Both the position numbers and the translations under genes were made by a program. 64,000 nucleotides of DNA from contig CBDBOV010000006.1 of assembly GCA_965208575.1 (NCBI GenBank), forward strand, positions 672,001 to 736,000, given 5' to 3'. Below are positions 1 to 64,000 of this stretch, in pieces (positions within the stretch are counted from its first letter, which is position 1; each line of letters begins with the position of its first letter). The DNA is from Spirochaetia bacterium (GTDB taxonomy: Bacteria > Spirochaetota > Spirochaetia > SZUA-6 > Bin103). The notes beneath the pieces are model-generated. The model did no database searches and was not told the DNA's origin. It saw nothing but the letters and a program-made list of their open reading frames with translations.

Positions 1-14
1 GTGGGCGACCTCGG

Positions 15-2882
15 CTATCCCTCGCCAGAGCCGACCGCTATCGAGCCACCGGAGATTCTCCGGCGGAGCAGCGCTACGGTGTCCATCACCTCCGCAGGCA
101 GCGCCTCAAGCTCTTCACCCAACTCTGCCCGAACGGCATGCCAAAGAGGCTCCATCGTTTCAACCAAACCTGTCTCATGCATTATCGTTTTGACTCGGGC
201 GGCATACCCCGCCGCCGCTGCGCGGATCAATGAGTCCACCACCTCCTGCCCGGCTCTTCCTTTCGCCTGTCCCTCATTCAATCGAAGCGCTTGTTCGAAT
301 CGGTCCAAGCCCTCGTCCCAGTTCCCTCGCCAGCTCAGCACATCGGCCAGCGCATGTAGCGCAATGCGGCTTTCTGGGTCCAAATCGACAGCACGCTTGG
401 CGAACTTCGCGGCCTCTGATGCGCGTCCATCGTCCGCCTGCAGGAATAGGATCCTTGCTCTATATGCCCACGATTCGGCGTGTTCTTGACTGACTTCGGT
501 GGCTGTTTGGAATACACTATCCGCCTCACGGTAGCGCTCCTGTGCAATCAACATGCGTCCACTCAGAGTCAGTGTATCAGATGCCGTAGTCAGCAACGGA
601 GCTGGATCATTATCGTGAACGTACCGCATGACTTTGGGCCACTCTGTCACCGCACTATCGTATCTCCACTGCGATGATTGAGACAACCATTTTCCTCCCA
701 GAGCCACGATAGCAAGTCTACGAATATCCGGGGAGTCGTTGCTAGTAACGTAGTCGAATATCAATTTGCAGCACTCCTCGACATCCTCGAACCTATCTCG
801 CTCACTTAGCCAAACACAGTTTTCTGATAGCCCACGAACAACAGATCCACGAAGTTCTTCGGAATCCTCAACATGTACATAGTTGACGAGACGTCGCCGG
901 ACATTGATAGCCTGTTCGTCGTGCTTGAGTTTGGAAAAAATCACGCTGGCCTGCAGAATAGCTCTTACGGCGACGAGACGATGGGCCGGATGGTCATCTC
1001 TTTGAATGAAATCAAGTACGCGCATCAAAGGTGGGACCGCATCCGCAACATGCTCCGAACGGATGAGCAGGACACTCTTCGTCAAAAACGCGAGACCGAG
1101 GGCGCCACGTACCCAGACCGTCATCTCGTCGGACACGGGACTCTCCGTCACCATTTCGACGACGCGAAAGGCTTCCTTTTTTCTATTGAGGGCCCAGAGA
1201 GCCTCACTTTTCAATACACAAAACAGGATACCCCATGCTGTGTCGGAGCGTTCGCCGGTGTTTCTGAATGCCCCTTCTATCGATAACAGGGCGTCTTCGA
1301 AGCGGCGCTGCCACATCGACACCACTGTAAGCCGGAGCCAGATCACCTCTACTTGGGGCATACGTTCTGCTGCCTTGCGCAAGGTTCTCTCGGCATCAGC
1401 AAGACGACCTTGGTTGATCAGCTCATCGGTTCGGACTATCCATTCGCGTTCCACTTCATCATGCGGCCGACAACGCGCGAATGCTTCTTCGATCTCGCCA
1501 ACAAGTACAGAGTCCCGTCCGAACCGATCAATGATGATCGCCACCGCTTGCTGCCGCCAATCGTCACGGTCTGGAAACTCTCGGTCGGCGGCGACACGCG
1601 GCGCCAGCACACCCAACAGCTCCGAAACATCTCCTGTTTCCAGCACATGACGACGCAGCGAAGTAAGCGCGGCAGAGTACATCATCCGCATGCCGGCGGA
1701 GCCAAACAGGTCGTGAAGAAAGCCCACTAGCCGTTCGAGACGATCACGTCCCGATGATGAGAATCGCAGGAGGTAGTAGATATTGTAGAACCGGTCGCCT
1801 ACTTCGTACCGCGTCCGCTTGCTGTGCGGGAGCTTAATCTCGCGTACGTAGCCCTTCTCTACCAGCTGCTTGAGCTGCGCGCTAGCGTGAGAAGAACTCA
1901 GCTTGGCCGAGGCAGCCACCTCCTTAGCGAGAAGCGGTTTCCATCTTTCCGAAATACAGTGGAATACTTTGCGTGATTGGCCCGGTAAGTCCTCGATCCG
2001 CGCCTTGAAATAGGGGGTCTGTTCGTCGATCAGGCGTTCCAAGTCCTCTACGACTGAACCGAGTGGAGACGCTATCAGCAAGCGGCAGGCAAGACCTAAT
2101 AGCCGTGGGTTGCCACCAGTGAGCTGTCGGATCGTCTCCAGACGACCGTGGTCCATGTGTAGTGCGCCACAAACCATCGGTCTGCCCTCGGAACTCGCCA
2201 CAGCTTCCAAGATCCGGCGAGTTTCCTCTGGTCCGATGCCCTCCAGCTTGAACACGCGAAAGAACTCGTAGAGCGGTTCGCCGTATCCACCGATCGCTTC
2301 GAAGAACGCGTTCGCAGAACCAAGCAGCAGGATTTCGGGACGCTGGATCAGTGTGGCGCGCAGGCTGTGGATCTCCCGCTCATCATGAATCTGGCCGATC
2401 ACGGAGTCGAGGTTCTCGACAAACAGGATCAGCCGCCTGCCACTCCCTCGGCTGAAGTCCATGAGTTCAGCGAGTGCGTATGCAGCGGCGCGTTCCAGAT
2501 CTCCCTCGTCCTTGGTGATCGCCTCTGCTCTTTCTTCCCACCGCGGTTCGCCGGTCGCACGTGTCAGATGGCGTAGCGCATGAATCCAGAAATCGGCGGA
2601 ACTCACGATCCCATAGCTCTCCTCATGGAACGCCACGGGCTGCCAGCAATTGCGCAGGTCCGGGTCGTCCTCGATCGCGTACAGGAACCGCAGACCGAGG
2701 GTCGTCTTCCCCATTCCGCGGGGACCGATGAGCATCATGTGCTGGCAGGGCCCGCCTGCCGCCTGCTCGCGAATGACCCGAAGCAACTCTGCAAGGGTAT
2801 CCGTGCGCGCAACGAACGACTCCTTCAATTCATAGGGAGTGAGGTGGGCCGGGTTGTGGGTGCGGCGCCGGATCACTGCCAT
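15..2882 (-). CDS. STAND/AAA-like ATPase with winged-helix and C-terminal TPR-like repeats (about 955 aa)
   Basis: Walker A GPRGMGKT, Walker B-like LILFVENLD, TGGNPR motif, wHTH (LLAKEVAASAKLSSSHASAQLKQLVEKGYV), helical TPR-like C-terminal half. ATG at 2882 overlaps the upstream stop (TGATG). Confidence 0.8.
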   Translation of the reverse strand: MAVIRRRTHNPAHLTPYELKESFVARTDTLAELLRVIREQAAGGPCQHMMLIGPRGMGKTTLGLRFLYAIEDDPDLRNCWQPVAFHEESYGIVSSADFWIHALRHLTRATGEPRWEERAEAITKDEGDLERAAAYALAELMDFSRGSGRRLILFVENLDSVIGQIHDEREIHSLRATLIQRPEILLLGSANAFFEAIGGYGEPLYEFFRVFKLEGIGPEETRRILEAVASSEGRPMVCGALHMDHGRLETIRQLTGGNPRLLGLACRLLIASPLGSVVEDLERLIDEQTPYFKARIEDLPGQSRKVFHCISERWKPLLAKEVAASAKLSSSHASAQLKQLVEKGYVREIKLPHSKRTRYEVGDRFYNIYYLLRFSSSGRDRLERLVGFLHDLFGSAGMRMMYSAALTSLRRHVLETGDVSELLGVLAPRVAADREFPDRDDWRQQAVAIIIDRFGRDSVLVGEIEEAFARCRPHDEVEREWIVRTDELINQGRLADAERTLRKAAERMPQVEVIWLRLTVVSMWQRRFEDALLSIEGAFRNTGERSDTAWGILFCVLKSEALWALNRKKEAFRVVEMVTESPVSDEMTVWVRGALGLAFLTKSVLLIRSEHVADAVPPLMRVLDFIQRDDHPAHRLVAVRAILQASVIFSKLKHDEQAINVRRRLVNYVHVEDSEELRGSVVRGLSENCVWLSERDRFEDVEECCKLIFDYVTSNDSPDIRRLAIVALGGKWLSQSSQWRYDSAVTEWPKVMRYVHDNDPAPLLTTASDTLTLSGRMLIAQERYREADSVFQTATEVSQEHAESWAYRARILFLQADDGRASEAAKFAKRAVDLDPESRIALHALADVLSWRGNWDEGLDRFEQALRLNEGQAKGRAGQEVVDSLIRAAAAGYAARVKTIMHETGLVETMEPLWHAVRAELGEELEALPAEVMDTVALLRRRISGGSIAVGSGEG

Positions 2883-4091
2883 CAGCCCCTGACGTGGTGT
2901 TTCCGCCACCATACACGGAGCAGGTTTGAGCGGAAGACCAATCGCCGATCGCCTTCAACCACGTATCCGTCAGCCTTCAGGTCGCGCAGTACCGACTGGA
3001 ATGTCGGCTCACTCCCCCTGCTCAGTCGTCCAAGGTCTGACAGGCGAACACCATCGCGGTTCCGACAGGCGAAGCCAAGAATGGAGCGCGCCATCGCGTG
3101 TTCCTGCTCATCTAGTGCAAGTTCAAGGCGCTTCTCGTAGTGGTCCAGGTGGGCGGTCCCGCTCTGTCCAGCGAGTCTCTCGCCGAAACAACGATCGATC
3201 GTTTCCGGCGACACCAGCGATGAGTTCCCTCTACACTCGTCGCAAAGCGTCGAGACGAAGAGTTGCACATGGTACGGAACGGGGTCGACCAGCAGGTCCA
3301 GGATGCGAGCGATTGACTGGTCACCGAGCCGGAAGTCGATGTCGTACCCGAGTTTGTGGAGGAACTGGGCAGCGGTAGAGCGGTCCCACGGGTCGACGCG
3401 GAACGGGACGAGGTCGTTGATCGTTGCCGACAGCCCGGCACGCCGCAGAATTCCCTCCAGTCCAATGGAGCCGCCAACTAACGTGTGGATCGTACCGCGC
3501 ACCCCCGCCGCCTGCCGCCATTGCCGGAGCCGAGAAAGCAGGAGATCGGCTTCGCTGCTTCGGTCGCCATAGCGGAGCATGCGCGAAATCAGAATCGGCA
3601 ACTCGTCCAAGATGATCAGTAGTCTGCGGCCGTCGGGAGCGACACTGATTAGCCGATCCTGTAGCTGAGTCGCGACGCGATCCCACTCGCGGCCGATCGC
3701 CCGTTTGAGTTCCACTCGCAACACGCCGACATCGACGTTGGCCGACATGCCGTCCAGTACACTCTTGATGGCGCCCGAAAATGGGATGGCCTCGAAGCGT
3801 GTTCGATACCGGGAGTCGGCCGCCAACGCGGCAAGCATGGCCGCCACGCAATCTTCCGGGCCGTCACCACCCTCCACGTCGACGTTGATGACGAGCCAGT
3901 TGTTCCTCGGTGACCGGTGGAGTTCCAGCATCAGGCTGGTCTTGCCAACACGCCGGGGTGCGAGCATTAGCCCGAGGTTTGAGAGGCCGTTCTTGTAACT
4001 GTTTACTATTACAGGAATTAGCGTGTTCATGGGTGTAAATCGTGTCCATGTAAATAGTCCTGTGGTTCAGCGTTAATTTTCTCTCATCTGG

Positions 4092-4121
4092 TTGACATGT
4101 AATTATTAAATGATCTACCAT
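4092..4121 (+). promoter_or_regulatory. sigma70-type promoter of the transposase
   Basis: TTGACA (4092-4097), 18-nt spacer, TACCAT (4116-4121), shortly upstream of ATG 4140. Confidence 0.65.
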
Positions 4122-4139
4122 TCCCTCCGTAGGGTGCCC

Positions 4140-5870
4140 ATGTACATCGACACCGTCCCCAACCGCAACTCTCCCCCAGCCGTCCTCCTCCGCGAGTCCT
4201 TCCGCCAGCACGGCAAGGTCAAAAAACGCACCATCGCCAACCTCTCCAAGTGGCCCGATCACCTCGTCGAGGGTTTGCGCGTCCTCCTCAACGGCGGTAT
4301 CGCTCTGCGCTCTCCCAACGAACTGCTCTCCATCTTGCGCAGCTATCCCCACGGCCACGTCGCCGCCGTCCTCGGTTCCCTCCGCAAGCTCTCCCTCCAT
4401 TCCCTCGTCGCTCGTCCCGCCTCCCGTGAACGCGACCTGGTCGTCGCCATGATCGTCGCTCGCGTCGTCGACGCTCGCTCCAAACTCGCCACCGCTCGCG
4501 GCCTGAACCCCGAAAGCGCCGTCTCCTCCCTCGGCCACCTGCTGCAGTTGGGAGCCGTCGACGAGAATGAGCTGTATGCCGCCATGGATTGGCTGCTCGC
4601 TCGCCAGCACGGCATCGAGCAGCGCTTGGCCAAGCGCCATCTGCATGACAACACGCTCATGTTGTACGACCTGACTTCCAGTTACTTCCATGGCCACACC
4701 TGCCCGTTGGCGCGCCGTGGTCACAGCCGCGACGGCAAACGCGGCACCTTGCAGATCGTGTTCGGCCTGCTGTGTACCGCAGACGGCTGTCCCATCGCCG
4801 TCGAGGTATTCGAGGGCTCCACCAGTGACCCCAAGACGGTCGCCGCTCAGGTCGACAAGATTCGCAACCGTTTCGGCTTGCAGCGCGTCGTGCTGGTCGG
4901 CGACCGCGGCATGCTCACCGGCGCGCGCATCCGCGAGGACCTGCAGGGGATCGACGGCCTGCGCTGGATCACGACCCTGCGGGCGCCCACCATCCGCAAG
5001 CTGATCGAGGCCGGCGAAGTGGCGCAGACCATGTTCGACGAGCGTGACCTGGCGGAGATCAGCTCACCCGAGTTCCCCGGCGAGCGGCTGATCGTGTGCC
5101 GCAACCCGATCCTGGCCGAGCAACGGCAGCGCAAGAGGCAGAAGTTGCTGGCCTCCACGGAGGAGGAACTGACGCCGATCGTGACGGCCACGCAGCGCGC
5201 CAAAAAGCCGCTGCGCGGCGCCGCCGCGATCGGCCTGCGGGTGGGCAAGGTGATCAACCACTACAAGGTGGGCAAGCATTTCACCACCACCATCACCGAC
5301 GACTCGTTCTCGTTCGTGCGTGACCTGGACAAGATCGCGGCCGAGGAAGAACTGGACGGGCTCTACATCGTGCGCTCCAACGTGGAGCCGGAGCTGTTCG
5401 ACGCCGAGCAGACGGTGACGGCGTACAAGGATCTGGCCAAGGTGGAGCGCGCCTTCCGCAGCATGAAAACGGTGGATCTGAAGGTGCGACCGATCTATCA
5501 CCGCAGTGCTGACCGGGTGCGGGCGCACGTGTTCCTGTGCATGCTGGCCTACTACGTGGAGTGGCACATGCGCAGCAAGCTGGCGCCGGTGCTGTTCGAC
5601 GACCACGACCGCGCCGCCGGCGAGGCGCTGCGCGAGTCGGTGGTGCAACCGGCGGAACGCTCACCGGCCGCACACCGGAAGGCGGCGAGCAAGCGTACCG
5701 ACGACGGTCTGCCGGTGCACAGCTTTCGCAGCCTGATGAGCGAGTTGGGGACGCTGACGGCCAACCGCGTGCGGATAGTGGATAGCGGCGCCACGTTCAC
5801 CATGCACAGCGAACCGACCGCGCTGCAGCAGCGCTGTTTCGATCTCCTGGAGGTCAGCGCCCAAGTGTAG
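4140..5870 (+). CDS. IS1634-family DDE transposase
   Basis: YDLTSSYF, GHSRDGK, VGDRGM, VERAFRSMK, RVRAHVFLCMLAY motifs; start MYIDTVPNR follows the promoter. Confidence 0.95.
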   Translation: MYIDTVPNRNSPPAVLLRESFRQHGKVKKRTIANLSKWPDHLVEGLRVLLNGGIALRSPNELLSILRSYPHGHVAAVLGSLRKLSLHSLVARPASRERDLVVAMIVARVVDARSKLATARGLNPESAVSSLGHLLQLGAVDENELYAAMDWLLARQHGIEQRLAKRHLHDNTLMLYDLTSSYFHGHTCPLARRGHSRDGKRGTLQIVFGLLCTADGCPIAVEVFEGSTSDPKTVAAQVDKIRNRFGLQRVVLVGDRGMLTGARIREDLQGIDGLRWITTLRAPTIRKLIEAGEVAQTMFDERDLAEISSPEFPGERLIVCRNPILAEQRQRKRQKLLASTEEELTPIVTATQRAKKPLRGAAAIGLRVGKVINHYKVGKHFTTTITDDSFSFVRDLDKIAAEEELDGLYIVRSNVEPELFDAEQTVTAYKDLAKVERAFRSMKTVDLKVRPIYHRSADRVRAHVFLCMLAYYVEWHMRSKLAPVLFDDHDRAAGEALRESVVQPAERSPAAHRKAASKRTDDGLPVHSFRSLMSELGTLTANRVRIVDSGATFTMHSEPTALQQRCFDLLEVSAQV

Positions 5871-6065
5871 CCAGTAACGGACATCGGCTGTTGAGCGCAA
5901 TTTTCAGATCAATAACGAATTAACAAGATTCCCGCTCTGGAACTTCGGATTAGCACGTGCTCGCCTTGGTCGAAGCGCTCCCACAGGCGGGCAAGCTCGT
6001 AGTCTCGCCCGAAGAGGTCGTCGCCTACGACCGCTTGACCGATGATGTTCCTCACTCAAACAAGA

Positions 6066-6116
6066 TATTCGACAATGGATTTTTTGGCAATAGAGTTTTT
6101 GGCAATATTTCTATTG
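6066..6116. promoter_or_regulatory. AT-rich operator-like array upstream of the ATPase operon
   Basis: Three 15-bp-period repeats: TATTCGACAATG (6066), TTTTTGGCAATA (6081), TTTTTGGCAATA (6096); palindrome CAATA-N4-TATTG at 6103-6116. Confidence 0.55.
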
Positions 6117-6169
6117 TTAGATTGGGTATAGGTTTTCCGGTCTGGTCGCCAGCGGCGGCCGGTGCAGGT

Positions 6170-6511
6170 CTACCGGTTGCGGCGGAGGAGGAGGGCGAGG
6201 AGCCAGGCGGGGAGGCTGAGGAGGAGGGCGTAGATGACGATGGCGGCGGGGCCGAGCAGGCCGGCTACCAGGGTGGCGGCGACGGTGGCGACCGCCAGCA
6301 CGGCCATCATGATCCACGCGGCGATGCGGAAGCCCGTGCGGTGCAGCAGGCGGCAGGCGAAGGCGAGCAGCAGGCCGGCGGGGGCGACCGGCAGCAGCGA
6401 CAGCAGCGCCTGCGGCTCGGGCGGGATGCCCAGGCCGCGGATCAGGGCCGAGACGACCACTCCCGCGGGCAGCCACAGGAGGGCGAGCAGGAAGAACAGG
6501 GGGCGCGGCAC
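6170..6511 (-). CDS. small integral membrane protein (about 4 TM helices)
   Basis: 113-aa highly hydrophobic ORF starting 1 nt after the stop of the upstream transporter; probably co-transcribed. Confidence 0.7.
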   Translation of the reverse strand: MPRPLFFLLALLWLPAGVVVSALIRGLGIPPEPQALLSLLPVAPAGLLLAFACRLLHRTGFRIAAWIMMAVLAVATVAATLVAGLLGPAAIVIYALLLSLPAWLLALLLRRNR

Positions 6512-6512
6512 G

Positions 6513-8021
6513 CTAACCGATGCCGAACAGCTTGCCGGCCAGGCCCCAGCCGCTGATGCCGGCGAACGCGAACAGCACCAGCGCCGACAGCACGGCGCCG
6601 GCCAGCATCGGCAGCCGCGTGCGGTAGGCGGGCGGCAGCTTGAAGTTGAGGTACAGCGCCGCCGCCATCATCAGGGCGATCGACAGGTTGGCCAGCACGA
6701 AGCCGGCGATCTGGGTGAGAATGTCGAACGGAACGTCCAGCCACACGATCGAGAAGGTGGTCACCAGCAGGTAGCCGCACACCACCAGCTTGATGCGGTC
6801 GTAGTCCCACGTGCGCCGCGGGCTGATCGCCTGGCCGAACTCCTGCATCACGCGCGCGTAGATCTCCGGGAACGCCTGCAGCGTGCCCCACAGCGCGGCG
6901 ATGATCGCCACGTAGTAGATCCAGATCAGCGAACCGTGGATGTTGCTCCACACGTGGCGCTGCTCGGTGAGCAGGCTCCAGCCGGTGAAGCGGCTCTGCA
7001 GCGGGTACAGCACCGCGGCGCCGGACAGCATGAACGCCGCCGTCACGATGAACAGCACCACCGCCCCCATGCCGACGTCCCAGCGCAGCGGAGCGACGCT
7101 CTTGCGCACCAGCGCCACCTGCTCCGGCTCGTCGGGCAGGTAATCGATCGCCTCGTGCGCGAACGCGTGGCGGCGGAGCGCGTCGATGTCGCGGTGCGCG
7201 GTCATCCCCCAACGCCGGATGCCGACCCAGTTGGCGTACACGACGTAGCCCATCACCGAACCGCCCACGTACGCGAACGCGGTCGCCATGGTGAGCAGCG
7301 GATTGTCCACCGCGTCGCGCGGCGCCCACTCCGGGAACTCCGGCAGTTGCCCGAACCTGAGCGTGCCGAGCAGCGCCTCGCCCAGGTCCGGACGCACGAG
7401 CAGCGTGCCGAGGATCGTGCCGGCGACCAGGATGCTGCAGATCACGATCTGCTGCTTCTCCAGCTTCTCGTACGACAGGCGCAGGCAGAACGCCAGGGCG
7501 AGGAGGATGAACGCGCAGGTGATGAGGTTCTCGTAGACCGGTTCCGGGATCGAGGCCGGCAGCACGCCTTGCAGCAGGTAGTGGAACAGGTCGCCGCACG
7601 GCTTGGCGATCGGCACCCAGGCCAGCGGCGCGCCGATCATCTCCAGCACCACGATGGCGACCAGCAGCCAGCCGCGCGGCCCCGGCAGCCGCACCAGCCG
7701 GTGGCCGATGTGCTCGCCGCTGACCGCGGTGTAGCGGCCAAGCAGGTAGGTGACGAACACGCCCTTGACCACGCAGCTCAGCAGCACCAGCCACAACAGC
7801 CCGTAGCGCGCCCACGCGCCGGCGCGCACCACCACGATCGTCTCGCCGGCGCCGATGCTGACCGAGGCGACGATCGCCGCCGGCCCGAACACGGCCAGCA
7901 GCCCGACCAGCTTGCCGGCGGACCACGGCTGCGCGAACGCTCCTGCCAGCGGCGGCGCGGCGAACTTCCCCGATTCGCGGTCATGGCCCGCCGACCCAGC
8001 CTGACTCATGACGGCGGTCAT
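6513..8021 (-). CDS. Nramp/APC-superfamily membrane transporter
   Basis: FGPAAIVASVSIGAGE N-terminal motif and about 11 TM segments; start uncertain (8021 or 8009). Confidence 0.75.
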   Translation of the reverse strand: MTAVMSQAGSAGHDRESGKFAAPPLAGAFAQPWSAGKLVGLLAVFGPAAIVASVSIGAGETIVVVRAGAWARYGLLWLVLLSCVVKGVFVTYLLGRYTAVSGEHIGHRLVRLPGPRGWLLVAIVVLEMIGAPLAWVPIAKPCGDLFHYLLQGVLPASIPEPVYENLITCAFILLALAFCLRLSYEKLEKQQIVICSILVAGTILGTLLVRPDLGEALLGTLRFGQLPEFPEWAPRDAVDNPLLTMATAFAYVGGSVMGYVVYANWVGIRRWGMTAHRDIDALRRHAFAHEAIDYLPDEPEQVALVRKSVAPLRWDVGMGAVVLFIVTAAFMLSGAAVLYPLQSRFTGWSLLTEQRHVWSNIHGSLIWIYYVAIIAALWGTLQAFPEIYARVMQEFGQAISPRRTWDYDRIKLVVCGYLLVTTFSIVWLDVPFDILTQIAGFVLANLSIALMMAAALYLNFKLPPAYRTRLPMLAGAVLSALVLFAFAGISGWGLAGKLFGIG

Positions 8022-8263
8022 CCTACCACGTGTCCGGCTGTCAACTTCAGCCGCCCCCCGGGCCCCTCGGGCCGCGCTGATCCGGACCACGCCTGCGACG
8101 CGTACGACGGGGCCGCTGCTTGGGCTCATGGCGGCGCGCAGGGTAACCACCCGTGCGGTGTTCGAGCCGCCACGCCGGCAACGCGTTCCGTGGCGGCTGT
8201 GCGGGCTTGTGCGGGCTGCGTGAGTTCACGGGAGCGCGCGGCAAGCGTTATATTGCGGCCACC

Positions 8264-8722
8264 ATGTTGCAGAAAGGCGATCCCGCTCCCGATTTCTCCC
8301 TGAGCGACCAGGACGGCAACGTCCACACCCTCGCCGGCTACCGCGGCCGGAAGCTGCTGATCTACTTCTATCCGCGCGCCGACACCCCCGGCTGCACGCG
8401 CCAGTCGTGCGCCGTGCGCGACGCCCGCGACGACCTGGCCAGCCGCAACCTGGCCGCGGTCGGCGTCAGCCCCGACGTGCCGGAGGATCAGAAGAAGTTC
8501 GACGACAAGTTCGATCTCGGCTTTCCGCTGCTCGCCGACGCCGGACACAAGGTGGCCGAGGCGTACGGCGCGTGGGGCGAGAAGAAGATGTACGGGCGCA
8601 CCTCGATCGGCATCAAGCGCTCCTCGTTCCTGGTCGACGAGCAGGGCACCCTGGAGGGGGTGTGGTACAACGTCCGGCCGGAGGCGACCGTGCCGAAGGC
8701 GCTGCAGCAGGTCGACGGCTGA
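8264..8722 (+). CDS. bcp: thioredoxin-dependent thiol peroxidase (BCP peroxiredoxin)
   Basis: [16 protein letters not shown] active site; [11 protein letters not shown] motif. Confidence 0.92.
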
Positions 8723-8759
8723 CTCCGCCGGCGCCCCGACCCGATCCCCCGAGCGAGCC

Positions 8760-10424
8760 GTGTCGGCACTGACCGAGTCTCCGGCGTGGCGTGACCTGAC
8801 CGCGCACCGGCGCGCCATGGGCGGCCGCCACATGCGCGAGTTGTTCGAAGCCGACGCCGGCCGCTTCGACCGCTTTTCGCTGCGCTTGGGGGAGATCCTG
8901 TTCGACTACTCCAAGAACCGCATCACCGGCGAGACCCTGGATCTGCTCGTCGCCCTCGCGCGCCAGGCCGGCCTGTCCGCCGCCATCGAGGCGATGTTCG
9001 GCGGCGCCAGGATCAACACCACGGAGCACCGCGCGGTGCTGCACGTGGCGCTGCGCAACCGTTCCAACCGGCCCATCCGGGTGGCCGGCGCCGACGTGAT
9101 GCCGGAGGTGAACCGGGTACTCGGCAAGATGCGCTCATTCAGCGAGCGGATCCGTTCCGGCGCCTGGCGCGGGTTCGGCGGGGATGCGATCACCGACGTG
9201 GTCAACATCGGCATCGGCGGGTCGGATCTCGGCCCGCGGATGGCCGCCGCCGCGCTCACGCCATACGCCGCCGCCCACCTGCGCGTACACTTCGTCTCCA
9301 ACGTCGACGGCACCGACATCAGCGAGACGCTGCAGGCGCTCGACCCCGCCACTACGCTGTTTCTGATCGCCTCCAAGACCTTCACCACCGAAGAGACGAT
9401 GACCAACGCCGCCTCGGCGCGCGCGTGGCTGCTGCAGGCCGCACCGGACGAGAGCGCGATCGCCCGCCACTTCGCCGCCCTGTCCACCAACACCAAGGCG
9501 GTGGCCGCGTTCGGCATCGACACCGACAACATGTTCGAGTTCTGGGACTGGGTCGGCGGGCGCTACTCGCTGTGGTCGGCAATCGGCCTGCCGATCGCCA
9601 TCGCCATCGGCATGGACCGGTTTGAGGAGCTGCTCGCCGGCGCCCACGAGGCGGACGAGCACTTCCGCGGCACCCCGCCCGAGCGCAACATCCCGGTGAT
9701 CATGGCGCTGCTCGGCATCTGGTACCGCGACTTCTTCGGCGCCCGGACGCACGCCATCCTGCCCTACGACCAGTATATGCGCCACTTCGCCGACTACCTG
9801 CAGCAGGGCGACATGGAGAGCAACGGCAAGAGCGTCGACAAGGCCGGGGGCGCGGTCGACTACGGCACCGGGCCGGTGATTTGGGGCCAGCCGGGCACCA
9901 ACGGCCAGCACGCCTTCTACCAGCTCATCCACCAGGGTACGGACCTGGTGCCGTGCGACTTCCTGGCGCCGGCGCGGAGCCACAACCCGCTCGGCCGCCA
10001 CCACGACATCCTCATCGCCAACTTCCTGGCCCAGACCGAGGCGCTGATGCGCGGCCGAACCACCACCGAGGCGCGTGCCGAGCTGGCCGACGCGGGCGTG
10101 TCGGGACCGGACCTGGAGGTGCTCGCCGCCGCCAAGACGTTCGCCGGCAACCGGCCGACCAACACGTTCCTGTTTCGGCAGCTCACCCCGGCCACCCTGG
10201 GCGCGCTCATCGCCTGCTACGAGCACAAGATCTTCACCCAGGGCGTGATCTGGAACATCAACTCCTTCGACCAGATGGGCGTGGAACTCGGCAAGCAACT
10301 GGCCGCGGCCATCCTGCCGGCGCTGACCGGCGGCGCCCCGCAAGCCGGCCGCGCCGCCGGCCACGATTCGTCGACCGGCGGCCTGATCCGCGCCTACCGG
10401 CAGCTTCGCGGTGAAGGCGCATAG
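8760..10424 (+). CDS. pgi: glucose-6-phosphate isomerase
   Basis: [49 protein letters not shown] motifs. Confidence 0.98.
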
Positions 10425-10488
10425 GGCGGGGGATCGGCGCCAGATCGCGATCCTGGAACGCGTCACGACCACGGGAGGAACCAGTATC

Positions 10489-12441
10489 ATGATCGAAGCT
10501 CGCCACCGACTCGCCCGCACACCGATGCGGCTGCTCGTGCCGTTGCTGCTGGCGGCGCTGGCAGGTCCCGCCGCCGCCAAGGATCCGAGCTATATCGGTA
10601 CGGTACACACGGTCGGCACCGCCGCCGACGGCGCCACCGCCCGCGGCACCGTGTTCCTGGATGCCGACCGCGACTCGATGCCGGACCCCGGCGAGCGAGG
10701 GGTCGCCGGGGTGCTGGTCTCCAACGGGCGCGAGGTGGTGACGACCGGCGCCGACGGCAGCTACGAGATTCCCGCTTACGAAGACATGAACCTGTTCATC
10801 ACCAAGCCGGCCGGCTACGCCGTCCCGGTCAGCGACGAGATGGTTCCGCGGTTCGCCTACATCCACAAGATCGCCGGCTCGCCGCCGCTGCGCTACGGCG
10901 GCATCGAGCCCACCGGCCCGCTGCCGCGCGAGATCAACTTCCCGCTGATCGAAGACCCGGTGGGCGACCGGTTCCGGTGCCTGGCGTTCGGCGATCCGCA
11001 GCCCTACACCAACCGGGAGGTTTCCTACGTGCGCGACACCGTCGGCAAGATGCTGGTGACCCGCGATACCTCCGAAGTTGAGTGCCTGCTGTTCGAGGGC
11101 GACATCATGGGCGATGATCTGTCGCTGCTCGGGCGCTTCAAGAAGATCGTCGCGGCCGGCGGCGTGCCGCAGTACTACGTCGGCGGCAACCACGACCTGG
11201 ACTGGGATGCCGAGCACGACGCGCACTCGTTCGACACGTTCCGGCGCGAGTGGGGGCCGGAATACTACTCGTTCGACATCGGGCAGGTGCACTTCATCGT
11301 GCTCGACAACGTGCGCTACCCGTGCAACGGCATAGACGACCATCCGTTCTGCGATCCGGCGCGACGCCCCACCTACAACGGGGTGATCAGCGAGCGCCAA
11401 CTCGCCTGGCTGCGCAACGACCTGGCGCACGTGCCGGAGGACAAGCTGCTGGTGATCAACGCGCACATCCCGTTCGTGACCTACACCGACGCCACGCAGC
11501 AGAAGCACCAGACGGACAACCTGGATGAGCTGTACGCCATCGTGGGCGACCGGCCGGCCCTCGGGCTGTCGGGTCACACGCACACCACCGAGCAGATCGT
11601 GCCGGGCGAGCACTTCGCCGGCTGGCAGGAGCATACCGGCACCGGTCCGGCGCAGTTCCACCAGATCGTGACCGGAGCGGTGTCCGGCTCGTGGTGGGCC
11701 GGAGACCTGAACGATGCCGGCATACCGCACGCCACCCAGCGGCTCGGCGCCCCGCGCGGCTACTACCAGCTCGACTTCGACGGCGCCGGCTACACCGACA
11801 CCTACCTGACCTTCGGCGGCAGCGCCGACCGGCAGTTCCACGCCTCGTTCAACACGCCGCGGTTCCGGAGCTGGGCGGAGGAGCTGTTCGCCTACGTCGA
11901 TGAGCACGGCGCCCCCTCCGACGTGCTGCCACCGGTCACCATCAACGACCTGGGCGACATGAACATGCTGACGGTGCGCGACCTGCGCGAAGGCACCTGG
12001 GTGGCGGTCAACGTCTGGAACGGCTCGAAGGAGAGCGCCGTGTCCATTTCGGTGGATGGCGGGCCGCCGATCGCCGCGCTGCGTACCCAACCGGGGGAGG
12101 GCGAGGGCGCGCTGAGCGGTGCGCAGTACGCCGACCCGTGGGCGGTGGCGATTCAGTCCACCAACGGCCGCATGGCGGTGCGCAGCGGCCGCGGCGGCGA
12201 CGACACGGCCGGCTTCACCACCTGGCAGGACGTGCGCTGGAGCGGCGTGGCCGGCCCGTTCCGCGGCTGGATGCTCGCCAGGCGCTCCAACCACCTGTGG
12301 CGCGCCGACCTGCCGGCAGACCTCGCCGCCGGCGTGCACACCCTCGAGGTGGTCACCACCGACCGCTACGGGCGCACCTTCCGCGACACCAGCACCTTCG
12401 AGGTGGTCGACCGCATTCCCACCATGGGTTGGAACCGCTGA
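10489..12441 (+). CDS. secreted calcineurin-like metallophosphoesterase with N- and C-terminal accessory domains
   Basis: Signal peptide; GDPQ, GD, GNHD, HIP, SGHTH motifs; GGAGG RBS upstream of ATG 10489. Confidence 0.85.
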   Translation: MIEARHRLARTPMRLLVPLLLAALAGPAAAKDPSYIGTVHTVGTAADGATARGTVFLDADRDSMPDPGERGVAGVLVSNGREVVTTGADGSYEIPAYEDMNLFITKPAGYAVPVSDEMVPRFAYIHKIAGSPPLRYGGIEPTGPLPREINFPLIEDPVGDRFRCLAFGDPQPYTNREVSYVRDTVGKMLVTRDTSEVECLLFEGDIMGDDLSLLGRFKKIVAAGGVPQYYVGGNHDLDWDAEHDAHSFDTFRREWGPEYYSFDIGQVHFIVLDNVRYPCNGIDDHPFCDPARRPTYNGVISERQLAWLRNDLAHVPEDKLLVINAHIPFVTYTDATQQKHQTDNLDELYAIVGDRPALGLSGHTHTTEQIVPGEHFAGWQEHTGTGPAQFHQIVTGAVSGSWWAGDLNDAGIPHATQRLGAPRGYYQLDFDGAGYTDTYLTFGGSADRQFHASFNTPRFRSWAEELFAYVDEHGAPSDVLPPVTINDLGDMNMLTVRDLREGTWVAVNVWNGSKESAVSISVDGGPPIAALRTQPGEGEGALSGAQYADPWAVAIQSTNGRMAVRSGRGGDDTAGFTTWQDVRWSGVAGPFRGWMLARRSNHLWRADLPADLAAGVHTLEVVTTDRYGRTFRDTSTFEVVDRIPTMGWNR

Positions 12442-12523
12442 TTCCGGAGTCTGCCGGTCTGTCGGATCGGATCGACCGGTTGCCGGGAGAGCGCTGCCAC
12501 CCGACGTTGGGCGTGCGTTCGCC

Positions 12524-13495
12524 TCAGCGGACGGTCAGCACCACCTTGCCGATGTTGCCGTAGCGCTCCACCAGGTCGTGCGCCTGCTGCGCCTGCCGCA
12601 CCGGCATGGCCGTGTGGATGACCGGCAGGATCTCGCGTGCCGCCACCGCGGCGCCGAAGTCGCGCTGAAAGCCGGCACTGATGGCGGCCTTCTCGGCGGC
12701 CGAGCGCGCCCGCAGCACCGAGCCGATCAGGCGCTGCCGCTTGCGCATCAGGTCGCCGATGCGGAACTCGGCCACGTTGCCGCCGAGGGTGGCGATGAAC
12801 ACCAGCCGCCCGCGCTCGCGCAGCAGCCCGAGGTTGCGGGCCAGGTAGCCGGCGCCGACGCAGTCCAGGATCACGTCGACGCCGCCCGCGGCCGCGGCGA
12901 TCGCCTCCTCCCAACGGCCGGTGGTGTGGCTGACCGCCACGTCGGCGCCGAGTTCCCGGCACGCCGCCAGCTTGGCCTCCGAACGGGCGGTCACGCACAC
13001 CGTGGCGCCGGCGTGGCGGGCGAGTTGAATGGCCGCCGTGCCGACGCCGCTCGCGCCGCCGTGAATCAGCACCGTCTCGCCCGCGGTCAGACCCGCTTCC
13101 ATGAACATGTTGACGTAGGCGGTGAGGAATACTTCCGGCAGCCCGCCGCCCTCGGTATAGCTGAGCGCGTCCGGCAGCCGCATCAGGTAGCTCGCATCGG
13201 TCGCCACCGCTTCCGCGTAGCCGCCGCCGCCAAGGATGGAGTATACCCGGTCGCCGACCGCGAACCCCTGCGCCTGCGCGCCGACCGCCGCCACCTCGCC
13301 GGCCATCTCCAGGCCCAGGTAAGGCGGCGCCCCCGGCGGCGGATCGTAACCGCCGCGCCGCTGCGCCAGGTCCGCCCTGTTCACCGCCGTGGCGTGGATC
13401 CGTACCAGCACCTCGTGCGGTTTCGGTTCCGGATCCGCCACCTCCCGCCATTCCAGCGGCGCGTCGGCGCCGCCACCCACTACAATCGCATGCAC
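12524..13495 (-). CDS. NAD(P)H-quinone oxidoreductase (PIG3-like MDR family)
   Basis: AVNRADLAQRRGGY, GLEMAG, LIHGGASGVG, NIGKVVL motifs. Confidence 0.9.
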   Translation of the reverse strand: MHAIVVGGGADAPLEWREVADPEPKPHEVLVRIHATAVNRADLAQRRGGYDPPPGAPPYLGLEMAGEVAAVGAQAQGFAVGDRVYSILGGGGYAEAVATDASYLMRLPDALSYTEGGGLPEVFLTAYVNMFMEAGLTAGETVLIHGGASGVGTAAIQLARHAGATVCVTARSEAKLAACRELGADVAVSHTTGRWEEAIAAAAGGVDVILDCVGAGYLARNLGLLRERGRLVFIATLGGNVAEFRIGDLMRKRQRLIGSVLRARSAAEKAAISAGFQRDFGAAVAAREILPVIHTAMPVRQAQQAHDLVERYGNIGKVVLTVR

Positions 13496-13643
13496 CGGTG
13501 CAGCATACCGGCGCACAGCCCGGCGTTCCAGGCGCTATACTACCTGCGTGGAACGACACGGTGGCCCTGCGACACCGGAGGCGGGCCCCGGCGGCGCTTC
13601 CAGCCGGCCAATGGAACGGCGGCGCGGCAGCAGCGGGCGCCGC

Positions 13644-14636
13644 ATGATCCGCAACCTCGCCATCCTGCTCGCGGTGTGTGCCGCGGCGGTCGCCGCCATG
13701 CTGTTGGCAAGCCCGCGCGCGCCGGCCCTGTCCCGCACCGGCCTGCCGCGCCCGCAGCCCGAACCGAACGCCGCGCCGGAACGCGAGGCGGCCGTGTCGG
13801 TCGCGGTGCCCGGCGCCGGTGCGCCATGGCGAGTCGGACTCCAGGTCGGCCACCTCGATTCCGCGCAACTGCCGGCTGAATTGAGCCGGTTGCGCGCGTC
13901 AACCGGCGCTTACGCGGCGGGTGTGAATGAGGTGGATGTCAATCGTGCCGTGGCGGAGGCCGCGGCGGAACTCCTGCAGGATGCCGGAATCGACGTCACG
14001 GTGCTGCCAGCCACCATCCCGCCCGGCTTCGCCGCCGATGCGTTCGTGGCGCTCCACGCCGACGGCAGCACCGACTCCGGGGTTCGCGGCTACAAGGTCT
14101 CTCCGCCGTGGCGGGCATCGCCGGCATCGCGAACGTTGGTGGCCGCCCTGCTCGAACACTACGGAGCGGCGACCGGCCTGCCGCGAGACCTGAATGGCGT
14201 CACGTACCGGATGCGCGGCTACTACGCGTTCAACAGCTACCGCTACCGTCATGCAATTGCCTTGAACACCCCGGCGGCAATCCTGGAGATGGGCTATCTC
14301 AGTAACGGCACCGATCGCGAGTACCTTCTCGCCCACCCCGAGGAGGCGGCCGCCGGGCTGGTCGCCGGCATCCTCGCGTTCCTCGACCAGCGCGATCCGT
14401 TCGACCGCTGGGACACGATGCCGATCGAGGCGGTGATCCTGCGCACACCCCGCACCGGTATCGCGCTCCACGCCGGGCCCGATCGCGGTTCCACCGTGCG
14501 CCTGCACCTGCGCCAGGGGGATACGCTCTATGCGCGCGGCGGCGTTGGCCACTGGTACGACGTGCGCGTACAGGGCAGTTACCGCCACTTCGGTTGGGTG
14601 CACGCCGACGACCTCGGCATGCCGCCGCCCGAGTGA
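13644..14636 (+). CDS. N-acetylmuramoyl-L-alanine amidase (Amidase_3) with C-terminal SH3-like domain
   Basis: N-terminal TM/signal, LQVGH, E, ALHADG, ILEMGYLSN zinc motifs; SH3b-like tail (LHAGP...GWV). Confidence 0.85.
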   Translation: MIRNLAILLAVCAAAVAAMLLASPRAPALSRTGLPRPQPEPNAAPEREAAVSVAVPGAGAPWRVGLQVGHLDSAQLPAELSRLRASTGAYAAGVNEVDVNRAVAEAAAELLQDAGIDVTVLPATIPPGFAADAFVALHADGSTDSGVRGYKVSPPWRASPASRTLVAALLEHYGAATGLPRDLNGVTYRMRGYYAFNSYRYRHAIALNTPAAILEMGYLSNGTDREYLLAHPEEAAAGLVAGILAFLDQRDPFDRWDTMPIEAVILRTPRTGIALHAGPDRGSTVRLHLRQGDTLYARGGVGHWYDVRVQGSYRHFGWVHADDLGMPPPE

Positions 14637-15505
14637 ACCTCCCGCGGCGCCCGGACGCCCTCGAACGATGGCTGCTCGCCCACGAGGCGTCCGCGGCGGC
14701 CGCGGCGGGGCGGGCGATCACGCCGGGAACCGAGAAGCTGGTGGTGTGGCACGGCGGCGCACCCTGCCGGACCGACCTCGCGCTGGTGTACATCCATGGC
14801 TACACCGGCAGCCGCCAAGCCCTGGCGCCGGTGCCGGAGCAGGTCGCGGGACGCCTCGCGGCCAACCTGTTCTGCACCCGCCTGACCGGCAGCGGCCTGG
14901 GGGCCGATGCCATCGGCAACGCCACCCTAGAGTGCTGGCGGCGGGACACGGCGGAGGCGCTGCGGATCGGTGCGGTGATCGGGCGGCGGGTGGTGCTGAT
15001 CGGCATGTCCACCGGTGCCGCCCTGGCGGTGGCCGAGGCGGCGCGGCGGCCGTCGCTCGCCGCCCTGGTGCTGCTGGTGCCCAACTTCCGGCCGCGCAAC
15101 CGCGGCGTGAGCCTGCTGCTGACGCCGGCCGGTCCGTTGCTCGCCCGCCTGCTGGTCGGCCCCTATCGCGACCTGTCCGGGCGCAACGAAATGGAAGACC
15201 GCTACTGGACCACCCGCCACCACTCGCGGTCTCTGGTACCGATGATGCAGGCGGTACGCGACGCCCGGCGCGCCGCGCTGGAGGCGATCCGCAGCCCCAC
15301 GCTGGTGGTCTACACCGAGCAGGACGAGGTGGTCTCGGTGGCCGCGATCAAGGCCGCCTACGCCCGCCTCGGCAGCAAGCACAAACGGCTGCTGGACCTG
15401 CGGGGCGCGGAGCGCCACGAGTTGGCCGGCACCATCCAGGCGCCCGCCATGGTCCCGGCACTGACCGCGGCCGTCACCCGCTACCTGAGCGAATATCTAT
15501 ACTGA
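14633..15505 (+). CDS. alpha/beta hydrolase (carboxylesterase-like)
   Basis: YIHGYTGS, nucleophile GMSTG, Asp (QDEVV) and His (RHEL); GTGA overlap with amidase stop. Confidence 0.85.
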   Translation: MNLPRRPDALERWLLAHEASAAAAAGRAITPGTEKLVVWHGGAPCRTDLALVYIHGYTGSRQALAPVPEQVAGRLAANLFCTRLTGSGLGADAIGNATLECWRRDTAEALRIGAVIGRRVVLIGMSTGAALAVAEAARRPSLAALVLLVPNFRPRNRGVSLLLTPAGPLLARLLVGPYRDLSGRNEMEDRYWTTRHHSRSLVPMMQAVRDARRAALEAIRSPTLVVYTEQDEVVSVAAIKAAYARLGSKHKRLLDLRGAERHELAGTIQAPAMVPALTAAVTRYLSEYLY

Positions 15506-15600
15506 CCGCGGCGGCCACCGCTTCCTGAGCGAACACCTGTGCTCACCGCGGCCGTCACCCGCTTCCGGAGCGAACACCTGTGCTCGCCGCGGCGGCCCCA
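15461..15600 (+). repeat. degenerate tandem repeat, about 3.5 units of 40-41 bp, unit 1 being the hydrolase 3' end
   Basis: Units start at 15461, 15502, 15542, 15583; shared core CT(G/C)ACCGCGGC...CCGCT(A/T)CC(T/G)GAGCGAA(T/C)A. Confidence 0.85.
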
Positions 15601-15662
15601 ACTTCGGCGGCACGCCGACGGCCCGGCGCCCGAGTCACCCCGCCCAAGCGGGAGGCACCCGA

Positions 15663-17012
15663 TCACTCGTCGTCTTCGAGATCGACGTGCAACCTACTCG
15701 GAACGCCAGGCGTGTAGCCGTCGCCCGGCCAGATGGAGATGAGCTCGCTGCCTCCGAAGAGGTGGTTTCTCTTGTCGTTATTGCCGGCCGTCACCGTCAA
15801 CGAGGTCGTACCGGAGGTGGGGATCGTGACCGCCGCCGGACGGGGTGTGAGCTTCAATTCCAGATCCACAGGGGGATCATGGGACTCTCCCAAATAAACC
15901 CAATTCAGCGCGACCGTCAGGGTGGACGATGGCGCCGGCGTCGCCTCCAGCGTGTACGACATGGTGCCGCCCTCGTCCACAGTAACGAACGTGGCACGTG
16001 GGAATTCGCGATGGACCGTAGAACCGGCGGACGAGATCGTCACCGTGGAGATTGGCGGCGCGGGAGGCACGGGCGCGGGCGCGGGCGCGGGAGGCGCGGG
16101 CGGGCGAGGGATCTGCGCTGGTGGACTCGGCAATGGAACCCGCGGTCCTTCAGGCGTCGGCGCTGGATCCGCCGGTCCTGCAGGCGCCGGTCCTGCAGGC
16201 GCCGGCACTGGGGATCGGGCGGTCTGGTCGTCGTCGGTCACGTCGACGGTCGCCGACCTTGGCATGCCGACCGTATAACCGCTGCCGGGATCGACGGTGA
16301 CCTCCACCGAGCCGTCCTGCTCGTTGGTGTCGTCGTCGTCGGTGGCCGCCGTCAACGGGGCCGTCCGCGTGGAGGCGACTATCGTGACCGTCCCGGAACC
16401 GCTTGCGGCCAGGAACGAGCCTGGATCCGACCAACTCACGTTGACGGTCAGGTCGGCCGCGGGCGCCGGCGACGCGGTCAGCGTGAACGATACCGCGCTA
16501 CCCTCGGGCACCGGGCTGTCGCCAGCCGCGATCGTGACCACCGGCTGCATCGTCAGCTTCGCGCTGGCCGCCGCGCCGGCGCCCGCACCGACCGCGTAGC
16601 CGTCGCCGGCACCTATCGTCGCGGTGACCACGCACCCCTGCGCGCCCACCGTGACGCCGCTCGTCTCCACCTTCAGGGTGCCCTGCAACGTGCCGGCGGC
16701 GATGATCACCGAGTCCGGCGGCTCGGTCAGCTCGCAGGGGGCGGACACGATGGCGACGTCCACGGTGAGGTTCGCTGGCGGCGCGGGTGCGGCGCTGACC
16801 AGGAAACGCAACTCATCTCCGGCAACCACGAAGTCCGCTGCTGGGGCGATGGTGACCACGATGGCTACGGATCCTTGCGAACTCTCCGGCGGCGTAGCCT
16901 GGGTACACGCCGCGAGCGTGAGAACAAGGAGCAGACCCAGCCCCGCCGTGACCGCCGACGCGGTCCTGCGAACGTCGACCCCATCACCCGGAGTGGCTGT
17001 TGCCGGTCTCAC
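15663..17012 (-). CDS. surface lipoprotein with three Calx-beta/Ig-like domains and a Pro-rich linker
   Basis: Lipobox LAAC; repeated VTI...EG...F/YTLxAxPAP...GxGYxVG...DDD units; PAPAGPAP linker. Confidence 0.7.
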   Translation of the reverse strand: MRPATATPGDGVDVRRTASAVTAGLGLLLVLTLAACTQATPPESSQGSVAIVVTIAPAADFVVAGDELRFLVSAAPAPPANLTVDVAIVSAPCELTEPPDSVIIAAGTLQGTLKVETSGVTVGAQGCVVTATIGAGDGYAVGAGAGAAASAKLTMQPVVTIAAGDSPVPEGSAVSFTLTASPAPAADLTVNVSWSDPGSFLAASGSGTVTIVASTRTAPLTAATDDDDTNEQDGSVEVTVDPGSGYTVGMPRSATVDVTDDDQTARSPVPAPAGPAPAGPADPAPTPEGPRVPLPSPPAQIPRPPAPPAPAPAPVPPAPPISTVTISSAGSTVHREFPRATFVTVDEGGTMSYTLEATPAPSSTLTVALNWVYLGESHDPPVDLELKLTPRPAAVTIPTSGTTSLTVTAGNNDKRNHLFGGSELISIWPGDGYTPGVPSRLHVDLEDDE

Positions 17013-17167
17013 GGCGCCAATTTATGTGTGAATAACGTCAATGTCTACACTGACAACATGTCTAAAACGTATTTATTTGTGGCTTCTTTGTCTCATCTGT
17101 GGATTGATCTCGCACGCAAGGCTGCCGTCGCCGGCATAGCGCGCCGCGCTCCCGGCCCGGTCGGCGT

Positions 17168-18406
17168 TCAGGTGTTGGCGGCGCTCCGGCCCCCGCGCGC
17201 AGCGGCGTATTGCGTCCGGGGAAGGAAACGGAACGCGATGGCGGCGGCGACCAGCGGCAGCCAGCCGAGCGCGCCCAGCATGACGGTGACGCCGGCGAGA
17301 TCGGCGATCCAGCCGAGCAGCGGCAAGGTCAGGCTCGCCAGCCCCCAGCTCATCCCCAGCGGCAGGCTGGAGGCCAGCGCGCGCTGCCCCGGCGCCGCCT
17401 GCTGGGCCAGCGCTACCATCACCGACGTGCTGGAGCCGAGCAAGCCGCCGCCGACCGCCAACAGGAGCAGCGACGCCGGCCCCGGCACCAGCGCGTAGGC
17501 GCACAGGAAGGGAGCGGACGCCGCCAGCGAGCCCCATACCAGCGGCTTCGGATCGGTGCGATCGGCGATCCGCCCCACCCCGAGGCTGGCCAGCACACCG
17601 GCCAGGCTGTACACCGACAGGGCGATGCCGCCCACCGCCAGGCCCATGCCGCGGTCGCGGTTCAGGATGGCGATGAACAGGTTGAAGCCGAGAAACGTGA
17701 CGTTGCGCAGCACCACCACGGAGAGAATCGCGGCCAGCGGACGCAGGTTGGCGGCAAGCTGGGCAGCCACGGCACGCCAGCGCTGGTCCTGCGCCGGATC
17801 GGCGCCAAGCGGCACCCGCCGCCAGATGGCGAGCGCCGCGGCCACGCCGGGCAGCGCGGCCAACGGCAGGACGCGCGTTCCGAACGCATCCACGGTGAAC
17901 GTGAGCCAGGTCGGCGTGATCGCCAGGCCGACGGTACCGGCAAACACGAACAGGGCGATGCCGAACGCCCGCCGCGCACCGCTCAGGTCGGCGGCGATCA
18001 CGAACGACTGCGGATGAAACGCCGCCACGCCGAGGCCGCCGGCGGCGATCACGGCGATGGTCAGCGCGAAACTCCCGGTCACGCCCATCAGCGGCATGCA
18101 CACGGCTGCCAGCAGGACGCCCGCCGGTACCAGGTTGCGGCGCCGCAGGCGGTCGCCGAGCAGGCCGAACAGCGGCTGCGACAGGTTGCTGAACGCCATC
18201 ACCGCGCCGATGGTGGCGGTGGCGGCCAGGCTGAGGCCAAGCCGCTCCTGCAGCAGGGGCACCATCGGCGGCAGCATGCCGGCGTAGGAGTCGACACAGA
18301 AGTGGCCGACCGACAACGGCAGCAGCGGGCGGCGCCGCCGCTCGGGCTCCACCGCCGGGGCCGCGCGCGCGCCCGCCGCCGGCGCCGCCGCGGCCCCCGC
18401 GGTCAC
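17168..18406 (-). CDS. MFS transporter (fosmidomycin-resistance Fsr-like)
   Basis: GHFCVDSY, SQPLFGLLGDR, AFHPQ motifs; about 12 TM; GTGA overlap with upstream gene. Confidence 0.85.
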   Translation of the reverse strand: MTAGAAAAPAAGARAAPAVEPERRRRPLLPLSVGHFCVDSYAGMLPPMVPLLQERLGLSLAATATIGAVMAFSNLSQPLFGLLGDRLRRRNLVPAGVLLAAVCMPLMGVTGSFALTIAVIAAGGLGVAAFHPQSFVIAADLSGARRAFGIALFVFAGTVGLAITPTWLTFTVDAFGTRVLPLAALPGVAAALAIWRRVPLGADPAQDQRWRAVAAQLAANLRPLAAILSVVVLRNVTFLGFNLFIAILNRDRGMGLAVGGIALSVYSLAGVLASLGVGRIADRTDPKPLVWGSLAASAPFLCAYALVPGPASLLLLAVGGGLLGSSTSVMVALAQQAAPGQRALASSLPLGMSWGLASLTLPLLGWIADLAGVTVMLGALGWLPLVAAAIAFRFLPRTQYAAARGGRSAANT

Positions 18407-19653
18407 TGTCCGCCTGCCAACCGCGGCGGCACGCGGCCGGAGGTCAACACCGCTTCGATCTGGCGTTCGGCACCCCAACGCGGCGATGCGGCCACCAGTT
18501 CCAGCAGGCGGCGCAGCTCATCGCGGTCTTCCAGGCGCGCCAGCGCCGGCACCGACTGCTTCAGGATGCGGAACCCGCGGCGGGCGTTGAGGCGCAGGCT
18601 CGGCGTGCGGCTGCTGCCGTAGATGCCGCTCTCCAGCGAACGCAGGTACTCGTACGAGGCGTCGAGTTCCGGGCAGATGCCGCGCCCGGCTGCCCGGCGG
18701 GTGATCTCGGCGGTGATCAGTTCCTGCATGCGGTCCAGGTTGGTGCCGCCGCGATAGGTGACCCGCAGCGGCACGCTCACCAGCGCTTCGCCATCCGCGG
18801 TAAAGCCGCTGAACCACTCGGTGTAGAACCCCTTCTCCAGCACGATCGGCGTGGAGCGGGGAATGAAGCGCATGCGCCGCAGCTCCTCGAGTTGATGCTC
18901 GATGCGGGCGATCTCCTGCTGCAGGCGGGGGTCGCCGGGGCTGGCCGCCAACCGGCTGCGCAGCGGCGGCAGGATTTCCTGCTCGAACAGCAGGATCGCC
19001 TGCGACAGCGGCAGCCGGATGCGTTCGGATGCGAGCAGCTCCTGGTCCTCCTCCTGCTCGATGCCGTACGGCGGGTCGGGCTCGCCCTCCGGGGCGGCGG
19101 TCGCGAACATCGAGCGCATGAACCGGCGTAGCGGCAACGGCAGGCGCTCGGAGTGGAACAGGGGCGCGTACGTGTCGTCGCGGGCGGCGTACTTGCGCAG
19201 CGCCGCGGTGACGATGCGCGCGAGCGCACGCGAGGTCGCGACGGAGGCGTCCGCCGGCTCCAGCAACGCGCCGCCGCCGCGCAGCACCAGTTGCTGAAAC
19301 AGGTCGCGGGCGCGCCGATAGCCGGGGTCGCTGCCGATCAATTCCCGCTGGTCGGAGGAGATGCCGGTCGCCTGCAGTTCCTCCAGGAGCGCGAGTCCGC
19401 TGACCGCGCACTGCCGCGCCCTGCGATACAGGCGGGGTGCCGGCTGGCCGCTGGTGCGCACGCCTTCGAGAATGTGCAGCGCCAGGGCGAAGCGGGTCGC
19501 ACACAGCCCGAACACATGGTCCAAGTTCTTCAGGCCGGCAAACCGCACCTCGTCATCGGCGACGCAGGCGGCCAACCGTGCCTCTTCCCGCTCCAGCCGC
19601 CGTACCGTCGCCTTCCAGGAGGCTTCCGGGCTGCGCTGCACCGACTCGTCCAC
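18403..19653 (-). CDS. hypothetical protein (416 aa, helical)
   Basis: Long ORF with host-like codon usage, translationally coupled to the MFS gene; no motif recognised. Confidence 0.7.
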   Translation of the reverse strand: MDESVQRSPEASWKATVRRLEREEARLAACVADDEVRFAGLKNLDHVFGLCATRFALALHILEGVRTSGQPAPRLYRRARQCAVSGLALLEELQATGISSDQRELIGSDPGYRRARDLFQQLVLRGGGALLEPADASVATSRALARIVTAALRKYAARDDTYAPLFHSERLPLPLRRFMRSMFATAAPEGEPDPPYGIEQEEDQELLASERIRLPLSQAILLFEQEILPPLRSRLAASPGDPRLQQEIARIEHQLEELRRMRFIPRSTPIVLEKGFYTEWFSGFTADGEALVSVPLRVTYRGGTNLDRMQELITAEITRRAAGRGICPELDASYEYLRSLESGIYGSSRTPSLRLNARRGFRILKQSVPALARLEDRDELRRLLELVAASPRWGAERQIEAVLTSGRVPPRLAGGQ

Positions 19654-19767
19654 GCCGCTACCGTGCCGCCCACCGCCACCGCCGTCAACCGGGGCAACCG
19701 CCTGGTAGCAGGTCAGTTTGAACTTCGTCCCCTCCCCGAAGCCGTGACCCGATTCGGCGCGCTGAGC

Positions 19768-19932
19768 TTAGAGCGAGGCAATGACCGCTGCGACAGCCGC
19801 GGCAGCGGCCACCACTGTGGCGACCAGCCACCGCAGGATGGCGTTCTTTGCTTTCTCGATGTCCTCACGAGTGGCGACGTGCTCCATGAGCGTTTCGAGC
19901 CTTGTCATACGATCACTCATGCTGTCACTCAT
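19768..19932 (-). CDS. 54-aa coiled-coil plus C-terminal TM protein (DUF1640/CCDC90-like)
   Basis: Translated by hand: MSDSMSDRMTRLETLMEHVATREDIEKAKNAILRWLVATVVAAAAAVAAVIASL*; absent from the ORF track because of its length. Confidence 0.7.
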   Translation of the reverse strand: MSDSMSDRMTRLETLMEHVATREDIEKAKNAILRWLVATVVAAAAAVAAVIASL

Positions 19933-20083
19933 GAGAAGAGAAGTTTATGACCCCGAGAGGTTCAGATCAAGTCCGGATACCGGCGCGACGCGCTTGGCCG
20001 GGCGTGCTACAGGCCCGCCAACTCGTCGGCGCCGACCGCGAACTGCCCCGGCTGCTCCGGCTGAGCCGGTACGGTGGCCGCCA

Positions 20084-20092
20084 TGCTATAAT
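20084..20092 (+). promoter_or_regulatory. extended -10 promoter for the glutaredoxin operon
   Basis: TGcTATAAT, 10 nt upstream of ATG 20103. Confidence 0.6.
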
Positions 20093-20102
20093 GATGAGCG
20101 CA

Positions 20103-20339
20103 ATGGCGGTTCGCATCTACTCTACCCCCACCTGCACGTTCTGCGATCAGCTCAAGGGATATCTGCGCCAGCGCCAGGTGAAGTTCGTCGACTACGACGT
20201 GTCGCGCGATGAGCGCAAGGCCGGCGAGATGCTGCACAAGTCGCGCCAGACCGCGGTGCCCGTGCTCGACTTCCACGGCACCATCGTGGTTGGCTTCGAC
20301 AAGCCCAAGGTCGACCGGCTCATCGCCCGCTACCGCTGA
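20103..20339 (+). CDS. glutaredoxin/NrdH-like protein
   Basis: YSTPTCTFC, VPV, VGFD motifs. Confidence 0.9.
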   Translation: MAVRIYSTPTCTFCDQLKGYLRQRQVKFVDYDVSRDERKAGEMLHKSRQTAVPVLDFHGTIVVGFDKPKVDRLIARYR

Positions 20340-20352
20340 GCGGCCGTACCAC

Positions 20353-21468
20353 GTGGCGCAGTCTTCCCCGTTGATCGTCGACTGCCACCTGGATCTCGCC
20401 TGGAACGCCCTCGGCTACAAGCGCGACCTGACCCTGCCGCTGGCGGAACTGAACCGCGTCGAACAGGGGCTCGGCGATCACGCCGGGCGCGGCCTGGCCA
20501 CCACGACCCTGCCGGAGATGCGCGCCGGCGGCGTGGGTCTGTGCCTGGCCACGCTGATCGCGCGCACGCCGGTCGGGGAGACCGCGATCCACGGCAACCT
20601 GCTCGACTACCCCACCCCGGCCGCGGCGGCCGCGACCGCCTCCGGCCAGCTCGCGTGGTACCGCGCCCTGGCGGAAGCGGGCGAAGTGGCCGTGCTGGCC
20701 TCCGCGGGCGACGTGAGCGCTCACGCCGAGCGCTGGCGTGCCGGCTGCGAGCACCGGGTGGGCATCGTGCCGGCGATGGAGGGCAGCGATCCGATCATCT
20801 CTCCCGAGCACGTGCAGCGCTGGTACGCCGCCGGCCTGCGCGTGGCCAGCCTGGTGCACTACGGGCTGGGCCGTTACGCCGGCGGTACCGGCACCGACGG
20901 CGGGGTGACCCCCGCGGGACGGGCGCTGCTGGCCGCGTTCGAGCAGGCCGGGCTGATCCTGGACGTCACCCACCTGTCCGACCGCGCCTTCTACCAGGCC
21001 CTCGACCGCTACGCGGGCCCGCTGCTGGCCAGCCATCAGAACTGCCGCGCCCTGGTGCCCGGCGGGCGCCAGTTCACCGACGACCAGCTTCGCCTGGTGC
21101 TGGAGCGAGGCGGCATCGTGGCGGTGGCGAGCGATGCCTGGATGCTCCATCCCGGCTGGGTGCACGGCGAAACCAGCGCCGACCTAGTGCCGATGGCCGC
21201 GCTGGCCGACCACGTCGACCACATCTGTCAGCTCGCCGGCAACGCACGTCAGGCGGCGGTGGGCAGCGATCTCGACGGCGGTTTCGGCTGCGATCAGACC
21301 CCGCGCGAACTCACCTCCATCGCCGACCTCGGACGGCTGGCCCCCACCCTGGCCGAGCGCGGCTACACGGGCGAGCAGGTCGCCGGCGTGCTGGCCGACA
21401 ACGCCCTCCGCTTCCTCACCACCCACCTCCCGGCAGGGAACCCTGCGGCGGCCACGGCGTTGCCCTGA
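20353..21468 (+). CDS. membrane dipeptidase (peptidase M19 family)
   Basis: DCHLDLAWNA, MEG, DVTHL, ASHQN, GSDLDGG motifs. Confidence 0.88.
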   Translation: MAQSSPLIVDCHLDLAWNALGYKRDLTLPLAELNRVEQGLGDHAGRGLATTTLPEMRAGGVGLCLATLIARTPVGETAIHGNLLDYPTPAAAAATASGQLAWYRALAEAGEVAVLASAGDVSAHAERWRAGCEHRVGIVPAMEGSDPIISPEHVQRWYAAGLRVASLVHYGLGRYAGGTGTDGGVTPAGRALLAAFEQAGLILDVTHLSDRAFYQALDRYAGPLLASHQNCRALVPGGRQFTDDQLRLVLERGGIVAVASDAWMLHPGWVHGETSADLVPMAALADHVDHICQLAGNARQAAVGSDLDGGFGCDQTPRELTSIADLGRLAPTLAERGYTGEQVAGVLADNALRFLTTHLPAGNPAAATALP

Positions 21469-21679
21469 CTCGCCTCGGACAGCCTCCCGGACGCGTGTCC
21501 TGTGCGCTGGCCGCGCACTCGCCGTGCGCCGACCAACGGCCGACGATGCGGTGTCTTGCATCGCGGCGCGTGGAGACACCGGCTGCCGCGGCGTCCTGCG
21601 GGCGCCGCGGGCGCGGCACCCGGAGCAATTCCGGTCCAGTTCCCGCCGCCGCCTGCAGGAGCGCCGGCAGGGCGCGCAA

Positions 21680-22909
21680 TCAATACGTTCCCGCGGCGGC
21701 GGCGGCGGTGCGCATGGCGGCGTGGGCTTCCTCGTCCCAGGCGGTCAGGCGGCGCAGGCGGACCGGTACCTCGGAGGGCCGCACCTGGCGTCCACGGCAA
21801 ATCACCAGCTCGGGTCGCAGGCGGCGCTCGCCGACCCGCTCCTGCAGGTGGGAGTCGCGGAACCGGAACTCGCCCTGCCGGACCGAGAACACCAGCACGT
21901 CGGCGCTAGCGCCGGGCAGCAGGGTACCCAGCTCGGGCGCCCGGCCGATGGCGCGCGCCGGGGCCAGGGTCGCCTTCTCCACCACCTCCGCCAAGCTCAT
22001 GCCCAGCAGCAGGAACTTGGACATGGTGGTGGGCAGGTCGAACACCACCTGCTCCACGTTGTAGCGGTGCAGGTCGGTGCTGATGGTGTCCGGGTAGAAG
22101 GTGTGCTCGAACGCCTTCAGCGCGGTGTCCCAACGGAAGCTGCCGGAGCCGTGGCCCACGTCGAACAGCACGCCGCGCGCGCGCGCCGCCCGCGCCTCGG
22201 GCCGCAACGCGCCGCTCGCCGCGTCCAGGATGCCGTCGCCGCGGCCGGTAAAGCAATGGGTGACGATGTCCCCGGGCCGCAGGCGGGACAGCACCTCGCC
22301 GGTAGCGCCTTGCACGCTGATGTGCACCATCGCCCGCGTGCCGGCCGCCTCGGCGGCCTGCAGCGCCAACTCCACCGCCTCCACGTTGTGGCCCAGTGCC
22401 ATGGTGCCGGCGCGGAACTTCACGCCCAGGGCAATGTCGCGGTGTTCCAGGATCGCCGCCGCGGTCTCGCGCGGACGTGCGTAGCGCAGATCGCGCAACT
22501 CGCCGAGCGTCGAGGTGGGGATGCCCAGGCAGCCGATGTGGATGAACGGCAGGATGCGCACCGCGCCGCCGTCGATTGCGGTGCGGCGAAACTCGGCAAA
22601 GTTCACGCAGCCGCAGGTGCCGGCGTCGACCGCCGTGGTCACGCCGCCGCGCAGCGCCGCGCGCGGATCGATGCCGAACAGGCTGCCCTCGTAGTAGTGG
22701 CCGTGCAGGTCCACCAGGCCGGGACACACGTACCGGCCGCTGCAATCCACCACCGCGGGCGGGACGTCCCCCGCGGCCACGCCGCCGGGTGCCACGGACG
22801 CGATGCGGTCGCCGGCCACCACCACGTCTGCGATGCCGTCGATCCGCCCCGCCGGATCGATGACGTGCCCGCCGCGCAGCAGCAGGGTCGGCTCGCGGTG
22901 TGTTTCCAT
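21680..22909 (-). CDS. amidohydrolase (dihydroorotase-like/deacetylase family)
   Basis: PGLVDLHGH, GVTTAVDAG, THCF, FDVGHGSGSF, ISTDLH motifs. Confidence 0.9.
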   Translation of the reverse strand: METHREPTLLLRGGHVIDPAGRIDGIADVVVAGDRIASVAPGGVAAGDVPPAVVDCSGRYVCPGLVDLHGHYYEGSLFGIDPRAALRGGVTTAVDAGTCGCVNFAEFRRTAIDGGAVRILPFIHIGCLGIPTSTLGELRDLRYARPRETAAAILEHRDIALGVKFRAGTMALGHNVEAVELALQAAEAAGTRAMVHISVQGATGEVLSRLRPGDIVTHCFTGRGDGILDAASGALRPEARAARARGVLFDVGHGSGSFRWDTALKAFEHTFYPDTISTDLHRYNVEQVVFDLPTTMSKFLLLGMSLAEVVEKATLAPARAIGRAPELGTLLPGASADVLVFSVRQGEFRFRDSHLQERVGERRLRPELVICRGRQVRPSEVPVRLRRLTAWDEEAHAAMRTAAAAAGTY

Positions 22910-23009
22910 ATCCCCGAGGGTGCCAAAGCGACGCTCGCGCCGCAAGGCGGGGATCCTTTGCTCGACCGCGTCCGTTGCCGCCCGCGCGAACGGAGCCGCG
23001 ATCAGGTCC

Positions 23010-24035
23010 TCAGCGGGACTCGCCGCCGCGCAGGTAGCGGCTGGCGCGGTATTCGTCGACCCACTGGCGCGTGCTGCGCCAGTGACCGTCTGACCCGCGC
23101 GTAGCGCGGAGCCGGCCGCGCTTCGCCGCCGCCCGCAGCGCCGCTCCCTTGAGATCGGGAGTCTCCAGTGCGGCCAGGGGGACGAGTCGGGCCGGGCCGG
23201 CTACGGCAGGTATGACGAACCGATGCAGGCTGGCCAGAATCGATCGCGCCAGCATCTCCCCGAGCGGTCCCGGGTCCCCCTCGTCCGCACGGTGCAGAGC
23301 ACGGAGATAGCGCGCCCGGTCGCGCTTGTAGATGACGGCGGGCGGGCAGCCGAGCCGGACGAGGATGAGATTGAGTACGAGTCGCCCGGTTCGGCCGTTG
23401 CCGTCCAGGAAAGGATGGATCTGCTCGAATCGGCAGTGGGTCCGGGCCAGCGCCTCGGGAAACGCCGTCCGGGTCGCATTGAGGGAGTTGACCGTGTCCA
23501 GCCAGGTATTCATCTCCGCGGAAATGAGCGGCCATGTGACGGGAATCATGCCACGTGAGAAGGGATGGATGTCATGTTCTCGGAAGCTGCCGGGACTCTC
23601 CCGTTGCGTTGCATCCGGATGCGGCGCCACCTGCCAAACCGGCTGCATGGCCTGATGGTGCACGTTACGGACTTCGGCCAGCGTCAGGATTTCCTCGGCG
23701 TGGGAGAGCCCGTCCCGGCTGATCGCCTGCCGGTACACCCAGTCCGCGGCATCGGCGTAGCCGCGCACCTCCAGGTACTCGCGCAGCTCCTTGTTGCCGA
23801 CTGCCCGGCCCTCGTCGAGAAGACGCTCGACCTGTTTCAGAACCAGGGTGTTGCCTTCGATCGCCGTCGAGTGGTGGACTTCCTCGTACCATATGCCACG
23901 CCAGATACCGTCGGCCTCGGCCGGGCTCGGCAGTCCCCCCATGCGTTCCCGCAGTTCCCGTATCTGGGTGTCGACCCGCCGGTACACGTCCGCACGCCGC
24001 GGTCGGCCGCGTCCGGGGGAAATGTGTTCGCTCAC
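23010..24035 (-). CDS. Fic-family adenylyltransferase with N-terminal inhibitory helix and C-terminal HTH-like domain
   Basis: Intact HPFLDGNGRTGR motif; STAIEGN inhibitory motif; C-terminal AALRAAAKRGRLRA...HWRST resembles an excisionase/MerR-type HTH. Confidence 0.9.
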   Translation of the reverse strand: MSEHISPGRGRPRRADVYRRVDTQIRELRERMGGLPSPAEADGIWRGIWYEEVHHSTAIEGNTLVLKQVERLLDEGRAVGNKELREYLEVRGYADAADWVYRQAISRDGLSHAEEILTLAEVRNVHHQAMQPVWQVAPHPDATQRESPGSFREHDIHPFSRGMIPVTWPLISAEMNTWLDTVNSLNATRTAFPEALARTHCRFEQIHPFLDGNGRTGRLVLNLILVRLGCPPAVIYKRDRARYLRALHRADEGDPGPLGEMLARSILASLHRFVIPAVAGPARLVPLAALETPDLKGAALRAAAKRGRLRATRGSDGHWRSTRQWVDEYRASRYLRGGESR

Positions 24036-24085
24036 TGAAAACTAAAGTTACCGAACATTTTTTGTCCAGTCTACAGCCAATTAAT

Positions 24086-26062
24086 CCGAAGTTCCAGAGC
24101 GGGAATCTTGTTAATTCGTTATTGATCTGAAAATTGCGCTCAACAGCCGATGTCCGTTACTGGCTACACTTGGGCGCTGACCTCCAGGAGATCGAAACAG
24201 CGCTGCTGCAGCGCGGTCGGTTCGCTGTGCATGGTGAACGTGGCGCCGCTATCCACTATCCGCACGCGGTTGGCCGTCAGCGTCCCCAACTCGCTCATCA
24301 GGCTGCGAAAGCTGTGCACCGGCAGACCGTCGTCGGTACGCTTGCTCGCCGCCTTCCGGTGTGCGGCCGGTGAGCGTTCCGCCGGTTGCACCACCGACTC
24401 GCGCAGCGCCTCGCCGGCGGCGCGGTCGTGGTCGTCGAACAGCACCGGCGCCAGCTTGCTGCGCATGTGCCACTCCACGTAGTAGGCCAGCATGCACAGG
24501 AACACGTGCGCCCGCACCCGGTCAGCACTGCGGTGATAGATCGGTCGCACCTTCAGATCCACCGTTTTCATGCTGCGGAAGGCGCGCTCCACCTTGGCCA
24601 GATCCTTGTACGCCGTCACCGTCTGCTCGGCGTCGAACAGCTCCGGCTCCACGTTGGAGCGCACGATGTAGAGCCCGTCCAGTTCTTCCTCGGCCGCGAT
24701 CTTGTCCAGGTCACGCACGAACGAGAACGAGTCGTCGGTGATGGTGGTGGTGAAATGCTTGCCCACCTTGTAGTGGTTGATCACCTTGCCCACCCGCAGG
24801 CCGATCGCGGCGGCGCCGCGCAGCGGCTTTTTGGCGCGCTGCGTGGCCGTCACGATCGGCGTCAGTTCCTCCTCCGTGGAGGCCAGCAACTTCTGCCTCT
24901 TGCGCTGCCGTTGCTCGGCCAGGATCGGGTTGCGGCACACGATCAGCCGCTCGCCGGGGAACTCGGGTGAGCTGATCTCCGCCAGGTCACGCTCGTCGAA
25001 CATGGTCTGCGCCACTTCGCCGGCCTCGATCAGCTTGCGGATGGTGGGCGCCCGCAGGGTCGTGATCCAGCGCAGGCCGTCGATCCCCTGCAGGTCCTCG
25101 CGGATGCGCGCGCCGGTGAGCATGCCGCGGTCGCCGACCAGCACGACGCGCTGCAAGCCGAAACGGTTGCGAATCTTGTCGACCTGAGCGGCGACCGTCT
25201 TGGGGTCACTGGTGGAGCCCTCGAATACCTCGACGGCGATGGGACAGCCGTCTGCGGTACACAGCAGGCCGAACACGATCTGCAAGGTGCCGCGTTTGCC
25301 GTCGCGGCTGTGACCACGGCGCGCCAACGGGCAGGTGTGGCCATGGAAGTAACTGGAAGTCAGGTCGTACAACATGAGCGTGTTGTCATGCAGATGGCGC
25401 TTGGCCAAGCGCTGCTCGATGCCGTGCTGGCGAGCGAGCAGCCAATCCATGGCGGCATACAGCTCATTCTCGTCGACGGCTCCCAACTGCAGCAGGTGGC
25501 CGAGGGAGGAGACGGCGCTTTCGGGGTTCAGGCCGCGAGCGGTGGCGAGTTTGGAGCGAGCGTCGACGACGCGAGCGACGATCATGGCGACGACCAGGTC
25601 GCGTTCACGGGAGGCGGGACGAGCGACGAGGGAATGGAGGGAGAGCTTGCGGAGGGAACCGAGGACGGCGGCGACGTGGCCGTGGGGATAGCTGCGCAAG
25701 ATGGAGAGCAGTTCGTTGGGAGAGCGCAGAGCGATACCGCCGTTGAGGAGGACGCGCAAACCCTCGACGAGGTGATCGGGCCACTTGGAGAGGTTGGCGA
25801 TGGTGCGTTTTTTGACCTTGCCGTGCTGGCGGAAGGACTCGCGGAGGAGGACGGCCGGGGGAGAGTTGCGGTTGGGGACGGTGTCGATGTACATGGGCAC
25901 CCTACGGAGGGAATGGTAGATCATTTAATAATTACATGTCAACCAGATGAGAGAAAATTAACGCTGAACCACAGGACTATTTACATGGACACGATTTACA
26001 CCCATGAACACGCTAATTCCTGTAATAGGAAACAGTTACAAGAACGGCCTCTCAAACCTCGG
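24086..26062 (-). mobile_element. IS1634-family insertion sequence, copy 2 (1977 bp)
   Basis: Same ends as copy 1, inverted; direct repeat ATTAAT at 24080-24085 and 26063-26068. Confidence 0.95.
24164..25894 (-). CDS. IS1634-family DDE transposase
   Basis: Translation identical to copy 1 in the ORF track. Confidence 0.95.
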   Translation of the reverse strand: MYIDTVPNRNSPPAVLLRESFRQHGKVKKRTIANLSKWPDHLVEGLRVLLNGGIALRSPNELLSILRSYPHGHVAAVLGSLRKLSLHSLVARPASRERDLVVAMIVARVVDARSKLATARGLNPESAVSSLGHLLQLGAVDENELYAAMDWLLARQHGIEQRLAKRHLHDNTLMLYDLTSSYFHGHTCPLARRGHSRDGKRGTLQIVFGLLCTADGCPIAVEVFEGSTSDPKTVAAQVDKIRNRFGLQRVVLVGDRGMLTGARIREDLQGIDGLRWITTLRAPTIRKLIEAGEVAQTMFDERDLAEISSPEFPGERLIVCRNPILAEQRQRKRQKLLASTEEELTPIVTATQRAKKPLRGAAAIGLRVGKVINHYKVGKHFTTTITDDSFSFVRDLDKIAAEEELDGLYIVRSNVEPELFDAEQTVTAYKDLAKVERAFRSMKTVDLKVRPIYHRSADRVRAHVFLCMLAYYVEWHMRSKLAPVLFDDHDRAAGEALRESVVQPAERSPAAHRKAASKRTDDGLPVHSFRSLMSELGTLTANRVRIVDSGATFTMHSEPTALQQRCFDLLEVSAQV

Positions 26063-26144
26063 ATTAATGTTACCGAACACTTTCGTCAGCAATCGGCAGT
26101 CAAGGTTCTTTTTGGCACCGGATGTAGCTAACTTAAGCAGCGAC

Positions 26145-27854
26145 GTGAGCAACGCCAGCCCCTCCCCGGACCCGGACCCCGCCGCAGAGGCGTCCGACTT
26201 CATTCGCAAGGCGATCCGCGAAGACCTGGCCGCCGGCCGTTTCGACCGCGTGCAGACGCGCTGGCCACCGGAGCCGAACGGCTACATCGGCATCGGTCAC
26301 GCCAAGGCGATCACCCTCAACTTCGACGTCGCGCGCGAGTTCGGCGGTTTCTGCAGCCTGCGCTTCGACGACACCAACCCGGAGCGCGAGAAGCTGGAGT
26401 ACGTGGAGTCGATCAAGGAGGACATCCGCTGGCTCGGCTTCGACTGGGGCGGGCACGAGTACTACGCCTCCGACTACTACGAACGCCTCTACGAGCTGGC
26501 CGAGCAACTGGTCGAGCAGGGCGACGCCTACGTGGACAGCCTGACGGCACAGCAGATCAGCGAATACCGCGGCGTGCCCACCCGTCCGGGACGGGAGAGC
26601 CCGGATCGCACCCGCCCGCCCGCCGACAGCCTCGACCTGCTGCGCCGCATGCGTGCCGGCGAGTTCGCCGACGGCGCCTGCGTGCTGCGCGCCCGCATCG
26701 ACATGGCGTCGCCCAACCTGAACCTGCGCGACCCGGTGATGTACCGCATCCGGCGCGCCCGCCACTACCGCACCGGCGACGCCTGGTGCATCTACCCGAT
26801 GTACGACTGGGCGCACGGCCAGAGCGACTCGATCGAGGGCGTTACCCACTCGCTGTGTTCGCTGGAGTTCGAGAACAACCGCCCGCTGTACGACTGGTAC
26901 CTGGACAAGCTCGGCATCTTCCACTCCCGGCAGATCGAGTTCAACCACCTCAACGTCGGATTCGCCGTCCTGCACAAGCGCATCCTGCGCCGCCTGGTGG
27001 CGGACGGCACCGTGCGCGGCTGGGACGACCCGCGCCTGCTCACGCTGCGCGGCCTGCGCCGGCGCGGCTACACCCCCAGCGCCATCCGCGCCTTCGTGCG
27101 CAGCGTCGGCCTGACCAAGACCACGGTGCTGATCAGCTACGCGCAACTGGAGTACTACCTGCGCCAGGAACTGAACCGCACCGCGACCCGGGTAATGGCG
27201 GTGCTCGACCCGCTGCGGGTGGTCATCACCAACTATCCCGAGGGACAGACCGAGCAGGTGGAGGTGGAGAACAACCCCGAAGACCCGGACGCCGGCACGC
27301 GCAAGCTGCCGTTCAGCCGCGAGCTGTACGTCGAGCGCGGCGACTTCCTGGAGCAGGCGCCGCGCAAGTTCTTCCGCCTGTCGCCGGGCCGCGAGGTGCG
27401 CCTGAAGGGCGCCTACTACATCACCTGCGACGAGGCGGTGAAGGATGGCGACGGACGCGTGACGGAGCTGCGCTGCAGCTACGACCCCGCCTCGCGCGGC
27501 GGCGGCACCGCGGATGGCCGGCGGGTGCGCGGCACGCTGCACTGGGTATCCGCCGAGCACGCCCGCAACGCCGAGGTGCGCCTCTACGATCACCTGTTCA
27601 CCACCGAGAACATGAACGAGGTGGAGCACGACGACCTGGCCGCCCACCTGAACCCCCGCTCCGAGGTGGTCCTGACCGGCTGCAAGGTGGAACCGGGCCT
27701 CGCCGCGGCGCACCCGGAGCAGATCTTCCAGTTCCTGCGCCACGGCTACTTCGTGGTGGACAACCGCGATTCCCGTCCCGGTGCGCCGGTGTTCAACCGC
27801 TCGGTGGGCCTGCGCGACACCTGGGCGAAGGTGCAGCGCGCCGGTCGGCGCTGA
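26145..27854 (+). CDS. glnS: glutamine--tRNA ligase with atypical signature motifs
   Basis: PPEPNGY, LRFDDTNP, YPMYDWAHGQSD, GWDDPRL, GTLHWVS, FQFLRHGYF; native GTG start probably 26145. Confidence 0.93.
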   Translation: MSNASPSPDPDPAAEASDFIRKAIREDLAAGRFDRVQTRWPPEPNGYIGIGHAKAITLNFDVAREFGGFCSLRFDDTNPEREKLEYVESIKEDIRWLGFDWGGHEYYASDYYERLYELAEQLVEQGDAYVDSLTAQQISEYRGVPTRPGRESPDRTRPPADSLDLLRRMRAGEFADGACVLRARIDMASPNLNLRDPVMYRIRRARHYRTGDAWCIYPMYDWAHGQSDSIEGVTHSLCSLEFENNRPLYDWYLDKLGIFHSRQIEFNHLNVGFAVLHKRILRRLVADGTVRGWDDPRLLTLRGLRRRGYTPSAIRAFVRSVGLTKTTVLISYAQLEYYLRQELNRTATRVMAVLDPLRVVITNYPEGQTEQVEVENNPEDPDAGTRKLPFSRELYVERGDFLEQAPRKFFRLSPGREVRLKGAYYITCDEAVKDGDGRVTELRCSYDPASRGGGTADGRRVRGTLHWVSAEHARNAEVRLYDHLFTTENMNEVEHDDLAAHLNPRSEVVLTGCKVEPGLAAAHPEQIFQFLRHGYFVVDNRDSRPGAPVFNRSVGLRDTWAKVQRAGRR

Positions 27855-27864
27855 GAGGATCCGC

Positions 27865-28407
27865 CTACCTGGCCAGCATCTCCCGCCAATCGGTCAGCGC
27901 CGCGGCGGTGCTCGGGAACGCCAGCTTCTGCCAGGGAATGTTCTCCGGGTCGAACCAGCGCAGCTCCAGCGCTTCCGGACCGGCGCGCGGCGTGCCGGCG
28001 GCTATCCGCACGCGGTACACGACCAGCACCACCGCGACGCCGCGCGCCGAGTACACGCCGTGCAAGCCGTCCACCGCCACCGTGACGCCCGCCTCTTCGC
28101 GCGCCTCGCGGGCCGCGGCCTCCGGCACCGGCTCGCCGCGGTCCACGTAGCCGCCGGGGAACGTCCACAGGCCGCGCGCCGGCGAGATGGCGCGCCGCAG
28201 CAGCAGGATGCGGCCGGCGTCCTCGATGATCGTGCCGGCCGCCACCTTGGGGTCGGCGTACACCACCTGCCCGCACCGCGGGCACACCGGCAGCAGCTTG
28301 CCTTCCACCCTGCGACGCTCCAGCGGCGCGGCACAGCCGCTGCAGAACCGGAACCGCGGCGGCCCATGGTGGTGGACGGGGACATGGACGGGAGGTAGAT
28401 CGCTCAT
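27865..28407 (-). CDS. NUDIX hydrolase with N-terminal zinc ribbon
   Basis: CSGC...CPRC zinc ribbon; Nudix box PGGYVDRGEPVPEAAAREAREEAG. Confidence 0.9.
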   Translation of the reverse strand: MSDLPPVHVPVHHHGPPRFRFCSGCAAPLERRRVEGKLLPVCPRCGQVVYADPKVAAGTIIEDAGRILLLRRAISPARGLWTFPGGYVDRGEPVPEAAAREAREEAGVTVAVDGLHGVYSARGVAVVLVVYRVRIAAGTPRAGPEALELRWFDPENIPWQKLAFPSTAAALTDWREMLAR

Positions 28408-28503
28408 GGAGTCACTTCGACTCCCGGTAGCGTACGCGAGCGGCACCGGGGACGCTACCGCCGCCCGCACGTGCCACAGTCGGAGCCGCCGCCCGATTCG
28501 CGG

Positions 28504-28560
28504 TGGGGGAAAATGACCCAGCGAGAGCCCCGATTCGCCAACCTGGGACGTTTCGACCCA
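28504..28560. promoter_or_regulatory. pair of 17-bp imperfect palindromes, putative enhancer (UAS) sites
   Basis: TGGGGGAAAATGACCCA (28504-28520) and TGGGACGTTTCGACCCA (28544-28560), upstream of the sigma54 site. Confidence 0.55.
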
Positions 28561-28633
28561 GCGCACCGCCCGGAACAAGCGAAACGGCACCGGGAAACGG
28601 CCCAGAACGGACAGAATTCCGCCTCACAGAAGT

Positions 28634-28649
28634 TGGCACGGTTGCTGCA
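28634..28649 (+). promoter_or_regulatory. sigma54 (-24/-12) promoter of hsp20
   Basis: TGGCACG-GTTG-CTGCA against consensus TGGCACG-N4-TTGCW (one mismatch, correct GG/GC spacing). Confidence 0.75.
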
Positions 28650-28687
28650 TACAGGCAGGTGAAGACCAAACTCATAGGAGGAACGAC

Positions 28688-29140
28688 ATGAGAAGCCTGG
28701 TTACCTATCGACCGTATCGCCCGACCGTGGCGAATTTCGACCGCTGGTTCGACAGCGTGTTTCAGAACTGGGGACTGCCCGCGGGCACGGGACTGACCGG
28801 CCACGCGGTGACCGCGCCGCGGGTGGACGTGCAGACCAAGGCGGACGCCTACCACCTGGAGGCGGAGCTGCCCGGCCTGACGGAGAAGGACTTCACCGTC
28901 AACGTCGAGCACAACCTGCTGACCATCGCGTCGCGGCAGGAGACGAACGAGGAGCGCGAACAGGGCGGATACGTGATCCGCGAGCGGCGCTCCGGCGCGT
29001 TCCGGCGCTCGTTCACGCTGCCGGAGGATGTCGACGCCGACGCGATCAGCGCCACCTTCAAGGATGGCCTGCTGACCCTGACGGTGCCCAAGACCGCCAA
29101 GGCGCAGGCGCGGCAGATCGCCGTGAAGAGCGCCGCCTAG
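28688..29140 (+). CDS. Hsp20/alpha-crystallin small heat-shock protein
   Basis: PRVDV, AELPGL, FRRSFTLP, DGLLTLTVPK; strong AGGAGG RBS. Confidence 0.95.
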   Translation: MRSLVTYRPYRPTVANFDRWFDSVFQNWGLPAGTGLTGHAVTAPRVDVQTKADAYHLEAELPGLTEKDFTVNVEHNLLTIASRQETNEEREQGGYVIRERRSGAFRRSFTLPEDVDADAISATFKDGLLTLTVPKTAKAQARQIAVKSAA

Positions 29141-29177
29141 CGGGCAGCGCGACTTCGCATCCCCGTATCCGATACCC

Positions 29178-29211
29178 GGAGCCCCGGCACCCTCCCGCCG
29201 GGGCTCCTTTT
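29178..29211 (+). terminator. Rho-independent terminator after hsp20
   Basis: Stem GGAGCCCCGGC / GCCGGGGCTCC followed by TTTT. Confidence 0.85.
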
Positions 29212-29277
29212 CGTTCGTGCCATGCACTTCCCACGCGGCGCCCGGAACGGGCATCGTGGTCGGCACGGAAAACGGAC

Positions 29278-30576
29278 ATGGCCACTGAGACGATCCTGAA
29301 CATGGAGGGGGCGCGCATCAAGTTCGGCGCCGGCGCCACCCGCGAGCTGGGCTTCGAATTGCGCGCCCTCGGCGTGCGGCGCGCGTTCCTGGTGACCGAC
29401 CCGGTGATGGCGGCCCTGGAGCCGGTGGCGGTGGCACGCGAGTCGCTGCGCGCCGCCGCCATCGACACGGTGCTGTTCGCCGATACGCGGGTGGAGCCGA
29501 GCGACGCCTCGTTTCGGGACGCGATCCGCGCCGCCCGCGAGGCCGGCTGCGACGGTTTCGCCGCGGTGGGCGGCGGCTCGGCCATCGACACCGCCAAGGC
29601 GGCCAACCTGTACACCACCTATCCGGCCGACCTGTTCACCTACGTCAACCACCCGATCGGCCGCGGCGAACCGGTGCCGGGCCCGCTGAAGCCGCTGGTG
29701 GCGGTGCCCACCACCGCCGGCACCGGCAGCGAGACCACCGGCGTGGCGATCTTCGACTACCTGGAGATGGGCGCCAAGACCGGCATCGCGCACCGCGCGC
29801 TGCGGCCCACCCTCGGCATCGTCGATCCCGACAACACCCGCACCCTGCCGCCGGTGGTGGCCGCGAGCACCGGTCTGGACGTGCTGTGCCACGCCGCCGA
29901 GTCGTTCACGGCGATGCCGTACACCGCGCGCGAGGCGCCGGCCGACCCGGCGCTGCGCCCTGCCTACCAGGGCGCCAACCCGATCAGCGACCTGTGGGCC
30001 GAACGCGCCATCGAGCTGGTAGCCGGCAACCTGGTGCGCGCCATGCGCGACGCGGACGACACCGAGGCGCGCACCGCCATGCTGCTCGCCGCCACGTTCG
30101 CCGGCTACGGCTTCGGCAACGCCGGCGTGCACCTGCCGCACGGCATGTCCTACCCGGTGTCCAGCATGGTGGCCGCCCACCAGACCGCCGGTGCCGGCTA
30201 CCAGCCGGCCGGCTACCCCGACGACCACCCGATGTGCCCGCACGGCATGTCGGTCATCCTCAACGCCCCCGCGGTGTTCCGGTTTACCGCCGAGGCCGAT
30301 CCGCGGCGCCACCTGCGAGCCGCGCAGTTGATGGGCGCAGACGTGCGGGGGGCCGACTCCGGCGATGCCGGGCCGGTCCTCGCGAGCGCCGTCATCGACC
30401 TGATGCGCGCCGTCGACATGCCGGCCGGCTTGGCCGCCGTCGGGTTTACGGAACAGGACATCCCGGCGCTGGTGGCGGGCACCCTGCCGCAGCACCGGGT
30501 CACCAAGCTGTCGCCCCGCCCCGCCTCCGAGGCCGACCTTGCCGCCCTGTTCGCCGACGCCCTGAGCTACTGGTAG
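29278..30576 (+). CDS. iron-containing alcohol dehydrogenase family, hydroxyacid-oxoacid transhydrogenase-like
   Basis: GGGSAIDTAK, PTTAGTGSETT, DVLCHAAES, RPAYQGANPISD, HLPHGMSYP, PHGMSV. Confidence 0.88.
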   Translation: MATETILNMEGARIKFGAGATRELGFELRALGVRRAFLVTDPVMAALEPVAVARESLRAAAIDTVLFADTRVEPSDASFRDAIRAAREAGCDGFAAVGGGSAIDTAKAANLYTTYPADLFTYVNHPIGRGEPVPGPLKPLVAVPTTAGTGSETTGVAIFDYLEMGAKTGIAHRALRPTLGIVDPDNTRTLPPVVAASTGLDVLCHAAESFTAMPYTAREAPADPALRPAYQGANPISDLWAERAIELVAGNLVRAMRDADDTEARTAMLLAATFAGYGFGNAGVHLPHGMSYPVSSMVAAHQTAGAGYQPAGYPDDHPMCPHGMSVILNAPAVFRFTAEADPRRHLRAAQLMGADVRGADSGDAGPVLASAVIDLMRAVDMPAGLAAVGFTEQDIPALVAGTLPQHRVTKLSPRPASEADLAALFADALSYW

Positions 30577-30615
30577 CACGGCCCGGCGGTCACGGCCCGG
30601 CGGCACGGCCCGGCG
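30577..30615 (+). repeat. short tandem repeat, 3 x CACGGCCCGGCG(G)
   Basis: Units at 30577, 30591, 30604, directly after the stop codon. Confidence 0.8.
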
Positions 30616-30787
30616 CGGCGGCGTGTTTACCGAGAATTGATGGCTGCCCCGGCGGTGCGGCCGCTGCCTCCCGGTATATTGACCGGGGGCAAATACAAAC
30701 CGAGGAAGCTCGCCCCGAGCCGCTGCAACCGCCCCTCTTCCCGGAGTCCAGCGGCAGCCATGCAGCGAAGCTTTCCTGGAGGGACTC

Positions 30788-31852
30788 ATGAACATGCGCA
30801 TCGCCGCAACCGCCACCATCTGTCTGCTGGCACTCTCGATGGCCGCCATCGCTCAGGACACGGCCGAGTCGGGGCTGACGATCGCCGCGACTCTGGCCGC
30901 GGCAGAGAGGGCCAATCCCAACCTGGCATCGCTCGCGCTGCAGCGGGAAAACGCGCGCGTCGCATTCGACCGCGCCACGGCATCCTCGGATGCCCGGCTC
31001 GATCAGATGATGGCCACGCTGCAGTGGGAGCGCGCGCAGCTCTCCGCCGGTCAGGGCACCACCCGCGAGCTGCTGGCCGTTGCGCAGGGCTACGTGAGCC
31101 TGCAACAGGCGAACGAGCAGACCAGCCTGCTGGAAGAGCGCCTGCGCCTCGCCACGCTCGACCTGCAGTTGACCGATGCGCGCGTGCGGGTAGGTGCCGC
31201 CGGCAAGACCGAGCAGTTGCAGGCCCAGGTGGCGGCGCTCAGCGCCGAGCTGAACCTGGCGGCGGCACGCCACCAGCGGCGTTTCAACACCCTGCCGGAC
31301 CTGGTCGACATGACCGGCATCGACGCCGCGGTCCTCGATGCGGCGGCGCTCACCTCGCAGCCGCCCGAGCTGCCGGACCTGGGTGCGTCCGACACCTACG
31401 CGGCCGCCACCGCCCGGCGCGCCGAGCACCGGCACGCCGCGCGGCAACTGGAGATCGACGAGATCAACCTGAAGCTGCTGTCCGAGGAGGAAACCTCGCG
31501 CCTCGACCTGGAGGCGGCCACCAACACCGTGGCGGGCAGCGAGGCGGCGCTGGAAGAGACCGCCGTCAACCTGCAGACCGCGACCGCCAGCGCCTACGCG
31601 ACCGCTCAGCAGGCGTTCGACACGGTGACGCTGCGCGAGTTGCAGCTTGCGCTGCAGCAGGAACGGACGCGCCGTGCCGCCGAACAGTTCGAAGCCGGAG
31701 TGATTACCGAGTCCGACCTGGCCAGCTCACGCGCGGACCAGGTTGCCGCCGTCGACGCCGTGCGCGCGGCGCGCTGGTCGGCCTGGTTTGCCTGGCTGCG
31801 GCTCCAGGATGCCGCCGGCATCGACCTGCCGCCGATCCCGGGGGTGCAGTGA
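30788..31852 (+). CDS. short TolC-like protein (354 aa), apparently lacking beta-barrel strands
   Basis: Signal peptide; two OEP-like helical repeats (NPNL...VAQGYVSL...RVRVGAA; SAY...QFEAGVITESDL). Confidence 0.72.
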   Translation: MNMRIAATATICLLALSMAAIAQDTAESGLTIAATLAAAERANPNLASLALQRENARVAFDRATASSDARLDQMMATLQWERAQLSAGQGTTRELLAVAQGYVSLQQANEQTSLLEERLRLATLDLQLTDARVRVGAAGKTEQLQAQVAALSAELNLAAARHQRRFNTLPDLVDMTGIDAAVLDAAALTSQPPELPDLGASDTYAAATARRAEHRHAARQLEIDEINLKLLSEEETSRLDLEAATNTVAGSEAALEETAVNLQTATASAYATAQQAFDTVTLRELQLALQQERTRRAAEQFEAGVITESDLASSRADQVAAVDAVRAARWSAWFAWLRLQDAAGIDLPPIPGVQ

Positions 31853-33288
31853 GCCGCACGCCCTGGTACGCGGCGCTGATCGCGTTGGCCGCGGCGTTGC
31901 CGGCGGTCGCGCAGGAAGCGCTGCCCATCGGCGACGCGGTCGACGCGGCTCTCGCGGGCCATTCCTCCGTGCTGGACGCGGAAGCGGCCGCGCGTTCAGC
32001 CGCCCTGGCGCTGCGAGTGGCCGAGATCGACCAGGGCGGTCTGGCCATTTCCGTGCGCGCCACGCCGGCCGCGAGCGTCGATCTCGCGCCGCTGGAGACC
32101 GGCACCTTCGCCGACGTAGGCGACACGTTCGATCTGGACGCCGCCGCGACGGTCAGTGCCTCCCTCGCGCTGCCGTGGGGTATGGAGATCGCCGGCAGCT
32201 ATACCGGCGAGGTCGACCTCGACCGATCGGGGCGCGACAACGAGGACCTGATCGACGTGCACAGCGTGTCGGTGGTGCAGGACCTGCTGCCCGAGGCACG
32301 ACTGTCGGAGGAGGCCCTGGCGCTGCATGATCGCCGCGACCAACTGCGGCTCGCCCGGCTGCGCCTGCAGCGGGTACGCAACGAAGTGGCCCTGCAGGTA
32401 GCGCGCGCGTTCCTGACGCTTACCGAGCGGACGCAAGCATTGGCGCTGCTGGAGGAGCGCCTGGCGTTCGCCGAGCGGGATCTGGCCCGGACCACGCTTC
32501 GCGTTGCCCAAGGGGCGGCCGATCGGCTGGCGCTGCTGGACGCCACGATTGCCGTTACCGAGCAACGCAATGGCATCGATGAGCAGCGCGCCGCGCTCGC
32601 CCTCGACACTGCCGAGTTCTTTGCCGACCTCGGTTTGGCGCCAGCGCCGTTGGCCGTGCCCGCCGCCGATCCCGCCGCGCTGCGCCGGAGCGCGCGTACC
32701 CTGTTGACCGAGCCCACGCCGTCCGCCGCCATCGCCGGTGCCCTCGACGTGCTGGCAGCGGAGGCCGCGCTGAGCGGCGCCGAACTGCAGGCCGAGCGTA
32801 CGCTGCGCGGCGCGCTGCCGGCGGTTTCGCTCGGTCTCGATTACCGCAAGGCGCGCGGCGCGTCGCGCCCCGGGTCGGTAAGCCTGTCGATCACCGGCAG
32901 CTACACGCTGTTCGACAGCGGACGCAATGCAGCCGCGTCCGCGCAGGCGCGGGAGCGGGTGGAGACGTTGCGGCGCGCGCTGGCCACCGCGCGCCGCACC
33001 CTTGAGGAGCGGTTCGCGCGGGCCCGTCTGACGCTGGCGAGCGCCGTGGCGGATGAGGAGTTGGCCGCGCTGCGGCTGCAGCGGGCCAACCTGCGGATGG
33101 ATCAGGCAACGCGGCGCCACGTGGCCGGGGCGATCAGCGACCGGGAACTCCAGGAGACTGCGCTGCAGTTGCGTGAGGCTGAGGGCGTTGCGCGCGCCGC
33201 GATGCTCACCCTCGGCGACGCCTACCTGTCGCTGGCCATCGACCTGGGGCGGGACGTGCAACGAGAGTTGGCGGCCATCGCCCGCTGA
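31849..33288 (+). CDS. TolC-family outer membrane efflux protein
   Basis: Signal peptide; OEP repeats with amphipathic beta segments (LPAVSLGLDY, SLSITGSYTLFDSG); GTGA overlap. Confidence 0.8.
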   Translation: MSRTPWYAALIALAAALPAVAQEALPIGDAVDAALAGHSSVLDAEAAARSAALALRVAEIDQGGLAISVRATPAASVDLAPLETGTFADVGDTFDLDAAATVSASLALPWGMEIAGSYTGEVDLDRSGRDNEDLIDVHSVSVVQDLLPEARLSEEALALHDRRDQLRLARLRLQRVRNEVALQVARAFLTLTERTQALALLEERLAFAERDLARTTLRVAQGAADRLALLDATIAVTEQRNGIDEQRAALALDTAEFFADLGLAPAPLAVPAADPAALRRSARTLLTEPTPSAAIAGALDVLAAEAALSGAELQAERTLRGALPAVSLGLDYRKARGASRPGSVSLSITGSYTLFDSGRNAAASAQARERVETLRRALATARRTLEERFARARLTLASAVADEELAALRLQRANLRMDQATRRHVAGAISDRELQETALQLREAEGVARAAMLTLGDAYLSLAIDLGRDVQRELAAIAR

Positions 33289-33323
33289 CCCGCCGCTTCA
33301 TCGCCAACCAGGCACCGTTACCG

Positions 33324-34688
33324 TTACCCTGACCGCCCGGTCGGAATCACGATTCTAAAGCACGCTCCACCGTCAGCGACCGCGCCGGCGCTGATCCGCC
33401 AGCCGTGCGCTTCGACTATCGAACGGGCCACGGCCAGCCCCAGCCCGCTGCCCGATTCCGGTTGCCCCGGGTCGCCCCGGAAAAACGGATCGAACACGTG
33501 CTGCAACTGGTCGGCCGGAATACCGGGACCGGAGTCTTCGACGGCGACCTCCACCTCGCCGTTGCGCTGCAGCGCGGCAAACCGGATGCGGTCGCCACCG
33601 TTCGTGTAGTGCAGTGCGTTCTCCATCAGGTTGTCGGTTACCCGCGAGAACAAGCTCCAGTCCGCGTCCACGACGAGATTGTCCGGCAGATCGAGAGCGG
33701 CATGGAACCTGCGCCCGAGGAGAACCGCGTCCTCCCGGTAGTCGCCGGCCAGTTCGTCGAGTACCGTCTTCAGGCTGCGCGGATCGCGCTGCATGCGCCA
33801 CTCGCCGGTCTCCATGCGCAGCAGCTCGTTCAGGTCCGCGATGCGGGTTTCCAGCAGATCAGCCCGGTCGCGGGCGATGCGCAGGTAGCGCTGCTCGGCG
33901 CCGCGGTCACGGGCAATGCCGTCCTGCAGCGCCTCGAGGTAGCCCTTGATGCTGGTCAACGGGGTGCGCAGATCGTGCGACACGGCCATCAGGAAGCTGC
34001 GCTTGCGTTCGCGCTCGGCATGCAGCTTGCGCCGTTCCTCGATCAGCGACCGGCGCATCCGATCGAAGGAGCGCGCCACGGCGGCCACCTCGTCGCGGCC
34101 CTCGGTGCGCAGCCGGAAGTCCAGGTCGCCGGCGGCGATGCGGCGCGAGGCGCGCTGCAGATCGGCGAGCGAACGGCGCAGCACGTGCGCCAGCCACCAC
34201 ACCATCAGCACGCCGATCACGATCAGCGTGGCCAGACCGTAGCGGCCGCTGTCCAGCAGCCAGCGCCAGCGAAGCCACCACGGGCTCGGCCAACTGCGCA
34301 CCTCGAACGCCGCCCCCACCAGGACGCCATCGGCGAAGATCGGGAACTCCAGGATCAGGTGGCGCGGCGGCGGGAACCGCGCGCTCAACGTGGCGCGGTC
34401 GACGCGCACACCGGGTGCTATCCCCTCTATCGACGAAACCCGCGCGACGCTGACGGCATCGACCACCACGGCGTGGTGGCCGGGCGGCGGATCGAGGCTG
34501 GAGGCCATCTCCCAGTTCGGGGCGACCTCCGCCGCCAGCCAGGAGTGTACCGCGAGAAACGCCGCGACGTGCGCCTTCTCGCGATCGCTGAGGGAACGCG
34601 AGTCGATGTAGGTCAGCAGCCCCACCACCCCGACCGGTACGGCCACCACCGAGACGACCAGCAAGGCGAGCCGGGTCCTGATGGTCAC
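33324..34688 (-). CDS. HAMP-domain sensor histidine kinase
   Basis: Two TM, HAMP, H-box SHDLRTPLT, N-box NLMENAL, DSGPGI, GSGLGL; GTGA overlap with regulator. Confidence 0.93.
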   Translation of the reverse strand: MTIRTRLALLVVSVVAVPVGVVGLLTYIDSRSLSDREKAHVAAFLAVHSWLAAEVAPNWEMASSLDPPPGHHAVVVDAVSVARVSSIEGIAPGVRVDRATLSARFPPPRHLILEFPIFADGVLVGAAFEVRSWPSPWWLRWRWLLDSGRYGLATLIVIGVLMVWWLAHVLRRSLADLQRASRRIAAGDLDFRLRTEGRDEVAAVARSFDRMRRSLIEERRKLHAERERKRSFLMAVSHDLRTPLTSIKGYLEALQDGIARDRGAEQRYLRIARDRADLLETRIADLNELLRMETGEWRMQRDPRSLKTVLDELAGDYREDAVLLGRRFHAALDLPDNLVVDADWSLFSRVTDNLMENALHYTNGGDRIRFAALQRNGEVEVAVEDSGPGIPADQLQHVFDPFFRGDPGQPESGSGLGLAVARSIVEAHGWRISAGAVADGGACFRIVIPTGRSG

Positions 34689-35407
34689 GGCTCGAAACTC
34701 ACCTCGTCGGCACGCACCCGATAGCCGACGCGCGGCACGGTCTCGATCAGCGGAGCCGCGCCCGGACGGTGCAGCTTCTTGCGCAGCCGCTGCACGTGCA
34801 CGGTAACCGTGGAGCGGTCGCCGTAGCGGTTGCCCCACACGCCCGCGTACAGCTCCTCCGGGGTAAGGGCACGCCCGGCATTGCTGAGCAGGTGGCTGAG
34901 CAGGTCGAACTCCTTCGGCGCCAGGGTGATCCGGTTGCCGTCGCGGGTTACCGCGTAGTCGTCCAGGTGGACGACGTAATCGGCCAGCCGCACGGTGCGC
35001 AGCGAAGGCGCCGGCCCGCGGTGCAGGTAGCGGAGGTTGGTGCGCACCCGCGCCAGCAGCACGCGCGGAGAGAACGGCTTGGTAACGAAGTCGTCCGCCC
35101 CGACGCCCAGCCCCAACACCTTGTCCTCATCGGCGTCGCGCGCCGACACAATGATCACCGGCGTGGAGTGGCGGCTGCGAAACCAGGTCAGGAACTGAAA
35201 TCCATTGCGCCCCGGCAGGTTTATGTCGAGGATCAGCAGGTGGAACACTGCCCGGCGCAACGCCGCTTCGGCCTCCTCCGCCGACGTCGCGAACGTGGGC
35301 TCCAGGCGCTCGCTTTCCAGGTAGAGCCCGATCAGTTCGGCGATCGCGGCATCGTCCTTCACCACCAGGATGCGGGCGGCAAGCCGCGGGTCAGTTGCCG
35401 AATCCAC
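34685..35407 (-). CDS. OmpR/PhoB-family response regulator
   Basis: LILDINLPG, GADDFVTKPF, wHTH VTVHVQRLRKKL...IETVPRVGY; start GTG 35407 is tentative. Confidence 0.9.
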   Translation of the reverse strand: MDSATDPRLAARILVVKDDAAIAELIGLYLESERLEPTFATSAEEAEAALRRAVFHLLILDINLPGRNGFQFLTWFRSRHSTPVIIVSARDADEDKVLGLGVGADDFVTKPFSPRVLLARVRTNLRYLHRGPAPSLRTVRLADYVVHLDDYAVTRDGNRITLAPKEFDLLSHLLSNAGRALTPEELYAGVWGNRYGDRSTVTVHVQRLRKKLHRPGAAPLIETVPRVGYRVRADEVSFEP

Positions 35408-37292
35408 CGCCACCGCCGCCGCCACCACCGCCGAACAGTGCCCGGAAGCCGCCGATCGCCTGGAGCTGCTCCTGCAGGAACTCGAGGCGCCGTGCTTCAT
35501 CGTCCGCCAGCGATGGATCTTCCTTCAGCTTCGCGTCGTACGCCTTCTTGACCTCGGCGTTCTGCAGCAGCCGCTGGACGACCCGCTCGCGGCGATCCTC
35601 CGGCAGTTGCGCCAGAGTCGGCGGGCCGCCGCCGGGGCCGCCGCCGGCCGCCCCGCGCTGTCCGCCGCCCGCCGCCGCACCGGTACCGGGCGCCGCCGGC
35701 TCGGTGGCCGCCGCGGTCTGGCCCTCGCCGGCGGGCGCGGTCTGTTGGCCCGCACCGTCGGCAGACGGTTGCCCTGCATCGTCCGCGGCCGGTTGCCCGG
35801 CACCGTCGGCAGACGGTTGCACGGCACCCGACTGACCGCCGCCGCCCGCGGCGCCCTGCCGGGTTCCAGCGCGAGCGCCTCCCGCACCGGCGCCCGCACC
35901 ACCCTGGCCGCCGCCGAATATCGCCCGCAATCCACCCATCGCGGCGATCTGCTCCTGCAAGAATGCCAGTTTCTTGTCGTCGTCCCGCTCCAGTGCCGGG
36001 TCCTCTTCCAGCTTCGCGTCATACGCCTTCTTGAACTCCGCATTCTGGAGCATCCGCTCGAACAGTGCCTCGCGCCGCTCGGCCGGCAGTTGCGACAGGT
36101 CGAACCCGCCGCCGCCGCCCGAGCCGCCTGCCGCGGCGCCGGCGGAGGCCGTTTCCGGCAGCGGCTCGCCGGCTGCCCGCACGGCGGCGCCGTCGCGCAG
36201 CGACTCCTGCCCCACCGTCACCACGACGTCGCCGGCGGACAGGCCGGTGGTGATCTCCACCAGGTCGTGCGCCGACAGCCCGACGACCACCGGCGTGCGC
36301 ACCGCGGTGCCCTCCTGCACGCGATAGACGATGTTCTGGTCGCGCTCCAGCAGGATTGCGCGCTTCGGCACCACCAGCGCGTTGGGCCGCGTCTCGGTCG
36401 GCACCTGTACGGTCACGAACGTGCCCGGAAGCAGTGCGCCGGACGTCCCGGAGCCGTCCAGTTCCACGGTGACCTTCACCGTGCCCGACTCCGCGTCGAC
36501 CACGGGACTGATTCGGGTAATCGATCCGGATGCGGCAACGCCCCCGGCGGCCTGAATCTCCACGCCCTGCCCCAAGCCAAGGTTGTGCCGCCCCGACTCC
36601 GGAATGTGGATCACCGCCCGCAGCGGATCGGGGTCGATCACGTGAAACAAGCGGCTGTTGGCGGAGATGGTAGCCCCTTCCTCGACCGTGCGCTCGCCCA
36701 CGATCCCGGCCAGCGGCGAGCGCACCTCGGTGTCGTCGAGTTGCCGGCGGGCGCGGTCCAGGGCGATGGTGCGCAGCTCGATCTGGTAGCGCTGGCTCTC
36801 CAGCTCCTGGTCGGTCGCCCCGCCATGCTTGGCCAACTCGGTGGTGCGCGCGTGCTCGCGCCGGATGTTCTCGTAGTGGGCCTCCGCTTCCGCCAGCGCG
36901 AGGCGGGCGTCATCCTGATCGAGCCGCGCCAGGAGCTGGCCCTCGCGCACCGCGTCGCCCTCCTGCACCAGGACGCTCACCACCGCGCCGCCGGCGCGCG
37001 CCACCACGTCGATGGCGCGTTCCGGGGTAAGGGTGGTGGTGGCCACCAGAAAGCTGGACACCGTTTCCCGCCCTACCTCGGCGGTCACCACCGGAAGCGC
37101 GGCGCTGTCGCCGCCGAAGCCGCCGCCGAAGCCGCCGGCGGCGGCGAAGGCCGCCGCCCGGTTGTCCTGCCGGCCGCCGAGACGGCCCGCGATATCGTTC
37201 ACCACGTCGCAGCCGGCCAGCACCGTTGCCAGGGCCAGCACCCCGGCCAGCGCCACTGCGATCCTCGTTCTTCGCCGCCGGTCGTGAATCAC
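35391..37292 (-). CDS. RND periplasmic adaptor (MFP) lipoprotein with long C-terminal extension
   Basis: AGGAGG RBS, lipobox LAGC, lipoyl motifs (VQEGDAVREGQLLARLD, VRSPLAG), ISPVVD, GLSAGDVVV. Confidence 0.9.
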   Translation of the reverse strand: MIHDRRRRTRIAVALAGVLALATVLAGCDVVNDIAGRLGGRQDNRAAAFAAAGGFGGGFGGDSAALPVVTAEVGRETVSSFLVATTTLTPERAIDVVARAGGAVVSVLVQEGDAVREGQLLARLDQDDARLALAEAEAHYENIRREHARTTELAKHGGATDQELESQRYQIELRTIALDRARRQLDDTEVRSPLAGIVGERTVEEGATISANSRLFHVIDPDPLRAVIHIPESGRHNLGLGQGVEIQAAGGVAASGSITRISPVVDAESGTVKVTVELDGSGTSGALLPGTFVTVQVPTETRPNALVVPKRAILLERDQNIVYRVQEGTAVRTPVVVGLSAHDLVEITTGLSAGDVVVTVGQESLRDGAAVRAAGEPLPETASAGAAAGGSGGGGGFDLSQLPAERREALFERMLQNAEFKKAYDAKLEEDPALERDDDKKLAFLQEQIAAMGGLRAIFGGGQGGAGAGAGGARAGTRQGAAGGGGQSGAVQPSADGAGQPAADDAGQPSADGAGQQTAPAGEGQTAAATEPAAPGTGAAAGGGQRGAAGGGPGGGPPTLAQLPEDRRERVVQRLLQNAEVKKAYDAKLKEDPSLADDEARRLEFLQEQLQAIGGFRALFGGGGGGGGGGFGN

Positions 37293-37377
37293 CAGCCCCC
37301 TCCTGCAATCTCGTTCCGCGCCGTGGCCGGTGCGCACCGTGTCCCGCCGCCGAACCGGTCGCCGTGCCGCCCCACCC

Positions 37378-40300
37378 TCACTGCTCCGCACCCGGCTCGG
37401 GCGCATGCGGCTGACCGGCGCGCGCGGGACGCATGGCCCACGCCACCCGCTTCAGGAACTCGGCCATGTCATCGAACAACGCGTAGATGGTCGGCATCAC
37501 CACCAGCGTCATGAAGGTGGAGGTGGTAAGGCCGCCGACCACGGCCAGGGCGATCGGCCCCCAGGTGCCGGCGCGGCCCTCCACCGGGCCGAACACCCCC
37601 GGCGCCACCAGCGGCGCCACCAGCGGGAACAGCCCGAGCAGGGTCGTGCACGCGGTAATGAGAATCGGCCGCAGCCGGTCGCGCCCACCGGTGAGGATCG
37701 CTTCCGTGCGCGCCATGCCACCGGCGCGCAGCCGGTTGATGTGATCCACCAGGATGATGCCGTTGTTCACCACCACCCCGGCCAGCACCATGATGCCGAG
37801 CCAGGAGTTGGTGTTGAGCGTGGTACCGGTGAGGGAGAACAGCACCGTGACCCCGAGCAGCGAGAACGGCAGCGAGGTGAGGATGGTGATCGGGTGCACG
37901 AACGACTCGAACAGCGCCGCCATCACCAGGTAGATGAACCCGGCGGCCAGCAGCAGGGCAAACAGCGACGCCTGCTCCGACTGCTGAAAGCGGCGGAAGT
38001 TCTGCCCTACCTCGGCGCTGTAGCCGGGCGGGAGTTGCTGCTGCGCGAGCATGCCCCGGATCTGGCCGCTCAGGCGGAACATGCCGCGCAGGTCGGTATT
38101 GGCGGTCACCGACACGATCTCGCTGCCGCCGTCGCGCTGAATGGTGCGCGGCCCCGGCTGCCGTTCGAAGGTGGCCACCGAACCGAGCGGTACGGCGTCC
38201 GCGCCCGGCTCCACCGGGAGCTGCGCCAGCCCGCTCAGGTCGACACGCGCCGCCTCGGTTACCCGTACCCGGATCGGCAGTTCGTCGTCGCCGGCGGCCA
38301 GGGTGCCCGCGCTGCTGTCGCCCAGGTTGGCGCTGAGCAGATCGCCCACCGCGGTGGGCGTGAGATCGGCGGCCGTCGCGCGGTCGCGGTTGACCCGCAC
38401 CTGGAGCTGCTCGTCGCCCGACTCAAGGTTGGTGCTGACGTCGTCGACGCCGGGGAGCGCTCCCAGGCGCGCGCCGATATCCTCCGCGAACAGCGCCAAT
38501 ACCTCGGTGTTGGGGCCGGTGATGTCCACCGAAACGCCCAGGGCGCCGCCGCCGCCGCGGCCCCAGCGCCTGCCCACGGAGAAGCTGTAGCCGGGAAGCT
38601 GCGGCAGCATGGCGCGGATCTCATTGGTAAGATCGGCGGTGGAGCGCTGCGTGGAGGCGTCGTCGCGGAAGTACACGGTCACGTTGCCGCTGCGGGTGGA
38701 GAAGTTGGCCGCCACCGCGTCGATTTCCAGCTCCTCGGTGCGTGCCAGCAGGTCGCGCTCGAAGGCGTCGAACACGGCCTGCGTCTCGTCGAAGGTTACG
38801 CCGTTCTCGGCCGTCACCGCAATCGACATGCGCCGCGCCGGCGTGCGCGGCGTAAACTCGCGCTCGATCGTGGTCAACAGGTAGACGCCGCCGGCGAGCA
38901 CGGCCAGCATGCACGCCAGGGTGATGAGCCGGTGGCGCAGGGTCCAGCGCAGCACCGCCCGGTAGGCTGCCCCAAGCCCGTCCATGACGCGATGGCGGCG
39001 CCCGCCGGACGCCACCAGGAAGCGTGAACTGACCACCGGAATCAGGCTGAGCGATATCACCAGGGAGGCGATCATCGCGGCCACCAGGGTGGTGGCGAAG
39101 TCGCCCATGAAGCGCCCGAACGGGGTGGCGGCGGTGAACAGCACCGGCACGAACACGATGATCGAGGTGAGGGTGGCCGCGAACACCGGAGTGGTCACCT
39201 CCCCGGCGCCGCGGATGGCAGCCGCGCGCGGCGCCAGTCCCCGCTCCCGGTACCGGTAGATGTTCTCCAGCACCACCACGCTGTTGTCCACCAGCATCCC
39301 GACCGCCAGCATCAGGCCGCTCAGCGAGATCACGTTGAGCGTGAAATTGAGTCCGCCGACGCGCCGCATCAGGTACACGACCGCAAACGTCGCAATGATG
39401 GAGACCGGAATGGCGATCGCCACGACCAGTGTCGCGCGGACCCGCAGCAGGAAGGCAAACAGCACCAGCACCGCGAGACCGGCGCCGATCAGCCCCGAGT
39501 TGCGCAGACTGTTGAGGCTGGTGGTAATCTCTTTCGACTGATCGAAGAACACGAAGGTGGACAGGCTCGGCGCCGCCGCTTCGATGGCCGCCAACTGGGC
39601 GCGCGCGTCCCGTACCACGCTCACCACGTTGGCGTCGGAACTCTTGGACACTCGTACCGTGATCGCCTCCGCCATGTTGAGGCGCTGCACGTTGTCCTGG
39701 TCGCCGACGCCGCGGCGCACCACCCCGACGTCGCCGATCCTGATGCCGCCGCTTCCGGCGATCGGTTGCGCCGCGATCTCCTCCAGGTCGGTGAACGACC
39801 CTACCGACCGTACGAAGTAACGGCGTCCGCCGTCGATCAGGTAGCCGCCGGCCAGGTCCACGTTGTTGGCGCGCAGGCTGCGCGTCAGGACGTCCACGTC
39901 CACCCCGAGCGCCGCCATCGCCTCCGGATCGAGGTCGATCGTCACCTGCTCGTTCTGCAGGCCGCGGGCCTCCACGTCGGCCACACCGTCGATGCGCAGC
40001 AGTCTCGGCACCACCAGGTCTTCGGTAAGCCGCTCGAGCTCCGCGCGGCTGCCCTCGGTGGCCACGCTGAGTTGCAGAATCGGAATGTCGGTGGTGGAGA
40101 AGTTGGACACGCGAATACGGCCTACGCCGCCGGGCAACTCGCCGCGGATGCGGTCGATGCGGTCGCGAATCTCCGCCGCGGCCAGGTCCATGTCGGTGCC
40201 GATGACGAACTGCGCGCGAATGCGCGCCGAGTTCGCCGAGGAGGTGGAACTGACCGACTCGACGCCGCTCATGCCGCCGACCGCGCCTTCAATGGGCGAT

Positions 40301-40494
40301 GCCACGCGCCGTTCCACCTCTTCCGGCGAGGAGTTGGGAAACGGCGCCACCACCGTCAGCGCCGGGCTCTCGATCTCCGGCAGGAACAGCAGCGGCAGCC
40401 GGCCGATGGCGAAGAAGCCGAACACGCACACGGCGGCAATCACCAGCAGTACGCCGAGCGGGCGGCGCACGGAAAACTCGGCAAACGTACTCAT
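37378..40494 (-). CDS. RND efflux permease (AcrB family), subunit B
   Basis: SVRRP start, GMLVDNSVVVLENI, GVVVNNGIILVD, RLRPILIT; ATGA overlap with subunit A. Confidence 0.93.
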   Translation of the reverse strand: MSTFAEFSVRRPLGVLLVIAAVCVFGFFAIGRLPLLFLPEIESPALTVVAPFPNSSPEEVERRVASPIEGAVGGMSGVESVSSTSSANSARIRAQFVIGTDMDLAAAEIRDRIDRIRGELPGGVGRIRVSNFSTTDIPILQLSVATEGSRAELERLTEDLVVPRLLRIDGVADVEARGLQNEQVTIDLDPEAMAALGVDVDVLTRSLRANNVDLAGGYLIDGGRRYFVRSVGSFTDLEEIAAQPIAGSGGIRIGDVGVVRRGVGDQDNVQRLNMAEAITVRVSKSSDANVVSVVRDARAQLAAIEAAAPSLSTFVFFDQSKEITTSLNSLRNSGLIGAGLAVLVLFAFLLRVRATLVVAIAIPVSIIATFAVVYLMRRVGGLNFTLNVISLSGLMLAVGMLVDNSVVVLENIYRYRERGLAPRAAAIRGAGEVTTPVFAATLTSIIVFVPVLFTAATPFGRFMGDFATTLVAAMIASLVISLSLIPVVSSRFLVASGGRRHRVMDGLGAAYRAVLRWTLRHRLITLACMLAVLAGGVYLLTTIEREFTPRTPARRMSIAVTAENGVTFDETQAVFDAFERDLLARTEELEIDAVAANFSTRSGNVTVYFRDDASTQRSTADLTNEIRAMLPQLPGYSFSVGRRWGRGGGGALGVSVDITGPNTEVLALFAEDIGARLGALPGVDDVSTNLESGDEQLQVRVNRDRATAADLTPTAVGDLLSANLGDSSAGTLAAGDDELPIRVRVTEAARVDLSGLAQLPVEPGADAVPLGSVATFERQPGPRTIQRDGGSEIVSVTANTDLRGMFRLSGQIRGMLAQQQLPPGYSAEVGQNFRRFQQSEQASLFALLLAAGFIYLVMAALFESFVHPITILTSLPFSLLGVTVLFSLTGTTLNTNSWLGIMVLAGVVVNNGIILVDHINRLRAGGMARTEAILTGGRDRLRPILITACTTLLGLFPLVAPLVAPGVFGPVEGRAGTWGPIALAVVGGLTTSTFMTLVVMPTIYALFDDMAEFLKRVAWAMRPARAGQPHAPEPGAEQ

Positions 40495-43400
40495 GAAGAA
40501 ACCTCCTGCGCAGCGCCCGCGGCGGCCGCGCCGGCGTCGCGCCCCGCGCCGTGGCCGCCGACCAGCGAATAGAGGGTGGGTACCAGCAGCAGCGTGATCA
40601 GCGTCGAGAACAGCAGCCCGCCGATCACCGTGACGGCCAGCGGCTGGCGCAGCTCCCAGCCCTGCCCGAGACGCAGCGCCAGCGGCACCAGCCCCAGCAC
40701 CGTGGTGGCGGTGGTCATCAGGATCGGGCGCAGCCGGGTCACCGACGCCTGCCGGATCGCAGCCGTCGCCGCCATGCCGCCGCGGCGCAACTGGTTGATG
40801 TAGTCCACCAGCACGATGGCGTTGTTGACCACGATGCCGGCCATCATGATCACTCCGATCAGGGCGATTGCGCTGATCGGAACGGCGAAGATCGCCAGCG
40901 TCAGCACCACGCCCACCAGGCCGAACGGCACCGCTGCGAGAATGATGAGCGGGTGCAGCAGCGACTCGAACTGCGCGGCCATCACCAGGTAGGTCAGCAC
41001 CACGGCCAGGATCAAAGCCAGTCTCATGCTGGCGAACGAATCGACCATGTCCTGCCACTGGCCGGCCAGCTCGGCCACCACGCCGTGCTCCGCCTCTACC
41101 GCCGCCAGCACCGCCTGCACTTCTCCGGTGACGCTGCCCAAGTCGCGCCCGTCCAGGTTGGCGGTCACCAGCACCACCCGTTGCTGATCGACACGGCGGA
41201 TCTCGTTGGCGCCCTGCGCCACGGTCACTGCCGCCACCGCCGACAACGGCACCGGCACGTCGCCCACCGTGGTCACGATCAACCCGGCCAGGTCGTCGAT
41301 GGTGGCGCGGTCTTCGGGCCGGGTGCGTACGCGCAGCGACACGTCCTGGCGGCCGCGCTCCAGTTCGGTCGGCACCTCGCCCTGCAGCTTGGCGGCGACG
41401 ATCTCGCCGACCGTCTCGGCGTCCAGGTCCAGCTCCGCCAACTGCGGCCGGTTCAGGTCGATCACCACCTCCGGACTGGTCCCGGCGATTCGCGCGCGGA
41501 CGTCGGCAAGTCCCGCCAACGCCGCCAGCCGCTCGGCGACCGTCAGCGCCGCGCGCTCCAGGAGCGCCGGTGCGGCGCCGCTGATGCGCGCCTCCACGGC
41601 CGCGTCGAACGTGAGCAGCGGCGGGCGGCCGAAGGTAACCGTTGCGCCCGGCACGCCGGCGAGCGCCGCGCGCAGATCCGCCAGGGCGCGATCCTCGCCG
41701 CCGCCTCGATACTCGGGGTGCAGGTCGATCAGGATCTGGCCGCTGTTCTCGCGCACCTCGTTGCCGCCGGTGCGCGACGAGCCGGCCACCGCGTAGGTCT
41801 GCGCCACCGCCGGGAGCTCACCCGCGCGGCGCTGCATCTCCGCCAGGATCACATCGGTGCGCGCCACCGGGGTGCCGGGCGCCAGCTCCACGTCGGCGAC
41901 GATGGTTCCCTGCCGGATCGCGGGAATCAGCTCGGTACCGAGCAGCGGCAACAGGCCGAAAGCGCCGGCCAGCAGCACCACCGCGAGCGCCACTACCCGC
42001 AGGCGGTGGCGCAGGGCCCAGTCCAGCATGCCGGGGTAGCCGGCGCTCACCACGCCGTAGAACCGCTCGAACAGCCAGAACAGCGGGGTGAGCACCATGC
42101 GCAGGACAGCGCCGCCCGCCCGCCCGACGGCGAGCATGCCGCGCCCCGGCGCCGCGGCCACGCGCACCGACAGCAGTTCGCCGGCCACCTCCTCGGCGAC
42201 GCGGCCGCCCGGCCCGCGCCCGGCGCCCGGCGCCGGGTCGGACTCCGGCGGTGCGCCGTCCGTGGATGGATCCGCCGCGGACGCGACCGGCGACGGCCGC
42301 TCGGCGGCGGGTGCCGATTGCGGCGGCAACGCCGGAACCGGACTCTCCGCAGGCGCCCGCGCGGTGCCGTGCGCCGCCGGGGCGCGCAGTCCCGCGGCAC
42401 TGGCCATTGGAATCAGCGTCAGCGCCACCGCCAGGCTCACCACCAGGGAAAACGTGACCGTCAGCGCCGGATCCACGAACAACTGCCCGGCAATGCCGCT
42501 CACGAAGACCACCGGGATGAACACGCACAGGGTGGTCAGGGTGGCGGCCACCACCGCCCCGCCCACCTCGCCGCCGCCGGCGCGGGCCGCCTCGCCGCGC
42601 TCCGCACCGGCGCTCAGGCGCCGGTCGATGCTCTCCAGCACCACGATGGAGCTGTCCAGCAGCATGCCGATGCCGAGCGCGAGGCCGCCGAGCGACATGA
42701 TGTTGAGCGACACTCCGCCGACAAACATGAGAAAAAAGCTGGCGATCACCGAGATGGGAATCGCCAGCCCCACCACCAGCGTGCTGCGCAGGCGGCGCAG
42801 AAACAGGTACAGCACGGCGATGGCCAGCAAGCCGCCGAGCACCGCGGCCCCGATCACGTCACGGATCGACTGCTCGATGAAGCGCGACTGGTCCGACACC
42901 ACGCGCAACTCCACGTCGACCACGCCGGCGAGCTCCTCCTCCACTTCGGCGAGGCGGTCGCGCACCGCGGCGGCCACGGCAACGGTATTCGCGGCCGCCT
43001 CCTTGTGGATCGCGACCTCGACGCTCGGACGGCGGTTGGTGCGGGTAATGGTGGACTGTTCCTGGTAGCCGCTGCGCACCTCGGCCAGGTCCTGCAGCCG
43101 TACCTGCACGTCGCCCACCTCACCCACCACGATGCGCCCTATCTCCTCCACGTCGGCGAACCGCGCCAGCACGCGCACGATGTACTCGGCCGCGCCGTCG
43201 GCAATGCTGCCGCCGGTCACGTCCACGTTCTCGCGCTGCAGGCGGCTGGCGATCTGCGACAGCGGGACACCGAGCAACGCGGCGCGGCTCTGGTCGACGT
43301 CGATCTGGATCTCCTCTTCGACGCCGCCGGAGACGAGGGCGGCGGCCACGCCGTCGATGCTCTCCAGCCGTTGCTTGATCGACTGCTCGGCGAGCAGGCG

Positions 43401-43871
43401 CAGCCCGGCCTGATCGGCTGCCGCCACCTGCCCCGGCACGGCGCTGGCCACGCTGATGCGCATGATCGGGTCGAGCGCCGGATCGAAGCGCAGCAGGATC
43501 GGATCCTGCGCGGCCGCGGGCAGCGCCAGTTGGGCGAGCTGTTCGCGTACGTCGATGGCGGCGAAGTCCATGTCGGTGCCCCAGGCGAACTCCATGATCA
43601 CGTCGGACAGGCCGGCGCGCGAGACGCTGGAGATGTCCACCACGCCGGACACGATACCGACGGCGTCCTCGACCGGGGTGGTGACGAAGGTCTCGACATC
43701 GGCGGGCGCGACGCCGGGGTACTCGGTGCGAATGGTCAGGGTGGGAAACGACAGGTCGGGCAGCAGGTCCACCGGCAACTCGCGGAACGAGATCACGCCG
43801 AAGATCACCACGGCGACAAAAAACACCACCACCGTGACCGGACGGCGGGTTGCGGCGGACACGATCTTCAC
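40491..43871 (-). CDS. RND efflux permease (AcrB family), subunit A
   Basis: RRPVTV, GMLLDSSIVVLESI, GIVVNNAIVLVD, RLRPILMTT. Confidence 0.93.
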   Translation of the reverse strand: MKIVSAATRRPVTVVVFFVAVVIFGVISFRELPVDLLPDLSFPTLTIRTEYPGVAPADVETFVTTPVEDAVGIVSGVVDISSVSRAGLSDVIMEFAWGTDMDFAAIDVREQLAQLALPAAAQDPILLRFDPALDPIMRISVASAVPGQVAAADQAGLRLLAEQSIKQRLESIDGVAAALVSGGVEEEIQIDVDQSRAALLGVPLSQIASRLQRENVDVTGGSIADGAAEYIVRVLARFADVEEIGRIVVGEVGDVQVRLQDLAEVRSGYQEQSTITRTNRRPSVEVAIHKEAAANTVAVAAAVRDRLAEVEEELAGVVDVELRVVSDQSRFIEQSIRDVIGAAVLGGLLAIAVLYLFLRRLRSTLVVGLAIPISVIASFFLMFVGGVSLNIMSLGGLALGIGMLLDSSIVVLESIDRRLSAGAERGEAARAGGGEVGGAVVAATLTTLCVFIPVVFVSGIAGQLFVDPALTVTFSLVVSLAVALTLIPMASAAGLRAPAAHGTARAPAESPVPALPPQSAPAAERPSPVASAADPSTDGAPPESDPAPGAGRGPGGRVAEEVAGELLSVRVAAAPGRGMLAVGRAGGAVLRMVLTPLFWLFERFYGVVSAGYPGMLDWALRHRLRVVALAVVLLAGAFGLLPLLGTELIPAIRQGTIVADVELAPGTPVARTDVILAEMQRRAGELPAVAQTYAVAGSSRTGGNEVRENSGQILIDLHPEYRGGGEDRALADLRAALAGVPGATVTFGRPPLLTFDAAVEARISGAAPALLERAALTVAERLAALAGLADVRARIAGTSPEVVIDLNRPQLAELDLDAETVGEIVAAKLQGEVPTELERGRQDVSLRVRTRPEDRATIDDLAGLIVTTVGDVPVPLSAVAAVTVAQGANEIRRVDQQRVVLVTANLDGRDLGSVTGEVQAVLAAVEAEHGVVAELAGQWQDMVDSFASMRLALILAVVLTYLVMAAQFESLLHPLIILAAVPFGLVGVVLTLAIFAVPISAIALIGVIMMAGIVVNNAIVLVDYINQLRRGGMAATAAIRQASVTRLRPILMTTATTVLGLVPLALRLGQGWELRQPLAVTVIGGLLFSTLITLLLVPTLYSLVGGHGAGRDAGAAAAGAAQEVSS

Positions 43872-43988
43872 GGTCGCGGCTCCGCGCCGCCGGTTCGACG
43901 ACCGATGGACGAGTGATGCCGTAGTTCGCCATGCTGGAGTGCGCGCTGCATCACGCTACACAATACCGTACGCCGGGGCCGGCCGCCA

Positions 43989-44016
43989 TGAACACTGCGT
44001 GAACACCCGTGAACAC
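43989..44016 (-). promoter_or_regulatory. triple direct repeat GTGTTCA, putative OmpR-family binding site
   Basis: TGAACAC on + at 43989, 44000, 44010 (11 and 10 bp period), about 120 bp upstream of the RND operon. Confidence 0.7.
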
Positions 44017-44282
44017 CGGCGCGGCTGCCGCCGCGTCACCGGCAGATTGACCGACGTGCTCCGCCATAATCATCCAACGACCCTCGGGCTCGCCGGCCGC
44101 GCGCCGGGTGTCGCATCCCGCATCGCCGCACCTACTTCGGCACGCCCCGCTTGCGCCGGCGGCGTTGATCGGCATACGGCGCCGGCAGTAGCTTGGGCCA
44201 CCTTGAGTGCCGCCTCTCCTTCCCGCCGCCGTGCGCGCCGCCTCGCCGGCCGGCGCCGGCGCCGTGTGCCGGGTACCGGCGA

Positions 44283-45191
44283 ATGAAGTCCGCGACGCCC
44301 GCGCACAACATCCTGGCGCCGACGCCGGCGATCGTCGCGCTGGTCACCCTGCTGGCGCTGCTGTGGGGCGGCAACTCGGTGTTCATCAAGGTGGGCCTGC
44401 GCGCCATGCCGCCGTTCGCCCTTACCGCGCTCCGGCTCGCTCTGGGCCTGGCCGTGATCGGCGGCTGGGCGGCGGTGCGCCGCATTCCGCTGCGGCTGCG
44501 GCCGGGCGAGTTCCTGCCGCATGCCGCGCTGGCGGGCCTGTTCCTGGTGCAGGTGCTCGCCTTGCACGCCGGCACCCACTTCACTCTGGCCGCCCACTCC
44601 ACCGTGATGATGAGCACCTACCCGCTGTTCACCTCGCTGTTCGCGCACCTGCTGATCGCCGGCGACCGGCTCACGCCGCGCACCGTCGCCGGGCTGGCAT
44701 TGGGATTCGCCGGCGTGCTGGCTACCTTCGCCCCGGAACTGATCGCCGGCGGTGCCCCGGCATCGGCGCTGGGCAGCGCCGTGGTGCTGGCCAGCTCCGG
44801 CCTGCTCGGGCTGCGCACCGCCGTGTCCAAGCGCATGCTGCACGCGGTCAGCGCCGAGAAGCTGCTGTTCTGGATGCTGCTGCTCAGCCTGCCCGCTGCG
44901 GTCGCCCTGAGCCTGTTGTCCGGAGACCCGGCGCGGCTCCGTTTCGACGTCGGAGGACTCCTGGCCGTCGGCTACGTGGGCGTGGTAATCGCCGGGTTCT
45001 GCTTCCTCACCTGGACCGCGATTCTGGCCCGCTACCGCGCCAGCCGGCTTACCGTGATGTTCTTTGCGACCCCGCTGTCCGGTACCTTCCTGAGCTGGTG
45101 GATCGTCGGCGATCCACTCAGCCCCAACCTGCTGCTCGGCGCGCTGCTGGTGGCGGGAGCGATCTTCGTGAACGCCCGCACCCGGTCCTGA
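44283..45191 (+). CDS. DMT/EamA-family transporter
   Basis: LLWGGNSVFIK, RLALG, two EamA repeats, about 10 TM. Confidence 0.9.
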   Translation: MKSATPAHNILAPTPAIVALVTLLALLWGGNSVFIKVGLRAMPPFALTALRLALGLAVIGGWAAVRRIPLRLRPGEFLPHAALAGLFLVQVLALHAGTHFTLAAHSTVMMSTYPLFTSLFAHLLIAGDRLTPRTVAGLALGFAGVLATFAPELIAGGAPASALGSAVVLASSGLLGLRTAVSKRMLHAVSAEKLLFWMLLLSLPAAVALSLLSGDPARLRFDVGGLLAVGYVGVVIAGFCFLTWTAILARYRASRLTVMFFATPLSGTFLSWWIVGDPLSPNLLLGALLVAGAIFVNARTRS

Positions 45192-45342
45192 CCGCCTGGC
45201 GTGGAACCGGCGCATCGCGGAAGGCGATGCAGAAGGCAATGCAATCCATGCAGCACGGGTTCGCCGCGGGCCGCGGATGGATCGCGCAGGCTGCTTGGCC
45301 GGCGACGATTGCGTGGAGCTATATTGAGGCCGCGAGTCGGAT

Positions 45343-46131
45343 ATGAGCAGTTGGCTTCAGCTTGAGGACAGGACCGCGGTGGTGACCGGCGCCGCTTCCG
45401 GGATCGGACGCGCGGTGGCCCGCGCGCTGGCCGAGGCGGGGGTGCGGGTGGTGGCGGCGGACTGCGATGCCGATGCCGGCGCCCGCGCGGCGATGGAACT
45501 GGCCGGTGGTGCGCGCGCCGGACACCGCTTCGCAGCGCTGGAGGTGACCGATTCGGCCAGCGTCCGCGCTCTGTTCGCATCGGCGCCGGAACCCGTGGAC
45601 ATACTGGTCAACAATGCCGGCGTCAACCTGCCGGCGGCGCTGCTCGATGTCCGCCCCGACGACATCGCGCGTACCCTGGCGGTGAACCAGACCGGCATGA
45701 TCCTGTGCGCGCAGGCGGCGGCGGCCGGCATGGTGGCGGCCGGCGGCGGCGTGATCGTCAACGTGGCCTCGGAGTCGGGCCTGGAGGGGTCCGCGGGCCA
45801 GAGCGTGTACGCGGCGAGCAAGGCGGCGGTGTACTCCCTGACCCGCTCCTGGGCAAAGGAGCTCGGCCCGCGGGGCGTGCGCGTGGTGGGGGTGGCGCCG
45901 GGGCCGCTGGAGCCCACCGGCATGACCGGCGCCGCCTACATGGCCGCTCTGGCCAAGGCGCGCAATACCACTGCAGAGGCGATCGATCGCGGCTACGCTT
46001 CCGCGATTCCGCTCGGCCGGCCCGGCACCCTGGCCGAGGTCGCCGACGTGGTGGTGTTCCTGGCCTCGCCGCGCGCCTCCTACGTCACCGGCACGGTGGT
46101 CAACGTCTCAGGCGGGAAGTCGCGCGCGTGA
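45343..46131 (+). CDS. SDR, sorbitol-6-phosphate 2-dehydrogenase (SorD-like)
   Basis: TGAASGIG, NNAG, SESGLEGSAGQSVYAASK, WAKELG, C-terminal SGGKSR. Confidence 0.85.
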   Translation: MSSWLQLEDRTAVVTGAASGIGRAVARALAEAGVRVVAADCDADAGARAAMELAGGARAGHRFAALEVTDSASVRALFASAPEPVDILVNNAGVNLPAALLDVRPDDIARTLAVNQTGMILCAQAAAAGMVAAGGGVIVNVASESGLEGSAGQSVYAASKAAVYSLTRSWAKELGPRGVRVVGVAPGPLEPTGMTGAAYMAALAKARNTTAEAIDRGYASAIPLGRPGTLAEVADVVVFLASPRASYVTGTVVNVSGGKSRA

Positions 46132-47972
46132 GTCCGGCCGACCGCGCCGTGGAGGCTGCCCGGCGGCCCCACCACGGCGTGTTCATCACCGCGCCGGGGC
46201 GCGTGGAGCTGCGCAGCGACCGCCTGCCGGAGAGCTGGTTCGCCGGCGGCTACGTGATCACCGAGTCGCTCGGCAACTCGGTATGCTCCTCCGACCAGAA
46301 GGCGGTGCGGCAATTCACCGGCCATGCGCGCATCCCCGGCGACGCTTCGCAGGTGGCGCTCGGCCACGAAACCGTGCACCGGGTGGTGGCGGCGCCGCCC
46401 GGCACGCCGGTGCGCCCCGGCCAGGTGGTGCTGATCACCCCCGGCCTGTCGAGCACGCCGGTCGACCCCGATTCGTTCGCCCCCGACCCTGAGAGCGGCG
46501 TGCTGGCGGCGCTCGGCTACTCGTTCCGCTACGCCGCCGGCATGCGCCGCTACAGCGGCCTGCCGGAACGGGTCGCCGAGGTGGTCGCCACGCAGGGCAT
46601 GGGCGAACTGTTCATTCCGATCCCGGCCGCCGTCGGCGCCGACCGCACCACCAGCCTGGCGACCCTGGCGCACGCCGAGCCGTTCGCCTGTTGCCGCGGC
46701 GCGTTGCGCCAGATGTTCACGCGCGGACCGAGCGGCGCCGGCAGCGAACTTGTGGCCGGCGTGCCGCCGGACGCGTCCGTGGCCATGCTCAGCGGCACCG
46801 GGCGGATGGCGATGATCACCCTGGCGATCCTCGCCCGCGGACGGCAGTGCCCGCGCCGCATCGCCGTCACCGGCAGCGCCGGGCGGCTGCGCCAGCTTGC
46901 TGCAACGCCGCCGATAGCGGCGCTGCGCAATCGCGGCGTGGCCGTCGACCTGGTAGAGCGCGGCGACCGGGCGTCCGTGGCCGCGCTCCGCACCGAGGCA
47001 CCATTCGACGTGGTCATTACCTTCTTCGCCAACCAGGAGAGCTACGACCTGGCCGCCGAGCTGGTGCGCCCGGGTGGCAACCTCAACAACTTTGCCGGCG
47101 CCAGCGAGCCGGACATCGTGCTGCCGATGACCATCCCCGCAGTGCCGGCCGCAACCGCCGGCGACTCCCGCGCCGCGCTCGCCGAAATGATTCACCCGGA
47201 GGCCCTCGGCGCCGAACGGCGAATCCGCGGGCTGGCCTCCGCGGCGAGTGTCGCACTGGCCGGATTCAGCGCCGGCGACACGCGCGTCGACTCGCTGCTG
47301 CGCGCGCTGCCCTACGATACCGCGGTAGCCGGCAGCGGCACCGATACGGCGGGCGCGGGCCGGACGGGCCGCTTCCCAGGCCTGGCGTTCGGTGCGCCGC
47401 CGCCCTACACCGACCTGTTCATCGCCGGCACGGGGGAGGCCGCCGCCCGCACGTACCGCGAATACGAACAGCAGTTGGCCCGCGACGCCGCCGTCAACTT
47501 CCTTGATGGTGGCACGCAGATCGGCATCCGCTCACGGCACGTACACTACCTGTCGCGGCACCAGATCTGCGGTCCCACGGTGCCGTATTACCTCACCAAC
47601 ACCTCCGAACCCGCCTCTGCCGACCTCGCCGAGCACGCCCGCGACCCGATCGGCTTCGACTGGATGGTGCGCCGTATCGCCGGCCTCACCGCCGCCCCGG
47701 AGCTGATCCGTGACGTCGGCCGCCGCACCCCGTTCGGCTCCCATTTCGTGCTCACCCAACTGGAAGACCTCCCCTACGTCGAAGTCGGCGCTGAGACGTT
47801 CCACGCCGCTGCTCGGGCCGAGCAACGGGCAGGCCACACCGGCACCGCCGCTGCCCTCACCGCCGCTGCCGAAGTGCTTGCCGTCACCGGCGACCAATGG
47901 TCGCGCGCCGTGGAAGACGCCCTCTACCACGGATACGGCCTCCCCCACCCGCTCACCGAGCAACCCGCATGA
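46128..47972 (+). CDS. zinc-binding MDR, L-sorbose-1-phosphate reductase (SorE)-like, enlarged (614 aa)
   Basis: SVCSSD, LGHE, GYSFRY, AEPFACC, LNNFAG, VHY motifs; GTGA overlap with the SDR. Confidence 0.7.
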   Translation: MSPADRAVEAARRPHHGVFITAPGRVELRSDRLPESWFAGGYVITESLGNSVCSSDQKAVRQFTGHARIPGDASQVALGHETVHRVVAAPPGTPVRPGQVVLITPGLSSTPVDPDSFAPDPESGVLAALGYSFRYAAGMRRYSGLPERVAEVVATQGMGELFIPIPAAVGADRTTSLATLAHAEPFACCRGALRQMFTRGPSGAGSELVAGVPPDASVAMLSGTGRMAMITLAILARGRQCPRRIAVTGSAGRLRQLAATPPIAALRNRGVAVDLVERGDRASVAALRTEAPFDVVITFFANQESYDLAAELVRPGGNLNNFAGASEPDIVLPMTIPAVPAATAGDSRAALAEMIHPEALGAERRIRGLASAASVALAGFSAGDTRVDSLLRALPYDTAVAGSGTDTAGAGRTGRFPGLAFGAPPPYTDLFIAGTGEAAARTYREYEQQLARDAAVNFLDGGTQIGIRSRHVHYLSRHQICGPTVPYYLTNTSEPASADLAEHARDPIGFDWMVRRIAGLTAAPELIRDVGRRTPFGSHFVLTQLEDLPYVEVGAETFHAAARAEQRAGHTGTAAALTAAAEVLAVTGDQWSRAVEDALYHGYGLPHPLTEQPA

Positions 47973-49086
47973 CCGCCACGCACACTCGGCCGCAACCGAC
48001 CGGATACGCCGTCGAACTGTACTTCGACGCGGCCGGCGAGAAACCGCTACGCGAGCTTGTCGATCGGCTCCCGGCACTCGGCGTCCGATCCCGGCGGCCG
48101 GCAGCCGCGCGGCCGCACGTCTCGCTGGCGGTGTTCGACCGGGTCGACACGGAACAGCTCACCAGCAGGTCACCGACTGCAGCCAGCCGTTCCGGGTCGG
48201 CGATCGGCGCCAACACCTCGGCCAGGCGGGCAGACGTGTCCGGCCCGAAGCGGCGCGCCGCCATCCGGCACAGCAGCGCCCGCTGCTGTGCAATGCCTTC
48301 CTCGCGGCCTTCCTCGCGGCCTTCGCGCAACCATTGCTTGGGCCACTCACCGACCCGTTCCACCAACGTCATCCTGGCATCCTCCAAGGTCCGCACCCGC
48401 GGAAGCACCGTGCCCCTCGGCGCCAACCGATCGGCCATCTGGCGCACCCAGTCGGCGAACGCACGCCGCAACTCCGCCGCGTGCGCACCACGCAACCAGC
48501 CCTGCAACGCTTCCACCGTGCGCAGCAGATCCGCTGACGACCGGCTCTGTTCCAGGCCCGCCACCGCGCGCAGCAGGTTGCCGCGCGGAAGCTCGTCCGC
48601 CATCGCCCGCTGCACGTCGAGCAGGTAGTAGCGCTGCGACGGCTGGAACGGCGCCAGCCACCCCCCGGCGGGCTCGATCAACTCGCCGACGTCGCGCACC
48701 GCCGTCCACGGCTCGGTACCATTGTACAGCACTACCGGCAGCACCGTCGGCAGCCGCCCGGCCGCCACCTCCGGCGCCCGATTGCGGATCAGCTCCTGGA
48801 ACAGCAGGCCGGTGTAGATCACCACCCGCAGCGCCATCCAGCGATCGTTGTCCGACTGGGACTCCAGCAGCACCAGGACGAACACTCCGCTCCCGGCCAG
48901 CGGCAGCCGCCAAACGGCATCGCCGTGGCGCTGCAGCAACTCGTCGCTGACGTACTCCGCGGACAGCTTGCGCAGACCCCGGAGGTCCGCCGCGGCCAGC
49001 AGATTGCCGGGCACGCACGCGCGCAGCAGATCCTCCACCATGCGCCGGAACGCGAACAGCCTCTTGTAATTCTGATCGTATTGCAC
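47953..49086 (-). CDS. Rpn-family (PD-(D/E)XK, Transposase_31) nuclease, C-terminus probably truncated and extended by read-through
   Basis: GGAGAGG RBS and GTG 49086; YDQNYKRLF, GDAVWRL, LLESQS, LPVVLYNG, GREEGREEG, RRFG tail. Confidence 0.85.
   Translation of the reverse strand: MQYDQNYKRLFAFRRMVEDLLRACVPGNLLAAADLRGLRKLSAEYVSDELLQRHGDAVWRLPLAGSGVFVLVLLESQSDNDRWMALRVVIYTGLLFQELIRNRAPEVAAGRLPTVLPVVLYNGTEPWTAVRDVGELIEPAGGWLAPFQPSQRYYLLDVQRAMADELPRGNLLRAVAGLEQSRSSADLLRTVEALQGWLRGAHAAELRRAFADWVRQMADRLAPRGTVLPRVRTLEDARMTLVERVGEWPKQWLREGREEGREEGIAQQRALLCRMAARRFGPDTSARLAEVLAPIADPERLAAVGDLLVSCSVSTRSNTASETCGRAAAGRRDRTPSAGSRSTSSRSGFSPAASKYSSTAYPVGCGRVCVAVMRVAR
47969..48160 (+). pseudogene. 5' fragment of a 2'-5' RNA ligase-like (2H phosphoesterase) gene
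   Basis: ATGA-coupled start; GYAVELYFD and first HxS motif PHVSLAV, then runs into the antisense of rpn; second HxT motif missing. Confidence 0.65.
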
Positions 49087-49212
49087 CGTCGTTCGCCTCT
49101 CCGCCCATGTCAACGGCCGGAATCGGCCTGACGCTTCCATGGCATGACCCGACCAGCCGGCTTGTTTGGTTCGGGCTTTCGTGTTTGGCAGGAGTTCGCT
49201 ACCCTGGACGGC

Positions 49213-50094
49213 ATGCGATACCGACCACTCGGCAACACCGGCCTGTCGGTCAGCGCCGTCGGGCTCGGCGGCGTGGCGCTGTCCATACCCGCAACACGCC
49301 CCGACCAGGCAACCGCGATCAAGGTGATTCACCACGCAATCGACCAGGGCGTGACCTTCATCGACACCGCAGACAGCTACGGCCAGGGCGAAGCGGACAT
49401 GGGGCACAACGAGCGCCTGTTTCGCGCCGCCCTGGCGCAGCTTCCCGGGGACGTGCGCGCGCGGGTGGTGGTGGCCACCAAGGGCGGCCACGCGCGTCCC
49501 GGCGGCGCCTGGGTTCCCAACGGCCGCCCGGAGTACCTGCGACAGCAGTGCGAGGCGTCCCTGCGCAACCTCGGTGTCGAGCGGCTCGACCTGCTGCAGC
49601 ATCACCGGCCCGACCCCGACGTGCCGATCGCCGACAGCATCGGCGCGTATGCCCGCCTGCGCGAAGAGGGCAAGGTGCGCTTCATCGGGGTCAGCGAGTA
49701 CTCGGTTGCCCAACTCGACGAGGCGCAGTCGGTGACCGCGATCGCCAGCACCCAGAATCAATACTCGCCGGCGCACCGGCAACCGGAGCGGGACGGCACC
49801 CTGGCAGCTACCGCGACGCGCGGCCTGGCGTTCATCCCCTGGAGCCCGCTCGGCGGCACCGGGCAGCAGGGGGCGGGCGACCTGGCTCGCCGGCACCCCG
49901 AGATTGCGCGCCTGGCGGAGCGTCACGGCGTGAGCCCGCAGCGGCTGGTGCTGGCCTGGCTGCTGGCCAAGGGAGCGCACGTGCTGGTGATCGTGGGCGC
50001 CAGCCGGGACGCCACCATCGAGGACTCGGCACGCGCCGCGGACCTCGATCTCGACGCCGGCGACATCGCCGGGATCGACGCCGCGACCGCCTGA
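49213..50094 (+). CDS. aldo/keto reductase
   Basis: LGNTGLSVSAVGLG, IDTADSYG, ATKGG, GKVRFIGVSE, PWSPLGG. Confidence 0.93.
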   Translation: MRYRPLGNTGLSVSAVGLGGVALSIPATRPDQATAIKVIHHAIDQGVTFIDTADSYGQGEADMGHNERLFRAALAQLPGDVRARVVVATKGGHARPGGAWVPNGRPEYLRQQCEASLRNLGVERLDLLQHHRPDPDVPIADSIGAYARLREEGKVRFIGVSEYSVAQLDEAQSVTAIASTQNQYSPAHRQPERDGTLAATATRGLAFIPWSPLGGTGQQGAGDLARRHPEIARLAERHGVSPQRLVLAWLLAKGAHVLVIVGASRDATIEDSARAADLDLDAGDIAGIDAATA

Positions 50095-50223
50095 CTGCGC
50101 TTCGCCGACACAAGTCGAGCCAGCCAGTCGCGGCCAATCGCGCCAATCGCCGGCGGGGGTTGATCACGACCCCGTTGTGGGCGACACTTCGCGGCTATCG
50201 CACGGGAGACGGGAGAGCGCACG

Positions 50224-51219
50224 ATGAGCGAGCAACAGCCGCAGGCCACCGCGGCGGGACAGTGGGTTTCGTACCGCCCGGAGATCAAGGTGCTCGACTG
50301 CACCATCCGGGACGGCGGCCTGATGAACGACCACCAGTTCAGCGACGAGGCCGTGCGCGGCGTGTACGACGCCTGCGTGCAGGCCGGCGTCGACTACATG
50401 GAGATCGGCTACATCAACTCCCGCGAACAGTTCCCGCCGGGCCAGTTCGGACCGTGGAAACACTGCCAGGAGCACGACATCCGGCGCATCGTGGGCGACA
50501 ACGACTCGGCGCTGAAACTGTCCGCGATGGCGGATGCCGAAAAGAGCGACTACCGCGAGGACGTTCTGCCCAGTTCGGAGAGCGTGCTCGACATGATCCG
50601 GGTGGCTACCTACATCCACCAGATTCCGCTCGCCCTCGACATGATCAAGGACGCCCACGACAAGGGCTACGAGACCTCGCTCAACCTCATGGCCCTGTCC
50701 ACGGTGCCGGAGCGCGAGCTCAATGAGGCGCTGCACCTGGTGGCGCGTTCGGAGGTGGAAGTGATCTGCATCGTCGACAGCTTCGGCGCCCTGTACGGCG
50801 AGCAGATCGACGACTACATGCAGAAGTTCAGCAGTTACGCCCGGTCGGCCGGCAAGGAGGTGGGCATGCACGCCCACAACAACCGGCAGCTCGCGTTCGC
50901 CAACACCATTCAGGCGACCATCCGCGGCGCCAATCGGCTCGATGCCAGCGTGGCCGGCCTCGGCCGCGGCGCCGGCAACTGCCCCATGGAGCTGCTGCTC
51001 AGCTTCCTGCACAACCCGAAGTTCCGCCTGCGCCCGATCCTGCACTGCGCACAGCACCACATCGAACCGTTGCGCGAGCAACTCAAGTGGGGCTTCGACT
51101 ACCCCTACATGATCACCGGCGTCCTCAACCAGCACCCGCGCGCCGGCATCGCGTTCAACGAGTCCACCCACCGCGGCGACGTGATCAGGTTCTACGACTC
51201 ACTGGAACACGAAGACTGA
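50224..51219 (+). CDS. DRE-TIM (HMGL-like) aldolase catalytic-domain protein
   Basis: LDCTIRDGG, VDSFG, MHAHNN, GLGRGAGNCPME. Confidence 0.88.
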   Translation: MSEQQPQATAAGQWVSYRPEIKVLDCTIRDGGLMNDHQFSDEAVRGVYDACVQAGVDYMEIGYINSREQFPPGQFGPWKHCQEHDIRRIVGDNDSALKLSAMADAEKSDYREDVLPSSESVLDMIRVATYIHQIPLALDMIKDAHDKGYETSLNLMALSTVPERELNEALHLVARSEVEVICIVDSFGALYGEQIDDYMQKFSSYARSAGKEVGMHAHNNRQLAFANTIQATIRGANRLDASVAGLGRGAGNCPMELLLSFLHNPKFRLRPILHCAQHHIEPLREQLKWGFDYPYMITGVLNQHPRAGIAFNESTHRGDVIRFYDSLEHED

Positions 51220-51240
51220 CCCGTAGAGACTTCCCTCATC

Positions 51241-54200
51241 TTGCGACAGCCGTTTCACATACATGCGTCGCATCGCCTGGAAGCGCTCGCGGCACGCCTG
51301 GCCGGCGAAATGTGCCGAACTCCCGGCGACCCGCTGGCGGCAGAGCGCATCGTCGTTCCGCACCCGATCATGGGGCAGTGGCTGCGGCAGCAACTCGCCA
51401 ACCGGCTTAGCGTCGCGGCACACCTGCGCATCGAGCTTCCGGCCGAGTTCGCCTGGGACGCCATGCGCGAGGCGATGCCCACGCTGTCCGCGGTGCAGGT
51501 GTTCAAACCGGCGTACCTGCGCTGGCGCATTTTCGAGCGCCTGGCCCGCTGGAACGGCGGCGACGAGATTGCGCGCTACCTGGCGGACGGGGATGCGCGC
51601 AAGCGGTTCGAGCTCGCGGACCGGCTGGCGGCCGCGTACGACCGCTGCCTCGTCTACCGCGCTGACCGCATCCGGGCATGGCAGGCGGGCGAGTCGCCGC
51701 ACTGGCACGGGCGGCTGTGGGCGCAGTTGGTCACCGACGGGGTGTCCGGGCAGTCAGGGAGCCGGCACTGGGTCGACGCCGTGGACGGCTACCGCGCCGC
51801 GGCCGTCAACCGAGCGACGCGTCCTCGGGTGAGTGTGTTCGCCGTTGCCACGATGTCGCCGTCATTCCTGGAAATGCTCCGCCTTGCCAACGCTGCGATG
51901 GAGATCCACCTGTTTCTGCTCAGCCCGCGCCGCGACTTCTGGGCCGTCATCCCGGCGCGCACGGCAGGCGGCTACTACGCAGAGCAGAACGAACTGCTGG
52001 AGGCGTGGGGCAGGCCGGCACGCGACCTGCAGGCACTGCTGAACGGCCAGCACCCACCCGTTCAGGCGGACCAACCCGTCGCGCACGATCCGCCATCCGC
52101 CGGCACCTGCCTGGAGGCGGCGCAGGCAGACCTCTCCGGCGACACCGCGCCGCCGGCACCGCGCGATCCGGACGACTCCATTCAGGTCCACGTCTGCCAC
52201 TCCCCGGCTCGCGAGGTCGAAGTGCTCCACGACCGGTTGCTCGGCGTGTTCGACCAACATCCCGACATCGAGCCGGCGGACGTGCTGGTGCTGACGCCAG
52301 ATCTCGACACCTACGCACCGATCATCGCGGCGGTGTTCGGCGCCGCCGGCCGGATCCGCTTCCAGGTCGGCCGCCGGCGGTTCAACGAGGGCGCCGCGCT
52401 GACCGCATTCCTCGACCTGCTGGAACTGCCCGGCTCCCGCTACACCGCCAACGCGGTGCTGGCGCCGCTGCGCGCGGCATCCGTGCGCGCCTGCTTCGGT
52501 ATCGGTGAAACCGACCTGGAGGGTATCCGCGATGCCGTGCGGCGGGCCGGCATCCGCTGGGGCCTCGACGCCGGGCACCGCACGGAGCTGGACGTGCCCG
52601 CCTCGCCCCACCACAACTGGCGCCACGGCTTGCGCCGTCTGCTGCTCGGCTACGCCATTGACGCCGACGCCGACGCCGGCGCCGGCGTGCTGCTCGGCGA
52701 CATCACGCCATGCGCCCTGGACCGCTGGGGATTCCGCTCCGGCGCAGCCGACTACGAACGTCTCGGCCGCTTGCTGCGCTACTGTGAGCTGGCATTCGCG
52801 CTCGACGACTGGTCGCAGGCCGCGCACTCGCCGAGCGAGTGGACCGCGCGATTGCGCACCGGCGTGCTGGCGCGCTTCTTCGTCGATGCCGACCGCGCCG
52901 CGACACCCGTAGTGAGCCGGGAACTGAGCACCGTGGCAGGCCTGATCGACGACTTCGCCGCCGAGTGCGCGAACGCCGGCGCCGATGGCCCGGTACCCTT
53001 CCGCGTGCTGCGCGACGTGTTGAACGAACACGCGTCGGCTACCACCCGCGGCGTACCGCGACTTGCGGACGGCGTGACGGTCACCGGCCTGGCGGTAGGA
53101 CAGGCCGTTCCCGCCAAGGTGGTGTGCGCCGTGGGCATGAACGACGGCGCGTTCCCGCGCCGGCCGCAGGCGATGCCCTTCGACTTCCTCACCGGCCTGT
53201 TCGGCGAGGACGCGCGCCGGCTCGGCGACCGCGACGTGCGCGACGACGACCGCTTCGCATTCCTGGAAGCCGTGCTGGCGGCGCGCCGCTGCCTGCTGCT
53301 GACCTACACCGGCCGCGACCTGCAGGAGGACAAACCGATACCGCCGTCCATCGTGGTGAGCGAGTTGACGGAGTACCTCGACCGCCGGTTCCCGGACGCG
53401 GCCGGCAAGGACGGTCCGGAGCGCTGGCAGACGCGCCACCCCTTGCAGCCGTTCAGTCCCCGCTACTTCCGGCCGGACGAACCTGCCCTGTACAGCTACT
53501 CCTTGCCGATGGCCGCCGCGGCAACGGCACTCGGCGCGGGCGGCGGCGATGCCGACCGTTTCGCCGGCCAACTCGATGCGGCGCCTGCCGAGCACGAAAT
53601 CGAACTGGACGATCTGATTCGCTTCGCGGTCAGCCCGTCCCGGTACTTCGCGCGCCACCGGCTCGGGTTGCACCTCGACGTTCGTGACGACGAACTGGAT
53701 GACGACGAACCGTTCCAACTCGACCCCTTGCAGGCGTGGCTGTTGAAGAGCGGCCTGGCCGACTGGGACGAGCCGGGCGAGGAACACGCCGCCCGGCTGG
53801 CCGCCGCCGGCGGCCTGCTGCCACCAGGCAACATGGCGGAGATACAGCACCGGGAGTCCTCCGGCGAGGTCGACGCACTACAAGAGGCCCTGCGGCCCTA
53901 CCGGGACCACACCGCCAGGGCCGAGGTGGACATCGTGGTGAGCGGCACCCGTATCGTCGGCTTCGTGGAGCGTTTCCACGGCGACCGGAACGAACTGGCA
54001 AGGCGGCGAATCGGCAGGATCCGGGCGAAGGACCGGATCGAGGTGTGGCTGCGCCTGCTGGCGCTCACCGTGGCCCGCGGTTGCCCGATGACGGCGCACC
54101 TGTTTGGCAGCAAGAACGCCGAAACCAGCACGCTGGCAGGGCCGACGCCGGAGCGAGCCCGCGAACTGCTCGGCGACTGGGTGGCCGTCTGGCAGGAGGG

Positions 54201-54414
54201 GCAGCGCAGACCGTTGCCGTTCTTTGCCGACGCTTCGTGGACCTGGACCGGTAAGCAGTCGCCGACGGCGGTTACCGCCGCCTGGACCAGCCGGCCGTGG
54301 AGTGAGGGCAACGATTCGGTTCATCGAGTGATGTTCGCCGACGGCCCCGTCAATGAGTCGTTCGCAGACCTTGCCGTCCGCCTGCTTGGACCATTGCGGG
54401 AAGCCATGTCGTGA
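51241..54414 (+). CDS. recC: exodeoxyribonuclease V gamma subunit
   Basis: SHRLEAL, VHVCHSPAREVEVLHD, GMNDGAFPR, DRFAFLEAVLAAR, HPLQPFSPRYF. Confidence 0.93.
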   Translation: MRQPFHIHASHRLEALAARLAGEMCRTPGDPLAAERIVVPHPIMGQWLRQQLANRLSVAAHLRIELPAEFAWDAMREAMPTLSAVQVFKPAYLRWRIFERLARWNGGDEIARYLADGDARKRFELADRLAAAYDRCLVYRADRIRAWQAGESPHWHGRLWAQLVTDGVSGQSGSRHWVDAVDGYRAAAVNRATRPRVSVFAVATMSPSFLEMLRLANAAMEIHLFLLSPRRDFWAVIPARTAGGYYAEQNELLEAWGRPARDLQALLNGQHPPVQADQPVAHDPPSAGTCLEAAQADLSGDTAPPAPRDPDDSIQVHVCHSPAREVEVLHDRLLGVFDQHPDIEPADVLVLTPDLDTYAPIIAAVFGAAGRIRFQVGRRRFNEGAALTAFLDLLELPGSRYTANAVLAPLRAASVRACFGIGETDLEGIRDAVRRAGIRWGLDAGHRTELDVPASPHHNWRHGLRRLLLGYAIDADADAGAGVLLGDITPCALDRWGFRSGAADYERLGRLLRYCELAFALDDWSQAAHSPSEWTARLRTGVLARFFVDADRAATPVVSRELSTVAGLIDDFAAECANAGADGPVPFRVLRDVLNEHASATTRGVPRLADGVTVTGLAVGQAVPAKVVCAVGMNDGAFPRRPQAMPFDFLTGLFGEDARRLGDRDVRDDDRFAFLEAVLAARRCLLLTYTGRDLQEDKPIPPSIVVSELTEYLDRRFPDAAGKDGPERWQTRHPLQPFSPRYFRPDEPALYSYSLPMAAAATALGAGGGDADRFAGQLDAAPAEHEIELDDLIRFAVSPSRYFARHRLGLHLDVRDDELDDDEPFQLDPLQAWLLKSGLADWDEPGEEHAARLAAAGGLLPPGNMAEIQHRESSGEVDALQEALRPYRDHTARAEVDIVVSGTRIVGFVERFHGDRNELARRRIGRIRAKDRIEVWLRLLALTVARGCPMTAHLFGSKNAETSTLAGPTPERARELLGDWVAVWQEGQRRPLPFFADASWTWTGKQSPTAVTAAWTSRPWSEGNDSVHRVMFADGPVNESFADLAVRLLGPLREAMS

Positions 54415-57400
54415 GCACAGCCGGAACCACACCACTCACCGCACCGCTGGACGGCAGCCTGCTGGTGGAGGCCAGCGCCGGCACCGGCAAGACCTACACG
54501 CTCACCACGCTCGCCGCGCGCCTCCTGGTCGAAGCCGGTCACGGCATCCAGGACCTGCTCATCGTTACCTTCACCGTCGCCGCCACCGGCGAGCTGCGTA
54601 CCCGCATCTGGCAAACCCTGCACGCGGCCCGCGCCGCAGTCCGCGACCCGGCGGCCGAGGCCGGCAACCAGGCACGAGAGTTGGCGGCGCACTGGCGGCG
54701 CGCCGGAGTCGAACACGCCGATGTCCGGCTGACGCGCGCCATCCGGGATTTCGACCGCGCCACGATCACCACGATCCACGGCTTCTGCCAGCGCGCGCTG
54801 ACGGAGTTCGCGCTGTACGCCGCGCTGCCGTTCGGTTTCCGGGTGAGCGGCGACGCGGCGCTGGAGGTGGAGTCCGCCACGCGCGACTTCTGGCGGCGGC
54901 GCATGGCGCGGGAGCCCGTTACGCTGCTGGAGTACGCCAAGCAGCAGAAATTCGTGATCGACGAGGCGGCCGTCTGGGCCGGCCGGCATCATGCAAGACC
55001 GGGAGTCATTCGGCCCGCGGACGACTGCGAAGGCTCCGAGCGCAGCGGCGAAGCCAACCGCGCAGAGTGGCTGCAGGCGTTCCGAGCGGCGCACGACGCC
55101 TGGGTCGATCCGGCCCAGCAACGGACGTTCCACGACGTGACGGAGCACTATCGGTGGAAGAAGGACCGCAAGGACGAAGCGGTCTGCAGGGCGGTGATCG
55201 ACGCCCTCGACGCCAACGATGCCGACCTGCTGCCGTTGAAGGATGCCGGCTACTTCGCACCGGCATCGCTGGCCGAGAAGCTGTACAAGAAGAACCCACC
55301 CCCGGAGATCCCCCTGTTCACCTGCTTCGAACGGCTGGGCAAGGCCGCGGCCGAACTCGGTGATGCCTGGTTGAGCAGTCGGCGGCGCGGTCTGCTTCGG
55401 GACGCCGGAGAGACGTTGTACCGCGGCAATTGGGACGCCCGGTGCTTGAGCTTCGATGCGCTGTTGACGCAACTGTACCGGGCCCTTGAGGGCCGCGGCG
55501 GCGGCGCGCTGGCGGCGCGCATGCGCACCCGTTACCCGGTAGCCCTGATCGACGAGTTCCAGGATACCGACCGGCTGCAAGCACGGATATTCGAGAAGAT
55601 CTACGCCTCCGCGCGGGGCGGCGGCGGGCTGATCGTCGTCGGCGACCCCAAGCAGTCGATCTTCCGCTTCCGCGGCGCCGACGTGTTTGCCTACCTCGAT
55701 GCCAGGTCCGGGGTCGCGGCGGGGCACGCGCTGCGCCTGACGGTCAATTACCGCTCCGACTCCGCCCTGGTGCGTGCCGCGAACGCCGTGTTCGAGCGGC
55801 ACAATCCCTTCCTGCTGCCGGACATCCGCTTCGAGGCCGCGCACCCCGCGGCGCACGACCTTGGCGCGCTGTGCGTGCGGGACGATGAGTACGACCCGCA
55901 CCCGTTCCAACTGCACCTGTTCCCGGACGGCGACGGCGGCAAGAGGTGGAACAAGGGGAACCTGGTGCGCGCAGCCGCGTCGCACGCCGCCGGCAGGATC
56001 GTGCGGCTGCTCGAACTCGGAGCCTCGGGCCGGGCGTTCGTGCGCCGCGCCTCCGGTCCGGCAGCCGGTGAGCCCCTGGTGGCCGGTGACGTCGCCGTGC
56101 TCGTCCGTACCGGCGAGCAGGGCCGAACCATCGCGCGCGCGCTGCGCGATGGCGGCGTGCGCACCGTCGAACTGGGTACGGACAGCGTGTTCGACAGTGC
56201 CGAGGCAGCGGCCGTGCACCAACTGCTGCACGCGCTTGCCGCCGACGAGACCGACTACCAAGCCGCCGCGCGGCTGCGCGGCGCACTGGCGGGCGACCTG
56301 TTCGGGCTGGAACTGTCCGCGATCGACCGGTTGCAGGGCGACGACCAGGCATGGGCGGACTGGAACGACCACGCCCGCGAGTGGCGCCGGATCTGGGCCG
56401 CGGCCGGCATCGCCAGCCTGATGCGCCACCTGCTGTTTGCCGACCATCCGGCGTGCGCAGCGCATCTTCTGCGGCATCGGGACGGGCCGCGCCGGCTCAC
56501 CAACGTCCTGCACCTCACCGACCTGCTGCACGACGCCGAGACCCGCGACCGGTTGTCGCGGCGCGGCCTGATGGACTGGTTCGCCCACTTCAAGGCGCAA
56601 CCGGAACGCGGCGGCGAGACCGCGCAACTGCGCCTGGAGAGCGACGAGGACCTGGTGAAGATCGTCACGGTGCACCGCGCCAAGGGACTGGAGTTTCCGG
56701 TGGTGTTCTGCCCGTTCGCCTGGTTCGGTCATCGACCGGGTACCGAACCCACGGCCGAGTACTACGACTCCGACGACAGGACGCCGGTGCTGGACGTGCG
56801 CCCTTCGTCGGCGGCCGTCGACCGGCAACGCGACGAACAGCACTCCGACGAGTTGCGGCTGCTGTACGTGGCGCTGACCAGGGCGCAGTACCGCTGCGAA
56901 GTGACCTGGGCGCGGGTGAGGGACGGCGAATACTCGCCGCTCGCCTGGCTCCTGCATGGCCGGGAGACCCGCGAAGCAAACGAGCGCCACGTGCGGCGCT
57001 TGAGCGCGGCCGACTGGCTGGGCGAGGTGCGGCAGTTTGGTGCACGCGTAGCGGACGCAATCTCCATCAACCAGGCAACTCCCGAGCTCACTGTCGGCCC
57101 GCTACCGTGCGCACGCCCGGAAGCGGAATCCCTGGCCGCCCGTAAACTCGGTCGCCAACTCGCGCGCACGCGCCAGTTGACCAGCTACTCCGCGCTCGCG
57201 GCCGGCGCCGGCGCCCATGAGCCCGCGCGCGAACAGGAAGAAGACGAAGCCGCGTACATCGACCCCGAGCAGGTCGCGGACGGCGTCCGCAACGAGTTCA
57301 CCTTTCCGGCCGGCAGCCGGCCCGGCGACTGCCTGCACCAGATCCTGGCCATGCAGATGCAACCGAACGTCGATCCGGACCGCGCCTGCCGGGACGCCCT

Positions 57401-58037
57401 GGCCAGGTTCGACATCGGCGGCCACTGGATCGAGGTGGTCCGCACGCTGGTGACCAATGCGCTGGACACCCCACTGTTGCCCGCCGGCGACGTCAGCGCC
57501 GGCGCCGGCAACGCGTTCGGTTTCGGCGGCGGTACGTTTCGCCTCGGCGACGTCGACCGGCCGATCGTGGAGATGCAGTTCCATCTGCCGGTCCGCGGCT
57601 TCCGGCGCGCGCATCTCTCCCAGGCGCTCGAGGCGCACGGTTACGAACCGGCGCTCGCCGACGGAGCCGGCGAAATCAACGGTTTCCTGAACGGCTACAT
57701 CGACGTCGTCGCCCGTGCCGGTGGGCGCTGGTACGTGATCGACTACAAGTCCAACTGGCTCGGCAACGACCTGGCCGCCTACTCGCCCACGGCGATCGAG
57801 CGCGCCATGGCACGCCACGGCTACCACCTCCAGTACCTGCTGTACCTCACCGCGCTGCACCGCCTGCTGCGGCTGCGCGTGCCCGACTACGACTACGACC
57901 GCCACGTGGGCGGCGCGCTCTATCTTTTCCTGCGCGGCATGCGACCCGCCGTGCCCGGCAGCGGCGTCTTCCGGGATCGTCCGTCGCGCGCCTGCATCGA
58001 GACGATTGACGCCTGTTTCCGAGGCGACGGATCGTGA
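54411..58037 (+). CDS. recB: exodeoxyribonuclease V beta subunit
   Basis: EASAGTGKT, IDEFQDTD, GDPKQSIFRFRGAD, LLYVALTRA, nuclease GYID...IDYKSN, YHLQY. Confidence 0.95.
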   Translation: MSTAGTTPLTAPLDGSLLVEASAGTGKTYTLTTLAARLLVEAGHGIQDLLIVTFTVAATGELRTRIWQTLHAARAAVRDPAAEAGNQARELAAHWRRAGVEHADVRLTRAIRDFDRATITTIHGFCQRALTEFALYAALPFGFRVSGDAALEVESATRDFWRRRMAREPVTLLEYAKQQKFVIDEAAVWAGRHHARPGVIRPADDCEGSERSGEANRAEWLQAFRAAHDAWVDPAQQRTFHDVTEHYRWKKDRKDEAVCRAVIDALDANDADLLPLKDAGYFAPASLAEKLYKKNPPPEIPLFTCFERLGKAAAELGDAWLSSRRRGLLRDAGETLYRGNWDARCLSFDALLTQLYRALEGRGGGALAARMRTRYPVALIDEFQDTDRLQARIFEKIYASARGGGGLIVVGDPKQSIFRFRGADVFAYLDARSGVAAGHALRLTVNYRSDSALVRAANAVFERHNPFLLPDIRFEAAHPAAHDLGALCVRDDEYDPHPFQLHLFPDGDGGKRWNKGNLVRAAASHAAGRIVRLLELGASGRAFVRRASGPAAGEPLVAGDVAVLVRTGEQGRTIARALRDGGVRTVELGTDSVFDSAEAAAVHQLLHALAADETDYQAAARLRGALAGDLFGLELSAIDRLQGDDQAWADWNDHAREWRRIWAAAGIASLMRHLLFADHPACAAHLLRHRDGPRRLTNVLHLTDLLHDAETRDRLSRRGLMDWFAHFKAQPERGGETAQLRLESDEDLVKIVTVHRAKGLEFPVVFCPFAWFGHRPGTEPTAEYYDSDDRTPVLDVRPSSAAVDRQRDEQHSDELRLLYVALTRAQYRCEVTWARVRDGEYSPLAWLLHGRETREANERHVRRLSAADWLGEVRQFGARVADAISINQATPELTVGPLPCARPEAESLAARKLGRQLARTRQLTSYSALAAGAGAHEPAREQEEDEAAYIDPEQVADGVRNEFTFPAGSRPGDCLHQILAMQMQPNVDPDRACRDALARFDIGGHWIEVVRTLVTNALDTPLLPAGDVSAGAGNAFGFGGGTFRLGDVDRPIVEMQFHLPVRGFRRAHLSQALEAHGYEPALADGAGEINGFLNGYIDVVARAGGRWYVIDYKSNWLGNDLAAYSPTAIERAMARHGYHLQYLLYLTALHRLLRLRVPDYDYDRHVGGALYLFLRGMRPAVPGSGVFRDRPSRACIETIDACFRGDGS

Positions 58038-59887
58038 CGGCCGCGGACCAACTCAGGGTGCTCGCCGAAGCGCGCGTGCTCGCCGACATCGACCGCTTCT
58101 TCGCCCTGTCGCTGGAACACCTGGGCGCCGGCCCGGAGGTGGTGCTGGCGGCGGCGGCGGTGAGCGCCATGCACCGCGCCGGCCACACCTGCCTGCCGCT
58201 TGCCGAGGCCGGCAAGCCGCTCGCGGACATCGTCGAGCGGCCATCGGAACAGGGCGAGGTGGTGCCGGAGCAGGCGAGAGCGATCCGCCTGCCGGCGCAA
58301 GCTCCCTGGCGCGATGCGCTCGAGGCCAGCCCGGTGGTAGCGACCGGCGGCACTGACGGCTCGCCGTTGCCGGCGGGGGTGGACCGCGACCGCCCGATTC
58401 TTCCGTTGGGCAACTGCCCGCCATTGCCGTTGGTCCTGGACCACGACCGCCTGTACCTGCACCGACTGTTTGCAGCCGAGTCGGGGCTTGCAGCGCGCAT
58501 GCGCACCCTGGCCGGGGAGGCGATCCGACGCGACCTCGGCGATTCTTTGACCCGCGTGTTCGGCGCCGGCGCGGACCGGGAAACCATCGCCGCGGCAACC
58601 GCCGCCGTCGAACGCCGGCTGTGCATCGTCACCGGCGGGCCCGGCACCGGCAAGACCACGCTGGCGGCAGGCCTGATCGCACTGCTCGCGGATCTCGGCA
58701 TCGCCGCGGCACACCGCATTGGACTGGTGACGCCGACCGGCAAGGCGGCGGCGCGGCTGCAGGAGGCGGTCACCACCCAACTCGACGAGCGCGACCTGCG
58801 AGCGAAGGTGCCCGCGCTTGCCGGCTTCGCGCCCGCGGCCGGCACCATCCACCGGCTGCTGATGAGGCCCGCTCTGCGCCTGGACGCGCTGGTGGTGGAC
58901 GAGTGCTCGATGGTCGACCTGCCGCTGATGAACCGGCTGATCGCCGCGCTGCCGGATGGCTGCCGCCTCATCCTGCTCGGCGACACCGATCAGCTCTCCT
59001 CCGTGGAACCCGGCTCCGTGTTCAGCGACCTGTGCGCCGCAGGCGGCGGTTCGCCACTGGCGGCGTGCACCGTGCGCCTGACCCGGAGCCACCGTTTCGC
59101 GGCCGACCGCGGCATCGGTCTGTTGGCCGCCGCGGTCGTCGGCGGCGACGCGGAAGCGGCGCTGGCCACCCTCGACGACGCCGACGAGGCTCAGACCGAC
59201 CGGCAGCCACTGTCGGACGCCGCCGAGTTCGAGCAATTCGCCGCGGTCTGCGCCGTCGAGTGGCACCAACACATCGACATGCTGCGCACGGCTACGGCAG
59301 CGCCGACGACAACGACAGTGCCACCCGCGTTCCCGGCGCGCCGCGTCCTGTGCGCCCACCGCCGCGGACCATTCGGCGTTGGCCGCTTCAACCGCCTCGT
59401 CGAACGCGGCCTGCGCGCCCGCGGCGTGATCGACCGCGAGGAGTTCTACGTCGGCCGGCCGATCATTGTGACCCGCAACGACCGCCAGACCGGCCTCTCC
59501 AACGGCGACACGGGCGTCGTCGTGGCGGCCGCAGAGCAACGCCGCCAGGTGTGGTTCCCGGACCTGGACCGCGGTGCCGGGCGATTCCTGGTGGCGCCGT
59601 CGCGGCTGCCCGAGCACGAGAGCTTCTTCGCCCTCACCGTGCACCGCGCGCAAGGCTCCGAATACGACGAGGTGGTGTTCGTTCCCGGTGACCCGGAGTC
59701 GCGCGTGTGCACCCGCGAGCTGTTCTACACGGCGGTTACGCGGGCGCGGCGCAAGGTAACCGTACTCTCGGGTGCGGACGCCGTGCGTGCCACGGTGCAG
59801 CGCACGACATCACGCTCGTCAGGGCTGTCGGACCGGCTGGCCGCCGGCCCTCCCCATGACTCCAGGTCCTCTTCGCCCACGCGGTAG
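58034..59887 (+). CDS. recD: exodeoxyribonuclease V alpha subunit
   Basis: TGGPGTGKTT, VDECSMVD, LGDTDQL, TVHRAQGSEY, YTAVTRAR. Confidence 0.95.
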   Translation: MTAADQLRVLAEARVLADIDRFFALSLEHLGAGPEVVLAAAAVSAMHRAGHTCLPLAEAGKPLADIVERPSEQGEVVPEQARAIRLPAQAPWRDALEASPVVATGGTDGSPLPAGVDRDRPILPLGNCPPLPLVLDHDRLYLHRLFAAESGLAARMRTLAGEAIRRDLGDSLTRVFGAGADRETIAAATAAVERRLCIVTGGPGTGKTTLAAGLIALLADLGIAAAHRIGLVTPTGKAAARLQEAVTTQLDERDLRAKVPALAGFAPAAGTIHRLLMRPALRLDALVVDECSMVDLPLMNRLIAALPDGCRLILLGDTDQLSSVEPGSVFSDLCAAGGGSPLAACTVRLTRSHRFAADRGIGLLAAAVVGGDAEAALATLDDADEAQTDRQPLSDAAEFEQFAAVCAVEWHQHIDMLRTATAAPTTTTVPPAFPARRVLCAHRRGPFGVGRFNRLVERGLRARGVIDREEFYVGRPIIVTRNDRQTGLSNGDTGVVVAAAEQRRQVWFPDLDRGAGRFLVAPSRLPEHESFFALTVHRAQGSEYDEVVFVPGDPESRVCTRELFYTAVTRARRKVTVLSGADAVRATVQRTTSRSSGLSDRLAAGPPHDSRSSSPTR

Positions 59888-59889
59888 GC

Positions 59890-60095
59890 CTGACGTAGAA
59901 ATCCTCTCCAAGATGGGCCAGAAAGGGCTCCACGTCAGCATCCGTCAAGGCCACCACCAAGTCTACGTCCATGGTCGCTCGAGGCTCACCGCTCACCGAA
60001 CTCGCCAGGGATCCGCCAACCAGATACCGGACTCCGCACCGCTCCAACGCGGACGCTACCTGAAGAGCCACCTGAAGCGGCTCCGCCGGCGCCAT
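59890..60095 (-). pseudogene. truncated nucleotidyltransferase (pol-beta-like)
   Basis: YLVGGSLASSVSGEPRATMDVDLVV motif; recognisable sequence stops after about 68 codons, then reads into recD antisense. Confidence 0.7.
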
Positions 60096-60397
60096 CAGGA
60101 ATCGAGCAAGTCGGCGGCCTCGGGGTATGCGCGAACCGCGAGGCGAGGGCCGAGCTTGAGCAGGGCGAGGCGCAACTGGCACTCGGGCTCGGAGGCGTGC
60201 GGGTGACGCTTCCGGATACCGGCCAGTGCCAATTCCTGAGCGGCACGGCTCAGGCCATCCACAGCACGCGCCTTCTCCAGCGGTGACATTCGCCGCCACA
60301 GGGCGATCTGCAACCGCTCCACCTCCGGCAACGAATCGCGGCTCAGCATCCCGTGCTCTCTGCGGCTCGCAGCGCCCTTCTCAGTCATTGATTTCAT
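60095..60397 (-). CDS. small helical protein coupled to the nucleotidyltransferase (putative antitoxin-like partner)
   Basis: ERLQIALWRRMSPLEK...GIRKRHPHAS pattern; TGATG overlap; start may be 60397 or 60349. Confidence 0.65.
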   Translation of the reverse strand: MKSMTEKGAASRREHGMLSRDSLPEVERLQIALWRRMSPLEKARAVDGLSRAAQELALAGIRKRHPHASEPECQLRLALLKLGPRLAVRAYPEAADLLDS

Positions 60398-60507
60398 GTT
60401 ACCGGCTCCAGCCATGGGGCGAGCAAGCGTCGCGGACCGGCTGCAGCGCGGTGACGGCACGACCGGCGGCGGCGTCCGCGGGGCCGGTCACCGACCGCGC
60501 CCTCCGG

Positions 60508-61212
60508 TCACTCGACCGAACTCTCTGCGAGGCCGAACCGCTCGCGCAGTCCGTCGAGCGAGAACTCCTCGCCGCGCACGAAGTCGATCATCTCCTGCTC
60601 GCGCGCCACCACGTCGGCCGCCGCCTTCGGCAGGTCGGGGGCGATCTCCAGCGGAATGTTCACCACGCCGTTGGCGTCGCCGTGGATCAGGTCGCCGGGC
60701 ACCACCTCCACCTCGCTCACCGCCACGGGTACGTTCACGTCGACTACCTGGAAGCGGCCGTGGGCGGGCGTCATGCCCGGCGCGAAGTAGTGGAAGCCCA
60801 GCCCCCGCACGCCGTCCAGGTCGCGAATGCCGCCGTCGGTGACCAGGCCGATGGCGCCGAGCGCGTGGGCGGTGTTGGCCATCACGTCGCCGCAGTGGCA
60901 GGCGTGCGAATTGCGCGGCGAGATGTCCTTGAACACCAGCACCGCCGGCTTCGGCGCCGCGGCGACCGCCTCCCACAGGCGCAGCATCGGCGCCCGGCTC
61001 AGCTCCCGCGACGGGGTCATCGAGTCGACCGTGGCGGTAACCGCGTAGCCGAGCATCACGCCGAGGTTCGGGAACTGGCAGCGGATGTTCCAGCCCATGA
61101 ACCCCTCCGAGTCGCGCCGCACCTCGAACGGCTCGATGGCGTTGCAGATGGTGGGCGTGTCGATCTCCCTGAGGGCCTCGAACTGCTGCGGGGTAAGCAT
61201 GGCCGGCAGCAT
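60508..61212 (-). CDS. RraA/HMG-aldolase family protein
   Basis: DTPTICNAIE, GYAVT, GDVM, VTDGGIRD, PGDLIHGDANGV. Confidence 0.88.
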   Translation of the reverse strand: MLPAMLTPQQFEALREIDTPTICNAIEPFEVRRDSEGFMGWNIRCQFPNLGVMLGYAVTATVDSMTPSRELSRAPMLRLWEAVAAAPKPAVLVFKDISPRNSHACHCGDVMANTAHALGAIGLVTDGGIRDLDGVRGLGFHYFAPGMTPAHGRFQVVDVNVPVAVSEVEVVPGDLIHGDANGVVNIPLEIAPDLPKAAADVVAREQEMIDFVRGEEFSLDGLRERFGLAESSVE

Positions 61213-61267
61213 GCCCTACCGCGGCACCAGCGCCAAGCCCGCATCAGCCCGCTCGCGGCCGCCCGAT

Positions 61268-61939
61268 TCAGACGACCGGCCGCCTGCCGCTGATCGGCCT
61301 CAGGATCCGCACATCCGTGCTCAGGCACATCCGGCTTCGCTCGCGCACCGCCGCGTACCCGTCCGCCCATATTCGTTTCAGTTCGGGATCGGAGGGTTCC
61401 GGGGAAGCATCCCGCGTCTGTTCCCAATGCGCCATGTCATCGTACCGCGTCATCATGTAGATGCGTTTCTCGGGCGCGATGATCGACATCCACTGTCCCA
61501 GCGGCATGTGCCGCAGGCCCGTCTCGGCCCAGTGCCACCAGCGTTCCTCAGACAGGTACACCAACCGGTCGACGTCGTTGTCGCGCACCTCGAACGTCCT
61601 CACCGTGTAGATCCCCGGACTGCCCGACCCATCGTCCTTCGTCGGATGCCGCCGCGTCAGAAGCCGCATGGCGATCACGCTGGTGTCCCTGACCAACGCG
61701 GCGCGTGCCGTGGAAGCGTCTGAACTCCTGTCCCAGCCGCGAGTTGCCTGCCAATGGGCGAGGCTGTCGTAGCGGGTCATCGCCAGGATCCGCTCCGGAC
61801 CGCCCAGGACGACCGTCCACATCCCAATGGGTCTTGCCCCTTGCTTCTCCAGATCCGGCCAGAGTCGCTCCTCGCTGATTTTGACGAACTCGGCGTGATC
61901 CCTCCGCTCTACCTGAAAGCTCCGCAGGGTAAAGATCAT
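61268..61939 (-). CDS. tandem NIPSNAP-domain protein
   Basis: Two similar halves (IFTLRSF...IGMW...TRYDSLAHW / IYTVRTF...LGQW...TRYDDMAHW). Confidence 0.75.
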   Translation of the reverse strand: MIFTLRSFQVERRDHAEFVKISEERLWPDLEKQGARPIGMWTVVLGGPERILAMTRYDSLAHWQATRGWDRSSDASTARAALVRDTSVIAMRLLTRRHPTKDDGSGSPGIYTVRTFEVRDNDVDRLVYLSEERWWHWAETGLRHMPLGQWMSIIAPEKRIYMMTRYDDMAHWEQTRDASPEPSDPELKRIWADGYAAVRERSRMCLSTDVRILRPISGRRPVV

Positions 61940-62019
61940 GGCGCCGATAACTATGCCATAATCCGGCAGCGGGTGTGGCGCGGCGGAACACCCGGCACGC
62001 CCGCGGAGGAGACGACATC

Positions 62020-63396
62020 ATGTTGCCGAGGATCGAAGACCTGAGAGTGGTGCTGGAGCACGTGGTTGCGGACCGCGACGAGCGCGGCTACGAGGTGGAG
62101 GGCTTCCGCGAACGGATCGCGGCGGCCCCGGACAGCTACGACGCGCTGGCCGCCCTGCACGGCGAGCTGGACGCCGCGCCGCGGCGCGCGGACTGGCCCT
62201 ACGTGGAGCCGGAGGAGCTGGACGCGATCTGGGCCGAGTGCCCCGACCTGCCCGCCGACCCGGTGCGGCCGGTCGACCTGGACGACGCGCGGCGGCGCGC
62301 CGCGGCGGGTTTTCTCGGCTCGGTGTGCGGCTGCGTGCTCGGCAAGCCGGTCGAGGTGCGCACCACCATGGCGAAGCTGCGCGCCGCCGCCGAGGCGGCC
62401 GGCGAGTGGCCGATCCGCGACTACCTGTCCGAGGCCATGCTGGACGCGCTCGGCGACCGCCACCGGAGCTGGCCGGAGTCGGTGCGCGAACACATCCGCT
62501 TCGTGGCGCGCGACGACGACATCAACTACACGGTGCTCGGCATGCTGATCCTGGAGCAGCACGGCATCGCGTTCACGCGCGCCGACGTGATGCAGATGTG
62601 GCTGGCCAACCTGCCGCTCGGCTACACGTTCGGGCCGGAGCGGATGCTGCTGACCCGCGCCTCGGCGGTGGGCATCGCGGCACGCCTGCACGCCCGCCGC
62701 GGCCTGGCCGGGATCGGCGACGACCCGGAGCCGGTGCTGGCCGACCTGGTGGCGAGCTGGAACCCGGGCGACGAGCTGTGCGGGGCGCAGATCCGCGCCG
62801 ACGCCTACGGCTACGCATGCGCCGGTCGCCCGCGGCTGGCCGCCACCCTGGCGTGGCGCGACGCCGGCTGGACCCACCGCGCCACCGGCGTGTATGCCAC
62901 CATGTTCACCGCCGCCGCCATCGCCGGCGCCTTCGTGATCGACGATCCGCTGGAGCTGTGCCGCATGGCGCTGCGCTGCGTGCCCCGTAACAGCCGCTTC
63001 CGGGAGCGGGTCGGCGACTGCCTGGAGCAGGTGGCCGCGGCGAGCGACTGGCACGACGGCTACCGGCGCATCCACGACCGTTACGGCTGCTACGGCCACT
63101 GCCAGATCTACCAGGAGACCGGAACCCTCATCAACACGCTGCGCTTCGCGGCCGGCGTCGAGGAGGGCATCTGCATGCAGGTGAGCCAGGGCAACGACAC
63201 CGACAGCTACGGCGCCACCTGCGGCTCGCTGCTCGGCGTGCTGCACGGCCGCCCGCCGGAAGCGCGCTGGCTGGCGCCGTTCAACGACGAGATCCGCACC
63301 ACCGTGGCCGGCCTGTACGAGTCCTCCCTGGCCAAGGTGGCCGACCGCATGGGCCGCCTCCCCGGTCTGGCCGCGGCCCAAATTGACGATGGCTGA
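62020..63396 (+). CDS. ADP-ribosylglycohydrolase family protein
   Basis: GCVLGKPVE, DDDINY, GAQIRAD, GNDTDS; GGAGGAG RBS. Confidence 0.88.
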   Translation: MLPRIEDLRVVLEHVVADRDERGYEVEGFRERIAAAPDSYDALAALHGELDAAPRRADWPYVEPEELDAIWAECPDLPADPVRPVDLDDARRRAAAGFLGSVCGCVLGKPVEVRTTMAKLRAAAEAAGEWPIRDYLSEAMLDALGDRHRSWPESVREHIRFVARDDDINYTVLGMLILEQHGIAFTRADVMQMWLANLPLGYTFGPERMLLTRASAVGIAARLHARRGLAGIGDDPEPVLADLVASWNPGDELCGAQIRADAYGYACAGRPRLAATLAWRDAGWTHRATGVYATMFTAAAIAGAFVIDDPLELCRMALRCVPRNSRFRERVGDCLEQVAAASDWHDGYRRIHDRYGCYGHCQIYQETGTLINTLRFAAGVEEGICMQVSQGNDTDSYGATCGSLLGVLHGRPPEARWLAPFNDEIRTTVAGLYESSLAKVADRMGRLPGLAAAQIDDG

Positions 63397-63551
63397 TACG
63401 CGGCCCACTTGATTCGGCAGAATTCGACGTTATGATCCACTCGTGAAACGGCAACTCCGCGCGGACGACAGAAGCAAGCGTGAGATGGCGCCCGGCGGCC
63501 GGATGCGATCGGGCGCGGCCAACGGCTGTTGCCCCAAAGAGCCTCCCTGCA

Positions 63552-63567
63552 GTACGCTTGAACGTAC
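63552..63567. promoter_or_regulatory. palindromic operator of the phd/parE pair
   Basis: GTACG-N6-CGTAC just upstream of the GGAGG RBS. Confidence 0.5.
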
Positions 63568-63584
63568 ACTTGGAGGGACCACAC

Positions 63585-63866
63585 ATGGCACAGCTACCGG
63601 ATATCATTCCGGTCCGGGATCTGAGGCAAGCAACCGCTGCGGTCTTGCACCGGGTACAGTCTTCCGGCAAGCCGGTCGTGATCACCCAGCGAGGCCGGTC
63701 GGCGGCGGTGATGCTGAGCTTGGACGCGTACGAACGGAGCGAGCGGGAGCGCGAAGTGCTACGACTCCTGGTACGTGGCGAACAGGAGATCAGCGCCGGG
63801 ATCGGGCACGATCTGGATGATGTCCTCGCCGAAGCGGATGCGATACTTGCGCGCGATGGTTCGTGA
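63585..63866 (+). CDS. Phd/YefM-family antitoxin
   Basis: IIPVRDLR...PVVITQRGRSAAVM motif. Confidence 0.9.
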   Translation: MAQLPDIIPVRDLRQATAAVLHRVQSSGKPVVITQRGRSAAVMLSLDAYERSEREREVLRLLVRGEQEISAGIGHDLDDVLAEADAILARDGS

Positions 63867-64000
63867 GAGTCCGGTTCACCCCAGCCGGACGTACCCAGTT
63901 CCTGGAAGCCATTGCGTACATTCGGCGCGAGAATCCCTCGGCCGCTGACCGGTTCCGCGCCCGGGCGGAGGAGATCCTTCGCAGACTGCAACGCTTCCCA
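63863..64000 (+). CDS. RelE/ParE-family toxin (runs off window end)
   Basis: GTGA overlap; MRVRFTPAGRTQFLEAIAYIRRENPSAADRF...LQRFP. Confidence 0.85.
   Translation, partial: MRVRFTPAGRTQFLEAIAYIRRENPSAADRFRARAEEILRRLQRFP

Follow-up and report, generated by a model that had tools for sequence, protein, structure and literature searches.

Few positions of class I aminoacyl-tRNA synthetases are as highly conserved as the first histidine of the HIGH signature (PMC10485003, in part; here and below, "in part" marks a source used for a portion of its text). In LeuRS, the beta-phosphate is contacted by the NE2 atom of this histidine together with the second lysine of the KMSKS-type loop, the lysine using both its side chain and its backbone (PMC9424281, in part). 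The closest described departure is IleRS2 of the G/AXHH type, a housekeeping class I synthetase in which the first histidine is naturally Gly or Ala; a histidine two residues further on, the third of the motif, replaces the missing NE2 with little loss of activity, and clashes with mupirocin (PMC10485003, in part). This was the only relevant paper on natural non-canonical HIGH motifs in a literature search of main texts, which found no paper joining "GIGH" with an aminoacyl-tRNA synthetase and nothing usable on the atomic contacts of H40, S269 and K270 of GlnRS.

For bacterial GlnRS, the two motifs are stated as HI/LGH and T/MSK (PMC1865053). The serine of the second motif occupies the same loop position as the known targets of Hip kinases: HipA phosphorylates S239 of GltX (KLS239KR) and HipT phosphorylates S197 of TrpS (KMS197KS), and the substitution S197A abolishes phosphorylation (PMC6581861 and PMC7029023, both in part). 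Here we describe a GlnRS of an uncultured high-GC Spirochaetota in which both motifs are altered. Its gene lies in a window of 64,000 nucleotides, the whole stretch of DNA that was analysed (contig CBDBOV010000006.1 of assembly GCA_965208575.1, positions 672,001 to 736,000).

A GlnRS altered in both signature motifs

The glnS gene (26145..27854, plus strand) encodes a glutamine--tRNA ligase of 569 amino acids, counted from a GTG at 26145. This is most likely the true start, giving the same length as in the close homologue P0001; the listed start of the open reading frame, at 26004, falls within an IS element, and the N-terminal extension is spurious. The protein scores 663.3 bits against TIGR00440 (glnS; cut-off 425.8) and 808 bits against NF011291, where the match ends at profile position 561 of 769, and its Pfam domains (PF00749, PF03950 and PF20974) are the class I E/Q catalytic domain and both anticodon-binding domains. 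It is 51-54% identical over its full length to canonical GlnRS (E. coli 1qrs and 4jyz; P. aeruginosa 5bnz) and has the same four-module fold. The AF2 model (pLDDT 91.6) matches these structures with TM scores of 0.91-0.98 and an rmsd of 1.3-2.1 A; for E. coli 4jyz, Foldseek gives TM 0.93/0.98 and 1.3 A.

The alignment with E. coli 1qrs has no gaps. In the first motif, GIGH (26289..26300, plus strand; GGC ATC GGT CAC), G49 (codon GGC, 26289-26291) aligns with H40 and H52 with H43, so that the first histidine of HI/LGH is lost and the fourth residue kept. In the KMSKS-type loop, VLHKR (26967..26981, plus strand; GTC CTG CAC AAG CGC), H277 (codon CAC, 26973-26975) aligns with S269 and L276 with M268, while the catalytic lysine (K278, E. 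coli K270) and the following arginine (R279, E. coli R271) are retained. Two further motifs and a single residue on the plus strand also differ: TRWPP (26256..26270) has W40 for F31, EFNHL (26937..26951) has N267-H268 for S259-R260, and L299 (27039..27041) stands for P291. In E. coli numbering, the differences from canonical GlnRS are H40G, S269H, M268L, F31W, L39I, S259N, R260H, D235N and P291L. An earlier note, made from the sequence alone, had pointed out the four altered motifs in an otherwise well-conserved GlnRS, and its description is borne out; all four are read in the frame of the gene.

The residues matching E. coli R30, E34, Y211, C229, Q255, H43 and K270 are all retained, and alignment A1 shows no variation at R39, E43, H52, K54, Y220, C238, Q263, E265, K278 and R279. 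Among them, R39, Y220, Q263 and C238 align with E. coli R30, Y211, Q255 and C229, which we take to be the glutamine-pocket residues. The enzyme falls outside the G/AXHH type, having Gly at both positions 1 and 3 of the motif; unlike in IleRS2, the candidate histidine lies in the KMSKS-type loop, and there is no known inhibitor. It may nonetheless work like the swapped-signature type that IleRS2 represents.

There is only one GlnRS in the genome: a single full-length match was found, the second best being GluRS at 27% identity, and the canonical paralogue whose presence the earlier note had wished to check does not appear. A GluQRS/YadB-type paralogue is ruled out, as GluQRS models cover residues 84-196 only, with 27-60 bits against cut-offs of 250-453, and the full anticodon-binding domains that GluQRS-type proteins lack are present. 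Sequencing error, raised in the same note, is likewise ruled out, because the motifs recur in nine other genomes of the genus (g1), in a second copy in G003, and in contigs from an independent run. The contigs were gathered at 85% likeness and included GlnRS of other organisms; their many joints and loose ends, which arise from this mixing of organisms, were disregarded, and stretches that they leave uncovered carry no meaning. Near-identical contigs are present in a run labelled as a sponge metagenome (X5). Two RNA-library contigs (X19 and X20, ~93-96% identity) span both motif regions; as a sign that relatives express the gene they are weak, and they may derive from DNA carry-over.

Pairwise dN/dS against the GlnRS of the window is 0.12-0.21 in all nine within-clade pairs, a range that takes in the complete gene with its anticodon-binding domains. 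The codons of G49 (GGC) and H277 (CAC) are invariant in ten g1 sequences reading GIGH or GLGH (the window included), whereas adjacent codons vary synonymously. A decayed paralogue is ruled out, given a single-copy, full-length gene under purifying selection.

Distribution of the motif states

The main alignment holds 150 GlnRS rows; of more than 8000 homologues scored, the best 120 were considered. Glycine at position 1 of HIGH together with a loop histidine occurs in 23 of the 150 sequences, which form one clade, and GIGH and LHKR are found together in all 23, down to 67% identity. The same reading is seen in 13 further members of the P0003 cluster, in L138 and in the second G003 copy. Outside the clade, position 1 is His in 121/121 aligned GlnRS, and also in 78/78 parsed loci from other phyla (a background of GlnRS 55-65% identical, from a related-locus search of genome contigs). 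The position of L299 is Pro in 121/121 sequences outside the clade, so that here too the clade alone departs from a column that does not otherwise vary. A metagenome scan with PEP[NS]G[YF]xGxGH, of low power in that it missed the known JGI sequence P0013 and hence a poor guide to rarity, gave no match with L, V or F before the Gly; with any residue there, it gave one, the clade member L138.

The pairing is close but not strict. Of 24 distinct sequences with Gly at position 1, 23 have the loop histidine and one, P0013, reads PGIGH with TFSKR; conversely, P0091 and P0105 combine HIGH with LHKR. These three proteins show that neither change requires the other. Sister lineages read NIGH with FGKR and YLGH with QSKR, so that Asn or Tyr at position 1 is accompanied by Gly or Ser in the loop and never by His. 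The tree requires at least four changes at position 1 and six at the loop position, and the (G,H) state may represent one single evolutionary event. A statistical test of co-variation is not possible with only three or four independent contrasts (sign test, median p = 1, no power). The co-variation that the earlier note suggested testing holds throughout the main clade and is not strict beyond it, and the compensatory swap of that note is plausible, with 23 of 24 pairings in its favour and too few independent events for a test.

The other two motifs have a different history. TRW is found in 63 of 235 proteins compared, and TRWPP is common to 19 relatives on the tree, mostly with HIGH; the N-H of EFNHL is common to the sister genus g2 (EYNHL), where GlnRS reads LHIGH. 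As judged from these sequences, TRWPP and EFNHL are older changes than GIGH and VLHKR, common to HIGH-bearing relatives, and the view of the four changes as one event has to be given up. Inside the two TRW clades, Gly, Asn, His and Tyr are all seen at position 1, which is always His in F31 sequences. GlnRS is present in 24/24 genomes of family f1, and the loop serine is absent from all of them, with Gly in its place in g2.

Genomic context and the glutamine pathway

Between glnS and the divergent gene of a Fic-domain protein (23010..24035, minus strand; PF02661, 62.6 bits) sits an IS1634-family element of 1976 bp (24086..26061, minus strand; transposase 24164-25924, NF033559, 324 bits), which stops 83 bp short of the glnS start codon. 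The site is empty in the relatives L020-L022, the target ATTAAT is duplicated, and the genome has 29 full-length copies of the element. A sigma-70 scan from the end of the element to glnS found no promoter-like site, a result that is uninformative for a spirochaete. Among relatives, the fic gene adjoins glnS only in the four closest (L019-L022), and it shows no functional link to glnS; the earlier note had allowed that its position may be coincidental. The neighbours of glnS encode a dipeptidase, the Fic protein, a Nudix protein, Hsp20, an Fe-ADH and efflux functions.

Both tRNA-Gln species of the genome, UUG and CUG, carry U1:A72, G2:C71 and G73, the identity set of tRNA-Gln; tRNA-Gln genes lie at C3:825605 and C4:1091604. 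A check for gatCAB, also suggested earlier, revealed a GatA-like protein (476 bits, cut-off 481) and GatB (521 bits). Their genes adjoin an AspRS/AsnRS-like gene, and searches of the genome for asnA and asnB found neither; for these reasons the gene content points to a role of GatCAB in tRNA-dependent asparagine synthesis. The same combination of GlnRS, GatA/GatB and an extra AspRS/AsnRS-like gene beside gatB recalls the Deinococcus group, which uses GatCAB for asparagine. Unlike the Deinococcus type, the spirochaete GlnRS is without a YqeY C-terminal domain (PMC1865053). A redundant transamidation route could still have relaxed selection on GlnRS.

Discussion

We consider it somewhat probable, on the evidence assembled here, that the protein is the active housekeeping GlnRS of this organism, and that its ATP site has been remodelled with H277 standing in for the lost histidine. 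An inter-motif swap of this kind is plausible. The first HIGH histidine of a class I enzyme would form a hydrogen bond to the ATP beta-phosphate, beside the second lysine of the KMSKS loop; in the clade, the lost contact would be supplied by H277, which directly precedes the catalytic lysine in the mobile loop. The change would be the inter-motif counterpart of the intra-motif swap in IleRS2 (HXGH to G/AXHH). The background of F31W, L39I, R260H and P291L may already have relaxed the constraint on the first histidine and so permitted the swap, and the sister lineages would have put other hydrogen-bond donors, Asn or Tyr, at position 1, making a loop histidine unnecessary.

The alternative that fares best is permissive drift, which we regard as possible but less likely. 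In this scenario, the first histidine is dispensable in a W31 background, and H40G and S269H are unrelated, nearly neutral changes that hitch-hiked to fixation and were then kept by ordinary constraint. The variety of residues at position 1 within the TRW clades, as opposed to F31 sequences, fits this scenario, as do the Gly, Asn and Tyr forms without a loop histidine, the two cases of HIGH with LHKR, and the repeated changes that the tree requires at each position. However, Asn and Tyr remain potential hydrogen-bond donors, as Gly does not, and it is Gly that is paired with the loop histidine with a single exception; moreover, H277 does not vary across the clade even at its most distant members.

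A broader possibility is that g1 rebuilt the ATP sites of both Glx synthetases under a pressure on the loop, from HipA kinases or an ATP-site inhibitor, with the GlnRS histidine moved from HIGH to the loop. We hold this to be doubtful. The GluRS of g1 is indeed altered in both motifs: HxGG is changed to HVGN, and the loop reads KL[G/A]KR in 10 of 11 genomes, so that the serine targeted by HipA is missing, with both Gly and Ala variants seen. TrpRS is canonical, with KMSKS in 29/29 parsed loci. Genus g1 is called sponge-associated in this reading.

If the pressure came from HipA-family kinases, immunity by target-site escape would follow from losing the loop serine, to His in GlnRS (to Gly in g2) and to Gly or Ala in GluRS, and the HIGH changes would be secondary. 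A histidine, as in the GlnRS loop, cannot be phosphorylated by a Ser/Thr kinase. The known target serines sit in the same loop (PMC6581861 and PMC7029023, both in part), the genome holds three HipA homologues (at C2:566650, C5:1086277 and C3:440484; one examined pair resembles hipBA), and HipA_C occurs in 20 of 24 f1 genomes, compared with 2 of 17 genomes from outside f1 in the same order. Nevertheless, the association is confounded by phylogeny, with one or two events behind it, and several genomes go against it: g2 has as many HipA genes, yet its GluRS reads KLSKR in 13/13; KLAKR is also found in three relatives, G032, G035 and G040, that gave no HipA match; and G026 and G028 have HipA with a canonical GlnRS, G026 also keeping KLSKR in GluRS. 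In addition, TrpRS, a known Hip target, is unchanged, and no paper found in our literature search names GlnRS as one. The link between HipA kinases and serine loss is therefore weak, and we think this escape unlikely. The immunity to Hip-type kinases or adenylate mimics that the earlier note had raised accordingly keeps its speculative standing: HipA is frequent and the GluRS serine is lost, but serine loss occurs without HipA and the serine persists in g2.

Less likely again is resistance to a natural product of the habitat that mimics ATP or an aminoacyl-adenylate and acts on both Glx enzymes, as mupirocin does on IleRS. The motif change of IleRS2 confers ~1000-fold resistance at little catalytic cost (PMC10485003, in part), the signature motifs of GlnRS and GluRS are changed in parallel in g1 with TrpRS spared, and the contigs in the sponge-labelled run would suit such a habitat. 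On the other side, no biosynthetic cluster lies near glnS, and the steric clash of IleRS2 is inapplicable because position 3 of HIGH remains Gly. We know of no natural inhibitor of GlnRS or GluRS.

Finally, an impaired or repurposed GlnRS, with Gln-tRNA-Gln made by GluRS and GatCAB and the GlnRS-like protein retained for another role, is very improbable: the GatA-like and GatB proteins and six genomes of the same order without GlnRS do show that the indirect route occurs in the group, and GluRS gives no discrimination signal (the counterpart of T. thermophilus R358, where we take Arg as the criterion for a discriminating enzyme, is Arg in 39/39 GluRS including those six genomes and hence uninformative), but the low dN/dS extends over the anticodon-binding domains, the glutamine-, tRNA- and Lys270-type residues are all retained, GlnRS occurs throughout f1, and the asparagine pathway accounts for GatCAB.

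Until now, IleRS2 has been the documented natural exception to the first HIGH histidine in a housekeeping enzyme, one that gives antibiotic hyper-resistance. The GlnRS described here is a second and mechanistically different exception, single-copy and fixed across a genus, and lets nature itself show which parts of the class I active site can be dispensed with. Its natural intermediates (NIGH, YLGH, PHIGH, and GIGH with Ser) offer a ready mutational path to the essential activation contacts and to the co-evolution of the signature loops. The parallel change in GluRS and the abundance of HipA make immunity to toxin-antitoxin kinases testable with few proteins. If the ATP sites of both Glx synthetases were indeed rebuilt, this would be the first case of a catalytic residue moving between the motifs of a class I synthetase, and the first example in nature of immunity to Hip toxins through a change of their target site.

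RESULTS

The protein encoded by glnS (26145-27854, + strand) is unambiguously a glutaminyl-tRNA synthetase (GlnRS) by all structural and sequence criteria except its two class I signature motifs. It matches TIGR00440 at 663 bits (cut-off 425.8) and NF011291 at 808 bits, the latter without the YqeY part of the model, and Pfam assigns to it the E/Q catalytic domain together with the two anticodon-binding domains. An AlphaFold model built from a 51-sequence alignment (mean pLDDT 91.6) superimposes on E. coli GlnRS with ATP and tRNA (4jyz) with TM scores of 0.93/0.98 and an rmsd of 1.3 Å. The ORF list and the raw sequence bear out the motifs reported in the earlier note: GGC-ATC-GGT-CAC encodes G-I-G-H at 26289-26300, and GTC-CTG-CAC-AAG-CGC encodes V-L-H-K-R at 26967-26981. 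Also present are the additional changes described there, TRWPP (26256-26270) and EFNHL (26937-26951). Aligned without gaps to E. coli GlnRS (chain 1qrs), the protein has W40, G49 and H52 at the positions of E. coli F31, H40 and H43; N244 at that of D235; N267-H268 at those of S259-R260; and L276, H277, K278 and R279 at those of M268, S269, K270 and R271. The positions of E. coli R30, E34, Y211, C229 and Q255 have the same residues in the window's enzyme and are invariant across the 51 sequences.

The ORF as listed begins at 26004, but its opening 21-34 residues recur at 24 other genomic sites and belong to the end of an insertion sequence (IS). A spurious 616-aa ORF results from the IS end running in frame into glnS. 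The likely start is GTG at 26145, 83 bp 3′ of the IS end, which gives 569 aa, the length of the close homologue P0001. The IS1634-family element (24086-26061, 1976 bp; transposase 24164-25924) lies between fic and glnS, where ATTAAT is duplicated, and the empty site is found in three close relatives. A second copy is at 3973-5948, and the genome has 29 full-length copies, 24 at no less than 99.3% identity and 5 at ~95%; the copy number and near-identity point to a recent burst. The surroundings of glnS are ordinary (a divergent Fic gene, Nudix, Hsp20, Fe-ADH, M19 dipeptidase and efflux genes), and no biosynthetic cluster was found among the neighbours. The Fic-domain protein (23010-24035, - strand; motif HPFLDGNGRTGR) resembles 'mobile mystery protein B' weakly, its score of 46.6 bits falling short of the cut-off of 124.4. 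Its gene adjoins glnS only in the four closest relatives.

The genome, 6.5 Mb in 6 contigs and 95% complete, has a single GlnRS; the next best match is GluRS at 27% identity, so that a canonical paralogue, raised earlier as a possibility, was not found. Of 41 related genomes, 35 have a GlnRS, including all 24 of the family (11 in the genus, counting the window's, and 13 in its sister genus), and six genomes elsewhere in the order are without it. I-G-[IL]-G-H together with [VI]-L-H-K-R occurs in all nine other loci of the genus at 89-96% identity, and in database proteins P0001-P0012 and P0022; the same motifs recur in a metagenome locus (L138) and in 13 more proteins of the P0003 cluster. Taxonomic placement draws on one named cluster member, P0121, labelled Spirochaetaceae bacterium, on the nearest canonical relatives, labelled Spirochaetota, and on near-identical contigs from the sponge-metagenome run described below. 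One relative, G003, has two GlnRS genes (C5:7773018-7774721 and C5:2384169-2385869; L020, L174), 95% and 91% identical to the window's, and both are GIGH/LHKR. Sequencing error can be dismissed, since the motifs recur in these loci and in the contigs of two read runs: those of the probable source run span both motifs with zero differences, and those of an independent run labelled sponge metagenome (X5) are 96-99% identical, with no motif-codon difference among the matches listed. Nor is the gene a decayed paralogue: in nine pairwise comparisons with the window's glnS, dN/dS is 0.12-0.21, and the G49 GGC and H277 CAC codons never vary while flanking codons vary synonymously.

The genome encodes both tRNA-Gln isoacceptors, with U1:A72, G2:C71 and G73. 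Among the 60 tRNAs reported by ARAGORN are one tRNA-SeC, a tRNA-His whose anticodon is ATG, and two tRNA-like calls in which the anticodon loop is odd. With regard to GatCAB, a gatA-like gene (476 bits, just below the cut-off of 481) adjoins gatB (521 bits), and an AspRS/AsnRS-like gene (215 bits, asnS model) comes next in the row, at C6:1473364-1477565 (L009, L017, L051). A true AsnRS is encoded elsewhere, and neither asnB (best 25 bits, cut-off 267) nor asnA was found in the genome. The arrangement is that of Deinococcus and Thermus, where GatCAB is used to make asparagine on tRNA; GatCAB probably has that role here, and a redundant indirect route to Gln-tRNA is unlikely.

The main alignment comprises 150 sequences (120 database proteins, 29 loci and the window's own). 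HIGH position 1 and the loop serine position read H and S in 93 of them, H and G in 28, G and H in 23, N and G in three, H and H in two and G and S in one. All 121 aligned sequences outside the clade described below have H at position 1, as do all 78 parsed loci for GlnRS in other phyla (73 HIGH, 3 HVGH, 1 HLGH, 1 HLGS), where the loop position is Ser in 75, Gly in one and unparsed in two. In 400 other genomes of the phylum, many of which may be without GlnRS, a search by pattern gave no G-x-G-H in a GlnRS context, and a literature search found no paper pairing 'GIGH' with an aminoacyl-tRNA synthetase.

Two quick maximum-likelihood trees recover a well-supported clade (99) in two parts, one being the main GIGH/LHKR group. 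The other is a small subclade: P0013 (PGIGH/TFSKR) branches at its base, the remaining sequences have PHIGH/TFGKR or [P/S]NIGH/TFGKR, and G002, a genome of the genus, is placed within it. No more clade members were among the best 120 matches of a second database search, seeded with P0013. A further clade-specific change, at an otherwise invariant column, is Leu for E. coli P291. In the sister genus the motifs are LHIGH/MTGKR, together with EYNHL. Nineteen TRWPP sequences, mostly IH[IL]GH/[LQM]SKR, form a clade of their own that contains P0203 and P0211 (TRWPPEPNGYI-YLGH-IR), in which Tyr replaces the first HIGH His and the loop QSKRR is kept; these are an independent loss of that histidine. 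TRWPP, shared with that clade, and the N-H of EFNHL, shared with the sister genus, are therefore older than GIGH. At position 1, residues other than His (G, N, Y) were found solely in TRW backgrounds, and in no F31 sequence among those examined.

The only GluRS encoded by the genome (C4:1165893-1167377; L048/L140) reads HVGN for HxGG and KLGKR for KLSKR; in GluRS of solved structure, the loop that aligns with KLGKR is KLSKR/KISKR. Over 39 genomes, HxGN with KL[G/A]KR occurs in 12, namely 10 of the 11 in the genus (Gly in 7, Ala in 3) and two of another family (G035 and G040, HIGN with KLAKR); HxGN with KLSKR occurs in one (G009), HxGG with KLAKR in one (G032), and HxG[G/S] with KLSKR in 25, among them all 13 of the sister genus. 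As in GlnRS, a HIGH-motif change accompanies loop-serine loss in two lineages. TrpRS is canonical (HxG[HN], KMSKS) in 29 of 29 parsed loci, one of 30 being unparsed, so that among these enzymes the genus has changed motifs specifically in GlnRS and GluRS.

DISCUSSION

Having weighed the points for and against, we consider a histidine swap between the motifs, as the earlier note proposed, to be the most likely mechanism, with moderate confidence. The loop His, directly before the catalytic Lys, would contact ATP in place of the first HIGH His. Gly is the sole position-1 state without a side chain, and 23 of the 24 distinct sequences that have it also carry the loop His; Asn and Tyr, possible hydrogen-bond donors, pair with loop Ser or Gly. 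In LeuRS, the ATP beta-phosphate is reported to be bound by NE2 of the first His and by the second loop Lys (side chain and backbone), and the alpha-phosphate by the fourth His and the same Lys (PMC9424281); H277 immediately precedes the equivalent of this Lys. Work on IleRS2 describes a class I enzyme that tolerates loss of the first His if another His supplies NE2, with catalytic efficiency similar in the natural variant and reduced up to 10-fold in engineered variants (PMC10485003). The window's GlnRS would work like this swapped-motif class, yet is not a member of it.

The main rival is simple permissive drift, in which the loop His would not be compensatory. The near-constant pairing of Gly with His favours the swap; however, P0013 combines Gly with loop Ser, two distant sequences combine HIGH with LHKR, and the Gly-His state may stem from one event. 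The tree provides only 3-4 independent contrasts, too few for a test of co-variation.

A suggestive possibility for what drove the changes is escape from Hip kinases, in which loss of the loop serine would shield the Glx enzymes from phosphorylation. The serine lost in GluRS of the genus is that reported to be phosphorylated by HipA in GltX (S239) and by HipT in TrpS (S197) (PMC6581861, PMC7029023). HipA_C matches occur in 20 of 24 genomes of the family (1-6 each) versus 2 of 17 genomes elsewhere in the order, and the window's genome itself has three full-length genes for kinases of the HipA family (C2:566650-567270, C5:1086277-1086993 and C3:440484-441158; L135-L137), one of which, on inspection, has an overlapping upstream HTH gene and looks hipBA-like. 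Against this, the association is phylogenetically confounded, the sister genus retains the GluRS serine, the three outgroup genomes without it have no HipA, and the two outgroup genomes with HipA have canonical GlnRS. A literature search found no paper naming GlnRS as a Hip target. The driver may instead have been an inhibitor, or there may have been none.

Finally, we note that the rarity itself is real: a single-copy, constrained GlnRS without the first HIGH histidine is fixed across a genus, with natural intermediates nearby.
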